A stretch of 64,000 nt of DNA from Nitrosopumilaceae archaeon (GTDB taxonomy: Archaea > Thermoproteota > Nitrososphaeria > Nitrososphaerales > Nitrosopumilaceae). The DNA is taken from contig CBDCCK010000002.1 in assembly GCA_965214835.1 (NCBI GenBank), forward strand, positions 1,760,001-1,824,000. Direction: 5' to 3'. A program made the position numbers and the translations under genes. Each line of letters opens with the position of its first letter. Position 1 is the stretch's first letter. Shown here in pieces: positions 1 to 64,000 of the stretch. The notes under the pieces are model-generated. The model had not been told where the DNA came from and ran no database searches. It saw only the letters and a list, made by a program, of their open reading frames with translations.

Positions 1-602
1 AGCTTTTCAGAGTAGGCCAAAAACGGCTCGTCTACAATCTCAAGATCCTTTTGCAGCTGGCGGATGAACTCCTTGTCGTCCTCTGTGGGCTCGAACCTCT
101 CATCCCTGACTTTTTTCTTCTCCTCGGAGGGCCTGACCTCGTGCTTTTTTTCCTCCACCATGTCCAGTTTTACGCCTATCTTGAACAGCCTGATCGTAGG
201 CAGCATCCTGACCCTTTTGATTCCCGAGAGCACTGAGAACTTGTCCAGCTCCGTCTTGAGGTCAGAGCCGGGCGGGGTGGCCAGAGTAAACCACAGGTTA
301 AACTCGTGCCTCCTCTCGTAGTTGTGGCTCACGCCGGGATGCCTGTTGATCTGGCCGGCCACATGCTCTAGTTTTTCAGGCTCGACCTCCATTGCAACAA
401 GGGAGCTCCGGTAGCCGAGCCTCCTGGTATCAAAGATGGCGCTGAGCTGCCGTAAGACGCCGGACCGCTTCATCTGCCTTAGCTTGTCCATTACGACCTC
501 GGGGGATGAGTTGAATTTCTTTGCTATGGCATGGTACGGCCTTTCGGTCAGGGGAAAGGTCCACTGGATCTCGTTTAGAATCTCCCTGTCCAGATCATCC
601 AT
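1..602 (-). CDS. Lrp/AsnC-fold siroheme decarboxylase-like protein (AhbA/B, NirDL type); 3' end runs off the window
   Basis: Manual translation from CAT at 600-602 gives MDDLDREILNEIQWTFPLTERPY...GVSHNYERRHEFNLWFT; SHNYER..NLWFT is typical of this family. No stop codon inside the window. Confidence 0.8.
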   Translation of the reverse strand, partial: MDDLDREILNEIQWTFPLTERPYHAIAKKFNSSPEVVMDKLRQMKRSGVLRQLSAIFDTRRLGYRSSLVAMEVEPEKLEHVAGQINRHPGVSHNYERRHEFNLWFTLATPPGSDLKTELDKFSVLSGIKRVRMLPTIRLFKIGVKLDMVEEKKHEVRPSEEKKKVRDERFEPTEDDKEFIRQLQKDLEIVDEPFLAYSEK

Positions 603-808
603 GGATGCCAATACTGGCAGAATTCAGCAGTTCAATTAAAAATGTAACGTAGGGCACGGGGACAACCGGTTGGGCGGGGCACGGGGGATGAGGCCGATGC
701 CGAGACCAATCCCGGCGGAACCGGAGAAAAAATGCACAATCTCCAGCGAGACAATGACGGCAAGAATCTTGACGTCGGCAAGTCGGTCAACAAGGAGGGA
801 ATGGAGTA

Positions 809-994
809 ATGGGGTACAATTACGGCCAGAGGCGCGGCAGGGGGCAGGAGCTCAACGTAGGCCACGATGACAGTCTCATCGGCTATGCGCTCAGTGATCA
901 GAATCTATCCTTTGAAAAACACGACGTGCAGGACGTGGCCGATATTGTGAACCGCCAGCTTGATGATGCAGAGAGGAGGCTGAGGCGCAGATGA
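809..994 (+). CDS. small hypothetical protein, translationally coupled to its neighbours
   Basis: 61-aa ORF. Its ATG overlaps an upstream TAA (TAATG) and its stop overlaps the next ATG (ATGA). Confidence 0.55.
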   Translation: MGYNYGQRRGRGQELNVGHDDSLIGYALSDQNLSFEKHDVQDVADIVNRQLDDAERRLRRR

Positions 995-1455
995 GCAGCA
1001 GGAGGGAACCAATCGAGGACGACGGCGGCACGTCCAATATCGCGCCATATGCCACGCTAACCGGGCTACTGCAATTCTTGGGGCTGGAGGAGGCCGCGCC
1101 GGTACTGGAGGGCCGTATTCAGCAGTGCCTTGACGCGGCCAACCAGTCCGTTGATGCCGAGCTAGCGCCGTACCTACACGAGGACATACCGCTAAAGCCA
1201 GGATCCAACATGGTGCAGCTGATAGGCAACCTCGTGATCTACAAGGCACTCTCAATCTATTATCTGACAGTGAACCACAGCAAGGAGCAGTCCGAGCATC
1301 ATATGCAGATTTACAAGAACCTCATGGAATCACTAGTTACAATGCTCAAGGCAGAGCGCAACACCAGGACAAAAACGGCGCTGGTGGCCGCCGAGGATCC
1401 CTTGCAGGACCGCGTACAGCTGCCCTCCCAGAGGGACGCGTTTATTCTGGATTAG
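991..1455 (+). CDS. putative viral head-tail adaptor-like protein (Mu gp36/DUF1320-like)
   Basis: Pattern YATLTGL...IQQCLDAANQSVDAELAPYL...IPL...ALSIYY...Y..LM resembles head-completion proteins; recognised by eye. Confidence 0.5.
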   Translation: MSSRREPIEDDGGTSNIAPYATLTGLLQFLGLEEAAPVLEGRIQQCLDAANQSVDAELAPYLHEDIPLKPGSNMVQLIGNLVIYKALSIYYLTVNHSKEQSEHHMQIYKNLMESLVTMLKAERNTRTKTALVAAEDPLQDRVQLPSQRDAFILD

Positions 1456-1550
1456 TTTGGTTTATAACAACACTGTACGGGATGCAGTGCATGGATTCAG
1501 ACCAGAGTGCAAGGCCGTCGTCAGCTTGGTATCTGGCACCGATATTCCTA

Positions 1551-2649
1551 TAGTGACGACCATAAGTTTTTGATCAACCCGGATCCGACCCGATATACGA
1601 CATAATATCATCCGCGAAGCTGGTAGTCCTCAGGTATTCTGACAGCGTCTTTCTCATCTCCTCGAATGTTGCATAGTACTCGGAGACGAGGACGTCCCGC
1701 TTTGCCCGGTGCCAGTATTCCTCCATGCCGCTGAGCTCCGGGGTGGCAACCGGCAGATACCTGACCCTTACGGTGTCCGAATTGTCTGCCACGAACTTTT
1801 TTACATCCCGGGTGGTATGCGCAGACGCGCCGTCCATTATTACCGGGACCTTTCCAAAGTGACTGCGGGGCTCCTTGAGATACCTGAGGAATGTCGGGCC
1901 GTCAAACTTGTCGTACGTCCGGAGGAAGCGGCGTCCGTCCGTGGCAATTGCGCCATAGGCCACAGTCCTGCGGCGGTTCCCCCTGTATGTAACCGTGATC
2001 GGCGTTCCTACTGCAGACCAGTACCTGCGCCCGACGATCGGGGCGTCTACGAAGATCGACTCGTCCTGGATTACGGTGGTAAAACCCTCCCCTTCCAGGC
2101 GTGAAATATGCCTTTTTGCGTTGCGCTGCCACCTGCGTATGGTGTCGACGTCTGCCTTGCTCTTGTGCACAAGCTCCGGCGTCTTGGGCTACATGTTCTG
2201 CTCCCTCATCAGCCTCCTGGCAGAGGACGGGTGGTACTGCACGCCGGTCCTGTCGCGTATTTCGACGGCCAGAATCCTGGGTGTGATCACGCCGTCGTGG
2301 GCATCATCGATGATCTCGGAGATGATCTCGGGCTTTACCTTGGGCGGCCTTCCGCTGCGGGAGTGATCCCGGGGGCATCAATGTCCCCCTTCCTCAAAGC
2401 GGCTGATCCACTGCCGTATGCAGTTGGGGGCACGCATGAGAAGTTTTGCCGTACTGCCTACGTCCTCACCATGTACACAGACTGCGTTGACTGCTGCTAT
2501 CCTGAGCACGACCGGGGGATCCTTTTCTGTCTTTGATGCCGCTCTGAGCTCCTCCGTCAGTTCAGTATCCATGCAATACATGGAACATGGCGATCAAAAT
2601 GTGTTGCTGCTGGTTTTTTTTTGACCTCAAAGACTTTTAATCGTCACTA
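1551..2649 (-). mobile_element. IS630-family element with pseudogenised transposase
   Basis: TIR TAGTGACGA/TCGTCACTA flanked by TA. ORF pieces 2378-2581 (HTH) and 1574-2170 (QDES...MDGAS...PELSGMEEYW) are separated by a frameshift and an in-frame stop. Confidence 0.9.
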
Positions 2650-2672
2650 TAGGACTGATCGGCGGATTCATC

Positions 2673-3092
2673 ATGTATTTTGGAATTAGGGATCGTGATC
2701 CGGGCAGGGCGAGAAATGGCATGGTTATCGGGATCGTGATTACGGTTATGTTCCTGATATTGATCATGTTTGCAATATACGCGTCACAACAAGCGATCAT
2801 AAATTCTGGTGTCCGCGAACAATTGGAAGAGGCTCGCGAGCAACTGGATGCATATGACCCACGGCCCGAGCCCGAACCGTCAACGACAGAACAGGAAACA
2901 CCAACACCTCAGAACCCGACACTAGACAAAATCATTGCTTATGATCCGTCACTAGCTGCGATGTTTTCTGATGCCAGATTTAACAGCCCAAATAGGGAGC
3001 CCTCTCATGACGAGTTTTGGATCAAGACGGAGGATGGCGTATTCACACAATTCACTCTCGAGTACATGGCCTCGCTGATTGATAATCAGTAG
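2673..3092 (+). CDS. hypothetical membrane-anchored protein; last codons replaced by the adjacent IS end
   Basis: N-terminal hydrophobic segment. The stop lies inside the IS TIR; removing the IS restores ...LIDNVY-stop. Confidence 0.6.
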   Translation: MYFGIRDRDPGRARNGMVIGIVITVMFLILIMFAIYASQQAIINSGVREQLEEAREQLDAYDPRPEPEPSTTEQETPTPQNPTLDKIIAYDPSLAAMFSDARFNSPNREPSHDEFWIKTEDGVFTQFTLEYMASLIDNQ

Positions 3093-4454
3093 TTGAAAAT
3101 GTACCCCATAAATCCGTCTAGCCGGGATCATGCCGCCGTCGCCCCACCCCGATCCTGTCGGCATCCGGCGCACGGAGGCAGCACGAATACAGGACCACGG
3201 CATACATCAGAGTCAGCAGCGCCATGACGCGGGTCTTTGGGTCTCCCGAGTCCCTCATTGTCAGCCATATGTTGCATACTGCAAGCGACATGTAAAACAA
3301 AAGCACACGCAGGATAGGATTCCTGCTGACGGTCCGCGGCCTGACGCTCTTGGCACAGCGGTATCCGGTCTCTATGCCCCACCTGTTCCGGTACTCTCTT
3401 GTCACATGGCAGAACAGCTGCCGATAGCTGCAGCAGCGCACCGTGGTCGCAAACACGTGGTATCTGTCAAAGACGTTCTTTGCCTTGGACCTTGGGATCT
3501 TCTTGATGACCAGCGTGAACGTGAACTCTTTGCCGTCTGACGACCTCATGGTATACCTTGATACTGCCTTTCTCTTGCCGCGGGCGCGCTGCACTATGGC
3601 CCTCTTTATCCCCGGCGTCTTGACTGCGGGCATGATGAATGCAAACCCGGGTTCGGATATGGCATCCATTACATCGACCGAAAAGAACCCCCTGTCAAGC
3701 AGGATGACGCTGCGCCTTGACCCAAGCCTGGGCGTAATGCCCAGAGCGGCGCATTTTTTGAGCATATTACGCACCAGATCGGCCTGTTTGTCGCCCTCGG
3801 TCACCATGCGGCAGGCCGTATGCACGTCGGCGCCGGCCTTGGATGTCAGCTTGCATGTCATGTACTGCTCATAGTTGATGGTGCCCCTGTCGCGCTTTGA
3901 CTTTACCAGGTGCTTTATGTCGGTTTTCTTGTCGTATCTGGGCAGCTTGGTCTCGTCTATGGCAAGGACAGGCGCCTTGTGGCTCCTTTGGAGGGAGCAA
4001 AGCTGCCTGCCCACCGCCTCGGCGGCCGTGTAATGCAGCATTGCATCGCACCTTTTCTCCATCGTGGACAGTCTTGCGTGCCCCAGCTTTGCAAGAAGCC
4101 AGGCCGAGCTGGGCACCGCGGCCCCGGCGCCTTCTGATGCAAGAAGTGCAAGCTTTTGGGCGGTATAGTGCGCACATGCGGAACGCTCCGACATGGATGC
4201 AATCAGGCGGGAGGCGTCTTCCAAGCCCCACATGGCGTTGTGTCTTGAGGAGAACTTGATTTTCAGCATGCCTACTGCGGTAACCAAGAATTTAAATCCG
4301 GCCTCACCGTACCTTGTGTGGTGTTTCTGTTGGGTTTGGTTCATTATCAAGGTAGACAGGAACACCGCTGTTTATAGCTCGATTGGTGAAAAAATCATGT
4401 CAACTTGTTCAAAACATTCAGACACTTAAAAAGGGGGTACATTTTCAACTACTG
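3087..4454 (-). mobile_element. ISH3-like (IS4 superfamily) element, copy 1; transposase 3118-4365
   Basis: 21-bp TIR CAGTAGTTGAAAATGTACCCC, 5-bp TSD ATAAT, DDE motifs LAIDET, LLDRGF, YRNRWGIETGYR. Confidence 0.92.
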
Positions 4455-4555
4455 ATAATGTATACTAACCCCCTCTTTTTTCTTTGTACAACATCAGGCC
4501 CTCAACTTTCTAGGCGCAAGACATCCATCCAAATTTCCCATTCACGTCTGATTTC

Positions 4556-4873
4556 ATGGAGAACTTTACGTTGTACTTTTCTTTGAATAAAAAGTCAAAA
4601 TTTTTCATTGTAATTTTATTGTCAATAGCTATTCTAATTTCAATTAGTATGGTTAGGTATGAATACAGATATTCTATGTCTGAACCTGTCTATACAGGCA
4701 ATCCTGATGAATGTTGGTTTGAAGACGACACTGGAAAAATGACTGCGTGTAAAATAGAATCAGTCAACTCAGCGCACAAACTTCTGGCATCTGGTTTTTT
4801 TCGCGTTGGGCCTTGGGCAATTGTTGGTTTATTGATTTTTTTTATCTATTATACGAAAGTTAGGTCGCACTAA
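4556..4873 (+). CDS. small AT-rich membrane protein
   Basis: 105-aa ORF with two hydrophobic segments; visibly more AT-rich than the flanks. Confidence 0.55.
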   Translation: MENFTLYFSLNKKSKFFIVILLSIAILISISMVRYEYRYSMSEPVYTGNPDECWFEDDTGKMTACKIESVNSAHKLLASGFFRVGPWAIVGLLIFFIYYTKVRSH

Positions 4874-4943
4874 TTTGAAGAGGGTGGTTAAAAAGGACTA
4901 CTTTGGGCTTTATAGACGCTATATGAAATCTTATCTGTATCCT

Positions 4944-5064
4944 CAGTCTTCCCAGAAGTACGCGATTCATGACTGTCCAGATACCGGCAAGTGAATCTGC
5001 AGGCGTCATAACTTGGTTTGCTTCAAATCCGGAGCCGTTTTCTGGGTTACTTCTGGGAAGACTG
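4944..5064. mobile_element. MITE family F (about 121 bp)
   Basis: 17-bp TIR CAGTCTTCCCAGAAGTA. A diverged inverted homologue lies at about 14769-14890. No clear TSD. Confidence 0.7.
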
Positions 5065-5080
5065 AACATTTGCTGACGGC

Positions 5081-5377
5081 GTGGAAAAGATACATGAGCG
5101 AAGGCTCCGCATCAAGGACAACTCTTCATTTTTTGTGGTCGTTCCGTCCGTGATGGTACAAAGCCTGGGTTTGAGACCAGGCGAGCACATACGGTTCCAC
5201 GACCTTGGTGGCAAAGTCGTGCTGACACCCGGTGGAAAGAGCCTGTCAAAAAAGGACTTCACAGACGTTGACCGGTATGAGCGGGCCTTTGATGAGGCAA
5301 TGAAGGAAGGCAGACAAAAGATCGAAGGCTCCCCCGCCGGAGAGGCCGTCCCTATAGCAATGATCAGAAGTCTTTGA
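5081..5377 (+). CDS. AbrB/MazE-type DNA-binding protein; C-terminus cut by IS630
   Basis: SFFVVVPSVMVQSLGLRPGEHIRF is a looped-hinge AbrB motif. The IS TIR begins at 5355. Confidence 0.65.
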   Translation: MEKIHERRLRIKDNSSFFVVVPSVMVQSLGLRPGEHIRFHDLGGKVVLTPGGKSLSKKDFTDVDRYERAFDEAMKEGRQKIEGSPAGEAVPIAMIRSL

Positions 5378-6462
5378 GCCAAAACGGGATCATTCGAAAA
5401 GTATATGGATCGCCTAACCGGCGCAGAGGTATGGCAAAAGAAACAGACAGAAGCCTGTCAGAGGCCATGCGCAAGGAAAAGGATGTCAAAGTCTACAAGA
5501 AGATCATGGCGCTGATGTTTGTGCTAGAGGACGACGTGGGCGTGCCCGAGACTGCAAGAAGGGTCCGGTGCAGCGAGAATTCCGTGCGCAACTGGCTGGC
5601 GAGGTTTTCGGAGGACGGCATAGACGGCCTCCGGGATCTTCCCCGTTCCGGACGCAGGCCAAGGGCGGACAGAGAAAGTATTGCCGCCATAATGGACCTG
5701 TCCACTGCATGCAAAAGTACCGACGTCATGACGGTACGCGACGACATAAGGGATGCCACCGGGACAGAATACGGCATGGAACATGTCCGAAGGCTGATGC
5801 GCCGGCACGGCCTGTCGCGCCGCAAGGTGCAAAATATACATGCCAGCCATGCCGCCCCGAGCTCGGTATACTCGTGGCAGTGGTATCTTGAAAACGTGCG
5901 GATTCCGTGCCTGAAAGACGACGGTTTTACGCCGGTATCCTCTGACGAGTCGTTCTTTGTGCAGGGCGCATACGACAGGCACGTATGGGGTCCGGTCGGC
6001 ACCAGAAGCGTGGCATCGTATTCGGGGGACCACACAAAGGTGGCCGTGTTTGGAAGCATCGCAGAGGACGGCAGAAGGCTGTTCAGGACGCTTGCAGGAT
6101 CCTTTACGTCGGTGCAGTTCATGGAATGTCTGGAGGCGCTGCGCGCCAAGTTCGGCAGGGCTGCCGTCTTTTGCGACAGGCGGGGCGCGCGCAGATCTGC
6201 TGACGTCGCAGAATATCTGGCCGGCCATCCCGACGTCAGGCTGATAATGATCCCGAGGGGATCGCCGTACCTCAATGTCGTGGAAGAATGCTGGAACCTG
6301 GGCAAGCATGCCGTGTTCATGGGGATAGTGTACAGAAAGATCAGCGAGCTGCGGCACACCGTATCCGAGTATTACAGGACGGCGTCGTTTGCCCACCTCT
6401 GCATGTACAAGTACATCTACAGATCGCCGGTCAAAGCCCTCAATTACTTGTGACCGTTGCTA
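5355..6462 (+). mobile_element. IS630-family element; transposase 5431-6453
   Basis: TIR TAGCAATGATCA/TGACCGTTGCTA with flanking TA; HTH plus DDE_3 motifs (SDES, FCDR, SPYLNVVEECW). Confidence 0.9.
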
Positions 6463-6463
6463 T

Positions 6464-7333
6464 AATTTTGAAGTGATAGATGGGCAGCAGCGAACCATTT
6501 CTATCTGCCAATATGTAGGCGGTGACTTTTCAATTGACGGGATGGCATTTCATAATCTCCAAAAAGACAAACAGGAACAGATACTGAATTACACTTTAAT
6601 GGTTTATCTGTGCTCTGGAACCGACAGTGAAAAATTAGATTGGTTCGAGACAATCAACATTGCAGGAGAGGAACTCACAAACCAGGAATTACGGAATGCC
6701 GTTTACTCCGGTTCGTGGGTTTCAGATGCAAAACGCTATTTTTCCAAAGACAGCCGCCCAAAAATCGGTGATGACTATCTGGGTGGTGTTGCAAACAGGC
6801 AGGATTATTTGGAAACTGCCATTAATTGGATTTCTGACGGACACATCAATGACTATATGTCAAAGCATCAGCATGACAAGAACGCAAAGGTGTTGTGGGA
6901 ATACTTTAAGGCAGTAATAGACTGGGTTAAGACTACTTTTACTCACTATCGAAAGGAAATGAAGGGGGTTCCGTTCGGCACACTATACAACGAGTACAAG
7001 AATGAAAAATTTGACGCAGAGAGGCTGGAAGAGGAGACTGCCAGTCTGATGGAGGATGAGGATGTGACAAACAAAAAAGGTGTCTATTCTTACCTTCTGA
7101 CCAGAAAAGAAAAATTTCTAAACATACGCGCCTTTAACACCAAGCAAAAAAGGGAGACATATGAAAGACAGAAAGGCATCTGTGACAAATGTGACAGACA
7201 TTTTGAAATTGATGAAATGGAGGCAGATCACAAAAAGCCCTGGCATAAGGGCGGAAAAACCGTAACGGATAACTGTCAGATGCTCTGCAAGAAATGCCAT
7301 GATGATAAATCAAGAAGCCGCTTTCGCGGCTAG
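6464..7333 (+). pseudogene. N-terminally truncated DUF262 (GmrS/ParB-like) + HNH endonuclease
   Basis: Begins directly after the IS at NFEVIDGQQRT (DUF262 DGQQR motif), includes F..IN..GE.L and the C-terminal CDKC...EADHKKPW..GG...NCQMLCKKCH HNH. No native start codon. Confidence 0.8.
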
Positions 7334-7635
7334 GGCGCCATCGCTTCAATCTGGAGAAGATCCACATTTCAGGTGTCCAAGCTCACACAGAACAATCTGA
7401 AAGGCCCAGATTGCATGGCCTTCCTGATCCCGGTGAAATTCCATGTCCCGAAGATTGCACAGAACCCCGGCCCACAAGGTTTAAAATGCAACACATCCTA
7501 TTAAGATTAGTTTCTGAGACTATGCTAGTTACACTAGCCTTTTTTAATTAAAATTAAGCTGATTGTCAACAAAAGTTGAAAATAAACCGATCAAAAAAAA
7601 AGTTTAATAGCCCTGTCTTATGATTTAAAGACATA

Positions 7636-8358
7636 ATGGACAGCATCTGTGTGAGGACTCCACTCCATATCCAACAGCTATTAGAAACTAAATCCATGGA
7701 GAAAAGCATGACAGTAGGTCAGTATGCCGAGCATCTCGTAAGGAAGGGCATCTCCACAATCATGTATTATCATCAATTCCATGCAAACGGCGATACTCTA
7801 GGTGAGAAGGTCACCAGCTCATTGGTGAGGTATGGGATAAAGAGCGCCTCCAACATACGTCTAGGTGCTAGGATCAAGATCGATCCCATACAGTTGGCAG
7901 CCGAAGAGGATCAGCGCTGGGAGCAGATAGTAACCATGTACCAAGGTGCAGCTAAAACGAGCGGCACGACATTCCTGATAACCAGTCAGCTGAACGAGTT
8001 CATACGGGACGCCGCCAAGCAGTTACACAAACCGATGAGCCTTGTGTTTTTGACATATTTGCAGTTGGGTCTTGCCGTATTGGTTTGGCGCGGCGGCCGT
8101 AGTGAGGATCTGCCGCGAAAGGACATAGAGCGCATAGACCAAATACTGGATGACATCTACATGTCTGAGGCCGAGCTGGAGTTCACTGGACGTGGCTTGG
8201 AAGTATACATCGTCAAAAAAAAAGCAAGTCCCAAAATCCCTCATGGAGAGGCAATTAAAATGATCAAAGATGGTCCGTTGGCTAGACCACGAATCAACGC
8301 CAACCGAGACCGCCAAAAGCAACCTCCAAAACCAAGAGGTCAAGGAGGCTACCAATGA
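7636..8358 (+). CDS. hypothetical protein with two possible ribbon-helix-helix segments
   Basis: 240-aa ORF after an AT-rich promoter-like region. SICVRTPLHIQQLL... and TTFLITSQLNEFIRDAAKQLHKPMS look RHH-like. Confidence 0.55.
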   Translation: MDSICVRTPLHIQQLLETKSMEKSMTVGQYAEHLVRKGISTIMYYHQFHANGDTLGEKVTSSLVRYGIKSASNIRLGARIKIDPIQLAAEEDQRWEQIVTMYQGAAKTSGTTFLITSQLNEFIRDAAKQLHKPMSLVFLTYLQLGLAVLVWRGGRSEDLPRKDIERIDQILDDIYMSEAELEFTGRGLEVYIVKKKASPKIPHGEAIKMIKDGPLARPRINANRDRQKQPPKPRGQGGYQ

Positions 8359-8361
8359 CTA

Positions 8362-9455
8362 TACTGATGGTCATTGAAAATTTCGCCTGATCACACATCT
8401 TGTAAAGGTTTATAGCTCCCCACCATGTCACTCCCGGCATGAACAAGACGAAAATCCTCACGGATGCCATGCATGTCGAAAAGGATCTCAAGACTCACAC
8501 CAGAATCATGGCGGTGCGCTCCGTACTGCTTGGCAACACCACCGCACATACTGCGGAGATTGCCGACGTGACACAGCGCACCGTACAGATGTGGGTTGAA
8601 AGGTTCGAGCTTGACGGCATCGAGGGCCTCCGTGACTCCCCCAACAGGGGCAAAAAACCAAAGGTTCCGGTCGGCAGGATAAAAAAGATCGCCACGAGGC
8701 TGCGCAGGATGGAAAAGCTCACCCCGAAGAAGCTGTGCAACTGGGTGCGCCACAGGCTGCATGTCACATACAGCGTGGGAAGCATCAGGAGGATCCTGCG
8801 CGCGATGGGGTTTTCGCTAAAGACATCAACTACCAAGCTGGCAGATGCTGCCGACGCAAAAGCTGTAAGACGGTGGCAAAGAGAGGCAAAAACTGCGATA
8901 AAGCTTGCAAAAAGGCGCGGATTTAGGATAACCGTACAGGACGAATCGATATTCGTCAGTACGGGAAGGGACGGCAAAAAGTTCTGGTCGCCCGTGGGGG
9001 ACAGGATCGAGGTGGAACGATCCGGCAGAAGGGAGCGCGTCGTGGTATACGGGACGATTGCAGACGACGGAACCAGGCTGATGCGCACGTACGACAGGTT
9101 CAACAGCGCAAACTTTGTGCATTATCTTAAACAGGCGCACAAAAAGTGGGGAAAGGTCCTGATGGTGATGGACAACGCAGCACAGCACAAGACCAAAAAG
9201 GTCCGCAGATACCTAAAGAAAAATCCCGACGTTGTCTTGCTGTACCTGCCGGTAGTTAGGCCGGAGCTGAGCGCCATAGAGGCAGTCTGGAAGGATGCCA
9301 AGTACAGGCTGGTCACGTCTGCCTTTTACGACACGGTGGATCACCTCAAAAAGGCCGTCTCGGAATACTTTAGGACGTGTTCCATCAGGGTTGACATCTA
9401 CAAGTATCTTGAGCGCAGCTTGTAAGGGAGGCGAAATTTTCAATGGTCATCAGTA
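8362..9455 (+). mobile_element. IS630-family element with intact transposase 8439-9425
   Basis: About 27-bp TIR TACTGATG(G/A)(T/C)CATTGAAAATTTCGCCT, TA duplication, motifs QDES/MDNA/PELSAIEAVW. Confidence 0.93.
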
Positions 9456-9493
9456 TAGTAGGTTCCAGCCCATTATAAGATTTGCTAGGTGGT

Positions 9494-10786
9494 CAGCTAA
9501 GTGAAAAGTACCCCAGATCCTGCGTCATGGAGGGGGCTTGGGCTCCCTGATATAGATCCCCATACACTCCTTGAACACCAGCATCGTCATGACGTTTTGC
9601 ACCCCGGGCCCCTCGCTGAGCAGCGCCCGGATAATTATCCACTCGTTGAACAGTACCATCGAATAGTAAAAGCACAGCATCCTGGCTGCCAGGTCGACGG
9701 TTCGGGTCTTGGCCCTGCACTCCTCTAGCTTGGCGTATCCTGTCTCGATTCCCCACCTTGACGAGTACAGCTCGATCCTGATCTTGGGACAGTTCGTTGC
9801 AAACCCGATGAGCTTTTTCTCCGGTCTGTCCTCTGCCGCATACACCGGCTTGTTGCCGTCCCCGGACTTTTTCCTGTCCGTTATTATCATCGTGTACGTG
9901 GCCGAGTCCGTGTTGTTCTCGATTATGTTTCCGGATACCCGGGATCTCTTATCGTCATCGAACTCGCTGAGTGCTGCGACAACGTTGCCCGTGTTCCTGC
10001 ACGGCATCAGGAACTTTACTCCCCTCTCCTGCAGCATGGCAATCACCTCGACTGAGAAGAACTCGCGGTCAAGGAGGAGTAGGCGCACCTTGATTCCTGC
10101 CCTTTCAAGCTGGTCAAGGATCAAACCGGCCGATTCAGGCACGGAATCGAGCCTTTTTACGTGCAGCGCGCCCAGTGTCAGGCCCAGCCCGTCGTCGACG
10201 CACTCGGCAGTGATGTACCTCTCGGCGTATGTCGTCCCGTCCTTTTTCTTCTGGCGCGACAGGTTCTCGTCATGACTCCTGTCGTAGCGGGAGATCTTGT
10301 GCAGGTCTATTGCTATTGTCAGCCCTCTCTTGGGAATCCTTTTGGCCCTGCCCAGTCTTTCACACTGCCGTTTTATCTGCGCCTCAAAGGCCTCCTGCGC
10401 GGCCTCCGGGGTGGTCGCCTTGATCCTGTAGGCGTGCCACCTGGCAGAGGGCCCGGCGCCGCTTGTACACCCCGTGGCGTTGATGCATCCGCCCACCGAT
10501 GCGTCACTGAGGGCGCCGCGCATCATGCCGCGGTTCAGGTCGTCGATCCCGTATATGGCGTTGTGTTTCCCGGACATTCTGACGCAGGAGAGCATGTTCC
10601 TTCCGCCATCTGCAACATGTTCATATATGCGCGGGTTGTTCTCAAGATCGCGGCACTGTCTGGATTTTTGCGTCAACAAAAACCACGGGGCCGCACCGTA
10701 ATTGATCTGTTTGCATTTGCCAGTGTTGTCAAGACGGTCTAATTTTCTTGGTTTTCTGCCTGGCTGGGGTACTTTTCACTTAGCTG
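9494..10786 (-). mobile_element. ISH3-like element, second type; transposase 9525-10679
   Basis: TIR CAGCTAAGTGAAAAGTACCCCAG, 5-bp TSD GTGGT, motifs IAIDLH, LLDREF, YSSRWGIETGY. Confidence 0.92.
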
Positions 10787-11414
10787 GTGGTATCTGAGCG
10801 CCGACTATGTGTGTGATGGCGAAAAAACCCACTCTACACGGGATGCAGAGCCCAAAAACGAGGAGGAGGACTCTTGAAGACCTCCATTACATACGCCTAC
10901 TGTGAGGGCTGTAACAAGACGTTCCCGGCCAGCTATCATGGAGGTTCAAATCGGGGGCCACCACCAATGCCAGAATCATCTGTGCTGGCCTGGACGATGA
11001 AAGGCCTCAGGCTGTCAGTGGCATGGGCGCTGGTTTCACAAACTCCAAGGATCCGCAAACCGGCCAAAAAATCCTTTCAATGTGCATGGCGGGGGAGCTG
11101 TGCCGGCGTGGCCGAGTTGCAGGAGCTGGCAAAAAAGGGCTCGACTAACCCGACTGCCTCCAAACGCTTGCCCTAGATGCAGGCAGCGCCCTAGGTGATC
11201 CAGGTAGCGAAAAACTGCCGGCCGCGCAGTCATCAATCCCCGGCATCCAAAATCTCCAAGCCGGGTTTTTCATTTTTGTGCGTGTCCGGATGCAGTATGT
11301 CTGGATGGATGTGCCACATCCTTGTTCGGAGCTAGTCTTCTGGCTTGATTTGATCAAGCCGTCACTAGTGACTGCGGCCTCCTTGTGGCGCCTAGCTTGC
11401 CCGTGGCTCTGACA

Positions 11415-11978
11415 CTAATCATCCCTTATCCATCCCCTCTTGATAATCCCCCGATCCTCGTCATTGCCTACTCCTGTGGCATACCTCCACACGGCACCTG
11501 TGCCTGCGCTCATCTTGCTCTTGATCTTCAGCAGCGATTCTGCCTCTGAGTTGAGATTCCCGTCTGCGCTTCCGTTCTCCATGCAGAACTTGCACTTGGC
11601 ATCCAGGGCAATCGGGTCTGTCTCAACCAGCGGATATGCAGAGCATGCCAACGGCCTGTCCTGGTAAATCCTGCACATGTATCCACCGTGTCCTGCCCTG
11701 TCATCTGACTCTACATCCAAAAACGGGCATGTGTTTCCGTTATCCTCTCTGCCCATCATCTGGTACGCAATGACCTGCGTCGGCCCGCCTTTTTCAGAGT
11801 CTGAGACGCCTATCCTTGGAACAATTGAGATCGAGACTCCATTTTCTCTGGCCATCTTTTCAATCCTCTGCTTTTCCTCTGGCAGGATCAAGACTCCAAT
11901 CTTCCCGTACTCCTTTGATGGAAAGTACTCCCTGTCAATGCAGCACTGGGAGCAGTCCTGGACGCAGTGAAACTCCAT
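11415..11978 (-). CDS. YkgJ-family cysteine-cluster (Fe-S/Zn-binding) protein
   Basis: FHCVQDCSQCC...CPFL...CRIYQDRPLACSAYP motif. Confidence 0.85.
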   Translation of the reverse strand: MEFHCVQDCSQCCIDREYFPSKEYGKIGVLILPEEKQRIEKMARENGVSISIVPRIGVSDSEKGGPTQVIAYQMMGREDNGNTCPFLDVESDDRAGHGGYMCRIYQDRPLACSAYPLVETDPIALDAKCKFCMENGSADGNLNSEAESLLKIKSKMSAGTGAVWRYATGVGNDEDRGIIKRGWIRDD

Positions 11979-12072
11979 CCCATTGCTAGGGCTATTTTGG
12001 ATAAAACCCCTTTGCATACAATACCGGCCGGGCAATCTTCACAGTTATATGTAATGCTAATCGAAGGCACCC

Positions 12073-12384
12073 ATGGGAAAGCGCCAGGTCAAAAACGAAA
12101 GCGAGCTAAAGGAGATCAGGCTGCCCGAGGAGGGAGAGGTCTTTGGAAGGGTCCTCAAGATGCTGGGGGGAGAAAACGTAATGATCAAGTGCACCGACAA
12201 TGTCACCCGGAGGGGCAGAATCCGCGGAAAGCTGAAAAGAAGGGTCTGGATCCGTGACAACGACATTGTGATTATCGCCCCGTGGGACTTTAAGAACAGC
12301 GAGCAGGGCGACATTGTCTGGAGGTTCACCCTGCCGCAGGTCGCATGGCTAAAGGAGAACAACCACATCCCCAAGGACTTTTAG
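12073..12384 (+). CDS. eif1a: translation initiation factor aIF-1A
   Basis: LPEEGEVFGRV.KMLG...RGRIRGKLKRRVWIR..D.V...PWDF signature. Confidence 0.95.
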   Translation: MGKRQVKNESELKEIRLPEEGEVFGRVLKMLGGENVMIKCTDNVTRRGRIRGKLKRRVWIRDNDIVIIAPWDFKNSEQGDIVWRFTLPQVAWLKENNHIPKDF

Positions 12385-12398
12385 CGTGAAAAAACTAA

Positions 12399-12520
12399 TG
12401 GTCCCAAGCGAAGGAATTGAACCTTCGACAACCCGGTTTCTGTATGCCTGATATGCTGCTCATGGTCAGCCAGGGCCGACATCTACAGCCGGAAGCTCTA
12501 CCAGGCTGAGCTAGCTTGGG
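12399..12520 (-). tRNA. tRNA-Tyr(GTA) with about 45-nt intron at position 37/38 and encoded CCA
   Basis: Reverse complement folds as acceptor CCCAAGC/GCTTGGG, D arm GCTC/GAGC, anticodon arm TCCGG-CTGTAG|intron|A-CCGGG, T arm GAAGG-TTCAATT-CCTTC, 3' ACCA. Confidence 0.93.
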
Positions 12521-12639
12521 ACAGGTTCTCGGGCGCACCTTTGTATTAAATAACTATCGAAGGCCCAATCACGCTCTGGGGATCAGATCCTCCGATCCGC
12601 CTCAACAAGCGTTAAATACCAACCAGAAAACTTGGATCC

Positions 12640-13248
12640 GTGCCAAAACAGGAGTTCACAAACGGATACGTCTGCTATCCCTACAACCACACGCACGACT
12701 CGATCGAGCTAAAGGAGTCCTGGGAAAAGTCAAAGAACATAGAGTCCATGTACTTTGCCACCGCGACGTTCTCCGGCGAGAGCAAGCCCTACTTTGCCAA
12801 TTGCTCCAACCACTATCTTCTGGCCCGGTTCAGGGACAGTGCTGTCCTTGCAGATGACGTGGAAAACCACAAGCAAAACGAGGAGTCTTTTGTCTTCAAC
12901 ATCGATGATGACTTTTTTGAGAGAGAGGTTGACGGGAACATGAACTTTGTGTCCGTGTACTATCTTGAATATGGAGAGTCCGGGGAGGACGTCTCTGAGA
13001 TTGCAAGCGTGGTGGCCAAGCGTGAAAAGGTCGCGCGGGCGGGACTGGGACACATGGATCTCTACTGCAAGGAATCCCCGAAATTCACGTTTCCGTACAG
13101 CAAGAGCATCGTCGTGCTGGAGGTATCAAGCGAGAAGAGCCATCAGAGCGTCAACAAGTACTGTGAGAGAACGCGATCCTACGTGACGAGGAAGGGCTAC
13201 TCCCTGACCAGCCTGGTTGGTCTATCCGTTCTTGAAAAGCTAAAGTAG
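12640..13248 (+). CDS. conserved hypothetical protein
   Basis: 202-aa ORF (GTG start) preceded by a TTAAATA TATA-like box, lying between core genes. Confidence 0.7.
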   Translation: MPKQEFTNGYVCYPYNHTHDSIELKESWEKSKNIESMYFATATFSGESKPYFANCSNHYLLARFRDSAVLADDVENHKQNEESFVFNIDDDFFEREVDGNMNFVSVYYLEYGESGEDVSEIASVVAKREKVARAGLGHMDLYCKESPKFTFPYSKSIVVLEVSSEKSHQSVNKYCERTRSYVTRKGYSLTSLVGLSVLEKLK

Positions 13249-13282
13249 AAGGGTTAAATATTCCGCGCAAGCCCGTGACCGT

Positions 13283-13693
13283 ATGAGCAAGCCGGCAGAC
13301 CTGGGTTCCCTGAAGATCGGTTCGTACATCCTGCTGCCCGTAGGTGATCAGGCGACGGGGGAGCCGTGCAGGATTGTAGAGTATGATACGTCCAAGCCGG
13401 GCAAGCACGGGGCAGCCAAGGCGCGTATTGTCGGCGTGGGCGTCTTTGACGCGCAGAAGAGGCCGCATGTGGGCCCCGTCAGCATGCAGGTACACGTGCC
13501 GCTGATCGACAAGCGTACAGGACAGGTCATCTCCATTACAGGCGACAACTACCAGCTGATGGACTCGGAGACCTTTGAAACAATCGACGTCTCGCAGGTC
13601 GACGACGAGGTAAGCGGCAGGATTGAGAACGGGCAGAACGTCGAGTACTGGAAGGTCATGGAGCGGACCAAAATCATGAGGATCAAGGGCTAG
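13283..13693 (+). CDS. eif5a: translation factor aIF-5A
   Basis: Hypusine motif SKPGKHGAAKA. Confidence 0.96.
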   Translation: MSKPADLGSLKIGSYILLPVGDQATGEPCRIVEYDTSKPGKHGAAKARIVGVGVFDAQKRPHVGPVSMQVHVPLIDKRTGQVISITGDNYQLMDSETFETIDVSQVDDEVSGRIENGQNVEYWKVMERTKIMRIKG

Positions 13694-13699
13694 GCCCTG

Positions 13700-14232
13700 T
13701 CGTGGCACATTTTTTGCAGCGTATTGGCAACCTTGCATGAGACAGGCGCAGTGGACAGCCAAAAGGCGGAACATCCGTCCTTTGGAAATCAAAGGCGCCG
13801 GTACTCAATCCAAGGCAGGCCCGCGCCTGTGGGATTTCAGCGCCTCATGAGGCCTGCAGCTGAATCCAGGCATGCATGCTGTCGATCACAAGCTCTTGAA
13901 CGGCATCGATCCTCCCCGGATGAACCTTCCGGCGCCAAGCTGCATACTGAAGTACTGACAGCGCATGCCCCATCCCCCAAGCATGGAATGATACTCGGAG
14001 GCCAGCATGTCCCTCTTACCGGTGCCAATACTTCCCATCGTACTGACCTCCGGCACTGCAGTCGGTATGTGCGTGGCCCTCAGGCGTCTCTCCTCCATGA
14101 TGTAATCACGGACAGCCCCCGCCGTGTGTACCGGGGCATCCATAGTGCGTACAGTTGAAATTCGAATGTTTTTTATCGAAATAGGCCTGGTGTGCCAAAA
14201 TTATGATCCATTTTTTTGATGCGCGCACCATT
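13700..14232 (-). pseudogene. degraded IS5-like element remnant
   Basis: Broken frames. The end region GCCTATTTCGATAA...TTTCAACTGT resembles 37310-37348, and similarity continues into 35893-35936 once the ISH3 copy is removed. Confidence 0.45.
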
Positions 14233-14284
14233 ACAGCGCGGATCTTGCCCGTGCGGCTGGCCGGCGCCTTGGGAAAGTCGTACC

Positions 14285-14400
14285 GCAACAGGATGGCCCC
14301 TGGAGAGTTGAAGTCATGCCCCTTGCCGACCAGGCATGAAAATCACAACTGCAGGCAAATGTGTGCCTGATTACTGCCTGGGCAGGAGCTATCATATTAC
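14285..14400. mobile_element. MITE family D, diverged inverted copy
   Basis: Homologous to 57202-57319; near-perfect 8-bp TSD GTCGTACC/GTTGTACC. Confidence 0.75.
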
Positions 14401-14654
14401 GTTGTACCAATCAAATTTTTTCTCGTATGTATGGAAGAGCTTGCGGTGCTCGATAGAGGTTGCCTCGCCTACGACAACTCTGCGGTGTCCTCCTCCGTAC
14501 TGCACCATCACCGGCTTTCACCGGCGACTAGTACTTTGCACTTTGCCTGTTGGTGTGCCCAGCCGACTGGCCGCACGAGGAGGTCTGCTGTTTTCTCCCA
14601 GCTGAGGTTTTTTACGCCGACCATGCTTACTGCGGATATGCTGGCCATCACATG

Positions 14655-14763
14655 GTAACAGCTCGGGCTCTGGAAGTTCAGGTATGAATTTTACCGCCAA
14701 AGGAACCTTCGCAGATGTAATTCGTGCCTAAAATCGTAAATCACTTCGAGCCCGAGCTGTTGT
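14655..14763. mobile_element. MITE family A, copy 1
   Basis: TIR GTAACAGCTCGGGCTC/GAGCCCGAGCTGTT; homologous to 47258-47368 and 55493-55597. Confidence 0.8.
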
Positions 14764-14768
14764 GCCCA

Positions 14769-14890
14769 TAGCCTATCCAGAAGTGCCACACAAAACGGCT
14801 CCCAATCCGAAACGACTCAAATCAATTCGCCTACAGATCCGCATGTCATCGTCTGCACCGTCATGAACCTGGTTACTTCTGGGAAGACTA
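14769..14890. mobile_element. MITE family F, diverged copy
   Basis: Aligns by eye with the reverse complement of 4944-5064; ends TACTTCTGGGAAGACTA. Confidence 0.65.
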
Positions 14891-14934
14891 CTCTTTCAAT
14901 CATCTTCAAATAGTGGCCTTTACAACCTCTATTC

Positions 14935-15222
14935 ATGGAGTACGAGATTGAGAAAAAAATCCACATCACATGCCCTCACTGCGAAAAGGCAATCGAGGCC
15001 GACATTGAGGTCGAGCTGGAAGTCAAGGACAAAAAGCACAAGGACAAAAAGCCCAAAGAAAAGCCAAGTAGCGAGAAAAAGCCCAAAGAAAAGCCAAGTA
15101 GCGAGAAAAAGCCCAAAGAAAAGCCAAGTAGCGAGAAAAAGCCCAAAGAAAAGCCAAGTAGCGAGAAAAAGCCCAAAGAAAAGCCAAGTAAAAAACCCAG
15201 AAGCAAAAAGCCTGGAAAGTAG
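14935..15222 (+). CDS. small CPHC-motif protein with Lys-rich repeat tail
   Basis: ITCPHCEK followed by KKPKEKPSSE repeats. Confidence 0.7.
   Translation: MEYEIEKKIHITCPHCEKAIEADIEVELEVKDKKHKDKKPKEKPSSEKKPKEKPSSEKKPKEKPSSEKKPKEKPSSEKKPKEKPSKKPRSKKPGK
15046..15190 (+). repeat. 30-bp coding tandem repeat, about 4.8 identical units
   Basis: Unit AAAAAGCCCAAAGAAAAGCCAAGTAGCGAG. Confidence 0.95.
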
Positions 15223-15471
15223 CCTGTAGGACTAAAATAACACCGTGTGATGTCTATGCTGGGTGCTGATGAGAAGCGGAAAAGCCGTCTGAGTTTTGAT
15301 GAGGATTATGAGTGTTGAGGCATCTGTTTTTTTGTATGGGGCCATCTCTCCCTTGGCAATTGGGCATGAATTGCATGCAACTGTAGCTTTTATGCCTGGT
15401 CAACAAGGGGGCGCAGCCTTGTACGTTTTTTATTGACAAAAGATATCTAGCCTGGCTTTTTACCGAAAGGC

Positions 15472-16161
15472 ATGAGGCTGGCAGCGCTGTTTTCTGGCGG
15501 CAAGGACAGCACGTTTGCCATACATGCGGCACGGCAGCTGGGCCACTCCGTAGACTGCCTGGTCGTGGTTCATCCAAAGTCCGCCGACAGCCACCTGCTG
15601 CACCATCCAAACGTTGAATTTACCATACTGCAGTCAGAGTCGATGCAGATTCCATTGCTGCGCTCTGATGCGCATAGCGCCGACACTGCCCACGAGGTGG
15701 GACTGATGCGCGACATGCTCAAGCGCGCAAAAGCCGATTTTGGCATAGACGGCATTGTTCACGGCGGGATACTCAGCGAGTTTCAAAGATCACGCTTTCA
15801 GGATGCCTGCATGCAGCTGGGCCTGCAGGCGGTCGCCCCACTGTGGAGAATAGATCAAAGCAAGTACATGAGGAGCCTGCTTGAGCAGGGCTTTGACTTT
15901 ATAATCACAAGCGTCACCGCCGGCGGACTCGACGACTCCTGGCTGGGCAGGCGTCTTGCCAGAGACGATCTCTCTGACCTGGAAAAACTGTCGCAAAAGC
16001 ACGCATTCAACACAAGCTTCGAGGGAGGCGAGGCCGAGACCTTCGTGGTAGACTGCCCCCTTTTCTCAAAGCCCATCGTAATCAAGAACGCCAGAAGGTT
16101 CTGGGACGGCTACAGAGGAAGATTTGAAATACTGGAGGCTGCATTAGACAACCATGCTTGA
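15472..16161 (+). CDS. dph6: diphthine--ammonia ligase
   Basis: SGGKDS PP-loop, plus APLW and FEGGEAETFVVDCPLF. Confidence 0.9.
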   Translation: MRLAALFSGGKDSTFAIHAARQLGHSVDCLVVVHPKSADSHLLHHPNVEFTILQSESMQIPLLRSDAHSADTAHEVGLMRDMLKRAKADFGIDGIVHGGILSEFQRSRFQDACMQLGLQAVAPLWRIDQSKYMRSLLEQGFDFIITSVTAGGLDDSWLGRRLARDDLSDLEKLSQKHAFNTSFEGGEAETFVVDCPLFSKPIVIKNARRFWDGYRGRFEILEAALDNHA

Positions 16162-17479
16162 CGGATTGAAAGGCAGCCTTCGCGCCGCCATTAAAAAAAT
16201 TGTAAGGTCCTCCGGCGTGGATGAGGAGCTCATTGCAGAGCTGGCAATGGACGTGCAGAGGGCCCTGATTGTGGCCGACGTCGACGTCGAACTCGTGCTG
16301 GAAATCACGCAGAATCTAAAGCAGAGATCCCTCAACGAGACCCCCCCTCCCGGACTATCAAGAAAGGATCACATCGTAAAAATCCTTTACGACGAGCTGG
16401 CCGGGCTGCTGGGAAACGACACCGAGTTCTCGTTCCGGCCGGGAAGGATCAACAGGGTCGTAATGCTGGGAATACAGGGAAGCGGCAAGACCACCGCCAC
16501 CTCCAAGCTCTCAAAGCTTCTTGTGGGCCAGGGATACAGGGTTGGCGTAATCGGTGCAGATACATATCGCCCCGGAGCCCTGGTACAGCTCCGTACAATG
16601 TGCGAGAAGGCCGGCGTGGAGGTATACGGCGAGGAGAACGGCAGGGACTCGCCGCAGATTGTCAAAAACGGGCTGAGGCACTTTGAGGATTCCGGCCTTG
16701 ACGTTCTGATTATAGACACTGCCGGACGCCACAAGGGGGAGCAGGAACTGCTTGACGAGATGAAGCAAATCAACAGGGTCGCAGAGCCTGACCTTGCACT
16801 GCTTGTAATCGACGGCACCATCGGGCAGCAGTGCTTCGGCCAGGCCGAGGCCTTTCACAAGACGATCCCCGTGGGGGGCATAATCATAACAAAGCTGGAC
16901 AGCTCCGCAAAGGGTGGAGGCGCCCTGGCAGCATCTGCTGCCACCGGCGCGCAGATCATGTACATAGGCACGGGCGAGAGGATAGATGATCTTGAAAGGT
17001 TCTCACCCACGCGCTTTGTCGGCAAGCTGCTCGGCATGGGAGACATTCAGGCCCTACTTGACCTCGTAAAGCGCCTTGAAAGCGAGGCCGATGATGTAAG
17101 AATGAAGCGCATCTCCAGCGGCAAGATGAACATGGAGGACTTTCTTTACCAGCTAGAGGAGGTCAACAAGGTCGGCTCCCTGCGCGGACTGCTAGACAGC
17201 ATGCCCGGGCTCTCCGGAATGATCAAAGACGATCAGCTGGATCAGATGGAGGGGAAGATCGACAGGTGGAGGTTCATCATCCAGAGCATGACCAAGCAGG
17301 AAAAGGCGGATCCCGACCTGATAAAGTCATCCCGCCTTCAGCGCATTGCACGGGGCTCTGGCTGGCCGCAGAGCGACGTCAAGGAGCTGTTGAAGGGTTA
17401 CAAGAATTCAAAGAACATGGTAAAGGCGTCCAAGGGAAGGCAGATGCAAAGCACACTAAGGCGCATGGGAATGGGCTAG
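16154..17479 (+). CDS. srp54: signal recognition particle protein SRP54
   Basis: [19 protein letters not shown] motifs and a Met-rich M domain. Confidence 0.96.
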
Positions 17480-17490
17480 CGCGACTGCAA

Positions 17491-18726
17491 ATGCAACCGG
17501 TACGACATGGCCTTCCCAAGTCCGTCCTAGATGAGTCCAGAAAAATCATCAAGGCCTTTCCTCTGTGTGACTCATGCCTGGGACGGCTATATGCAAAAAA
17601 ACTGCGCCTGGCCTCATGCAAGATGCTGGGCTCCAGAATCAGAGCCCAGATGGGCAGTAAAAAACCTGCCAAGTGCTACATCTGCAGGGATCTGCTCTCC
17701 GGTCTGGACTCGTACGTTGATCAGCTGGCATCAATCTCCGAGAAGACGCACTATGACAGCTTCCTGGTCGGGACAATCCTGAGGCCTTCCGTCTTGGATC
17801 GGGACGACCATGTCCGCTCTAGATTCAAGATGCGCGGCGCAGACAGCATAAAGACCGAGGTCACAAGGTCGCTGACCAGATCCTTCGCAAGAAGATCCAA
17901 AAAACCCGTTGATCACCTTGACCCCGAGCTTACACTACTTGTAAACTTTAGGACAGACGCGTGCGAGCAGCGCGCAAGGCCGCTGGTAATATCCGGACGG
18001 TACACGAAAAGCAGGCGCGGCCTGCCGCAAAAACAGCACCCGTGCGATGACTGCCGGGGCAGGGGATGCATCTTTTGCGGCGGCCACGGAATAACCGGCT
18101 TTGACAGCGTCGAGGGCATCGTCTCAAGGCTGTTTTATGAGAAGTTTGGCGTCCTCCGGGTCAGGTTTACCTGGATAGGGGGCGAGGATAGGGACAGCCT
18201 GGTGGGGGGGAAAGGGCGGCCGTTTTTTGCCAAGCTTGTCAACCCCCGGCTGCGAAATACCAAGCTGCCGGGAACCGTCCGCCTTGGGGCCATCTCGCTG
18301 CACGGACTAAAAAGGATCGAGCGGGTTCCCAGCAGTCCGATTGGATTCCAATCCAGGGTCACGCTGTACGTGCAGTCAGGCGTCAAGATCAGTTCAAGGC
18401 AGCTCTCAAAATTATGCACCCTGACCAGAAGACCGGTCATTCTGCATGACGGGGACAGGCCGGCTGAGAAGCACATCCGTGAGCTGGCCTACAAAAAGAC
18501 CTCTCCTGACGGATTCTCCGTGACCCTGCTTGCCGACGGGGGCCTCTCCATGAAAAGGGTAGTCGAGGGCGACGGGGTCACTCCAAACATGTCTGAAATC
18601 CTAGGCGCCGAGTGCACCTGCACCCGGTTTGATTTTGAGGATATCACGATAAATGGTGCACTGACCAGCCGTGGTGATCCGGGGGAGCTCCAGGTCGGAG
18701 CCAGGTCGGGGCGGCATTCGGACTAG
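17491..18726 (+). CDS. pus10: tRNA pseudouridine(54/55) synthase Pus10-like protein
   Basis: LCDSCLGR...CYIC Zn motif, THUMP region, GRYTK.RRGLPQK, GGEDRD..V.G.GRPF. Confidence 0.85.
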   Translation: MQPVRHGLPKSVLDESRKIIKAFPLCDSCLGRLYAKKLRLASCKMLGSRIRAQMGSKKPAKCYICRDLLSGLDSYVDQLASISEKTHYDSFLVGTILRPSVLDRDDHVRSRFKMRGADSIKTEVTRSLTRSFARRSKKPVDHLDPELTLLVNFRTDACEQRARPLVISGRYTKSRRGLPQKQHPCDDCRGRGCIFCGGHGITGFDSVEGIVSRLFYEKFGVLRVRFTWIGGEDRDSLVGGKGRPFFAKLVNPRLRNTKLPGTVRLGAISLHGLKRIERVPSSPIGFQSRVTLYVQSGVKISSRQLSKLCTLTRRPVILHDGDRPAEKHIRELAYKKTSPDGFSVTLLADGGLSMKRVVEGDGVTPNMSEILGAECTCTRFDFEDITINGALTSRGDPGELQVGARSGRHSD

Positions 18727-18885
18727 CCTTCACTGTAGATTGCGTAAAGAATCCATGGCGCCGCCGTCTTACGTCAAAAAGGCGTGTGACTGGGCAAGGA
18801 GCAAGTCCGCACCTACCGTGTTTCGGCGCGCCGTGGCTATTTTGGCAATTCATATGTTCCAATCATACTTGTACCGTTTTGATTC

Positions 18886-20995
18886 GTACAACATCAGGTC
18901 CTTTTTATACTGACAAGCCAACTTTTTTCCAAGAACTTTTTGATCATTTCGCATCATCTGTTGTGACAGACTAGATACACTGTTACTGACACATCCTTTG
19001 TACATGCAAGACTGACTGACGCCGTGCATACAACAGATTGGCATACGGCACTTGCCATGCAGTCAGAAATCATTACACCTGCAAGGCGTTGTCAATTGGC
19101 AGACTTGCCTACACAGCCGGATCTTCGGATATGAAGCTACGGGTTACGCCGTCCCGTAGGCGCCAGACGGATCATGTTGTTGTAGGAGCTGCTACTGCTG
19201 GTACGACGGCCGTCCGGTCCCGGCGTACCGCTCCTCTGCTACTGCCTGCGTCATCATCTGCGACAGGCCGCCACACCGGCGGCGGCCCGGGACACTCAAA
19301 GACGCTGTATCTCGTACCGTCCGTATTGACAAGCGAGGACAGGCGCATATCATCATCATCGCCTGCTTCTGCAAAGACATTCCAGTCAGGATTCCGCAGG
19401 TATTCCAAGAGCCCACCTGCAGGATGTATGTTCTGCTTGCGGCATGTCATCGAGAACGTCAGCAGCGCAGAAGCCGTCTTTCTTCCGCCGTCAGTTACGA
19501 TCTTGTGGCGCGCATTGCGCTGCGGTATGATCCCGTCGCGTATGCACCGCTCCGTATCGTTGTTGTGCAGTGGCATTCCCCGATGCGCCAGACACGTAAA
19601 CATGTTGGGCATGGCGTTTTGCATGTGTGCGCACACGTGATCGTCCTCATACGGGCTGATTATTTTGTATGCCTCCCTGGAAAGCTCCATGTATGTAAGC
19701 GGCGCAAGCGTCTTGATTTTATCTATCTTCCTGTAAAATTCAAGCAGCAAGTCGTACCTTTTCTCGTTATCGCCTTCGGGCATCCTTACTGCAAGCTTTT
19801 CTGCATATGCCAGAAGGTGCCTCCAGCACCTCTGGATTATCTCAAAGAACATCTTGTACTGGGCCAGCCCGTCTACGACTATGGGAGTCTTGGGATCCAG
19901 CCATCCAAAGTGCGTGTGCAGTACCTCAGAGGACCGGGAATCTGCAAATACCACAAAGCACGCCCCCTCACAGTTGAGCACCCAGACGTATCCCATGTGT
20001 CCGTCGCCGCGCTTAAAGCCGGTCTCGTCCATCTGTATCCACGGCCTGCCCGCAATGAATGACTGTATGCGTTGTATCATGTCTTGTTGAATCGCCTCTG
20101 CCACTGCGTGCCGGGCGGCAGTCACGGTATTTGGGGCCATCTTGAATCCAAACATATACTGAAAGTACTCTGCAATGTCCTCGTCTATGTTTCCCTTCTC
20201 AAAGAACATCATGATTAGAGAGAGTGAGACGGGCCCAAGTGACGTGCCGCTTAGAAACGGGGTAGCTGCGACATGCACGGTATTGCACTGTGGACACACC
20301 GCGTTTTGGATGATGGCATTGGCAGTGAGCATGCGCATAAAACCGTCCAGGTCGTTGACAAGCTTGTGGATCGGCTTGAGCATCCGTAACTGGATGTTGC
20401 ACTTTGGGCATATTTTGAAATCAAGATCGTACCTTAATGTCATGGATGGCCGGTTGCCGTGCGATGTACCATGGTGTCCGCACGGAGGGCCGCGTTTCTT
20501 GCCCCGAGCCGCATCGCCGGGACTGCCGCCGGGATCCTCGCCCCTTTTCTCCCTGAACTTTTTTCTGGCATCATTGTATAATGACGGCGTGGACGTGGGC
20601 ATGTTGGGACTCTCGTACAGGGCAAGCCTTGCCTGAAGCTCAGCATTCTCCTTCTTGACATCAGCATTCTCCTTCTTGACAATAGAGAGTTCTTTTTCCA
20701 GCCCGGAGATCTTCTCATCTTGCTCCATGATCATGACAAGTGCCTTTCCAGGATCCGTACAGCGTGCAAGCACGGCTTTGGAGTCCATATGTTACATCAG
20801 ACAGGCAAGATCAAAAAAGATTTCCATCGAAATTCTTTGACCAAGATGCCGATATTATGTCACTCCCGTAAATTCCAAACCTGCAATGTCTGATCACAAA
20901 TGTCTGATGTTCAGCCATGTTCGCAGGGGCATCTGATCATAAGATGCTGCCCAAAAATGTTTGACTGTCAGTATAAAAAGGACCTGAAGTTGTAC
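18886..20995 (-). mobile_element. IS66-family element with single transposase ORF 19172-20788
   Basis: 30-bp TIR GTACAAC(A/T)TCAGGTCCTTTTTATACTGACA flanked by GATTC on both sides. Protein has a coiled coil, CPKC/CPQC, MDETG, QRCWRHLL and NNDTERCIR. Confidence 0.9.
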
Positions 20996-21009
20996 GATTC
21001 GCCGATGAC

Positions 21010-21627
21010 GTGACTGCCAACTTCAACATTTTGGCAGAGCATGGAAACATTCCTGAGGAGCTGTTTGATCAGGATCCCAAATACTGGAACGTCGTGATCA
21101 ATATCTCTGCGTGCCAGTATGCCAAGAACTGCGACTCCAACCCGCTGAAGGAGGTATTGGAGAGCAGGGCGTACGAGCAAGATGCCGGCAGCATGCCAGA
21201 TGTAGTATCAGACTGGCTGAGCCTGCTTCTGCCAGACGCCCATGCTTTGGATATGGCGGAGCATTCTTCCACAATTTACGGCGAGCCTTGGATCTGCACG
21301 TATGGCAACTGCAGGGTGACTGTAAACGTACTCGAAAGCATTGGAGAGCATAATGCTACTGCCCGACCTCCGTATGTGGAAGGACATGAAGGAATAGGCC
21401 ATGGAACAAGCAATAACATGGACTTTAATGTATCTACATGCTCCAATCCGGACGGGTACAACGTAGTCCATGCAGTGGTCACAGTCGGCCCGTCTGAGGT
21501 ATACAATTCATATAATGTGGGTTTGGGATGTACATACATACTAACTACGATAGAGGCCAGCGACAGAACGAGTCCTTGGTATGTGTGGCGCGTAGACGGA
21601 ACTACAAATTCGTGGCAGCTCCCATGA
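21010..21627 (+). CDS. hypothetical protein, possibly 5'-truncated by the IS66
   Basis: Open frame starting directly after the IS66 end; no recognisable motif. Confidence 0.5.
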   Translation: MTANFNILAEHGNIPEELFDQDPKYWNVVINISACQYAKNCDSNPLKEVLESRAYEQDAGSMPDVVSDWLSLLLPDAHALDMAEHSSTIYGEPWICTYGNCRVTVNVLESIGEHNATARPPYVEGHEGIGHGTSNNMDFNVSTCSNPDGYNVVHAVVTVGPSEVYNSYNVGLGCTYILTTIEASDRTSPWYVWRVDGTTNSWQLP

Positions 21628-21658
21628 CCACGTCTTTTTTTACCATGAAAAAATCCAC

Positions 21659-22805
21659 TCTATAATCCAAAAAGTAGTTCACCCCTTCTCCGAGGGTCAA
21701 GTAGGTCAGGATCAGATGCACGGGCCTCATGCATGCCATTGGAAACAGGGGTGTGTGGGTCGCGCAAAAGGGCTGGTAAATACGTCAGTCTTGCACGCCC
21801 CAACAACATGAAGCTAAGAAGTCAGGCGTACGGTGGATAGTACGCCAAAAGCAAAAGGGGGACATGACAAACGCCCAGATAGCCCAGTCCATGAACGTCT
21901 CGGTCCGCTGGGTACAGAAACTGTGGGCCCGGCACAGGTCAGGCACCGTACAGGACATATCGCACCCCGCACGGATGGGAAGGCCCCAGAACGGCATGCC
22001 CGGGCGCAGGGAGCACTCGGCGGTCCTCTCGGTGCGGCCCTCCGAGCACCTGGGTGCGGCATCACTGCAGGGGCGTATAAGGGAAAAGACCGGGATTAAT
22101 ATCCCGCGTCATACACTGCACGGCATGCTAAAGGACGAGGGGATGGCCAGAGACGAGCCCAACGGGCGCAGAAAACGCAGGTGGCTGCGCTGGGAGATGG
22201 AGTATTCCAACTCCATGTGGCACACCGACTGGAAGCAGATACACGGCGGAATGCACGACGGCAGGTGGTTTTTGTGCTACGAGGACGACGCATCCCGGTT
22301 CGTGACCGGATACGGCATATTTGACAACGCGACTACAGAAAACGCCCTCAAGGTGCTTGACGGGGCCATGCAGAAGCACGGCAGGCCCGCCTCCATAATG
22401 ACGGATCACGGAAGCCAGTTCTATGCAAACGAAAAACAGGGCGCAAAGAGGGGGCACAGCGAGTTCGAGGAGAGCCTGGAGGCCCTAGGCATACGGCAGG
22501 TCCTTGCCGGGGTGCGCCACCCGCAGACAAACGGCAAGGTCGAGAGGCTGCACGGCGAGATACAGCGCAAGCTGCACGAGTTTGAGGATATCATGATGAG
22601 GACAAGCGATCCCATGGATCTATTCATGAAATGGTACAACTACGACAGGCCCCACATGTCCCTTGACCGGGAGAACCGGGAGACGCCGGCGCAGGCATAT
22701 GAGCGCAAGATGCCTCCTGCGGGCGAAACGGTCATAGATGGGCAGACTGGGGAGGAATATCATGTCAGATAGGGGGGGGGGGTGAACTACTTTTCGGATC
22801 CCACA
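21659..22805 (+). mobile_element. IS481-family element; transposase 21864-22772
   Basis: TIR ATCC(A/G)AAAAGTAGTTCACCCC with right end ...ACA. rve motifs WHTDWK, DDASR, TDHGSQF, PQTNGKVER, YNYDRPH. Confidence 0.92.
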
Positions 22806-22873
22806 TCTTTTGTATCCTTAAACAAAATTATTATCTAGGTTATGTTACTGCCATTATAAATCATTTATATTTT

Positions 22874-23067
22874 GTATGTGGTCACGTCCCCCTGTTGCCT
22901 AGGCGTGAAAATCACAGTCATAGATGTCAATTCGTGCCTGATTGACAGGGGTAGGTGACCTCGTACGATTTTTTGTATGTGGTCACATCCCCTTGCTAGC
23001 TAGGCACGAGGATCACAATCATTCATGCTAATTCATGCCTAACTGATGATGGTAGGTGACCTCGTAC
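22874..23067. mobile_element. two tandem MITE family B copies (22874-22966 and 22975-23067)
   Basis: Each is 93 bp with ends GTATGTGGTCAC/GTGACCTCGTAC. The second is flanked by the 8-bp TSD GATTTTTT. Confidence 0.85.
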
Positions 23068-23095
23068 GATTTTTTTACTTTCGTATAGGATATGT

Positions 23096-23310
23096 GGTAA
23101 CAGGATAGTCCCCAGCCAGAGTTGAAGTCACGTCCCCCCTTGCCGAACATCTTCTGCCCGCCGGAAGTCCGCAGTCCGAACCGTATCTTGCGAGCGATCA
23201 CGCCGGGCCTCAGCGTGCGCTCGGCCAGGTTGTTGGTGGGATCCATCCCAGGATGCATCAGGAACGTGTAGAGAAACTCCGAGGCGTTCTCAAGCTTTGT
23301 GGCATAGCTG
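23096..23310 (-). pseudogene. IS66 transposase C-terminal fragment joined to a MITE-D-type end
   Basis: HPGMDPTNNLAERTLRPGVIARKI motif; end sequence GTAACAGGATAGTCCCC. Confidence 0.75.
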
Positions 23311-23557
23311 TTGGTGAGGACCCTGGGAAATGCCTGACTGCCAGTATAAATAGGATCTTATGATGTACTGGGGAGTCAGGAATACATGATATCTCGGTTG
23401 TGACGGATGCCGTAGGATCCTTTATGTTTCTAGGCCGACGCATCAAGCGTATGGTGGTGGATGGGACGACACTGCGCACGTGGTACTGGAACATCCGGCC
23501 GCACGACTATCGTGTGAAATGTCCCATATGCGGCCGTTCAAGACACGTCCAGAGTGT

Positions 23558-24345
23558 TTCATACGAAAATTAGTTCCGCCTAAGATCAGGCGTACTTTGA
23601 AGGATTATTTTAGGCTGTACCGATCAAAAAATGCGAGGAAAAGACTGGGGAAAAAGTCGCTCCGGTACATAGAAAGGCAGAGAAAAAAGGGCGTGCCTGC
23701 AACATCGTTGGTGACAGATACGACAAGAAGAAGAGAAAGGATCTCCAGCCAAAGAAGGAGGACAAAAAAGCCGATCCCAGGCACGAATCTGGCGCAAAAA
23801 AGGCCGAAAGAAAGAGAAAGGCCAAACCCTACAAGGAGTATCCAAAGTGGCACGTGTCATCCATGCCGGGCCTGCAGGTAATCCTGGCATGCCGGATTAC
23901 TTTGGACAAGATGGCAGACACTGCCGTCCTAAGATCGCTCTTGCAGAAGATTGGCAAGATCGGACTCGGGTTCTCCTACTACATCTTCAATGCAGCCAGG
24001 GGATACGATTCAGACGAGAACGCAAGGCTCGTCAAGGAATACGGAATGAAGCCAAGCATTAAGCTGAGAGGCAGTGCCGTCTGTACCAAAATGAAGCACA
24101 GCAAGGAATCTGTCAAGGCGGATCCTAAATCATACAAGACGCGCGGGATGATAGAGGGAATCTTTGGCGCAGAGGAGACGGAGAACCGCAGGCTGATGTG
24201 CCGGTTCAGAAAGGCATCAACCCGCAGAAGGTTCAGCCTGTGCAAGGCCGTGGGATGGAACCTAGAGGCGCTAAACAGGTTCGAATGCGCCGCAAGTTTC
24301 GGGATGCCTGTGGAGGCAGCATGAGTGGATTAGGAAACAACCCCC
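23558..24345 (+). pseudogene. fragmented IS5-like transposase with right TIR
   Basis: FNAARGYDS (degenerate DRGYDS) and YKTRGMIEGIFG motifs; ends GGATTAGGAAACAACCCC. The first about 135 bp recur at 35338-35470. Confidence 0.7.
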
Positions 24346-24416
24346 CGGATACGCCCTCGTGCCGATCCCTGGAGTCCCAGTACACGCGCCCAGTGAGGCC
24401 TGCTGCCTCCGATCCA

Positions 24417-25322
24417 TCATTGACCGTCATCGGTATCTGCCAGGAACGCCCTCATGCCTGTCCTGGAGGCGTCCCGGTACACGTTGATCATGGTGCTGAT
24501 AAAGTCCTCCCCACCCCTCCAGAGGGGAAACCTTCCCAACTGCTTGGGAAGAACCGCGTGCACCTTTGGCACGAACGCATCACCCGGGTCGCACGCCTCA
24601 AGACTCCTGCCCCAAAAGACGTCGGGGTTTGTAGGCAGGGGCTCGGCAGCCAGCCTGCCATGTGCATCACTTTTCTGCCTTTCCTTGCGTCCTGTCTTGG
24701 GCCTTGCCTCGGTCTCTGCACCTGCCTTGGCCCCTGCCCGCTGTCTGATGCCTGCCATTTTGAGCATCTCCTCCCTTCCTGATCCGCGCAGCCTGAATAT
24801 CAGGAACGGGTCGCGCTCGAACTCCTCGGCAAGCAGGAAGAATACGGCCATCGTGTGCTTGCAGGGGTTGGACCAGTCCGGACACGTACATTCTGTGTCA
24901 ATCTCGGATTCTTTAGGAAAGAGACTCAGGTCGGCCTTCGTGAACGCCTTCTCGATGTCCTCCGGCATCTTGCCTGCAAGGAGCCCCGCCGTGATGTCCG
25001 GCCTCTCGCGTATGACCCTTGCAAGCCTGTTCCACCCCGGCCCGTCTATCGCGCCGACCCGTATCTCTACATCGTAGGGCCTACGCCTTGACCCCTGCAC
25101 GGACGCGCTTGCAGCGCCACCGCGTATGTCAAGGGATCTTACCTGGCCGTTGCGTGCGTACGATCTGGCGCGGGATACCCTGCCTTCGCCGGCCTCCGAG
25201 GTGTCCAGCGTCTCCATCCAGCGCTCCGTCCACCAACTCTGCTGCGACTTGCGCCTGCCCGACTGTGATTTTATGCCGCCCTTGACCCTGATGGGCGGCG
25301 TATAGTCGTAAAAGTATGTCAT
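24417..25322 (-). CDS. SWIM zinc-finger protein (Rv2102-like)
   Basis: RARSYARNGQV, VQGS...PY.V and CTCPDWSNPCKH SWIM motif. Start overlaps the SNF2 stop (ATGA). Confidence 0.9.
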   Translation of the reverse strand: MTYFYDYTPPIRVKGGIKSQSGRRKSQQSWWTERWMETLDTSEAGEGRVSRARSYARNGQVRSLDIRGGAASASVQGSRRRPYDVEIRVGAIDGPGWNRLARVIRERPDITAGLLAGKMPEDIEKAFTKADLSLFPKESEIDTECTCPDWSNPCKHTMAVFFLLAEEFERDPFLIFRLRGSGREEMLKMAGIRQRAGAKAGAETEARPKTGRKERQKSDAHGRLAAEPLPTNPDVFWGRSLEACDPGDAFVPKVHAVLPKQLGRFPLWRGGEDFISTMINVYRDASRTGMRAFLADTDDGQ

Positions 25323-28300
25323 ATGCGCACTGCCTCCTTGCTCAGTGACAGCACCTTGCGGATGTCCGTATCGGACAGCTTTGTCAGCCAGCCCTCGCCA
25401 CTGCCGACTACCTCCTCGGATATCTCCTGCTTGCGGCGTATTATCTCGTCTATTTTCTCCTCCATGGTGCCCGAGCATATCATCTTGTACACCTGTACGT
25501 TGCGCTTTTGTCCTATGCGGAAGGCCCTGTCAGTTGCCTGGTTCTCGACGGCGGGGTTCCACCACCTGTCAAAGTGGAATACATGGCTTGCCGCCGTCAG
25601 GTTGAGGCCGGTTCCCCCTGCCTTGAGCGATACTATGAACACGGGTGTTCCTCCCTTCTGGAACCGCTCCACCATGGCACTCCTCTGCCTTCTGGGAACG
25701 CTGCCGTGCAAGAACAGTGCCTCTCGGCCCGACGTCTCGCGTATGTGCCGCTGCAGGATCTCGCCCATCTCGACGAACTGGGTGAACACGAGTGCCTGCT
25801 CGCCGGACTCTGCGACCTCCTCGAGCATCTCCGTCAGCCTTGCAAGCTTGCCGGATCTGTCAGGTATGGCCGAGCCGTCCTTGAGCAGGTGCGCCGGATG
25901 GTTGCAGACCTGCTTTAACTTTGCCAGCGTGGCCAGTATCAGGCCCTTGCGCTCTATGCCCCCGACCTGCCTCATCTTGTCGTCCAGATCCGTCAGCACT
26001 GCTGCATACAGGGAGGCCTGCTCGCGCGTCAGCGAGCAGTACACGTTGGACTCCATCTTTTCTGGCAGATCCGAGATCACCGACCTGTCGGTCTTGAGCC
26101 TGCGCAGCATGAAGGGTGTAACCATCCTCTTGAGGGCATTTGCTGCCTCCTCGTCCCTCCTGACCTGTATGGGTATGAAAAAGCCGCGCTTGAACTCGGC
26201 CTGGGTGCCCAGCAGGCCCGGATTGAGGAACTCCATTATGGACCAGATGTCGCCGACGCTGTTCTCAACGGGGGTGCCCGTCAGTGCAAAGCGAAACCCC
26301 GCATTTAGCGTCTTGACGGCGCGCGCCTGCTTGGTATCGGAGTTCTTTATGTTCTGTGCCTCGTCTAGCACGACACCCCCCCACCTGACCTTCCTGACCG
26401 ACTCGATGTCGCGCTGTACCAGCCCGTAGCTGGAGACTATCATGTCGTGTTTTTTGACCTCCCTTGCAAACGCGTCACCCTTCCTGCGGCGCGTACCGTG
26501 GTGGATCATGACTGACAGCCCCGGGGTGAACCGGGCCGCCTCCTTGTTCCAGTTGTCCATGACCGACGTCGGGCATACTAGGAGGACCGGCGCCCTCCCG
26601 CCGTCGGATCTGTACTGCTGGATCAGCGCCAGCACCTGGATCGTCTTTCCGAGGCCCATGTCGTCGGCCAGGCACCCCCCCATTCCGATCCCGTGCAGAA
26701 ACGACAGCCACGAATAGCCGCGGATCTGGTACGGGCGTAGCGCGCCCTCGAACCCTGAAGGCTGCGGCAGCTCCTCCATCGACATGTTCCCCCTGAGCCT
26801 GTCAAGTATGCCGGAGATCCGGCCGTCCTCGCTGTCCACCTCGAGATCCATGCCTTCTGGCGCCGGACCCGCACCGATCCCCATCATGACTGCGTCGCGT
26901 ACCGTTGCCGTCTTGTTACCTGCAATGAACTCTATGGCCCGCCGGATCTCGCCGGATCCCGTGTCTATCCACTGACCGCGGACGTTGACCAGGGGGGCCT
27001 TGGTCCTGGCAAGGCTGCGCAACTCCCTCAGCGTGATCCCTTGGTCTCCGACGGCCAGTTCCCAGTCGAACCTGACGATGGATTTCATGTTCAGCATTCC
27101 TTTTGCCTGCATCTTCGGCTTGGTGCCTGCGCGCGCCGAGATTCTTGCCTTGGGACGGCCGCCGACCCACCACGAGGGCAGCATGACGCCGTATCCAAGC
27201 TGTTCCAGAATTGGGGCCTCCTCGCGCAGGAACCTGTATGCACCGGCGGTATCTGTCCAGTATCCACCTGCCACCCCCTTCTGCCCACCTGATGCCCCGG
27301 TGACGATCTCGGCGAGCTGGCCCATGGATTTGAGCAGGAACTCCCTTGCCACGTCGACGTCCTTGTACAGCCCGGTGATGCCGGTCTTTTTCTTCCATAT
27401 CTTGTCGGCCGGGACGATGAGGCTCGGATCGGTGCGTGACTGCACCATGTATCTGACGAACCACGGCCTGGATCCCCTTGCGCCATCCTCCGGCTCCTCA
27501 AGCCGGAGGCAGAACTTTAGCAGTGGATCTGCCAGCGTCGTCATCGCTTGACGCCATTCTATAATGCTCGTGATCAGGGCATCTGCCTCCTCGGATGCCC
27601 ATATTGCGCCGTCTTGGGTTCTCAGGCCGTGGAGCCATTCGTCATGTATGCTGTCAAAACCCCTTTTCCCTTTGGGTTCGGCCGGCGTGGCAGCCGACGC
27701 AGATACCATGCCGTCTACCATGGTTCCGACTACCCTGCCTAGCACCTCCACCGGTGCGTCCATGGGCCGGGCCCCCGACTCGCGGCCAAGCGCGCGGGCG
27801 GCACCAGGCATGAGTCCTGCCAGGGCGGTGAGCCGCTCATAGTCCCTGCCTGTGAACACCGGCCTCCATACGGCCTTGTGGTGATCGTGGTGCGGTGCAA
27901 GATCCGGCAGGAATCGCTGGCGTGCCACCAGCGAGCCCGCAAAGCGCAGGATGTCTGCCCAGTATGCCAGATCCGCGCCGACGGTCATGCCGGTCACGGT
28001 GCTCCTGTTGTGCGCCACCTTGGAGAGTAGCCGCATGATGTCACTCCAGGGGATCTGGACTGTCTCGACTGCCCATCGTGCAAGACTGATCCTTCCCGTC
28101 CCGGGCTGTACTGCGGCGCCGTCGGAGGGAACCGGTATGCCGCCCCTGCTCGGAAGCCATGCGCCGGCATAGGAGGGATGCGGCCTGCCCTTCTTTGTAC
28201 CGTGCAGGCCGAGAGCGTCCATGATCTCTTGCGCCGTTGCCGCGCCGGGGTGCCTGCCATTGTCTGTCTTCCTCGGCTTGCGCATCGTGCCGTCGATGGA

Positions 28301-28357
28301 GGCTTCGGCCCATAGCTCCAGCGAGCCGCCGACTGCGGCCGCATGCAGAACCATCAT
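25319..28357 (-). CDS. SNF2-family helicase/ATPase (HelZ/Rv2101-like)
   Basis: LRPYQ, LADDMGLGKT, LDEAQNIKN, LTGTPVEN, AGGTGLNLT, WWNPAVENQATDRAFRIGQ. Confidence 0.95.
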   Translation of the reverse strand: MMVLHAAAVGGSLELWAEASIDGTMRKPRKTDNGRHPGAATAQEIMDALGLHGTKKGRPHPSYAGAWLPSRGGIPVPSDGAAVQPGTGRISLARWAVETVQIPWSDIMRLLSKVAHNRSTVTGMTVGADLAYWADILRFAGSLVARQRFLPDLAPHHDHHKAVWRPVFTGRDYERLTALAGLMPGAARALGRESGARPMDAPVEVLGRVVGTMVDGMVSASAATPAEPKGKRGFDSIHDEWLHGLRTQDGAIWASEEADALITSIIEWRQAMTTLADPLLKFCLRLEEPEDGARGSRPWFVRYMVQSRTDPSLIVPADKIWKKKTGITGLYKDVDVAREFLLKSMGQLAEIVTGASGGQKGVAGGYWTDTAGAYRFLREEAPILEQLGYGVMLPSWWVGGRPKARISARAGTKPKMQAKGMLNMKSIVRFDWELAVGDQGITLRELRSLARTKAPLVNVRGQWIDTGSGEIRRAIEFIAGNKTATVRDAVMMGIGAGPAPEGMDLEVDSEDGRISGILDRLRGNMSMEELPQPSGFEGALRPYQIRGYSWLSFLHGIGMGGCLADDMGLGKTIQVLALIQQYRSDGGRAPVLLVCPTSVMDNWNKEAARFTPGLSVMIHHGTRRRKGDAFAREVKKHDMIVSSYGLVQRDIESVRKVRWGGVVLDEAQNIKNSDTKQARAVKTLNAGFRFALTGTPVENSVGDIWSIMEFLNPGLLGTQAEFKRGFFIPIQVRRDEEAANALKRMVTPFMLRRLKTDRSVISDLPEKMESNVYCSLTREQASLYAAVLTDLDDKMRQVGGIERKGLILATLAKLKQVCNHPAHLLKDGSAIPDRSGKLARLTEMLEEVAESGEQALVFTQFVEMGEILQRHIRETSGREALFLHGSVPRRQRSAMVERFQKGGTPVFIVSLKAGGTGLNLTAASHVFHFDRWWNPAVENQATDRAFRIGQKRNVQVYKMICSGTMEEKIDEIIRRKQEISEEVVGSGEGWLTKLSDTDIRKVLSLSKEAVRI

Positions 28358-28470
28358 GCCGTATCGTGTCGAGACGGGACTCATAAGTATAATGCTGATC
28401 GCCTGGCAGTCGCAGGATGCGGAAAAAGTAGCATGTCCCCTTTCGGATGCCGCACTCCCGCGCCCATCAC

Positions 28471-29361
28471 TCACTTTTGTACGATTGATATGCGGCAGTG
28501 CTCCGTCTCAGAGCCATACATGCCGCCGACGTCAAACTTTGCATCAGGCGACTTGATCCTGAGATCCTCGACTACGCTGTGTACCAGGGTCATGCAGAGC
28601 TGCCTTTCGGCGAGAATCATCTCCGAGAAGGAGCGCACATGCCGTATCGGTGCCACAAAGCAGTCCTCATCCGTTACGGCAAACGCCATGTGGTTCTGCG
28701 GCCCCGTGCTGTGGCGTCCGTCACAAGTCCTGCATTTCGGGCTTTTTGTAAACTGGATCTGCTTGTGCCACAGCAGAAAGTCCGTCGTGTCGCGATCCCT
28801 CTTCTGGCGGTTGCACCTAAAGCAGAGCGCCTGCATGTTGTCGGGGGCATCGGATCCACCCTGCGCTATGGGGACGATGTGATCAACGTCAAGCGGGGTC
28901 TTGGTTGCCGGGGTGCCGCATGCAACGCATACACCTTTTGATTTTGCCAAAATGTCGTACCTGAGGTTCGAAAGGGCCATGCGCTCGGGGGTGACCCTCC
29001 TACCAAGTATCCAATAATCCCTGTCGAGGAACTCCTCTAACCTGTGGTCGCACAGGGCTATCAGCTCGGCCCTCTGTTCGTCGGACAGCTCCCCGTCAAG
29101 CCGTAGCCTGTACGACTGGCTTCCCCTGTCGTACTCTGCTACCTTACGCTTCCTGACAAGGGTGTCATGCGGCCATCGCTTTACTATCTTCTTATAGTAC
29201 TCCAGGTATGCCCTGTCCTGACCCACAAAGCTGCTTGCAATGTCGCCTACCGTAGCTGCCCCGCCTTTTGACTCTAGGATAGTCTTGATCATGAGTGGCT
29301 GATAAATGTGCGTCATGCGCATGCGCCTGCGTATGAAATGCCTCATCTCCTCATAGTCCAA
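28471..29361 (-). CDS. HNH endonuclease fused to a degenerate HIT-like domain
   Basis: N-terminal MTHIYQPLM, HNH CVACG...DVDHIVPIAQGG...NMQALCFRCN, then C..C and APIRHVRSFSE but no HxHxH triad. TTG start inferred. Confidence 0.8.
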   Translation of the reverse strand: MDYEEMRHFIRRRMRMTHIYQPLMIKTILESKGGAATVGDIASSFVGQDRAYLEYYKKIVKRWPHDTLVRKRKVAEYDRGSQSYRLRLDGELSDEQRAELIALCDHRLEEFLDRDYWILGRRVTPERMALSNLRYDILAKSKGVCVACGTPATKTPLDVDHIVPIAQGGSDAPDNMQALCFRCNRQKRDRDTTDFLLWHKQIQFTKSPKCRTCDGRHSTGPQNHMAFAVTDEDCFVAPIRHVRSFSEMILAERQLCMTLVHSVVEDLRIKSPDAKFDVGGMYGSETEHCRISIVQK

Positions 29362-29717
29362 TGTAAGAACTGCCTGCGGCAGGTTAAAAAACACTGTGTG
29401 ATCCAGCCGGACTTGACCTGCCCTTCCTTTGAAGGCATAAAACCCGCAATCTGGCCTGACCGCGGGGCCGCATGCGCGATGCCATTGTACGCATGGCACA
29501 CCGGCCCGGCGCGCGTCCTGCTACAACTAGGGCAGCTGCACAAATGATAACAAATAACTAGTCCCGACTGTGAGTGACCTTCATGCCGATGAGAAAAAAG
29601 GGCAAGCATGAACGCTGGGCGGATCAGCGCGAAAAAAGACGAAAGAGCAAGAAATCAAAGTCAGGCAAAGCCCGCTCCCGATGAGGGCTGGCTTTTTACC
29701 AAACCAGAGTAGATTCC

Positions 29718-30425
29718 ATGGATCCCCTGATTAAGGTTAGAGAGGCATATGAAAAAGGAGCGGTTCCTGAGAAGGCCTATTCGTTGATCCGGGAACGGTT
29801 TCCGATTGCCGTCTCTGGGATAAACAGAATCGAAAAGGCGTCTGGCATACGGTTTCCGGTGGCCTATGTCAACCCGTCGGTAACCGTCACCGCGCCTGAC
29901 CCCCACTCATACCAATACGGCATACTCTTTGCACGAACCATTCCGCTGATTCATGAGGGTGGCCTTCAGGTCGTAATCCAGATTTCCGCACCCCTAGTCG
30001 CATATGGACTGAAGGGGACGGTTCATGCAATCTTGGCACACGAGTTCCTGCACTACCTCGAGCTGGTAAGAAAGGTCTCCAAAATGGAGGTGCTCTCCGA
30101 TGAGGTATCTGGAAGCCTGTTTGAAAACGTATATGCGGATGAAGCCCGGCTTTTTGAGCCAAGGGCAGTCTTTGCAGACAGGACCCTGCTGTCACACATA
30201 ACCAAAAAATTCCCGTCCGGCTTTCGAGACTACAGGCTGGAGGACAAGACAGTCAAGCTCTGGATTGATAACGGATTGCCAAAAAACACCGTTTCCCTTG
30301 ATACAAACATTGCAAAGATCTCTGCTGACTCTTTGGCAAAAATACGGCTTGACTCCGCCCTTGTCGAAAAGATCGGCGAGCTGGAGGCAAAGAGTGCGAA
30401 AATCCGCAAAAGGAGGCTTTACTGA
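29718..30425 (+). CDS. conserved hypothetical protein with HEXXH motif
   Basis: [10 protein letters not shown]; 235-aa ORF. Confidence 0.75.
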
Positions 30426-30589
30426 TTAAACTCCGTCAGGCCGCATTTTCCACACGTGTGCCTGTCCTTGTGCTCTGACATGAATACTCCCTTTCCGCAC
30501 CTAGAACATACTTTTCTTATTCTGGTTGTCTTGTCTCCCTCGACCTTGTAGTAACCGTAAACCTTTGGACTGGAGCCTTTTTTTGCCAT
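30419..30589 (-). CDS. rps27ae: 30S ribosomal protein S27ae
   Basis: Manual translation [56 protein letters not shown]; follows rps24e. Below the ORF-track length cutoff. Confidence 0.93.
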
Positions 30590-31590
30590 TATTTGTCATT
30601 CTCCTCTGCTGCGGCAGCTTGTTCCCCTGCGGGTGACTCTGCGGCCACTTGCGTCTCCTCCTGTTTTTCTTCTGCGGGTGACTCTGCGGCCACTTGCGTC
30701 TCCTCCTGTTTTTCTTCTGCGGGTGACTCTGCGGCCACTTGCGTCTCCTCCTGTTTTTCTTCTGCGGGTGACTCTGCGGCCACTTGCGTCTCCTCCTGTT
30801 TTTCTTCTGCGGGTGACTCTGCGGCCACTTGCGTCTCCTCCTGTTTTTCTTCTGCGGGTGACTCTGCGGCCACTTGCGTCTCCTCCTGTTTTTCTTCTGC
30901 GGGTGACTCTGCGGCCACTTGCGTCTCCTCCTGTTTTTCTTCTGCGGGTGACTCTGCGGCCACTTGCGTCTCCTCCTGTTTTTCTTCTGCGGGTGACTCT
31001 GCGGCCACTTGCGTCTCCTCCTGTTTTTCTTCTGCGGGTGACTCTGCGGCCACTTGCGTCTCCTCCTGTTTTTCTTCTGCGGGTGACTCTGCGGCCACTT
31101 GCGTCTCCTCCTGTTTTTCTTCTGCGGGTGACTCTGCGGCCACTTGCGTCTCCTCCTGTTTTTCTTCTGCGGGTGACTCTGCGGCCACTTGCGTCTCCTC
31201 CTGTTTTTCTTCTGCGGGTGACTCTGCGGCCACTTGCGTCTCCTCCTGTTTTTCTTCTGCGGGTGACTCTGCGGCCACTTCGGCAGCCTGTGCCTCCTCC
31301 ACCTTTTTCTTTGCCCTGTCTAGCCTTGCAAAGATCGTTGGATTGACCTGCTTTTTTGCCAGCTGCTCGTCCTCATACACGTAGAATGTTCCGGTCATCA
31401 GCGGTTTTCCTACGTGTGACATCATGTTGATCGGAATGACAACCTTGCCGTCCAGCTTGAATTCCTTTGTAATCATGTCTACTGCGTCTAGCTTCTTGAG
31501 CTTGCCCCCGAGGCCTGCAAAATTACAGACAAGCTCCCTCCTCGACAGGAACGTGTTGTTCACGTCACTTACGGCCTCGATCACGGACAT
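30589..31590 (-). CDS. rps24e: 30S ribosomal protein S24e with a long acidic repeat tail
   Basis: N-terminal [10 protein letters not shown]...GTFYVYED S24e domain upstream of rps27ae; tail of ([15 protein letters not shown])n. Confidence 0.88.
30627..31280 (-). repeat. 45-bp coding tandem repeat, 14 full identical units plus a partial unit
   Basis: GGGTGACTCTGCGGCCACTT recurs every 45 bp from 30631 to 31261. Confidence 0.97.
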
Positions 31591-31673
31591 GTATCCAAAA
31601 TCCTCCCCACAGTGCATATAAATCTTGATTGAACCAGAACAAGAAATTTAAGAAATCACATCTGATTTTTTTT

Positions 31674-32234
31674 ATGGAACGGTACATGCTTCACCTTGAA
31701 AACCGGCAGTACGTACCGAGAAACTCCAGGGATATAGTTCACAGGGCAAGGAACCTGTGCCGGGGCATTGCAGCCTCCATCCGTGTCTGCAGGGTGGCAA
31801 GCAGGTTTGTAGAGCTGGACGTCTCAGTGGAAAAAGAGGACTTTGATGCCGTTGTAAGGCGATTGGAGCCGATTGGAAGGCTGGACAACGCCAGGCATGT
31901 CGTCGAGGAGAGCATATCAAAGGACGACGGAATAAGGGATGGAATCTATTACTATAACCACGAGCGATTCTGGGAGGCTCATGAGGCCTGGGAGGGCGTC
32001 TGGAAAAAATGCAGGGGGGAGGAGAAATCCCTGGTTCAGGGTCTGATACTGCTTGCCGTCTCATTTGCACACTGTCAAAAAGACGACGACCTGATAGGGC
32101 TGAACATGCTGACCCGTGCGGAGGAAAAAATCGGCGATTACTCTGGCAGCTATCATGGAATCGACATTGACAGAGTCAAGGACAAGATAGCCGAGATGAA
32201 GGAAGGCCGCCGGCTGGTCAGGTTCGATGTCTGA
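31674..32234 (+). CDS. DUF309-family protein
   Basis: YNHERFWEAHEAWEGVW...QGLILLA motif. Confidence 0.85.
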   Translation: MERYMLHLENRQYVPRNSRDIVHRARNLCRGIAASIRVCRVASRFVELDVSVEKEDFDAVVRRLEPIGRLDNARHVVEESISKDDGIRDGIYYYNHERFWEAHEAWEGVWKKCRGEEKSLVQGLILLAVSFAHCQKDDDLIGLNMLTRAEEKIGDYSGSYHGIDIDRVKDKIAEMKEGRRLVRFDV

Positions 32235-33489
32235 TCAGGTCAATTGCAGTCTGGACTACCTGCGCCCCCTCTAGCAGGCCTATGCTGCCCCTTCTTGCTT
32301 CTGCCTCGGTGACCCGCACCGTACCGTCGTTTTTGACCATGTCCCCTGAAACGAGCACCGGAACGGGATCGTCGCTGTGTCCCTTGTTGATGCACGGAGT
32401 GGAGTGATCTGCAGATATCACGACTGCCACCCTGCCGGGGTCGATGTTGTCTAGCAGCGTCCCGAAGAACCTCCTGTCGATCTCCTCGATGTTCTCCTTT
32501 TTGCCTACCGCATCCCCGTCGTGCCCGAACTCGTCTGGGCCCTTTAAGTGCACATAAATCGCATTCTGCGTCTCCATTGCCTTTGCTGCCACCCTTGCCT
32601 TCTCCTCATAGTCCGTCAGGCCCCCCGCCTCAAAGGCCTTCATTTGCAGTACCTGGGATATTCCCAGCTCCACCGGCATGTCCACGATGCACGAAAAGTT
32701 CATCGCGTACTTTTCGTTGATGGGCATCACGTCGGGATATCTGTTGCCTGCGTCCCTGAGCAGGATGCAGCTTAGCAGCTTCTTGGACTCTTTGGCGCGT
32801 TTTTCGTTAATACTGCTTTCCCTCATGATCTTGATTGACTGCTCGTTGAACTCGTTTACCACCGATGCCGTAAGCCTGGCACCGTCGTCCTCCTGCAGCG
32901 GCAGGCACTTTTCAACCGTTAGATAGTCCCCGACGGCCTTTGCGACCCCCATTCCACCGATGTTGCTGTATGCCGGATCCGTGTTGGTAATCTCCGATGA
33001 GAGCTCGTCTCCCTCCGATCTGATTCTGACGGTCACCCTGTGCCCTATGGTGGGGGCAACAACCACCGATGTATCTGGATGTGAGAACTTGATCTTGTCT
33101 TCGATTTCCCTTGCAATCCCGTCTGCATCATGCCTTTCTATGTGCCTTCCCGCCCGCCTGTCTACAATCGCGCCACTGTCATCCAGGGTGGCATAGTTTC
33201 CGCGCAAGGCCAGATCCCCGTTCTTAAAGTCGACCCCAACCCCGATTGCCTCAATGACGCCCCTTCCTACATAGTTCGCATGTGCAAACTTGTATCCTAG
33301 CATGTTGAAGACTGCGATGTCTGACTCTGGGGCGATTCCCCTACCAACAGAGACTACCTCCCCCTGCGCCCCGTTTCTTGCAAGCCTGTCCATGACTGGC
33401 GTGTCTGCTGCCTCCAGAGGGGTTCTGCCCCCCAGATCCGGGTGTGGCAGGTCGCCGACCCCGTCTAGCAGTACGTAAATCATGTGCAT
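32218..33489 (-). CDS. apgM: 2,3-bisphosphoglycerate-independent phosphoglycerate mutase (archaeal type)
   Basis: LLDGVGD...TPLEAA, PESDIA, HLKGPDEFGHDG, SADHSTP, HSDDPVP. Confidence 0.92.
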   Translation of the reverse strand: MHMIYVLLDGVGDLPHPDLGGRTPLEAADTPVMDRLARNGAQGEVVSVGRGIAPESDIAVFNMLGYKFAHANYVGRGVIEAIGVGVDFKNGDLALRGNYATLDDSGAIVDRRAGRHIERHDADGIAREIEDKIKFSHPDTSVVVAPTIGHRVTVRIRSEGDELSSEITNTDPAYSNIGGMGVAKAVGDYLTVEKCLPLQEDDGARLTASVVNEFNEQSIKIMRESSINEKRAKESKKLLSCILLRDAGNRYPDVMPINEKYAMNFSCIVDMPVELGISQVLQMKAFEAGGLTDYEEKARVAAKAMETQNAIYVHLKGPDEFGHDGDAVGKKENIEEIDRRFFGTLLDNIDPGRVAVVISADHSTPCINKGHSDDPVPVLVSGDMVKNDGTVRVTEAEARRGSIGLLEGAQVVQTAIDLIRHRT

Positions 33490-33669
33490 GCTGGAGTTGT
33501 CCGGAACTTTGATCCCCTCGGTGTTTTTTCAGCGGCAGGCACTTTAAGTCTTCATCTGCGTGGTTATGTCCGGCAGTGCCCGCGCACGGGGCCGCTTTGA
33601 AAACCAGCCTGCCGCTGAGAACCAGGATCTGCGGTACAGTGTATGCAGTTGAAAATGGATCATTTTTTT

Positions 33670-34182
33670 GTATGAGGTCGCCTGCCCCTGGATTGTTTTG
33701 GCCACCTCAGCCATGATGGATTTGTCCTACATCCTCCACGTCGACGTGCATGTGTTGAGTACGAGGTCACCTATGTTTTGACAACCTGCTTGACATAGTA
33801 GACATATAAAAAAATGGAATTATTTTGACAATAATTTTTGGCCAAAAAGATCAAAGATCAGTCATATCGTACTCGGATGTATGAAAGAACAAAAAAGAAG
33901 GAGCCATGTCAGAAAGGAGTAGACCTTGTGCGTAATCGATTAAAACCAAAAAAAAACCAGGCAGCTTTTGCGTCATTTTTGGCAATTACGCAAAGTCTAG
34001 TCCGATTTTTTGCCAAATACGTGGCGTGCCGACCTCCAAGAGGCATGCAAAAAAGAGACAGGCAACAGCAGAAAAAAAGACAGGCTGCATGCAGCGAAGG
34101 GACGGCCTGCCGTAGCATCACCTAAAAACCGAATATTCTTGTGTCAAAATAGGCAGTCTATGGGAAATTTTTTGGACAACCC
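33670..34182. mobile_element. cluster of IS end remnants (IS66/MITE-B-type left ends and an IS5-like end)
   Basis: GTATGAGGTCGCCT at 33670; GTACGAGGTCACCTATGTTTTGACAACCTGCTT at 33759 matches the IS66 left end at 43784/45063; TTGGACAACCC near 34180. Confidence 0.5.
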
Positions 34183-34226
34183 TGATGTCACGCACGGCTT
34201 ATTAACCCAGCCCGAGTAATCCTGCC

Positions 34227-35312
34227 ATGCGGCTGCTCTTTGTCACAACAGGCCCAGACTTTGCGCCGGGCTTGCACTCAAAATGGACACTGCAGGGCAC
34301 GCTCATAAAAAGCCTAGAGAAACGAGGCATTGAGTGCAAGAGGGTCATACGCGAGGAATATCTGGGAAACATCATCGCGAGGCTTCCGGTTCTGAACACG
34401 TCAAAGAAAAGGCGTTTTGAGCGGCGGCTTGACGAGTTAAAACCGGACGTCGTAGTACTTGACATTCCAAACGATCTTGGGACAGCTGCTGCCAGCAAAA
34501 AAATACCGGTGTTGGTGTATTTCTGGGACATTTGGTCGCACCTAGAAATGGCAAGGGAAGGCAGGATGGTTTATCGCAGCATGTATTTTGCTGCACGGGC
34601 ACGTATAATGAATCCCTGCCTGAAAAAGGCCGTGGCCATACTTGCCGAGACCGACTCCATAGCCGATACCATAAGGGAGCACTATCCCCAGAGTAGTGTG
34701 GTGACGTTCCCGTATTCGAGCATAGACACGGACTTTTGGAGGGATGACGGAGGCGAGGACGTCATGGCACTGAGACATCCGTGCGTGGGCCTGCTACAGC
34801 ATGCCAATGCGTGGTTCAAGGCAAAGGAGATGCTCACCCTGCCCAAGGTCGTCGAGGCGCTCCCGCATGTGACGTTTTACTGGGCAGGCGACGGGCGGTA
34901 CCGCGACAGGATACTGGGGCCGCTGGCCGGATACGACAACTTTGAGTGGCTGGGGCCGCTGGAGGATCCCGCTAGGATTAGGGACTACCTCTCCTCGATT
35001 GACATCTATGGCCTTGCTAGCGGCATAGACATGTCGCCGTACTCGTTAAAGCAGGCCATGTCAATGGAAAAACCTGCCATTGCAACGGATGTCGGCGGCG
35101 TCTCAGAGACGATGCGGGATGGGGTGACGGGGTTTCTTGTAATGCGTGGGGATCATAGGGGGTGGATAGAGAGGATCATGCTGCTGCTGGGCGACGCAGA
35201 AAGGGCGCGGGACATGGGCAAGCAGGGACGCAGACTCGTGCGGGGCAGTTGGGATAACGTCGTGGCCGCCGAAAAGTTCGTCAAGATCGTCAAGGAAATC
35301 GGGCCAAAGTGA
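34227..35312 (+). CDS. glycosyltransferase family 4 (GT-B)
   Basis: WAGDG, DMSPYSLKQAMSMEKPAIATDVGG.SE...DGVTGFLV. Confidence 0.88.
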   Translation: MRLLFVTTGPDFAPGLHSKWTLQGTLIKSLEKRGIECKRVIREEYLGNIIARLPVLNTSKKRRFERRLDELKPDVVVLDIPNDLGTAAASKKIPVLVYFWDIWSHLEMAREGRMVYRSMYFAARARIMNPCLKKAVAILAETDSIADTIREHYPQSSVVTFPYSSIDTDFWRDDGGEDVMALRHPCVGLLQHANAWFKAKEMLTLPKVVEALPHVTFYWAGDGRYRDRILGPLAGYDNFEWLGPLEDPARIRDYLSSIDIYGLASGIDMSPYSLKQAMSMEKPAIATDVGGVSETMRDGVTGFLVMRGDHRGWIERIMLLLGDAERARDMGKQGRRLVRGSWDNVVAAEKFVKIVKEIGPK

Positions 35313-35488
35313 CGGAGACGTAGCATGTGCAGTCTATCATACGAAAATTAGTTCCGCCTAAGATCAGGCGTACTTAAGGATTATTTCAGACTGTACCGAT
35401 CAAAAAATGTGAGGAAAAGACTGGAGGAAAAGTCGCTCAGGTACATAGAAAGGCAGAGGAAAAAGGGCCTGTCCATTGGGCCAAACCA

Positions 35489-35617
35489 TAGGTGTTGCAT
35501 AATTCCACCCACCTGACTCAATCCGTATGTTTTTCTGAATTTCCACCCTTTTGCACACCTGATCCAGATGAATTCTCGGTGGTTTTCAGGAATTCTGGCG
35601 AATTAGGCGACAATCCA
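35489..35617. mobile_element. MITE family C, diverged copy
   Basis: Aligns with 46076-46204; end GCGAATTAGGCGACAATCC. Confidence 0.7.
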
Positions 35618-35619
35618 GC

Positions 35620-35891
35620 CCGTACCAAGCCGAAGACTCTGACGCACTTGGCGTTCTCCGGGATCTTTGCAAATATCTCTCTTACCTCGCTGTCCTTGTT
35701 GCTGATTCTTGTGTTGCTCAGCACCTTGCCGTCCTTGTCCCTCACCGCGACCTGGATGGACTCCTTGTGCACGTCCAGACCGACATACTGCTGCACCGCC
35801 TTTTTCATGTGTCTCCTCTTTTTTACAGTAGTCTGTTTGTTTGTACTGCCGTTTATATTGGCACCATCTGAATTTCGTTTTCGAGACACAT
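35620..35891 (-). pseudogene. IS110-family recombinase N-terminal fragment with upstream non-coding leader
   Basis: MKKAVQQYVGLDVHKESIQVAVRDKDG (DEDD N-terminus) from ATG at 35808; truncated next to MITE C. Confidence 0.75.
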
Positions 35892-35936
35892 ATGGTTACA
35901 CACATCAGAAATTGCAACATAATTTTGACATATCGT

Positions 35937-37304
35937 CAGTAGTTGAAAATGTACCCCCTTTTTAAGTGTCTGAATGTTTTGAACAAGTTGACATGATTTT
36001 TTCACCAATCGAGCTATAAACAGCGGTGTTCCTGTCTACCTTGATAATGAACCAAACCCAACAGAAACACCACACAAGGTACGGTGAGGCCGGATTTAAA
36101 TTCTTGGTTACCGCAGTAGGCATGCTGAAAATCAAGTTCTCCTCAAGACACAACGCCATGTGGGGCCTGGAAGACGCCTCCCGCCTGATTGCATCCATGT
36201 CGGAGCGTTCCGCATGTGCGCACTATACCGCCCAAAAGCTTGCACTTCTTGCATCAGAAGGCGCCGGGGCCGCGGTGCCCAGCTCGGCCTGGCTTCTTGC
36301 AAAGCTGGGGCACACAAGACTGTCCACGATGGAGAAAAGGTGCGATGCAATGCTGCATTACACGGCCGCCGAGGCGGTGGGCAGGCAGCTTTGCTCCCTC
36401 CAAAGGAGCCACAAGGCGCCTGTCCTTGCCATAGACGAGACCAAGCTGCCCAGATACGACAAGAAAACCGACATAAAGCACCTGGTAAAGTCAAAGCGCG
36501 ACAGGGGCACCATCAACTATGAGCAGTACATGACATGCAAGCTGACATCCAAGGCCGGCGCCGACGTGCATACGGCCTGCCGCATGGTGACCGAGGGCGA
36601 CAAACAGGCCGATCTGGTGCGTAATATGCTCAAAAAATGCGCCGATCTGGGCATTACGCCCAGGCTCGGGTCAAGGCGCAGCATCATCCTGCTTGACAGG
36701 GGGTTCTTTTCGGTCGATGTAATGGATGCCATATCCGAACCCGGGTTTGCATTCATCATGCCCGCAGTCAAGACGCCGGGGATAAAGAGGGCCATAGTGC
36801 AGCGCGCCCGCGGCAAGAGAAAGGCAGTATCAAGGTATACCATGAGGTCGTCAGACGGCAAAGAGTTCACGTTCACGCTGGTCATCAAGAAGATCCCAAG
36901 GTCCAAGGCAAAGAACGTCTTTGACAGATACCACGTGTTTGCGACCACGGTGCGCTGCTGCAGCTATCGGCAGCTGTTCTGCCATGTGACAAGAGAGTAC
37001 CGGAACAGGTGGGGCATAGAGACCGGATACCGCTGTGCCAAGAGCGTCAGGCCGCGGACCGTCAGCAGGAATCCTGTCCTGCGTGTGCTTTTGTTTTACA
37101 TGTCGCTTGCAGTATGCAACATATGGCTGACAATGAGGGACTCGGGAGACCCAAAGACCCGCGTCATGGCGCTGCTGACTCTGATGTATGCCGTGGTCCT
37201 GTATTCGTGCTGCCTCCGTGCGCCGGATGCCGACAGGATCGGGGTGGGGCGACGGCGGCATGATCCCGGCTAGACGGATTTATGGGGTACATTTTCAACT
37301 ACTG
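35937..37304 (+). mobile_element. ISH3-like element, copy 2; transposase 36026-37273
   Basis: Same TIR as 3087-4454, 5-bp TSD ATCGT; protein differs from copy 1 at only a few residues. Confidence 0.93.
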
Positions 37305-37351
37305 ATCGTGCCTATTTCGATAAGAAAATATCTCATTTTCAACTGTGCGTA

Positions 37352-38487
37352 GTATCTAGCTGAGATAACCACCCATCTCGCAGATCTTGATCTCGCCCCT
37401 GTGCAACATGACGCGTATGGACTTTTGCATCTCGCCGACGGTCTGATACAGGCGGTTTGCAGTCGCCTTTTTGAACCCGCGCCACTGCCCCTCTATCTTG
37501 TTCAGCTCCAGCATGTACGGCGGCAGGAACTTTGGCACCACATCACCATTCCATTCTGCCAGCTGCTCCCTGACCAGTGCGGCCCTGTGATACGATTCGT
37601 TGTCGACAAACAGCAGCACCCTGCCGTACTTGCGGCGCAGCACCTTGAGAAACCTGATGAACGTGTACTTGGCCTTTTTGTAAAAGCGGCAGTCAAGTCC
37701 GTTTGCCGACAGGGCCCCGATCGAATAGAACTCCTCCTTTGACAGGTTGGACGGCGTGTAGACCAAGCCTTCCCACGGGGTACCAGCTGTTCTTGACGCT
37801 CCACCCAAGGATGAACGAGGCCTCGTCCCCTATCATTACCGTGTGCCCCCTCTTTGAATGGTACCTTACGTACCACCTAGCTTTTTTTTTTGAGTTCCTC
37901 TTTCTCGGATTCTGAGGCTGATTTTGGGTGCTTTGGGCGGGGGGCTTTCTGCATGAAAAGCCCAGGCATGTGCAGTATCTTGTATACGCTGGAGACGGCA
38001 TAGTCTACCTTGTATTTCTTTTTGATGTGCGCTGCAAGCAGCGGTGCGGTCCACACCTCCGACTCTAATCCGCAGCTGCGCGGGCCCGCAACCAGGTCGG
38101 CGTGTACCTGCTTGAGCTGCCCTGCATTCAGCCACATCTTGGTGCCGGGCCTCTTGATGTCGTACCTTCCCTGTATGCCAAGCTGCATGGCCCGTATCAG
38201 CCAGTCGCGTATCGTAGAGTACCCCCGGCCGAGATGCTCGGCTATCTGGCGTATCGAGTCGCCTTTTTTGCGCCGTATGTAGGCCATCAACCTGGCTGCG
38301 GCCTTGGAGTCGGTCTCATTTTTGTACCTCTCAAGGAGGGACGGGACCGAGACGTTGGGAAGAAACTTGCCCCCTGTTGGTATCATTGAGTCGTCTGGTT
38401 TCATGCGTATTGTTTCACTGTGTCGTATCTAGGTATTTTGGTGAAAATTTCTTGTCCTTTTTGTGATTGGTTACTACACATAGTTAC
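37352..38487 (-). mobile_element. IS630-family element with frameshifted transposase (37877-38404 and 37356-37808)
   Basis: HTH part plus GDEASF, VDNESYH, ELNKIEGQW; TA-flanked imperfect ends GTATCTAGCTG/GTAACTATGTG. Confidence 0.8.
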
Positions 38488-38886
38488 TACGCCACAGCAT
38501 TCAAGGGCAATGCTGAGGCTCATCTTCTGGTGACAGATCTGTACGGCATTCATCCTTTGCTCAGCTCCATTGTTTTTTTTAAAGCATCACAGGCAACTGC
38601 ATACTCGCCTATGATGCGTTTGAGATCCTAGTTCTCTTTTTGCAGGACAGATACTGCCTTGTCATTCCGGCCCAGGATGGATGCCTTGCCGCCCTCGACG
38701 AATCTGTCCATCCACCTGCCAAACGTGGTGGGCGCGATGTTGTGCTTGCGGCACAGCTCGGCAGTGCTGATGTTGGTCTTGATGGACTCCATCACTATGT
38801 CTGTTTTTTCATGCCCCGTATGCCCTCCTGTCATATACAAATTCTACGCATTTGGGCGGTTCGAATTTTATGGGGTCCTCACCAGG
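38488..38886 (-). pseudogene. IS3-family left end with OrfA fragment
   Basis: TGGTGAGGACCCC end; IVMESIKTNISTAELCRKHNI HTH with an internal stop; cut by the IS630 at a TA. Confidence 0.75.
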
Positions 38887-39187
38887 AGCGAAGAAAATAG
38901 ATTGCATAGAACAAGCAAAACGTGCTGAAAAATCCTACAAAAAACGGAAAACTCGGCAGAGTGCTGATTCGAAATTAGCAGGTTTGGATCATGCATAAAC
39001 GAACTTGCATCGATTAAAACAATGCCTACAAGTGACGAGTTGCCTGCATGTGAAATTGGCAAATGTACAGAAAAATCCCGGCATTTGCAGTTTCTAGTTT
39101 CGGATCACCCCTCTGGACAAAGTCATGCGAATACTGCCTCATCGAACACCTGGCTTGGCCTGTCGCTGCCTCTGGCGCCAATCCAGG

Positions 39188-39523
39188 TCAGCAAGTGATC
39201 CTTATGGGCAGCCTGTCTTGCTGGACAAGCCTGGCAATTATTGTATTGAGGGTGCCTGCCTTCATGCCACACCTCAATGCGCAAAACAGCTGGCCTCGCG
39301 AGTCAAACTCTGTGTGCTTTCTGAGCAAGTCTTCAACACGTATCTGACTTGGCAATCTGGGATTGTTTTTCTTGGCCAGCCTCAAAACCAACCTTCTCAT
39401 CTGTGACTGATCCTTCTTGATCATGGTGGCAAGAAGCTTGTCGCCCTGTTCTTTGGGCACAGTCTTTGAATGCGCTACTTGCACATGCTGGCATACACCA
39501 ATTGGTATATAATGATGCGACAT
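39188..39523 (-). CDS. hypothetical protein, possibly frameshifted
   Basis: 111-aa ORF with an upstream AT-rich region; no motif recognised. Confidence 0.35.
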   Translation of the reverse strand: MSHHYIPIGVCQHVQVAHSKTVPKEQGDKLLATMIKKDQSQMRRLVLRLAKKNNPRLPSQIRVEDLLRKHTEFDSRGQLFCALRCGMKAGTLNTIIARLVQQDRLPIRITC

Positions 39524-39722
39524 GCTACATTGGTAAGATTTCCTCTTAAAATAACCGGATACTTTGTTATGCTGATCGTGGGTTAAAAGCTGTAAAAGTA
39601 GCGCCCCATCATATCATGATATTTTGCATGCCCCATCCCGGCTTTTCTTTTTTGCATGCCCCCCGACTTTCAAAAATCGCGCCTACGTAAACGTTTTAAC
39701 GCACAAAACTTGCAAAAAACGC

Positions 39723-40739
39723 ATGGGAGATATGAGAAAGGACTATGTTTCTGAGCGGTTTATGATTGTAAGCCCGACAGGTCCGATCATCAGGGACGCA
39801 AAAAAATCCCCATATCTGCCCGGAAACGAGTCCCTGACGAATCCTTCCGTCCTCTCCCTGGTGGCAAAGGACGGCATGCTGCAGCGCCTGCAGGACGGCG
39901 AGGGCGAGCATGTGGAGGGCTGGTCGATCCGCGTCTTTGAGTCAAAAAATCCCGTAGTCTCCATCGAGACCGAGAACACCTACAGTGAAAGGCCGCATTA
40001 CAGCGAGCCTGCATACGGCTACCACTATATCGTCGTGGCCTCGCCAAGCCAAAAGGACAACTTTGCAACCCTGGACGCAGAGCAGTGGTCCAACATCCTC
40101 GTGGTGGTCCAGGACAGGCTGCGGTGGCTGTACACCCAAAAGGGGGTCAAGTATGTCTCGATCTACGCAGATCACGGGCAGCCTGCCGGAAATCTCAACC
40201 CACACCCACACCTCAACGTAGTCACGTTTTCCATGATCCCCCCTGTAATCGAGGAGGAGGCAGAGGCGTCGCACAGGATCCTCAATGAAAGGGGGGTGTG
40301 CTCGATGTGCCAGACCGTCAGCGAGGAGATCGGGGGTCCCAGGCAAATCCTTCAGACCGAGGGATTCGTCGCATTCTCTCCCTGGTCACCCTCGTACCCA
40401 TACGAGTTTTGGATATCGCCAAAAAAGCACACCACCAGCTTTTCAAAGATAACCCAGAAGGAGATAAACGACCTCTCGCTGATCCTTCGCGCCACCCTGG
40501 GCGGACTCTCAAAGACCATCAAAAACGTATCATACAGCCTAGTCTTCCATCTCTCCCCCGAGAAGAAGAACAGCCGGCAGATACACTGGCACATCGAGAT
40601 CTATCCAATCACAAAGCCCTGGTCGGGCCTGGAGCGCGGATACAGGATCTTCCTAAACGACGTCTCACCGGAGGAGGCCGCCGAAAAGCTGGGGGTCTCG
40701 TGCAGGCGGGAACTTGCGGGCCTGGTGGGAATAGTCTAG
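39723..40739 (+). CDS. galT: galactose-1-phosphate uridylyltransferase-like protein (GalT/HIT superfamily)
   Basis: MRKDYVSER, PYLPGNE, AYGYHYIVV, HPH motif, CSMC, PYEFWISPKKH, HWHIEIYP. Confidence 0.85.
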   Translation: MGDMRKDYVSERFMIVSPTGPIIRDAKKSPYLPGNESLTNPSVLSLVAKDGMLQRLQDGEGEHVEGWSIRVFESKNPVVSIETENTYSERPHYSEPAYGYHYIVVASPSQKDNFATLDAEQWSNILVVVQDRLRWLYTQKGVKYVSIYADHGQPAGNLNPHPHLNVVTFSMIPPVIEEEAEASHRILNERGVCSMCQTVSEEIGGPRQILQTEGFVAFSPWSPSYPYEFWISPKKHTTSFSKITQKEINDLSLILRATLGGLSKTIKNVSYSLVFHLSPEKKNSRQIHWHIEIYPITKPWSGLERGYRIFLNDVSPEEAAEKLGVSCRRELAGLVGIV

Positions 40740-40861
40740 GCAGGGGCCTGTCCACTTTGGGGGATGCGGCGCGGGGGACATGCGGTGATCAGGGCCCGGG
40801 CCGGCAGTGCCGCATAGGGGCAGACTCCTGCCGCCCGGAGCCTGCGAGCGTTTATTAGATC

Positions 40862-41551
40862 ATGGCGCAGCGGCATTACGTGGAATACGAGATCGTCAAA
40901 AACCCGATGGGGCTGGTAGAGTTCACGCTGGACCGGGGGGAAAGCGTCACCGCAGAGGCCGCGGCAATGGTGTTCACAAGGGGGAACATCAGGACCGAGA
41001 CTAGGATGAGGAGGGGAGGATTCCTCAAGTCGCTCAAGGCGGCGGCGCTGGGCGGAGAGTCGTTTTTTGTCAACGAGTTCATCGCCGAGGAGGACGGCTG
41101 CAGGCTCGGGCTTACCGGAAACATGCTGGGCGACATCGAGGCCATCGACGTCAGCGAGGAGCTCATCGTCCAGTCGGGCTCCTTTGTGTGCTCTACTGCG
41201 GATCTGACGCTGGATACAAAGTGGCAGGGGTTCACAAAGGGGATCTTTGGCAGCAACCTGTTCATGCTAAAGACCCTTGGTACAGGCAGGATGTTTGTCA
41301 ACGCGTGGGGCGGAATCCTGAGAAAGGAGCTGCAGTCAGGTGAAAGGATGTATCTGGACAACTATCAACTGGTCGCGCTGAGCTCCACCGCTGGGTACAG
41401 GATCACAAAGCACGGACGCCTCAAGACGACCCTGTTTGGCGGCGAGGCACTGGTAATCGAGATCACGGGTCCGGGGACGGTATACCTTCAGACCAAGAAT
41501 ATCATGGAGTTTGCAAGGGCGCTGATTCCGTTCCTGCCAAAGAGGCACTAG
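40862..41551 (+). CDS. TIGR00266/AIM24-family protein
   Basis: L.RGESVTAEAAAMV, LGGESFFVNEF, LFGGEALV...GPGTVYLQT. Confidence 0.88.
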   Translation: MAQRHYVEYEIVKNPMGLVEFTLDRGESVTAEAAAMVFTRGNIRTETRMRRGGFLKSLKAAALGGESFFVNEFIAEEDGCRLGLTGNMLGDIEAIDVSEELIVQSGSFVCSTADLTLDTKWQGFTKGIFGSNLFMLKTLGTGRMFVNAWGGILRKELQSGERMYLDNYQLVALSSTAGYRITKHGRLKTTLFGGEALVIEITGPGTVYLQTKNIMEFARALIPFLPKRH

Positions 41552-41569
41552 CATCCGAGATCGGCCCCA

Positions 41570-42007
41570 CCGGCAGTTTCTGCCACGAAGAGTGATTCAC
41601 AATTAAAAACCATGCGGGCACCCCTGTACTGGGATCGGCATCCTGTGGCATTGTATTTTTTTGGATCCGGCCTCGTCTGTGACGACTGCTGCTGGCACCT
41701 GCCCGGTGTCTGCGTCGATCATCAGGTGCAGCCTGACGAGTACGCGTCTTGCCTGCCATTTCTTGTATGTATGTTCGCCCCGGCTGTGCTGCTTGAGGCC
41801 AGTGGCATCTGTTGTCATGACCAGGCCACTGGATTTGTCGCGCACAGTGGTGTTGTTGTATGATATGTCGGCGAAGCTGCCGTATCCTGCATGTCGTGGT
41901 GTGACACGGCAAGCAACTGCCCCGAGCATTTCCCTGACCATGTCCGACAGTCGTGGCCTTGCTGCATGTCCACCACCCGCATCTCCGGGCGGGGGCAGGC
42001 CCCACAT
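41570..42007 (-). pseudogene. IS5-family (IS903-like) transposase fragment
   Basis: TDATGLKQHSRGEH..KKW...RLHLMIDADT...VVTDE motif. Confidence 0.7.
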
Positions 42008-42051
42008 GATCCTAGCTCATGGTTTATTTAGAAACCACATGATTCCAGATC

Positions 42052-42477
42052 ATGGCAGTCGAAAGGTACATCGCAGCTGCAAGCCTCGGGCTTTATGTCA
42101 TGTTTGCAGGCGAGATAATCACAGTCTACAGCTTTATGATCGATCCTGCCACCGAAATGTTCGAGCCCGAGCCGAAGCTGCTGCAGTTCATCTCAATCGG
42201 CGTCGCGCCTGCCGTAATCATGACCGGCGTCGCGTATATCATGTCGCGCCGCTACGGCTCTAGGCCCATAGGGGCGATGATTTTCTCAGGCGGGATTGTC
42301 ATGCTGGCTGGCATGGCCTATACGTATGCCATAGCAGACCAGATCCAGGACGAGTTCAAGCTGGACTCTGTAATGATGGTGCCTCCTGTGTTCATGGCAG
42401 TCTCGGTCCCCGTCATGGTCTTTGGGGCCCTGCTGTTCAGGGTCAGGAGGCGGCGCCCCAGAAAGGACTATCTCTGA
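42052..42477 (+). CDS. conserved membrane protein with four hydrophobic segments
   Basis: 141-aa hydrophobic ORF. Confidence 0.75.
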   Translation: MAVERYIAAASLGLYVMFAGEIITVYSFMIDPATEMFEPEPKLLQFISIGVAPAVIMTGVAYIMSRRYGSRPIGAMIFSGGIVMLAGMAYTYAIADQIQDEFKLDSVMMVPPVFMAVSVPVMVFGALLFRVRRRRPRKDYL

Positions 42478-42908
42478 TGATCAAACCTCATCCCGTTTGA
42501 CGTCCTGGAGAATCCCAGGCTTTCATAGAATCCTAGGACGCCATCAAGGCAGTCAAGGATCGTCTTGTAGCACCCACGGTTCCGGGCATAGTCCAGTGCG
42601 AACTCTACCAGACTTTTGCCTATGCCCTTGCCCTGCATCCTGTCTGCCACTACCACGTCCTCGATGTGTCCCACCCTGCCTCCTCCGTGGATGAACTTTT
42701 GCTCGATTAGAAGCGTGATGGAGCCCACAATCCTGCCGTCCATCTCTGCTACGAAGATCCTGTGGTTCTGGTCTGAGAGTATGGATGAGAGGATCCCCCG
42801 TGCCTTCCCCGGATCCAGATCGCTTGCCCTTCTGAGGGAGTCCAGCGACTCTAGGAACCCGTTTTGCAGATCCGCCTCCCTAATCTCCCTGATTATGACA
42901 TCTGGCAT
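42468..42908 (-). CDS. GNAT acetyltransferase (glucosamine-6-phosphate N-acetyltransferase-like)
   Basis: LLIEQKFIHGGGRVGHIEDVVV...QGKGIG...CYKTILDC. Confidence 0.9.
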   Translation of the reverse strand: MPDVIIREIREADLQNGFLESLDSLRRASDLDPGKARGILSSILSDQNHRIFVAEMDGRIVGSITLLIEQKFIHGGGRVGHIEDVVVADRMQGKGIGKSLVEFALDYARNRGCYKTILDCLDGVLGFYESLGFSRTSNGMRFDHQR

Positions 42909-42909
42909 G

Positions 42910-43611
42910 CTAGATCTTCCCTAGTTTCTGATAGAACCGCTGGTATGCCCTGCGGTACGATGCCTTGTCACCTATGTCGACAAAGCCCTTCTTTATGGTA
43001 TAGCTGTCCACTTGCCTTTTCTGCGATACCGCCTTTTTTACCACGCTGTCCATCCCGTACGGCCTGTTTTTTGGGATGTATGAGAGCACCCCCGGGTTCA
43101 TGACATAGCATCCCATGTTGATGTCTGCCTTGATCTCCGGCTTTTCGTTCCAGCCCGTGACCCTTCCTGACCTTGACGTCTTGATGACGCCGTACTGGAT
43201 GTTGGTCTTGTACTCGTATAATCCCATCGTGATAAACGGCCTCCTTTTTTTGTGCTGCTTTATCATGCTTCGCAGGCTAAAGTCAAAGACCGAGTCGCCG
43301 TACATGCAGACAAAGTCCTCATCCAGTAACTCTTCTGCGGTCTTGAGCTGGCCTGCAGTTGCAAGCGGCCTTGCAGATGCCGCGTACTCTATGTCCACCC
43401 CGAAGTTACCACCGTCCTCAAAGTAGTCCTGGATTGTCTTTCTCAGGTAGCTTACGCACAGCACGACTGATTTTATGCCGTTTTTCCTGTTCCACTCAAT
43501 TAGGTGTTCCAGCAACGGCTTTTCGCCCAGCGGCAGCATCGGCTTTGGCATGAATGTCGTGTATGGCTGAAGCCTTGTGCCCAGTCCCCCCGTCAGGATT
43601 ACCGATTTCAT
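42910..43611 (-). CDS. sugar-phosphate nucleotidyltransferase
   Basis: VILTGGLGTRLQPYT...PKPMLP. Confidence 0.92.
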   Translation of the reverse strand: MKSVILTGGLGTRLQPYTTFMPKPMLPLGEKPLLEHLIEWNRKNGIKSVVLCVSYLRKTIQDYFEDGGNFGVDIEYAASARPLATAGQLKTAEELLDEDFVCMYGDSVFDFSLRSMIKQHKKRRPFITMGLYEYKTNIQYGVIKTSRSGRVTGWNEKPEIKADINMGCYVMNPGVLSYIPKNRPYGMDSVVKKAVSQKRQVDSYTIKKGFVDIGDKASYRRAYQRFYQKLGKI

Positions 43612-44596
43612 AATAGATCCTAGTCCTGTGTGTATTTATGTTGAGTTGTGGAATCTTTGGGAGGTCCGCCTCACGGCGCCGCCCGCGCGGTGGTCAGAAA
43701 TTGGTCCTATGCCCAACCTAAGCGATTACGATAGCAGTCTTTAATCTGCTATAGGCAATCCAAGCATTATCAACACATGCCAAGTACGAGGTCACCTATA
43801 CTGATGACCATTGAAAATTTCGCCTGATTACACATCTTGCAAAGGTTTATAGCTCTCCACCATGACCCTCTTGGCATGAACAAGACGAAAATCCTCACGG
43901 ATGCCATGCATGTCGAAAAGGATCTCAAGATTCACACCAGAATCATGGCGGTGCGCTCCGTACTGCTTGGCAACACCACTGCAGACCGCAGAGATTGCCG
44001 ACGTGACACAGCGTACAGTACAGATGTGGATCGAGAGGTTTGAGCTTGACGGCATCGACGGCCTCCGTGACTCCCCCAACAGGGGCAGAAAACCAAAGGT
44101 TCCGGTCGGCAGGATAAAAAAGATCGCCACAAAGTTGCGCAGGACGGAAAAGCTCACCCCGAAGAAGCTGTGCAACTGGGTGCGCCGCAGGCTGCATGTC
44201 ACATACAGCGTGGGAAGCATCAGAAGAATCCTGCGCACGATGGGATTCTCGCTAAAGACGTCAACCACCAAGCTGGCAGATGCTGCCGACGAAGGCGGTA
44301 AGACGGTGGCAAAGGGCGGCAAAAGACACGATTGCGCTTGCAAAAAGGCGCGGATTTAGGATAACTGTACAGGACGAATCGATATTCGTCAGTACGGGAA
44401 GGGACGGCAGAAAGTTCTGGTCGCCAGTGGGGGACAGGATCTAGGTGCAACGATCCGGCAGAAGGGAGCGCGTCGTGGTATACGGAACGATTGCAGACGA
44501 CGGAACCAGGCTGATGCGCACGTACGACAAGTTCAACAGTGCAAACTTTGTGCGTTATCTTAAACAGGCGCACAAAAAGTGGGGAAAGGTTCTGAT

Positions 44597-44689
44597 GTAC
44601 GAGGTCACCTACCCCTGCCAATCAGGCACGAACTGACATCTATGACTATGATTTTCATGCCTAGTCAACAGGGGGACGTGACCACATAC
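44597..44689. mobile_element. MITE family B (93 bp) inside IS630 transposase
   Basis: Ends GTACGAGGTCAC/GTGACCACATAC; exact 8-bp TSD GTTCTGAT. Confidence 0.92.
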
Positions 44690-44842
44690 GTTCTGATGGT
44701 GATGGACAACGCAGCACAGCACAAGACCAAAAAGATCCGCAGATACCTAAAGAAAAATCCCGACGTTGTCTTGCTGTACCTGCCGGTAGCTAGGCCGGAG
44801 CTGAGCGCCATAGAGGCAGTCTGGAAGGATGCCAAGTACAGG

Positions 44843-44952
44843 CTGGTCACGTCGGCCTTTTATGACACGGTAGATCACCCGATACCTCCGCGTAGACTGC
44901 CATCGCCATACCCATCTGGTCACGTCGGCCTTTTATGACACGGTAGATCACC
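44843..44952. repeat. 37-bp direct repeat / 36-bp unique spacer / 37-bp direct repeat
   Basis: CTGGTCACGTCGGCCTTTTATGACACGGTAGATCACC at 44843-44879 and 44916-44952; spacer CGATACCTCCGCGTAGACTGCCATCGCCATACCCAT. The intact IS copy has the segment once (about 9309-9345). Confidence 0.95.
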
Positions 44953-46075
44953 TCAAAAGGGCCGTCTCGGAATACTTTAGGACGTGCTCCATCAAGATTG
45001 ACATCTACAAGTATCTTGAGCGCAGCGTGTAAGGGAGGCGAAATTTTCAATGATCATCAGTATAGTTTTGACGTGTTTTGACAACCTGCTTAACATATTG
45101 CGATCATGCTGATCAAATACGATGCCTGCATGGCATCAGTACCATGAAAGGCCGTCGACCCACATACCGCGAACTAGAGGCCACAATCGTATCAGTCACA
45201 GACAGAATAAGCACGCTAGAAAATAACCAAAAGGCAATGTGCAGGGTGATAATCGAGAAGGACAGGATAATCGAGAAGGACAGGATAATCGAGGAACAAG
45301 GCAGGCGGCTCCTGTACTACGAGAACTCGCCACCGTCTGCAGAATCACTAGAGTACAAGAGGCAAAAGGCGCAGCGGAAAAGGGAGAGGGTCAGTAACCG
45401 TGGCAACGGTAGCAACGGCAGCAGTAGTGGCAACAATAATGGCACCGGCAAAAAGCCGGGAGGCCAGAGGGGCCACAAGGGGACATCCAGAAGACACGAC
45501 CCCCAGAAGATGGTGCTTCATACGTTCCAGGACAACGACGGGGCGTGCTCGCCGGTGTGCATGTGCGGGAGGGCCATGGACATAACTGCCCTGATACGGG
45601 ACATCATCGACTTAACCGGTCCGGATGACAGAGACGCGGCACATAACCGAGCGTGCCACATGCAGACTGTGCGGCATTACGATATCAGCAGACGACGGAC
45701 TCCCAAGGAGGGACAGGTACGGCAAGCACATGATCTCCCTTGTGTCTGCCTTGCGCGCAAGGCACATGCCGCTGCAGTCCGTGGCAGACACGCTCAAGGA
45801 GCTTTCCGGCAGGAGCATCGCCAAATCGACCGTAATCAACATGATCGGAGAGGTATGCGACTCTATGCAAAAGCCGTCAGGCGCGATCCTGGGCGGCATC
45901 AAGAGATCATCCAACGTCAGAATAGACGAGACTGCGGCCAGCATGAACGGCAGCTGTATATGGACATGGACTGCCGAGACGGACAACGGCGTGTTTGTCA
46001 AGTACAATACGAGCAGGGGCGCACTGTTCCTGTACAGGCACATGGAGGAGTATGGCAGAATAGTGACATCTGACA

Positions 46076-46204
46076 GGGGTTGTCGCCTAATTCCACTTAT
46101 TTGACCCAATCTGCACGTTTTTCTGAATTTCCGCCCTTTTGCACGCCTGATCATATGGCATCTCAACGGTTTTCGGGGATTCTAGCGAATTAGGCGACAA
46201 CCCC
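46076..46204. mobile_element. MITE family C (129 bp)
   Basis: 18-bp TIR GGGGTTGTCGCCTAATTC; 9-bp TSD CATCTGACA. Confidence 0.93.
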
Positions 46205-46273
46205 CATCTGACAAGTATTCGGTGTATGACAGGTTCAACGGGGAGGACAGGCACCAGCTGTGCTGGTCGCACG

Positions 46274-46402
46274 GGGGTTGTCGCCTAATTCGCTAGAATC
46301 CCCGAAAACCGTTGAGATGCCATATGATCAGGCGTGCAAAAGGGCGGAAATTCAGAAAAACGTGCAGATTGGGTCAAATAAGTGGAATTAGGCGACAACC
46401 CC
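46274..46402. mobile_element. MITE family C (129 bp), opposite orientation
   Basis: Same TIR; 9-bp TSD GGTCGCACG; reverse complement of 46076-46204. Confidence 0.93.
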
Positions 46403-46883
46403 GGTCGCACGAGCTGCGCGTATCAAAATACGCGGCGCAAAAGCAGGGCTCCCCGCTGTTTGCGGGAATACTGTACGAACAGCTTCGGCAGCTGTACCGT
46501 AGCGCCGTCAGGGCCGCAAGGAGGAGGAAGGACAGGGGCAAGGATCTGCGCAGAAGGTTCGAGTCCTGGCTGCGCAACATACTGTCCGGGTACCGGGAAG
46601 GCACGGACGACTTCGTCCTGGGCCCGGTACTGCGCAGACTGACAAGCTCGCTGCCGCACCTGTTTACGTTCCTGGAGCACGACGGCGTGCATCCCACAAA
46701 CAACGCCGCAAAGCGTGCCCTGTCCGGCGTCGTCTTCCGCAAGATAAGCGGGCAGATCAAGGGAGAGGAACTCTGGATGAGGAGGTGGTCGCAGTTTATG
46801 ACGTGCATACTGACATGGAAGGCAAGGGGCGGATCCGTAGCAGACGAGGTCATGAAACTGGTTTAGGAACGTGACCTCATACG

Positions 46884-48092
46884 ACTTGACGGTTCCCGCT
46901 ACATGGTCAGATCCCAGTCAAGGAACAAACTGCATGATGTCATTTCCACCGAGTCCGGCTGGAGCTGCTCCTGCGAGGATCACCGCTTCAGAAGGACGTG
47001 CTGCAAGCACATCCATGCAGTCGAGATCTCAATAAGGATTCACCAAAAAGTCAAGGATGATGTTGTGATTTCCGAGGTTGCCCTTGATTCGTGCAAGTAT
47101 TGCAGTTCCACAAACATCGTAAAGATGGGCATACGTCACAACAGGCAGCATGATATCCAGATGCTCAAATGCAAAGACTGCTACAGAAAGTTCTCGCACA
47201 ACCTGGGCTTTGAGAGGATGATGGCAACACCGGACCAGATAACGATGGCCATGAACCGTGACAGCTCGGACTCTGGAAGTTTAGGCGTGAGCTTTACCGC
47301 CAAAGAGGCATCCGCAGATGTAATTCGTGCCTAAAATCACAAGTCACTTTCAGAGTCCGAGCTGTTACCATGAACCTGTATTTCAACGGCGAGTCCTCAA
47401 GGAAGGTGGTACAGTCGATAGCCCTGACCGGAGTCAGGGTGTCGTACAGGACAGTCCAGAGATGGAACAACAAGTACGTTGAGCTCATGAACAGATACCT
47501 TGAAAAAATCACCCCGCAGGTAGGCGAGGAATGGAGGACGGACGAGCTGTACCTGAAGATCAAGGGAGACCGAAAGTACCTCTTTGCCATGATGGACAGC
47601 GAGACCCGGTTCTGGATTGCCCAGATGGTGTCAGAACACAAGGGAAACGATGACGTCTCACCAATGTTCAAAGAGGCAAAAAAGAGGGCAGGCAAAGTCC
47701 CCTTAACGCTAATTTCCGACGGGGCAGCAAACTTTCACCATGCCTGGAGGGAGCAATACCGCTCAAAAAACTTCCTGCACAAGGATACGGAACACCACAG
47801 GCACATCCACATGACGGGCGACATGAACAACAACCAGATGGAATCCTTCAACGGCGACACGCTGAGGGCTAGGGAGAAGGTGATCCGTGGGATCAAGAGG
47901 GATGACTCTGCAATACTCAAGGGGATGCAGATCCATCACAACTACATCCGCCCGCACTAGGGACTTGACGGCGACACACCGGCAGCAAGGGCCGGAATCA
48001 GAATAACCGGTGATAACAAATGGAAGACGGTAATACAGAATGCCGCTAAATCCGATCTACCGACATGTCCCACGAAGAATCATCTACCGTAA
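46884..48092 (+). pseudogene. IS6-family transposase (SWIM + Zn ribbon + DDE), 5'-truncated, MITE-interrupted, premature stop
   Basis: WSCSCEDH...CKHIH, CKYC...CKDC, WRTDELYLKI, ISDG, NNQMESFN, YIRPH-TAG-GLDGDTPA. Confidence 0.85.
47258..47368. mobile_element. MITE family A (111 bp) inside IS6 transposase
   Basis: TIR GT(G/A)ACAGCTCGGACTCTG; exact 8-bp TSD CATGAACC; removal restores MAMNLYF. Confidence 0.93.
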
Positions 48093-48283
48093 ACGTCCCA
48101 GTTCCACTAATTCATTATCTTTAATAATCAGCCCTGATTTAACCCTCATATCAGAATGAATGCCTCACATGCTGTTATGATGCAGAGTACCTCTGCCAAA
48201 GTCACCCTGATCGATTGGGGGGGGGGTGACCTACCGTAGCCTCGACACTGCGACACCCGTCACATCGGATCGCCACCCTGTAC

Positions 48284-51200
48284 TTGATGTTCATTGCAGC
48301 TGCCGTCTCAGGCCTAGCTGCCGCCGGTGGTCTGCAGGAGGCATATGCACAGCATCCCTTGGTTGAGGTAACTGCCACCGGGATGTTGGATAATAATAAT
48401 TCTATAGAGCTTGATTCTCCCTACGCCGTGGACATCTTCACCATAGGCGGCAACACCTACGCCGCAATAGCCGCCCGGCTCGACAACGGCCTCCAGATTG
48501 TGGATGTCTCCGATCCCGACAACCCTGCACCTGCCGGGAAATTGGAAGACACCGAGGGCTCCAATGAGCTGCTGCTTGAAGGCGCCTTCGACGTGGATGT
48601 CTTTATGATAGGCAGCAACACCTACGTCGCAGTGGCATCCTTCGTTGATGACGGCCTCCAGATTGTGGATGTCTCCGATCCCGCCAACCCCTCCGCCGCC
48701 GGCAGTCTGGGAAATGATGGCACCCGGGAGCTTAACGGCGCCAGAGGCGTGGATGTCTTTACGATAGGCAGCAACACCTACGTCGCAGTGGCCTCCTTTG
48801 ATGATGACGGCCTCCAGATTGTGGATGTCTCCGATCCCGCCAACCCCTCCGCCGCCGGCAGTCTGGGAAATGATGGCACCCGGGAGCTTAACGGCGCCAG
48901 AGGCGTGGACGTCTTTACGATAGGCAGCAACACCTACGCCGCAGTAATCGCCGAGACCGACGACGGCCTCCAGATTGTGGATGTCTCCGATCCCGACAAC
49001 CCTGCACCTGCCGGGAAATTGGAAGACACCGTGGGCTCAGATGAGCTGCTGCTTGATGATCCTTACGACGTGGACGTCTTTACGATAGGCAGCAACACCT
49101 ACGCCGCAGTGGCCTCCTGGGCCGACGATGGCCTCCAGATTGTAGACGTAACCGATCCCGACAACCCAGCAGCCGTCGGCAGCTTGGGAGATGGGGGCTC
49201 TAGGCTGCTTGACGGCGCCTCTGCCGTGAGTACTTTCACAATAGGCGACAAGGCCTACGCCGCAGTCACATCGACTGCCGACGACGGTCTCCAGATTGTA
49301 GATGTCACCAACCCTGCCAGTCCGGCCGCCGTCGGCAGCCTGAAAGATGGGGGCTCTAGGGAGCTTGACGGCGCCCTCGGTGTGAACGTTTTCATGATAG
49401 GCAGCAGAACCTACGCCGCAGTCACATCCTTTCTTGACGACGGCCTCCAGCTAGCGGAGATCAGCCAGATCCCGGCCAGCCCGGACAGCCCAATCCCATC
49501 CGGAAGCCTGCCCGACGGCACTAGTCTGCTACTTGAGAAATCCCGCAGCGTGGACACCTTTGAGATAGGCGGCTCCACGTATGCGGTAGCAGTCTCCAGC
49601 AGCGAGAACGGCACTCAGATCGTGGATGTCACCAACCCTGCCGCCCCGACGGCCACCGGGAACCTGGCAGACGACACCACCCGGCTGCTTGAGGGCGCCC
49701 GCGGCGTGAAAGTCTTCATGGCAGGCGGCAACACCTACGCCGTCGTCACAGCCCATGGCGACGACGGAGTCGAGGTAATCGACGTCACCGATCCGGACAA
49801 CCCGGCCTCGGTGGGGCGTCTGGCAGACGACGGCTCCCGGCTGCTTGATGGGGCCACCGCCGTGACCACCTTTGGGATCGGCACGGACACCTACGCCGCA
49901 GTCACCTCCCAGCACGATGGCGGCCTTCAGATCATAGACATAACCAATCCTGCCAGTCCGGCAGCCGCCGACAAACTGGAAGACGACGGCTCCTGGCTGC
50001 TTGGCGATACCAGCGCAGTGGACACCTTTGAGATAGGCGGCTCCACGTATGCAGTCGTGGCCTCCTGGGCCGACGACGGACTCCAGATTGTAGACGTCAC
50101 CGATCCCGACAACCTGGCAGCCGCAGGACAGCTGGCAGACGACAACGACCTACTGCTTCGTGGAATCCGTGACATGGCCGTCTTTGAGACGGGCGGCTCT
50201 GTATACGCCGCAGTGGCCTCCTGGGCCGACGACGGACTCCAGATTGTCGATATAACCGATCCCGACAACCCGGCGGCGGCAGGAAAACTGGCAGACGACA
50301 ACGACCTGCTGCTTGACGGGGCCAGCGGCGTGGAGATATTCCGGACGGACATGAAAGTCTACGCAGCAGTGGCATCCCAGACCGATGATGGCATCCAGAT
50401 TGTCGATATAACCGATCCCGACAATCCCTTGGGGGCCGGACTCGTGGGGGACGGCCCGCTGTACTCGCTTGACGCGGCACGGGATCTGGCCGTGTTTATG
50501 ATGGGTAGCAACACGTACACCGTGGTGGCCTCCGACACGGAGGGCCTCCAGACGGTAAAACTTACCGAGGCCCACAACAACGCCCCAGTCCTGGGAACAA
50601 TAGGCGACCAGACCGCAGCGCCCGATATACAGCTGGTTATAACGCCCACGGTAACCGATGCGGATTCAACTGATACGCACACGTACTTGATATCGCGTGG
50701 CACGCTGCCCGCAGCTGCCGTATTTGATACCGCGGACGGCAGCATCGTCTGGACGCCGGTTCAGGGCGATGTCGGACAGACCCACACGGTCACCATAACC
50801 GTTGATGACGGCCGCGGCGGCGCCGACTCGGAGACATTTGACATAGTCGTGGGCGAGCTGGCTGCCGTCGGCAGTCTGGGAGATGATACCAATCTGCTGC
50901 TTGGCGGCGCCCACGACGTGGACACGTTCACGATCGGACAGAACACCTATGCGGTAGTGGTCGCCGAAACAGACGACGGCATCCAGATTGTAGATGTCAC
51001 CAACCCTGCCAGCCCGGTAGCTGTCGGGCATCTGAGCGACGACACCAACATACTGCTTGATGGCCCCCGCGGCGTGGATATATCCGTGATAGGTGGCAAC
51101 ACCTACGCTATAGTTGCGACCTACTTTGAGAGCGCCCTCCAGATCGTGAACGTTACCGATCCTACTGATCCTGTAGCTGCAGGTAGTCTGAAAGATACTA

Positions 51201-54200
51201 ACAGCTTGGAGCTTGAAACCCCCCAGGCCGTGGCCGTATTCACGATAGGCAGCAACACCTACGCCGCAGTGGCCTCCTACCAGGACAATGCCCTCCAGAT
51301 CGTGGACATCACAAACCCGGCCGCCCCGATGGCCACCGGGAATTTGAAAGATGGAGGCTCCGCGCGGCTTGACGGTCCACGTGACGTGGAAATCTTCACG
51401 ATAGGTAGCAACACCTACGCCGCGGTCGCCTCCTCTTTGGACAACGCCCTCCAGATTGTAGACGTCACCGATCCTGCCGATCCGACTCCAGCCGGGAGGC
51501 TGAGCGATACGGGCTCCCGGGAGCTTGGCGGCCCCCGCGGTGTGGAAATCTTCACGATATGCAGCAACACCTACGCCGCAGTCGCCGCCTACAAAGACCA
51601 CGGCCTCCAGATCGTGGATGTCACCGATCCTGCCGATCCGATGCCCACCGGCAAACTGGAAGATAGCAACTCCCGGAATCTTCAGAGCCCCCGCGGCGTG
51701 GCCGTCTTCACCACAGGTAGCAATATCTACGCCGCAGTGGCCTCCTTTCACGACGACGGCCTCCAGATTGTAGACGTCACCGATCCGACCGATCCGACTC
51801 CAGCCGGGAGGCTGAGCGATACGGGCTCCCGGGAGCTTGGCGGCGCCAGCGCAGTGACCACCTTCACCATAGGCAGTAACACCTATGCCGCAGTTGCATC
51901 CACCTCAGATAACGGACTCCAGCTAGCGAGACTGGGCGCGGAGGCAGGGACTCTTCCCAACTGTGTCCCCGTCCTGGGTGCAATAGGCAACCAGACCGCA
52001 ACGCCGGGAATGCAGCTGACCATAACGCCTATGGTAACTGACGCCGACACAACTGACACGCACACGTATTCCATAACACGCGGCACGCTGCCGGCAGCTG
52101 CCGTATTCAATACCTCTGACGGCACCCTCGTCTGGACGCCGGTTCAGGGTGATGTCGGACAGACCCACCAAGTCACCATAACCGTTGATGACGGCCGCGG
52201 CGGCACCGACTCGGAGACCTTTGATATAGCCGTGGCCGATGAGGGTACCATTCCTCCCAACAGTTCGCCGGTGGCACCTAACGAGACGGCAACCACCGCA
52301 GAGGACACACCCATTACCATAACGCCTGCCATATCGGATCCAGACACATCGGATACCCCTGTAATATCGGCAGTAGAGAACCCGCCAAACGGGTCTGCCA
52401 CCCATGATGATACCACCATAACCTACATTCCCGACCAGGATTATGTGGGTACGGACACCTTCGGATATACGATATCTGACGGCACCGACACGGCGCAGGG
52501 CACCGTAACGATAACCGTCACACGCGACAACAATGATCCTGTCATGGACACCATAGGCAACCAGAACGCGGTGTTGGACATCCCATTAACAGTAACGCCT
52601 AGGGTAACTGACGCCGACACAACTGACACGCACACGTACTCTATATCGCGCGGCACGCTGCCCGCAGCTGCCGTATTCAATACCTCTGACGGCACCCTCG
52701 TCTGGACGCCGGTTCAGGGTGATGTCGGACAGACCCACCAAGTCACCATAACCGTTGATGACGGCCGCGGCGGCACCGATTCGGAGACCTTTGGGATAAC
52801 AGTGGCCGCCCGGGCCGTGATAATACTTAACGGCACCGACCCATGGCACCACGAGCTTGGCGATGACCCGTATATAGATCCGGGAGCCGAGGCAACCGAC
52901 GGCTCGACAGTCAACACCGACGCCTCTGCTGTAGACGTAAACGTGGCAGGCAACTATACCGTAAATTATACGGCAACCGACACCCAAGGCGACATCATCA
53001 TGGCCAACCGGACCGTTCAGGTGCGCGACACCACGCCGCCGGTCATCGATATATCGGGCAACCCACAGGTCACCACACCGCTGGGCTCAGAATATACCGA
53101 TGCCGGTGCCACGTCCACCGACAACGATCCGAACTATGCAGACGCCGTCTCTGATGATGCCGCCTCGGTGGATACGTCCCGGCCCGGAACCTATACGGTG
53201 ACCTACACGGCAACCGATGCTGCCGGCAACACGGGAACTGCCACGAGGACCGTGACGATACCTGTGGAGTACATAACGATGGGCGCCCTGATTCCGCAGA
53301 CGGGTGGACTGGGCGGCCAGCTTGGAGAGCACCACACATTTGCGGCCAATGCCGCCGTCGATGACCTCAACGCCTACCTTGAGAGGAACGGCGCAGTCTG
53401 GCGCGCCGACCAGCTGGTCATCAATGATACGGAGGCTGCCGACGTGCAGACCCTGATCCGGTCGCTTGACTCGGCAGGCATAACGATGGTCTCCGGGCCC
53501 GTCCGCAGCTCCGAGCTGGACGCCATAAGGAATTATGCCGATTCCAACGGCATGATACTTGTCAGCTGCTGCTCGACTGCGCTCTCGCTTGCAATCGAGG
53601 GCGACAACATCTTCAGGCTGGCGCCGGATGACTCGCAGCAGGGATCCGTGATTGCCGGCCTGCTCGGCGACGAGTACGAAAAGGACGTCATGGTCGTGGT
53701 GTGGAGGGACGACATCTGGGGCGAGGGCATCAGAAACTCGGCTGTGACCGAATTTGAGGCGCTCGGCGGCACGGCAGACGAGCTGGGCAGCTATGATCCG
53801 GACGATCCCGACCTGGACGGCACCTTTGAGGCACTGGCCGCACGGCTCAGCACGGCCGTCTCCGGACATGTGGAGAATGTGGGCGCAGACCGGGTCTCCG
53901 TCCTGTTCATAGGGCAGGAGGAGATGTCCCGGTTCGTGGCAAAGGCGGCCGGCCATCCGGTGCTGGGTACGGTACAGTGGATGGGCTCGGATGCCTCCGT
54001 CAACAGCGCGGCGCTGGTCGATGCTCCCAGGGTATTTGAGTTCCTGAGGGATGCAGACTTTCAGGCGTCTGTCTTTGCAGAGGACTCGGACAGCCCCGCA
54101 TACAGGTACCTGACGGATCTGATCGACGACGAGTTTGGCACCGCGCCTGCCGTGTATACCTACGGCATGTACGATACCATATGGGTGATGGGACTGGCAC

Positions 54201-55411
54201 TGGAGGAGGCCGGATGGGACGCCGAACCTGAGGAGATAAGGGCCGCCCTCCCAGAGGCCGCATCCCGGTACGAGGGGGCAATCGGAGACATAAACCTGAA
54301 TGCGGCAGGAGACCTGGACTGGTCCGTGTATGCCGTGTGGGGGATAGACGACTCGGGCTGGATGCGCCTAGGCGTCTGGGACGACGGATTCAAGCCCGAC
54401 TCGAGGGGCGGCGGCAACGACGACGAGTGGCAGACTGCCCCGACCTTTGGCGTATCGCCGCAGACGGGCGGCCAGATGGTAAGCTGCGGATACTCCATGG
54501 ACGGCATCTGCCGCGACGTGCTTGACTATCACGTCGATTACAGGCGCGAGTCAATACAGACAGACACAAAGCACGACTTTACGCTCAGGGCGCACTCTGT
54601 CACAGGAGTCCAGCAGTTCCAGATAGGCTTCGGGGTGCCCGGGGTCGGCTCGCCCATAGGCGACTCTGAGGCCGTCCTGACCGTCGAGCTCGGGCGCGAC
54701 TATTCTGCAGACTCTACATACGAGATACTGGATGCCGTATACACGGATCCAAACGACGTCATAGGCGAGGCCGCCCTAGACGTGGAGCTTGTCGGGTGCA
54801 TGTCCCCCGGGGATCCCACAAGATGCGTCGAGCTCTCAATTGAGGGGCTGCTGTTCCGCGAGCAGATGTACCACGAGCCCTTTGTCATATATGTGATGGA
54901 CGTGCAGCGCTGGAGCGCGCAGAACTACATGAACGAGGGCCTGCTGGTACAGGGCGACTCTATGAACCCGGCGCCGCTGGATACTGCGGGGATATACAAG
55001 CGCGGGCAGCAGTACGAGGCGGCCGTCATACAGCTGGAGCGCACCGACAAGCTGGCAGACCTGTGGGCCGACCAGTGGGGCAACGAGTGGGCCCGCAACT
55101 CGCACGGAACCTGGTACAGGACCGTCCCCGACGCCTTTGAGCGCCACCAGGACGACATGTGGACGGTGATGAACAGGATGAACTCCAACTTTGCGACACT
55201 CGTGCAGGCCGAGCAGGACAGGGCCGTGCTGGTATTTGATGCGGCGCAGCTCGTACGGGAGCCCGGATCCGTGTTTGCATACGAGTATCCTGACATACAG
55301 CCCGGGGACGTGCGGCTTGAGCAGCTGGCCGACGCTCTGCTTGCAGAGCGGCTCAGGGCGCAGGAGATCATAGACAGGATGATGTCCATGACATACCACG
55401 TATCGGACTAG
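48284..55411 (+). CDS. giant secreted/surface protein: three blocks of seven LVIVD-like repeats, Ig/cadherin-like domains, two DUF5011-like domains, a type I solute-binding domain and a C-terminal domain
   Basis: Signal-like N-terminus ending AYAQ; about 51-aa repeats NTYAAVAS..DDGLQIVDVTDP; VTITVDDGRGG Ig units; YIDPGAEA/YTDAGATS units; MGALIPQTGGLG...SGP..S LivJ-like domain. Confidence 0.85.
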   Translation: MMFIAAAVSGLAAAGGLQEAYAQHPLVEVTATGMLDNNNSIELDSPYAVDIFTIGGNTYAAIAARLDNGLQIVDVSDPDNPAPAGKLEDTEGSNELLLEGAFDVDVFMIGSNTYVAVASFVDDGLQIVDVSDPANPSAAGSLGNDGTRELNGARGVDVFTIGSNTYVAVASFDDDGLQIVDVSDPANPSAAGSLGNDGTRELNGARGVDVFTIGSNTYAAVIAETDDGLQIVDVSDPDNPAPAGKLEDTVGSDELLLDDPYDVDVFTIGSNTYAAVASWADDGLQIVDVTDPDNPAAVGSLGDGGSRLLDGASAVSTFTIGDKAYAAVTSTADDGLQIVDVTNPASPAAVGSLKDGGSRELDGALGVNVFMIGSRTYAAVTSFLDDGLQLAEISQIPASPDSPIPSGSLPDGTSLLLEKSRSVDTFEIGGSTYAVAVSSSENGTQIVDVTNPAAPTATGNLADDTTRLLEGARGVKVFMAGGNTYAVVTAHGDDGVEVIDVTDPDNPASVGRLADDGSRLLDGATAVTTFGIGTDTYAAVTSQHDGGLQIIDITNPASPAAADKLEDDGSWLLGDTSAVDTFEIGGSTYAVVASWADDGLQIVDVTDPDNLAAAGQLADDNDLLLRGIRDMAVFETGGSVYAAVASWADDGLQIVDITDPDNPAAAGKLADDNDLLLDGASGVEIFRTDMKVYAAVASQTDDGIQIVDITDPDNPLGAGLVGDGPLYSLDAARDLAVFMMGSNTYTVVASDTEGLQTVKLTEAHNNAPVLGTIGDQTAAPDIQLVITPTVTDADSTDTHTYLISRGTLPAAAVFDTADGSIVWTPVQGDVGQTHTVTITVDDGRGGADSETFDIVVGELAAVGSLGDDTNLLLGGAHDVDTFTIGQNTYAVVVAETDDGIQIVDVTNPASPVAVGHLSDDTNILLDGPRGVDISVIGGNTYAIVATYFESALQIVNVTDPTDPVAAGSLKDTNSLELETPQAVAVFTIGSNTYAAVASYQDNALQIVDITNPAAPMATGNLKDGGSARLDGPRDVEIFTIGSNTYAAVASSLDNALQIVDVTDPADPTPAGRLSDTGSRELGGPRGVEIFTICSNTYAAVAAYKDHGLQIVDVTDPADPMPTGKLEDSNSRNLQSPRGVAVFTTGSNIYAAVASFHDDGLQIVDVTDPTDPTPAGRLSDTGSRELGGASAVTTFTIGSNTYAAVASTSDNGLQLARLGAEAGTLPNCVPVLGAIGNQTATPGMQLTITPMVTDADTTDTHTYSITRGTLPAAAVFNTSDGTLVWTPVQGDVGQTHQVTITVDDGRGGTDSETFDIAVADEGTIPPNSSPVAPNETATTAEDTPITITPAISDPDTSDTPVISAVENPPNGSATHDDTTITYIPDQDYVGTDTFGYTISDGTDTAQGTVTITVTRDNNDPVMDTIGNQNAVLDIPLTVTPRVTDADTTDTHTYSISRGTLPAAAVFNTSDGTLVWTPVQGDVGQTHQVTITVDDGRGGTDSETFGITVAARAVIILNGTDPWHHELGDDPYIDPGAEATDGSTVNTDASAVDVNVAGNYTVNYTATDTQGDIIMANRTVQVRDTTPPVIDISGNPQVTTPLGSEYTDAGATSTDNDPNYADAVSDDAASVDTSRPGTYTVTYTATDAAGNTGTATRTVTIPVEYITMGALIPQTGGLGGQLGEHHTFAANAAVDDLNAYLERNGAVWRADQLVINDTEAADVQTLIRSLDSAGITMVSGPVRSSELDAIRNYADSNGMILVSCCSTALSLAIEGDNIFRLAPDDSQQGSVIAGLLGDEYEKDVMVVVWRDDIWGEGIRNSAVTEFEALGGTADELGSYDPDDPDLDGTFEALAARLSTAVSGHVENVGADRVSVLFIGQEEMSRFVAKAAGHPVLGTVQWMGSDASVNSAALVDAPRVFEFLRDADFQASVFAEDSDSPAYRYLTDLIDDEFGTAPAVYTYGMYDTIWVMGLALEEAGWDAEPEEIRAALPEAASRYEGAIGDINLNAAGDLDWSVYAVWGIDDSGWMRLGVWDDGFKPDSRGGGNDDEWQTAPTFGVSPQTGGQMVSCGYSMDGICRDVLDYHVDYRRESIQTDTKHDFTLRAHSVTGVQQFQIGFGVPGVGSPIGDSEAVLTVELGRDYSADSTYEILDAVYTDPNDVIGEAALDVELVGCMSPGDPTRCVELSIEGLLFREQMYHEPFVIYVMDVQRWSAQNYMNEGLLVQGDSMNPAPLDTAGIYKRGQQYEAAVIQLERTDKLADLWADQWGNEWARNSHGTWYRTVPDAFERHQDDMWTVMNRMNSNFATLVQAEQDRAVLVFDAAQLVREPGSVFAYEYPDIQPGDVRLEQLADALLAERLRAQEIIDRMMSMTYHVSD

Positions 55412-55492
55412 CCCGGCATGGATACCGGGCCGACAGAGCCTGCAAGGCAAAAGTGTATGGTTGCATACCTTCAGCCAACTAGGCATGTGTGG

Positions 55493-55597
55493 GTAACAGC
55501 TCGGACTCGAAGTCCTGGCGTGAGTTTTGCCGCCGGGGATCTTTGCAGATGTAATCCGCACCTAAAATCGTAAGTCACCTCAAGCCCGAACTGCTAC
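55493..55597. mobile_element. MITE family A, copy 3
   Basis: GTAACAGCTCGGACTCG...CCCGAACTGCTAC; aligns with the other A copies. Confidence 0.75.
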
Positions 55598-55607
55598 CGG
55601 GCAGGGC

Positions 55608-56906
55608 CTAAAAGACGCCCCTGATTTTGTCAACGACCTTCTGTGGAGTCTCCCCGAAGACTAGCATCATCGGCTCCTTTCCCCAGTCACCCCTGTGGAA
55701 GATCACGTCCGGCGCAGACTCGGCACCTGCGATTGCCGACTTGATTCCCCATGGGACCGACGAGCCCTCCCTCCTTTTGGTACGGGCAGGCTCCGCGCCC
55801 CTGTCATAGCTTAGAATCGTCAACCTTTTTGATTTTAGCTTGTTCAGGGCTTTTGCGTCATATCTTACGTTTACTCCAGAGCGGATTTCTGGAAACCTCC
55901 TGCTGACCTCCAACACTGCGGATGCCACGTGCCTTGATCCGCCTAGTTCTATCCCGCCTGCAACGATTACCCCCTCCCCCGCCCTGACTATTCTTCCCGC
56001 AACCCCCGCAATGTCATCGGTCCGTCTTGGATTGTGCCTTGAGAAGACAAAGTTGGTCTGGCACTCTGGTATTGCCCTGTGTATGTTGCTTATCGTTACA
56101 AACTCTGCGATTCCGCCCGCAAGGTCGTCTTTAACATTGCTCTCTAGTCTCTGCTCTGCTATCCTGACACCCCTGCCGATTCTCTTTGCGCCGATGATTG
56201 AGCGTCTTGCAAACTCGCCTGCAAACCTTGCCGCCTTGAAGATATCTGCCCCCCCTGCTATGGATACTGCCAGTGCCGCCGAAAACGTGCACCCGCCGCC
56301 GTGGCTCTCGGCCCTGATCCTGCCTGACACGATCTTTTGTTCCCCTGACTTTGTCCTGACAAGGTCTGCAACGCCGTCTTTCTCGTCGATTCCGGTTATG
56401 ACGACATTTTTTGTGCCCATCCTGACTATCCTGTCTGCCATTTTTCTGATGTCTGATCTTCTAGTCATTTTGATGCCTGAGACGGCTTCTGCCTCCTCCA
56501 CGTTTGGAGTGATCGCATAGGCCAGCGGGACAATCATCTCCTGAAAGTCCTTTACCGATTCCTTTTTTAACAAAACCCCGCCCGTCGTGGATCTTATCAC
56601 GGGATCAACGACGATCGGAGTACTTGATGACCTCAGGGCGCCATGCAGGACCGCAATGGTCTTTGAGTCATAGACCATCCCTATCTTTATCACGTCAACC
56701 TCAAAGTCCGACGTTACGGATTCAATCTGCCTCAGGATTGTCCTGGCAGGCACCGGCGTGGTCGTGTGGTATCCTGACGTATTCTGGCCTGTAATGGCCG
56801 TGACTACCGTGAGGCAGTAGCTGTCCAGCAGCTGCGCGGTCCTGATGTCGCTCTGTATTCCCGCACCCGCAGAGGGATCCGATCCACCTATTGACAAGAC
56901 ATTCAT
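55608..56906 (-). CDS. thiD: bifunctional HMP/HMP-P kinase - thiamine-phosphate synthase (ThiDN)
   Basis: SIGGSDPSAGAGIQSD, TPNVEEA, HGGGCTFS; C-terminal ThiN IPECQTN, GGSRHVA, GDWGKEPM. Confidence 0.93.
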   Translation of the reverse strand: MNVLSIGGSDPSAGAGIQSDIRTAQLLDSYCLTVVTAITGQNTSGYHTTTPVPARTILRQIESVTSDFEVDVIKIGMVYDSKTIAVLHGALRSSSTPIVVDPVIRSTTGGVLLKKESVKDFQEMIVPLAYAITPNVEEAEAVSGIKMTRRSDIRKMADRIVRMGTKNVVITGIDEKDGVADLVRTKSGEQKIVSGRIRAESHGGGCTFSAALAVSIAGGADIFKAARFAGEFARRSIIGAKRIGRGVRIAEQRLESNVKDDLAGGIAEFVTISNIHRAIPECQTNFVFSRHNPRRTDDIAGVAGRIVRAGEGVIVAGGIELGGSRHVASAVLEVSRRFPEIRSGVNVRYDAKALNKLKSKRLTILSYDRGAEPARTKRREGSSVPWGIKSAIAGAESAPDVIFHRGDWGKEPMMLVFGETPQKVVDKIRGVF

Positions 56907-56959
56907 GGCCTTCCATTGCTGTAATGCCGGGTCTGGTATTTCAGTATCCATGTGAGATC

Positions 56960-57739
56960 TTTTTAAGCATTTTCCAGGATTTCGTGATCTGGGGCATGGC
57001 TTTCGCCAGGGTTGCTCCATTTCCAAAGGGATGATCGGACATGTATCCATTCGGGGCTTTCCCCCGATACCATCTTCATCCATTTGTTAGGCGATCCCGC
57101 AGTTAGTTCCCCGAGGCATTATCCTCATACCTGTCTGCCCGTCCGGCGACACATTCCTGGGCGTCTTGTTATAGTACAGCGCCATCCGGGTTGCCCCGCT
57201 GGTAACAGGTTAGCCCCTGCCTAGGCAGCAATCAGGCGCGAATCTGCCTGCAGTTGTGATTTTCATGCCTGGCCGGCAAGGGACGCAACTCCAACTCTAG
57301 GCAGGGGCTAGCCTGTTACCCCCGCTGTACTGCAACGCCCTGCGCGTGCTCCAGCCCCTGTCCTTCAGTTCGGTTATGACCGTCACCTTTTGCCTGCCTC
57401 CAAGGTTTTTTAATACCGCATTGGCCACGGCGTACTCTCCGACTATCTTCTTGAGCGATTCGATCTCCTTTTGCTGTCACTCCGTTGACTTGTGGCCCCT
57501 GCACGACAGTGAGGCGCGTCCGGCCTGCAAAAAGCGCTCCCTCCACTGGTAAAACGTCCTCGGGGAGAGGTTGTGGCGGCGGCACAGCTCTGCCGTCTCG
57601 ATGTTGGCGTTTAGGCGCCCCCATGACTATCCCCATCCTGTCCTGTGTACTCCATGTTTTCTTGCTCATATCTGTGGTTCGACCTCCTGACTCAAAGTGT
57701 GCGAAAAAAAGCGTTCCTATTCTAGCGGGGTCCGCACCA
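56960..57739 (-). pseudogene. IS3-family remnant (OrfA and start of OrfB) with left end TGGTGCGGACCCC
   Basis: MSKKTWSTQDRMGIVM...AELCRRHNLS HTH with frameshifts; interrupted by MITE D. Confidence 0.7.
57202..57319. mobile_element. MITE family D (118 bp)
   Basis: 23-bp TIR GTAACAGG(T/C)TAGCCCCTGCCTAG; exact 8-bp TSD CCCCGCTG. Confidence 0.92.
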
Positions 57740-58024
57740 GTCGATTACGCATAAAGTCTAATGACAACAACGCTTCCAAGGATTTTGTTTTCGTACCATT
57801 TCCAGAACCTACCTAACGCATCCATGCATGGTACTGATCAGGGTGGCAGATAAATGGTGCGAAAGTTAAAGGTGCCTAACTAGTCCACACTAATTTTTTT
57901 GTGCGTGTTTTTTGAAAAACCAGCACGAGCCAGCCCCTGATTGATGAGAATTCTCAAATACCGGCGGCGGTAAACAGAGTCGTTGATCATCGGAAAAATA
58001 AGAAAAGGTGAAAAAACAACCAGA

Positions 58025-58192
58025 ATGAATATCGACATCATCTGCACAAACTGCAGCAAAAGGGTCCCGGGTGGAATAAAGGCATCAGAGGGATTTTCAA
58101 AAACCAGGGAGTTTCAAGACGAGGTCTGCAGGATGAGGAAGGGCTATCTGTGCGGAGCCTGCAGGGATAGGAAAAGAGTAGACTTTGCGTAA
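58025..58192 (+). CDS. small CxxC...CxxC zinc-binding protein; stop codon lies in MITE E
   Basis: ICTNC...LCGACRD. Confidence 0.6.
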   Translation: MNIDIICTNCSKRVPGGIKASEGFSKTREFQDEVCRMRKGYLCGACRDRKRVDFA

Positions 58193-58254
58193 TCGGTGCA
58201 GATCTAATTATTACGAGCAAATTCATCTCATTCAGGTCGATTACGCATAAAGTC
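58181..58254. mobile_element. MITE family E (about 74 bp)
   Basis: TIR GACTTT(AT)GCGTAATCG; inverted copy at 63574-63646 and half copy at 57741-57758. Confidence 0.8.
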
Positions 58255-58267
58255 TAGTGGGCGCATC

Positions 58268-58576
58268 TTGAACCCACTGTTTCAGCTAAGCACGCGGTCA
58301 TACGGGAAGGAGATTGTGATTGTGAGAAAGGCATTGTCGGATTTGGAAAAAGAGTGCGGCACTGCAGGAGTGGTCATCGGGGAGCCGTTTGACAGATTCG
58401 GATGGACGTTTTTTAACGTTCAAATCAGCGAGGAGATGGCCGGAATCATCGAGGGGTCAGGCATGATGGAGGGGGCAGCCGGATACAGGATCGGAGAGCA
58501 GCTTGCCAACTTTGTCGGACACTATCTTGATACGCGGGGATGCAACGTGCGAATCAAAAAGATCGACTATGGGTGA
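58268..58576 (+). CDS. hypothetical protein
   Basis: 102-aa ORF with TTG start; contains EPFDRFGWTFF. Confidence 0.6.
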   Translation: MNPLFQLSTRSYGKEIVIVRKALSDLEKECGTAGVVIGEPFDRFGWTFFNVQISEEMAGIIEGSGMMEGAAGYRIGEQLANFVGHYLDTRGCNVRIKKIDYG

Positions 58577-58932
58577 GGTGCTTTACAATACGGCAAGTCC
58601 ACCGGGGACACGTGTAGCGCAGCTGGCCACCAGCGTGTTCTGCTGGACACCAAAGGCCCAGGCGATTATCCAAAGGCGCCAGCCGTGCTGACAGGTAGCG
58701 TGCTGCATGACCCGGGTTTTAGGCGCAGAAAAACCTGCCGCCTTTACGCGTTCAGGCACGGCCGGGCAGCAAGACAAGGGCGGCAAGAGGGGCACAGCCT
58801 GACTCAGCCCCCGCTCGGGACGCGGCCTCCGGCCCTGCCTCCGGAAGGCAAAGAGGCAGGCACCCGGCGATCACGCCTGACTGGGATCGTACAGTTTATC
58901 AGCCCGCAGCATGGTGGCCACACGTAGGCGGA

Positions 58933-59568
58933 TTGAAGACCATAGTAATCTTTGATTTTGATGGAACCATAGCAGACTCGGTACACCTCTTCATAGAGGC
59001 CATCAACAAATTTTCAGGCAGCTTTAGATACAAGAAGATCAAGGGGGACGAGCTGAGGATGCTACAAGGAAAGCGCCCCAGGCAGATCCTAAAGCATCTG
59101 GGGATCTCGCTGCTCAAGCTGCCGTTTGTCCTAAAGAGAGTACGCCGTGAGGTCAACAAGGGGGTGGCACAGGCAAGGCCGACAGTCGAGATCAAAGAAA
59201 CGCTGCTGGAGCTAAAAAAGGAGGGGTGTGAAATCGGAATCCTGACGTCCAATACGGAGCAAAACGTCAAGGAGTTCCTCATAAACAATGACCTGGACGT
59301 CTTTGATTTTTTGTATTCGGGAAACAGCATGTTTGGGAAGGGAGGGATCCTCAGAGCAATCATACGCAAAAACAGGCTTCAAAAAAGCAGGATATACTAT
59401 GTAGGAGACGAGATCAGGGATATTGATGCCGCAAGAAAGACGGGGGTCAAGATGATAGCGACATCGTGGGGATTCAACACCATGGAGGCGCTAAGGGGGG
59501 AGGGGCCTGACTTTACTGCAGAGTCCCCCGAGGATGTCAGAAACATCATCCTGGGCAAAAAAGAATAA
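58933..59568 (+). CDS. HAD-superfamily hydrolase
   Basis: IFDFDGTIADS motif I, ILTSN, YVGDEIRDI. Confidence 0.9.
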   Translation: MKTIVIFDFDGTIADSVHLFIEAINKFSGSFRYKKIKGDELRMLQGKRPRQILKHLGISLLKLPFVLKRVRREVNKGVAQARPTVEIKETLLELKKEGCEIGILTSNTEQNVKEFLINNDLDVFDFLYSGNSMFGKGGILRAIIRKNRLQKSRIYYVGDEIRDIDAARKTGVKMIATSWGFNTMEALRGEGPDFTAESPEDVRNIILGKKE

Positions 59569-59601
59569 ACATATACCAATCCCGTCCCCCCGCAGCATAT
59601 C

Positions 59602-60141
59602 ATGAGCAAGAACTTTTGGCACGACATAGAGACGGGTAGCGACATACCTGAGATCGTAAACGTGATCGTGGAGATTCCAAAGGGCTCTCAGAACAAGTAC
59701 GAGTACGACAAGAGGCACAACATGATGAGGCTTGACAGGGTCCTGTTCTCGCCGTTTCACTATCCCGGGGACTATGGAATCATCCCCCAGACGCTGTCAG
59801 AGGACGGGGATCCGCTGGATGCGCTGGTTCTGGTGACAAATGCGACATATCCCGGAATCCTAATCGAGGCCAGGCCGATAGGGCTGCTGCGCATGAAAGA
59901 CGACGGGGCGCTGGACGACAAGATCATCTGCGTCTCAACCAACGATCCAAGATACCTGCACACAGCGGACATATCAAACATCGAGGACCACTACAGGTCA
60001 GAGATTGCGCACTTTTTCCAGGTGTACAAGGATCTGGAGGGAAAGAAGGTCGAGATACTGGGCTGGGAGTCGGCAAGAGATGCCAAGTCGGTGATTCTGG
60101 ACTCTGTCAAAAACTACAAGAGCACCCTCAAAAAATACTAG
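59602..60141 (+). CDS. ppa: inorganic pyrophosphatase (family I)
   Basis: EIPKGS.NKYE, YG.IPQTL.EDGDPLD, DDKII, HFF..YK.LEGK. Confidence 0.96.
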   Translation: MSKNFWHDIETGSDIPEIVNVIVEIPKGSQNKYEYDKRHNMMRLDRVLFSPFHYPGDYGIIPQTLSEDGDPLDALVLVTNATYPGILIEARPIGLLRMKDDGALDDKIICVSTNDPRYLHTADISNIEDHYRSEIAHFFQVYKDLEGKKVEILGWESARDAKSVILDSVKNYKSTLKKY

Positions 60142-60308
60142 GCAGAAACGCCAGGCTGTAGGCATTTTTCCCCGCGCCATGGAACGGAGACGATCCCGCG
60201 TGCGGCTGCCAGAAACGTGCGGCAGGCTGCCCCCAGCGTACCGGCCCGAAAACCACCGTCCTTTTTCCAAGTATTGGTTTTTTAGTGGCATGCAATGCCC
60301 TGAAGAAA

Positions 60309-62114
60309 ATGGCAAAGTATCAGACGGGGCGCTGGGATCTAGCAGAGCTGGCAGTGGATCCGGGGGGTCCGGGGTTTGAGGCGCAGATCAGGGAGGCCGA
60401 GGAGCTTGCCAGGTCTTTTGGGGAACTCAGGTCTAGACTGAACCCCCGGATGTCGTCTAAGGAATTCATGGGGATCATTACAGACGAGGAGAGGCTAGTA
60501 GAAAAGATGGGCATGATCGGAGGCTTTGCGTCGCTCTCCTATGCGGCAGACACGCAGTCAGACGAGGCAACCTCGCTGATGACTAGGATCAGCAAGCTGG
60601 GCTCGGATATCTCCAACCAGGTGCTGTTTTTTGATCTCTGGTGGAAGCAAAAAATAGACGAGAAAAACGCCCAGAGGCTGATCAGGGGGGCAGGCGAGCT
60701 CCGAGGGCACCTCATGCACAAGAGGCTTGTCGCAAGGTACTCGCTGTCAGAGCCCGAGGAGCGCATAATCAACACGCTGGACGTCACGGGGGCCTCGGCC
60801 CTCGTAAAGCTGTATGACAAGATCACCAACGCGTTTGAGTACAGCGTAAGGGTAGGCGGCAGGGCAAAGACCATGACAAGGGAGCAGCTTACAAACCTTG
60901 TCAAGAGTCCAGATCCAAAGACAAGGGAGGCAGCTTACAAGTCGCTGCTGACAAAATTTGCAGACAACATGGGGGTGCTAGGCGAGATCTACCAAAACAT
61001 AGCGCTGAACTGGGGGGACGAGGGGATCGAGATCAGGGGACACTCCTCTCCGATCTCAATCAGGAACATAGGAAACGACATAGACGACAAGACGGTCGAC
61101 TCGCTGCTAGATGCCTGCAGGGCCAACGGCCAGGTCTTTCAGAGGTTCTTCGTCCAAAAGGCAAGGATGGCGGGGATGAAAAAGCTGCGCCGCTATGACC
61201 TGTACGCGCCGCCTGTGGCAGGGACGAGGGAGAGGAGGTACCCATATGACAGGGCAGTAAGCCTAGTCCTAGAGTCGCTAGAGGGCTTTAGTCCGAAGCT
61301 GTCGGACTTTGCAAGGAACGTCTTTACCGAGAACCACATAGACTCGCAGATCCGGGCGGGAAAGCGGGACGGCGCGTTCTGCAGCACGCCGTCGCCTAGG
61401 ATCACGCCGTTTGTGCTTGTAAACTATACCGGAAGGACAAGGGACGTCTTTACCCTGGCCCACGAGCTGGGTCATGCGGTGCACAGCCAGGCCGCAGGGG
61501 GGCGCTCGATTCTGGTGCATGACGCGCCGCTGCCGCTGGCAGAGACGGCATCCACGTTTGCTGAGCTGCTGCTATATGACAGCATCTCGGAGGGGATGGG
61601 AGAGGATGAAAAAAGAATCATGCTCTCAGAGAAGATCGACGACCTGTATGCGACAATCATGAGGCAGTCTTTTTTCACACTGTTTGAGATAGAGGCGCAC
61701 AGGCAGGTTGCCGGAACCACGACCGTTGACAAGCTGTCAAAGGCCTACCTGGCCAACCTGCAAGAGCAGTTTGGCAGCTCCGTGGCAGTCTCGGCTGACT
61801 TTGCAGCGGAGTGGAGCTGTATTCCCCACTTTTACCACACGCCGTTTTACTGTTATGCGTACTCGTTTGGCAACCTGCTGGCGCTGTCGTTGTTTCAGAG
61901 ATACAAGAGGGAGGGCAGGGATTTTGTTCCAGCGTACGTCGAAATCCTGGCCGCAGGGGGATCAGTCAAGCCCGAGCCGCTGCTCGGGGAGTACGGATTC
62001 GACATCAGATCCGCAAAGTTCTGGCAGGAGGGATTTGACTATGTCAGGTCGCAGGTCAGGGAGCTCTCAAGGCTTGCCCGGACGCAGGACTCGGCCGGAG
62101 GGGCCGCCCGGTGA
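60309..62114 (+). CDS. pepF: M3B oligoendopeptidase F
   Basis: GKRDGAFC, TLAHELGHAVH, AETASTF, HFYHTPFYCYAY. Confidence 0.92.
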   Translation: MAKYQTGRWDLAELAVDPGGPGFEAQIREAEELARSFGELRSRLNPRMSSKEFMGIITDEERLVEKMGMIGGFASLSYAADTQSDEATSLMTRISKLGSDISNQVLFFDLWWKQKIDEKNAQRLIRGAGELRGHLMHKRLVARYSLSEPEERIINTLDVTGASALVKLYDKITNAFEYSVRVGGRAKTMTREQLTNLVKSPDPKTREAAYKSLLTKFADNMGVLGEIYQNIALNWGDEGIEIRGHSSPISIRNIGNDIDDKTVDSLLDACRANGQVFQRFFVQKARMAGMKKLRRYDLYAPPVAGTRERRYPYDRAVSLVLESLEGFSPKLSDFARNVFTENHIDSQIRAGKRDGAFCSTPSPRITPFVLVNYTGRTRDVFTLAHELGHAVHSQAAGGRSILVHDAPLPLAETASTFAELLLYDSISEGMGEDEKRIMLSEKIDDLYATIMRQSFFTLFEIEAHRQVAGTTTVDKLSKAYLANLQEQFGSSVAVSADFAAEWSCIPHFYHTPFYCYAYSFGNLLALSLFQRYKREGRDFVPAYVEILAAGGSVKPEPLLGEYGFDIRSAKFWQEGFDYVRSQVRELSRLARTQDSAGGAAR

Positions 62115-62201
62115 CCCGGGGCCACGCCTGCCGGCCACATGTGGAAGATTCTGGCGTAATTTGGTCTAACCTTTAAATGAAAATTCTCAGTCCTGCTCTC
62201 A

Positions 62202-62939
62202 ATGAACTCAAAACAGAGAGCCGGGATTCTTGCAGCATCGGCAATGGTTGCAATCATTACCATTGCAGGAGCCGCCGGAGTCCAAGAGTCCGGTGCTGCC
62301 AGGACCGTGACCTACGAGGTCACCGTTACGAATATCACGCCGGGCCAGCCGATCACTCCCCCCCTGCTGGTGACTCACGCCAGTGATGCCGGGTTTTTCA
62401 CGGTAGGCCATGAATCCAGCGAGCAGCTGCGGCAGCTTGCAGAAAACGGCAATGCAGAGCCGCTGGTTCAAAGCATGACTGGAAACGACGGGATCCTGGA
62501 TGTAATACAGGGCACCACGCCACTTGTTCCGGCAAACGATCCGGGACAGACGGGTCTTGCCCATTCTGAAACGTTTATGGTTTCTGCCAGCGGAGGCCAC
62601 AAATACCTGTCGTTTGCAAGCATGCTAGTCTGTACAAATGACGGCTTTGCAGGAATCGACGGCGTCAGGCTGCCCTACTACCACGAAAAGACGGTGTATG
62701 CAAAGGCATATGACGCAAGGACTGAGATGAACACGGAGGACTTTGCTGACCTGGTTCCGCCATGTCAGGGCGCCATCGGGATCGCCTCAGACGACGAGGG
62801 AACCGGTGAAAGTAATCCAGAAATCTCAGAGGAGGGAATAGTCATCCCACACCCGGGAATCACAGGCGACGATGATCTCACGGATGCCCACATGTGGGGC
62901 GGCCCTGTCGTTAAGATAGACATCGTACGGATGGGATAA
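62202..62939 (+). CDS. secreted Spondin_N-domain protein
   Basis: Signal peptide; YEVTVTN.T..QP.TP...TH, LAENG, LSFASML..TNDGF.G, YDARTE.N motifs. Confidence 0.8.
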   Translation: MNSKQRAGILAASAMVAIITIAGAAGVQESGAARTVTYEVTVTNITPGQPITPPLLVTHASDAGFFTVGHESSEQLRQLAENGNAEPLVQSMTGNDGILDVIQGTTPLVPANDPGQTGLAHSETFMVSASGGHKYLSFASMLVCTNDGFAGIDGVRLPYYHEKTVYAKAYDARTEMNTEDFADLVPPCQGAIGIASDDEGTGESNPEISEEGIVIPHPGITGDDDLTDAHMWGGPVVKIDIVRMG

Positions 62940-62978
62940 ACCCCCCACCATTTATTTTTCTAGATCACGTACCTAGGA

Positions 62979-63833
62979 TGTAGGATCCAGATAGTTCGCC
63001 CCCCGTGATCCGTCATTGGGGCGGGCCTGCCGTGCTTCTGCATGGCCCCGTCAAGCACCTTGAGGGCGTTTTCTGCAGTCGCGTTGCCAAATATGCCGCA
63101 TCCGGTCACGAACCGGGATGCGTCGTCCTCGTAGCACAAAAACCGCCTGCCGTCGTGCATCCCGCCGTGTATCTGCTTCCAGTCCGTGTGCCACATGGAG
63201 TTAGAGTACTCCGTCTCCCAGCGCAGCCACCTGCGTTTTCTGCGCCCGTTGGACTCGTCTCTGGCCATCTCCTCGTCCTTTAGCATGCCGTGCAGTGTAT
63301 GTCGTGGGATACTAATCCCGGTATTCTCCCTTGTGAGATCCTGCAGCGATGCCGCACCCAGGTGCTCGGACGGCCGCACCGAGAGGACCGCCGAGTGCTC
63401 CCTGCGCCCGGGCATGCCGTTTGGGGGCCTTCCCGTCCGTGCGGGATGCGATATGTCCTGTACGGTGTGGGACCTGTGCCGGGCCCACGGCTTTTGTATC
63501 CAGCGGACCGAGACGTTCATGGACTGGGCTATCTGGGCGTTTGTCATGTCTCCCTCTTGCTTTTGACGTACTAGACTTTGCGTAATCGATCTGAATGAGA
63601 TGAATTTGTTCGTAATGGTCCTAATCTGAACCGATTACGCAAAGTCTACTATCCACCGTACGTCTGATTTGTTTAGCTTTATGTTGTTGGGTCGTGCAAG
63701 ACTGACGTATTTGCCAGCCCTTTTGCGCCAGACCCACACACCCTTGTTTCCAGTGGCATACACGAGACCAGTGCATCTGATCCTGACCGACTTCACCATC
63801 GGACAAGGGGCGAGCTACTTTTTGGATTATAGA
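62979..63833 (-). mobile_element. internally deleted IS481 copy (of 21659-22805) retaining both ends
   Basis: Near-identical N-terminal transposase that jumps from TDHG straight to the right end; MITE E inserted upstream of the ATG. Confidence 0.85.
63574..63646. mobile_element. MITE family E (73 bp) in the IS481 leader
   Basis: 15-bp TIR GACTTTGCGTAATCG; 5-bp TSD TACTA, confirmed against the empty site in the IS481 copy near 21838. Confidence 0.9.
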
Positions 63834-64000
63834 TCCTTGGTGCAGGCTTTACAGCGGCAACTGCCTTGAAATCGCCCAATCGCTAAAACCCGATGACGGT
63901 ACTTTGAGGAGTCACTGTCAGAGCAGGCACTGCAATACCATCCTTGAACGATTGACCAAAATCCTGCATTCTGTAATCTAATATACCAAACAAACCCAAA

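Follow-up and report, generated by a model that had tools for sequence, protein, structure and literature searches.

A 36-bp insert within a 37-bp duplication of an archaeal IS630 copy as a very probable product of off-target spacer integration by a type I-G CRISPR adaptation machinery

What kind of event places a 36-bp sequence that occurs nowhere else in a genome between two identical 37-bp copies of a piece of transposase gene? The question is raised by a locus in a Nitrosopumilaceae archaeon (genome G000, 3.22 Mb, 52.6% G+C), and more precisely in the window G000:C2:1760001-1824000, the whole stretch of 64,000 nucleotides that was analysed. A first, sequence-only reading of this DNA had proposed a natural ectopic spacer acquisition that gave rise to a newborn one-spacer CRISPR array. 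The coordinates of the features are collected in Table 1.

Table 1. Features of the locus and of related sites (window positions unless marked G000:C2)
Feature	Position	Strand	Basis or remark
Repeat copy 1, duplicated target, 37 bp	44843..44879	+	Exact match to copy 2
Spacer-like insert, 36 bp, unique in genome	44880..44915	+	Genome-wide sequence search
Repeat copy 2, duplicated target, 37 bp	44916..44952	+	100% identity to copy 1; start-to-start spacing of the 37-bp direct repeats 73
Left junction CAGG/CTGG	44839..44846	+	Fits C at -4, G at -2, G/C at +1, G at +4
Host IS630-family copy, decayed, 30-bp terminal inverted repeats	43796..45066	+	Boundaries and inverted ends
92-bp MITE with 9-bp target duplication, inside the same IS630 copy	44598..44689	+	Sister coordinates overlap by 9 bp
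Intact sister IS630, empty site at 9309-9345	8358..9459	+	Alignment
ORF with in-frame unit (G000:C2)	557662-558345
ORF with in-frame unit (G000:C2)	3127372-3128625
ORF with in-frame unit (G000:C2)	1849715-1850851
ORF with in-frame unit (G000:C2)	2366447-2367499

The two identical copies and the insert between them, described in the first reading as found nowhere else in the window, were re-derived with the same coordinates and the same uniqueness. The limits of the repeats are exact because the flanking bases differ at both sides, with G and T preceding copies 1 and 2, and C and T following them. The repeat can be read equally well as a 36-bp duplication extended by one chance-matching base, in which case the insert measures 37 bp, and an exact pair of 37-mers cannot have arisen by chance. 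The 36-mer is single-copy in the window with up to 3 mismatches allowed (0 of 100 shuffles matched) and single-copy in the 3.22-Mb genome, where the runner-up BLAST match extends over 14 nt (E=0.23). Terminal inverted repeats are absent from the insert, as had been noted from the start. Repeats of other kinds are present elsewhere in the window, namely a perfect tandem repeat at 30627-31280 (45-bp unit, 14.5 copies, 100% matches) and long runs with a 156-bp period at 48427-51922 (71-80% matches), which resemble protein-coding repeats.

The IS630 copy that hosts the unit contains only short ORFs and its frame is broken in several places, so that the 73-bp gain sits in a transposase gene that is broken already. 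The sister IS630 in the same window has an ORF (8439-9425) with DDE_3 and HTH domains, and its alignment with the host copy presents a clean 73-column gap at the unit. The earlier observation that the sister carries the segment once and without insert was confirmed and extended to the whole genome, in which 25 paralogous sites are empty and 1 is filled. Three bases that distinguish the host copy from the sister occur in both repeat copies, and the duplication was therefore templated by the host copy's own DNA. The MITE found in the same IS630 copy, about 250 bp upstream of the unit, has 138 matches in the genome and is a separate event, earlier or later than the unit. Two tandem copies of a 101-bp unit related to this MITE lie at window positions 22870-23075. 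An origin of the unit itself by IS or MITE insertion was considered and rejected, given that the insert is unique and has no inverted ends, and that the duplication is 37 bp long, not short.

A spacer acquisition of the kind proposed points to adaptation genes and to an array of corresponding dimensions in the same genome, and both are present. One complete type I-G CRISPR-Cas locus lies 677 kb from the unit, at about 2.48 Mb of C2, adjoined by archaeal ribosomal protein genes. Its gene order is Cas4g/Cas1g, Cas2, a leader of about 240 bp, an array of 148 repeats, an IS630 copy, Cas3g, Cas8g2, Cas7g and Csb2. The single Cas1 match in the genome is the 566-aa Cas4g/Cas1g fusion (NF049935; 754.8 bits, cut-off 560), which is adjoined by Cas2 (59.7 bits), both with open frames. 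The frames of the interference genes are open too, with 630 bits for Cas3g and 100.8 bits for Cas8g2, the latter under its cut-off of 125. The IS630 copy of this locus is placed directly between the CRISPR array and cas3g (L044 181-1200).

In the native array, all 148 repeats are the identical 36-mer and the spacers measure 35-41 bp, with periods (n=147) of 73 (54), 72 (45), 74 (18), 75 (16), 71 (7) and 76 (4), plus three outliers. The period of the unit, 73, is thus the commonest native one; its 36-bp insert falls inside the native spacer range and has the length of 45 of the 147 native spacers, and its duplication of 37 bp, of which one base may be a chance match, compares with a native repeat of 36 bp. 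The native repeat folds to a 7-bp hairpin (-11.7 kcal/mol, z=-3.0). A second, small array at C2:135841-136367 has a variant repeat and a related leader, and both native leaders end in C-N-G-N ahead of the repeat (ACGGG and GCAGT, respectively).

The same geometry recurs throughout the chromosome, where no other spacing is as over-represented. In a comparison of the chromosome with itself at every offset, in which isolated, non-tandem and non-low-complexity matches were kept, exact runs of at least 24 at offsets 30-300 with repeats of at least 30 bp gave 41 pairs at periods 71-76, compared with 37 further pairs over the other 265 offsets. With mismatches allowed, 50 of 85 isolated pairs at offsets 40-140 have periods of 71-76 (21 at 72, 9 at 73, 9 at 75, 5 at 74, 4 at 71 and 2 at 76), while most other spacings have about 0-1. 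The only other peaks in this range, at 84 (13) and 79 (4), both correspond to multicopy element families. After removal of seven extra repeat-family rows (1624026, 2343414, 2692095, 2257292, 1995606, 1966990 and 1973493), about 44 distinct units are left, among them those at G000:C2 positions 717492, 1066066, 2201735, 2466942, 2950434 and 3161274. Their repeats of 35-39 bp and inserts of 33-40 bp match the native array, and isolated repeats of this size and distance, for which the first reading had suggested a scan, are hugely enriched genome-wide. Among the 34 units with exact repeats, the repeat lengths are 36 (14), 37 (11), 38 (3), 39 (1), 35 (3) and 34 (2), a spread that is what would be expected from a 36-bp duplication with occasional chance extension. 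Paralogous empty sites are known for 20 of 46 unit rows, which represent 19 distinct units. The view of the unit as a spacer acquisition is supported by this set, but that of a lone event is not, as it is one of about 44.

Three families were not counted as independent events. The period-79 family has 4 copies (1308256, 1624026, 2343414 and 2692095), in which an internal 42-bp repeat encloses a 37-bp insert. In a related group (1736693/2257292/1995606), the repeat contains CCGCAACG, as does the native CRISPR repeat. Both the period-79 and the CCGCAACG families could be ectopic units spread by a mobile element, or decayed arrays. The period-84 family consists of a 28-bp direct repeat in a multicopy coding-like element at 13 places (e.g. 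272770 and 379241).

With regard to the source of the inserts, 13 of them match elsewhere in the chromosome over essentially their full length, 9 at 100% across the aligned part, and the homology to the donors ends at the insert edges. TTN is found next to 7 of the 13 donors in one orientation (background 11.8%, p=2.8e-4). A by-eye check of the PAM-proximal insert end against the leader-like flank in the 7 TTN-flanked units gave a mixed result. Four of the 13 map to the 10-kb interval 897-907 kb (G000:C2:900127-906409; p=7e-8), at orc1/cdc6 and the gene for the PolD small subunit and near the maximum of the cumulative GC skew. The orc1/cdc6 locus is likely to be the replication origin, and the donor cluster may reflect the capture of replication-associated DNA ends.

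Among the 147 spacers of the native array, just one matches the assembly over nearly its full length. This is spacer 41 (G000:C2:2485136), which agrees with positions 6366-6401 of the 13-kb contig C1 in 36 of 37 bases; the mismatch falls on the first position, and ...GTT stands upstream. The matching contig could represent an escape variant of a resident plasmid or virus. The contrast between this single native self-match and the 13 chromosome-derived inserts of the units fits a purging of self-targeting spacers from the expressed array, and it fits as well a tolerance of self-derived spacers at ectopic sites. For the 36-mer of the window unit, no exact match was found in viral, genome and metagenome contigs, a search that a diverged donor would escape, nor any match at up to 3 mismatches among 200 family genomes, nor any blastn match among phages and plasmids.

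These inserts bear on the idea that the unit is the footprint of a mobile element (a casposon, or some unknown transposon) that duplicates long targets and would have been lost except for 36 bp. Casposases are related to Cas1, and the first reading had brought them into consideration; moreover, 41 other genomes of the 201 searched have sub-cut-off matches to Cas4g/Cas1g (E<=1e-20), mostly to its Cas1 part, some of which may be casposases (the count includes the unpublished genomes G077 and G092, on which nothing depends). Nevertheless, the genome of the unit has no casposase, its single Cas1 match being the CRISPR Cas4/Cas1 fusion, so the casposase suggestion was abandoned. Repeats and inserts all differ among the units, the named multicopy families aside, which excludes a mobile element, and the 13 inserts with donors are plain copies of chromosomal DNA. 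Taken with the missing terminal inverted repeats, this leaves the footprint reading with next to no probability. Casposons have terminal inverted repeats and duplications of about 14-15 bp. A casposon insertion at the unit had also been considered in its own right and was rejected for the want of a casposase gene and of inverted ends, and for the 37-bp duplication.

The sites that received the inserts share sequence features at their edges. In 76 pooled junctions (both sides of 38 units), C is found at -4 in 38, G or C at -2 in 64, G or C at +1 in 64 and G at +4 in 34, and GG stands directly outside the repeat in 19 of the 76, compared with 7% expected. An orientation-free motif search gave an information content of 5.86, against 3.21 +/- 0.28 (maximum 3.97) in 100 random sets. 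The likeness of unit sites to the leader plus repeat is 15.0 of 46 positions, versus 13.2 for random sites (p=1.6e-5). When the window unit was compared with the native leader and repeat, as the sequence-only reading had proposed, its left junction was seen to fit all four of the preferred positions, but the likeness of the whole site (15 of 46) is average.

Geometry and junctions together also weigh on a repair artefact without Cas proteins, in which a staggered double-strand break, or slippage during replication with template switching, would have duplicated 37 bp and captured a 36-bp filler. The capture of filler DNA at breaks is known in general and provides a precedent, and the fact that no donor of the 36-mer was found in the genome, in public contig collections or in 200 family genomes agrees with such an origin. 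Yet a repair artefact leaves unexplained why one shared geometry, equal to that of the native array, appears in 50 of 85 isolated pairs, and it accounts neither for TTN at the donors nor for the junction motif that resembles a leader end; it is thus highly unlikely.

An artefact of assembly or of chimeric reads, by which the 73-bp gain would be absent from the real chromosome, was weighed with assembled (Logan) contigs of public runs. The presence of IS630 in more than 25 copies invites misassembly, none of the listed public-run contigs spans the whole unit, and those of runs X1 and X2 do not cover the middle of the insert, so that read support for the unit is weak. On the other hand, the insert does have low-depth cover from the contigs of two public runs (X3, 5.8; X5, 2.57), and it matches nothing else in the assembly and is therefore not a mis-joined repeat. 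Contigs of X2, X3 and X5 join across the 73 bp, in the form without the unit, which is no argument against the unit because the approximately 25 normal IS copies look that way. Furthermore, an artefact would not recreate, at about 44 loci, the lengths of CRISPR repeats and spacers together with a junction motif and donors next to a PAM, and this explanation is extremely unlikely.

The unit is, very probably, the fixed product of a spacer integration that the type I-G Cas4/Cas1 fusion and Cas2 encoded in this genome carried out off target (ectopically). The sequence shows the geometry, the intactness of the enzyme genes and the empty site, as well as about 44 further events of the kind; the known donors are self-derived, 7 of the 13 being flanked by TTN. 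The natural ectopic acquisition put forward in the first reading is accordingly supported, by the single Cas4/Cas1, the native lengths, the approximately 44 units, the TTN donors and the junction motif. Judging from these sequence features, Cas4/1-Cas2 would be the catalyst and the steps would have followed in this order. A prespacer, processed to about 36 nt, would be carried by the Cas4/1-Cas2 complex, which would attack one phosphodiester on each strand of the IS630 copy, the two lying about 36 bp apart, at a site whose left edge (CAGG/C) resembles the end of the native leaders. Gap filling would then duplicate the 36-37 bp between the attack sites and yield the repeat-spacer-repeat form.

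Whether the product works as an array is a different matter. New arrays have been suggested to arise from off-target integration (Nivala et al. 2018, as cited in 10.1101/148544 and PMC6698737), and the unit has the minimal repeat-spacer-repeat form from which a transcript could be processed to a crRNA against the source of the 36-mer. Nonetheless, on neither strand does the duplicated segment fold better than shuffled sequence (z=0.15 and -0.53), its final eight bases are not those of the native 3' handle ATTGAAGC, there is one spacer and no second, and the upstream DNA is transposase coding sequence. The absence of the native hairpin and handle makes crRNA production unlikely, so that a working newborn array is very unlikely, and the term used for it in the first reading was overstated. 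The unit is probably a dead-end by-product without a function of its own, not a working new array.

The distribution of the units along the chromosome is uneven (KS p=8e-5). The 300-kb stretch just upstream of the cas locus (G000:C2, 2.2-2.5 Mb) holds 15 of the 44, and 20 of 44 are within 350 kb of this locus, compared with 22% expected; the minimum of the cumulative GC skew is at 2.3 Mb. The clustering may reflect nearness to the cas genes or to a replication landmark. The possible enrichment in IS elements raised by the sequence-only reading did not materialise, since 15 of 44 units lie in multicopy DNA (present in three or more copies) versus 397 of 1500 random sites (26%), a difference that is not significant (p=0.16). 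That about 26% of random sites fall in DNA of three or more copies indicates a genome heavily loaded with IS elements and MITEs. Periods that keep the reading frame are present in 23 of 41 units versus 61 of 144 (p=0.15), without the significant excess that selection would predict. In-frame units add about 24 residues inside long ORFs and outside Pfam domains; the four ORFs listed in Table 1 encode an S4-domain protein, an HtrA-like protease, a GT2 glycosyltransferase and a sulfotransferase.

Of the 201 family genomes searched, 14 (counting G000) have a Cas4g/Cas1g match that passes the cut-off, and three relatives that carry the fusion were sampled over about 400 kb around the cas locus each. 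In G014, which belongs to the same genus and whose native array gives 37 repeat matches, the 400 kb yielded no more than 1 candidate unit, and the phenomenon is therefore not universal. The sample of about 400 kb from G052 contains 3 candidate units (periods 70, 71 and 71; native mode 71) and that from G071 contains 4 (periods 70-73; native mode 72), while the matching stretch of G000 has 11. These small samples suggest that ectopic units are a recurring but variable phenomenon. Two of these relatives, both with about 70% G+C, have very large arrays of related 36-bp repeats, with about 540 matches at G052:C1:2941287-2981872 and about 330 at G071:C1:1072688-1096295.

Viewed across the genome, the adaptation machinery is likely to act here as a genome-wide insertional mutagen, and more sparsely in some relatives with Cas4g/Cas1g. 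On the same reading, at least about 44 off-target integrations would have been fixed, a third of them or more fed by the cell's own DNA, notably from the orc1/cdc6 region. If this is true, the units, which would not be read as crRNA, would record what the integrase captures before autoimmunity purges self-targeting spacers. Off-target spacer integration is established for over-expressed E. coli proteins and in vitro, and for its weight in nature this genome supplies dozens of natural fixed events. The known empty sites and donors, the latter for a third of the events, make it possible to study target recognition by Cas4/1-Cas2 from sequence alone. The rate and source of self-DNA capture, the strength of the autoimmune filtering of the true array and the contribution of the adaptation enzymes to gene decay and protein insertions become testable as well.

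Several known systems offer points of comparison. In Streptococcus thermophilus, according to the available text of PMC7999890, a spacer can likewise be placed away from the leader-proximal repeat, but its target is a true CRISPR repeat within an array, whereas here it is ordinary coding DNA. The type I-U/I-G Cas4/Cas1 of Geobacter sulfurreducens uses the PAM TTN and acquires new spacers with a predominant length of 36 bp, as stated in the accessible part of PMC6547450. It belongs to the same protein family (NF049935) and shares with the present system the TTN PAM and spacers of about 36 bp; by contrast, these studies describe, in the portions available, integration at the leader-repeat junction (PMC6547450, PMC10504553), and the word "off-target" does not occur in the searchable text of PMC6547450. 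Purified Cas1-Cas2 of Pyrococcus furiosus integrates into non-CRISPR DNA at sites with G or C spaced by one repeat length, as reported in PMC6698737. There is a likeness in the full-site integration and in the few conserved internal positions, with G or C at +1 in 64 of 76 junctions here, about 36 bp apart; the difference is that those experiments were carried out in vitro on plasmids with a 30-bp repeat, while the present setting is a chromosome and a repeat of 36 bp.

The closest parallel is the non-canonical integration by the type I-E system of Escherichia coli, which generates "neo-CRISPR" loci (Nivala, Shipman and Church 2018; via the accessible text of 10.1101/148544, PMC7054753 and PMC9456107). 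In that work, as summarised in the available part of PMC7054753, Cas1-Cas2 were over-produced and oligonucleotides were supplied, and the natural evidence for off-target integration, from two other species, was termed circumstantial in 10.1101/148544. No report of a comparable natural genome-wide set was found in the open-access literature searched, a search that was not exhaustive. Both in E. coli and here, a spacer-sized insert lies in a repeat-length duplication of non-CRISPR DNA and the adaptation proteins are the cell's own. Unlike the E. coli loci, however, the present ones arose in nature and have become fixed; a single archaeal genome holds about 44 of them, and they involve a type I-G Cas4/1. 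The process is already known from E. coli, and the present set adds numerous natural, archaeal instances of it.
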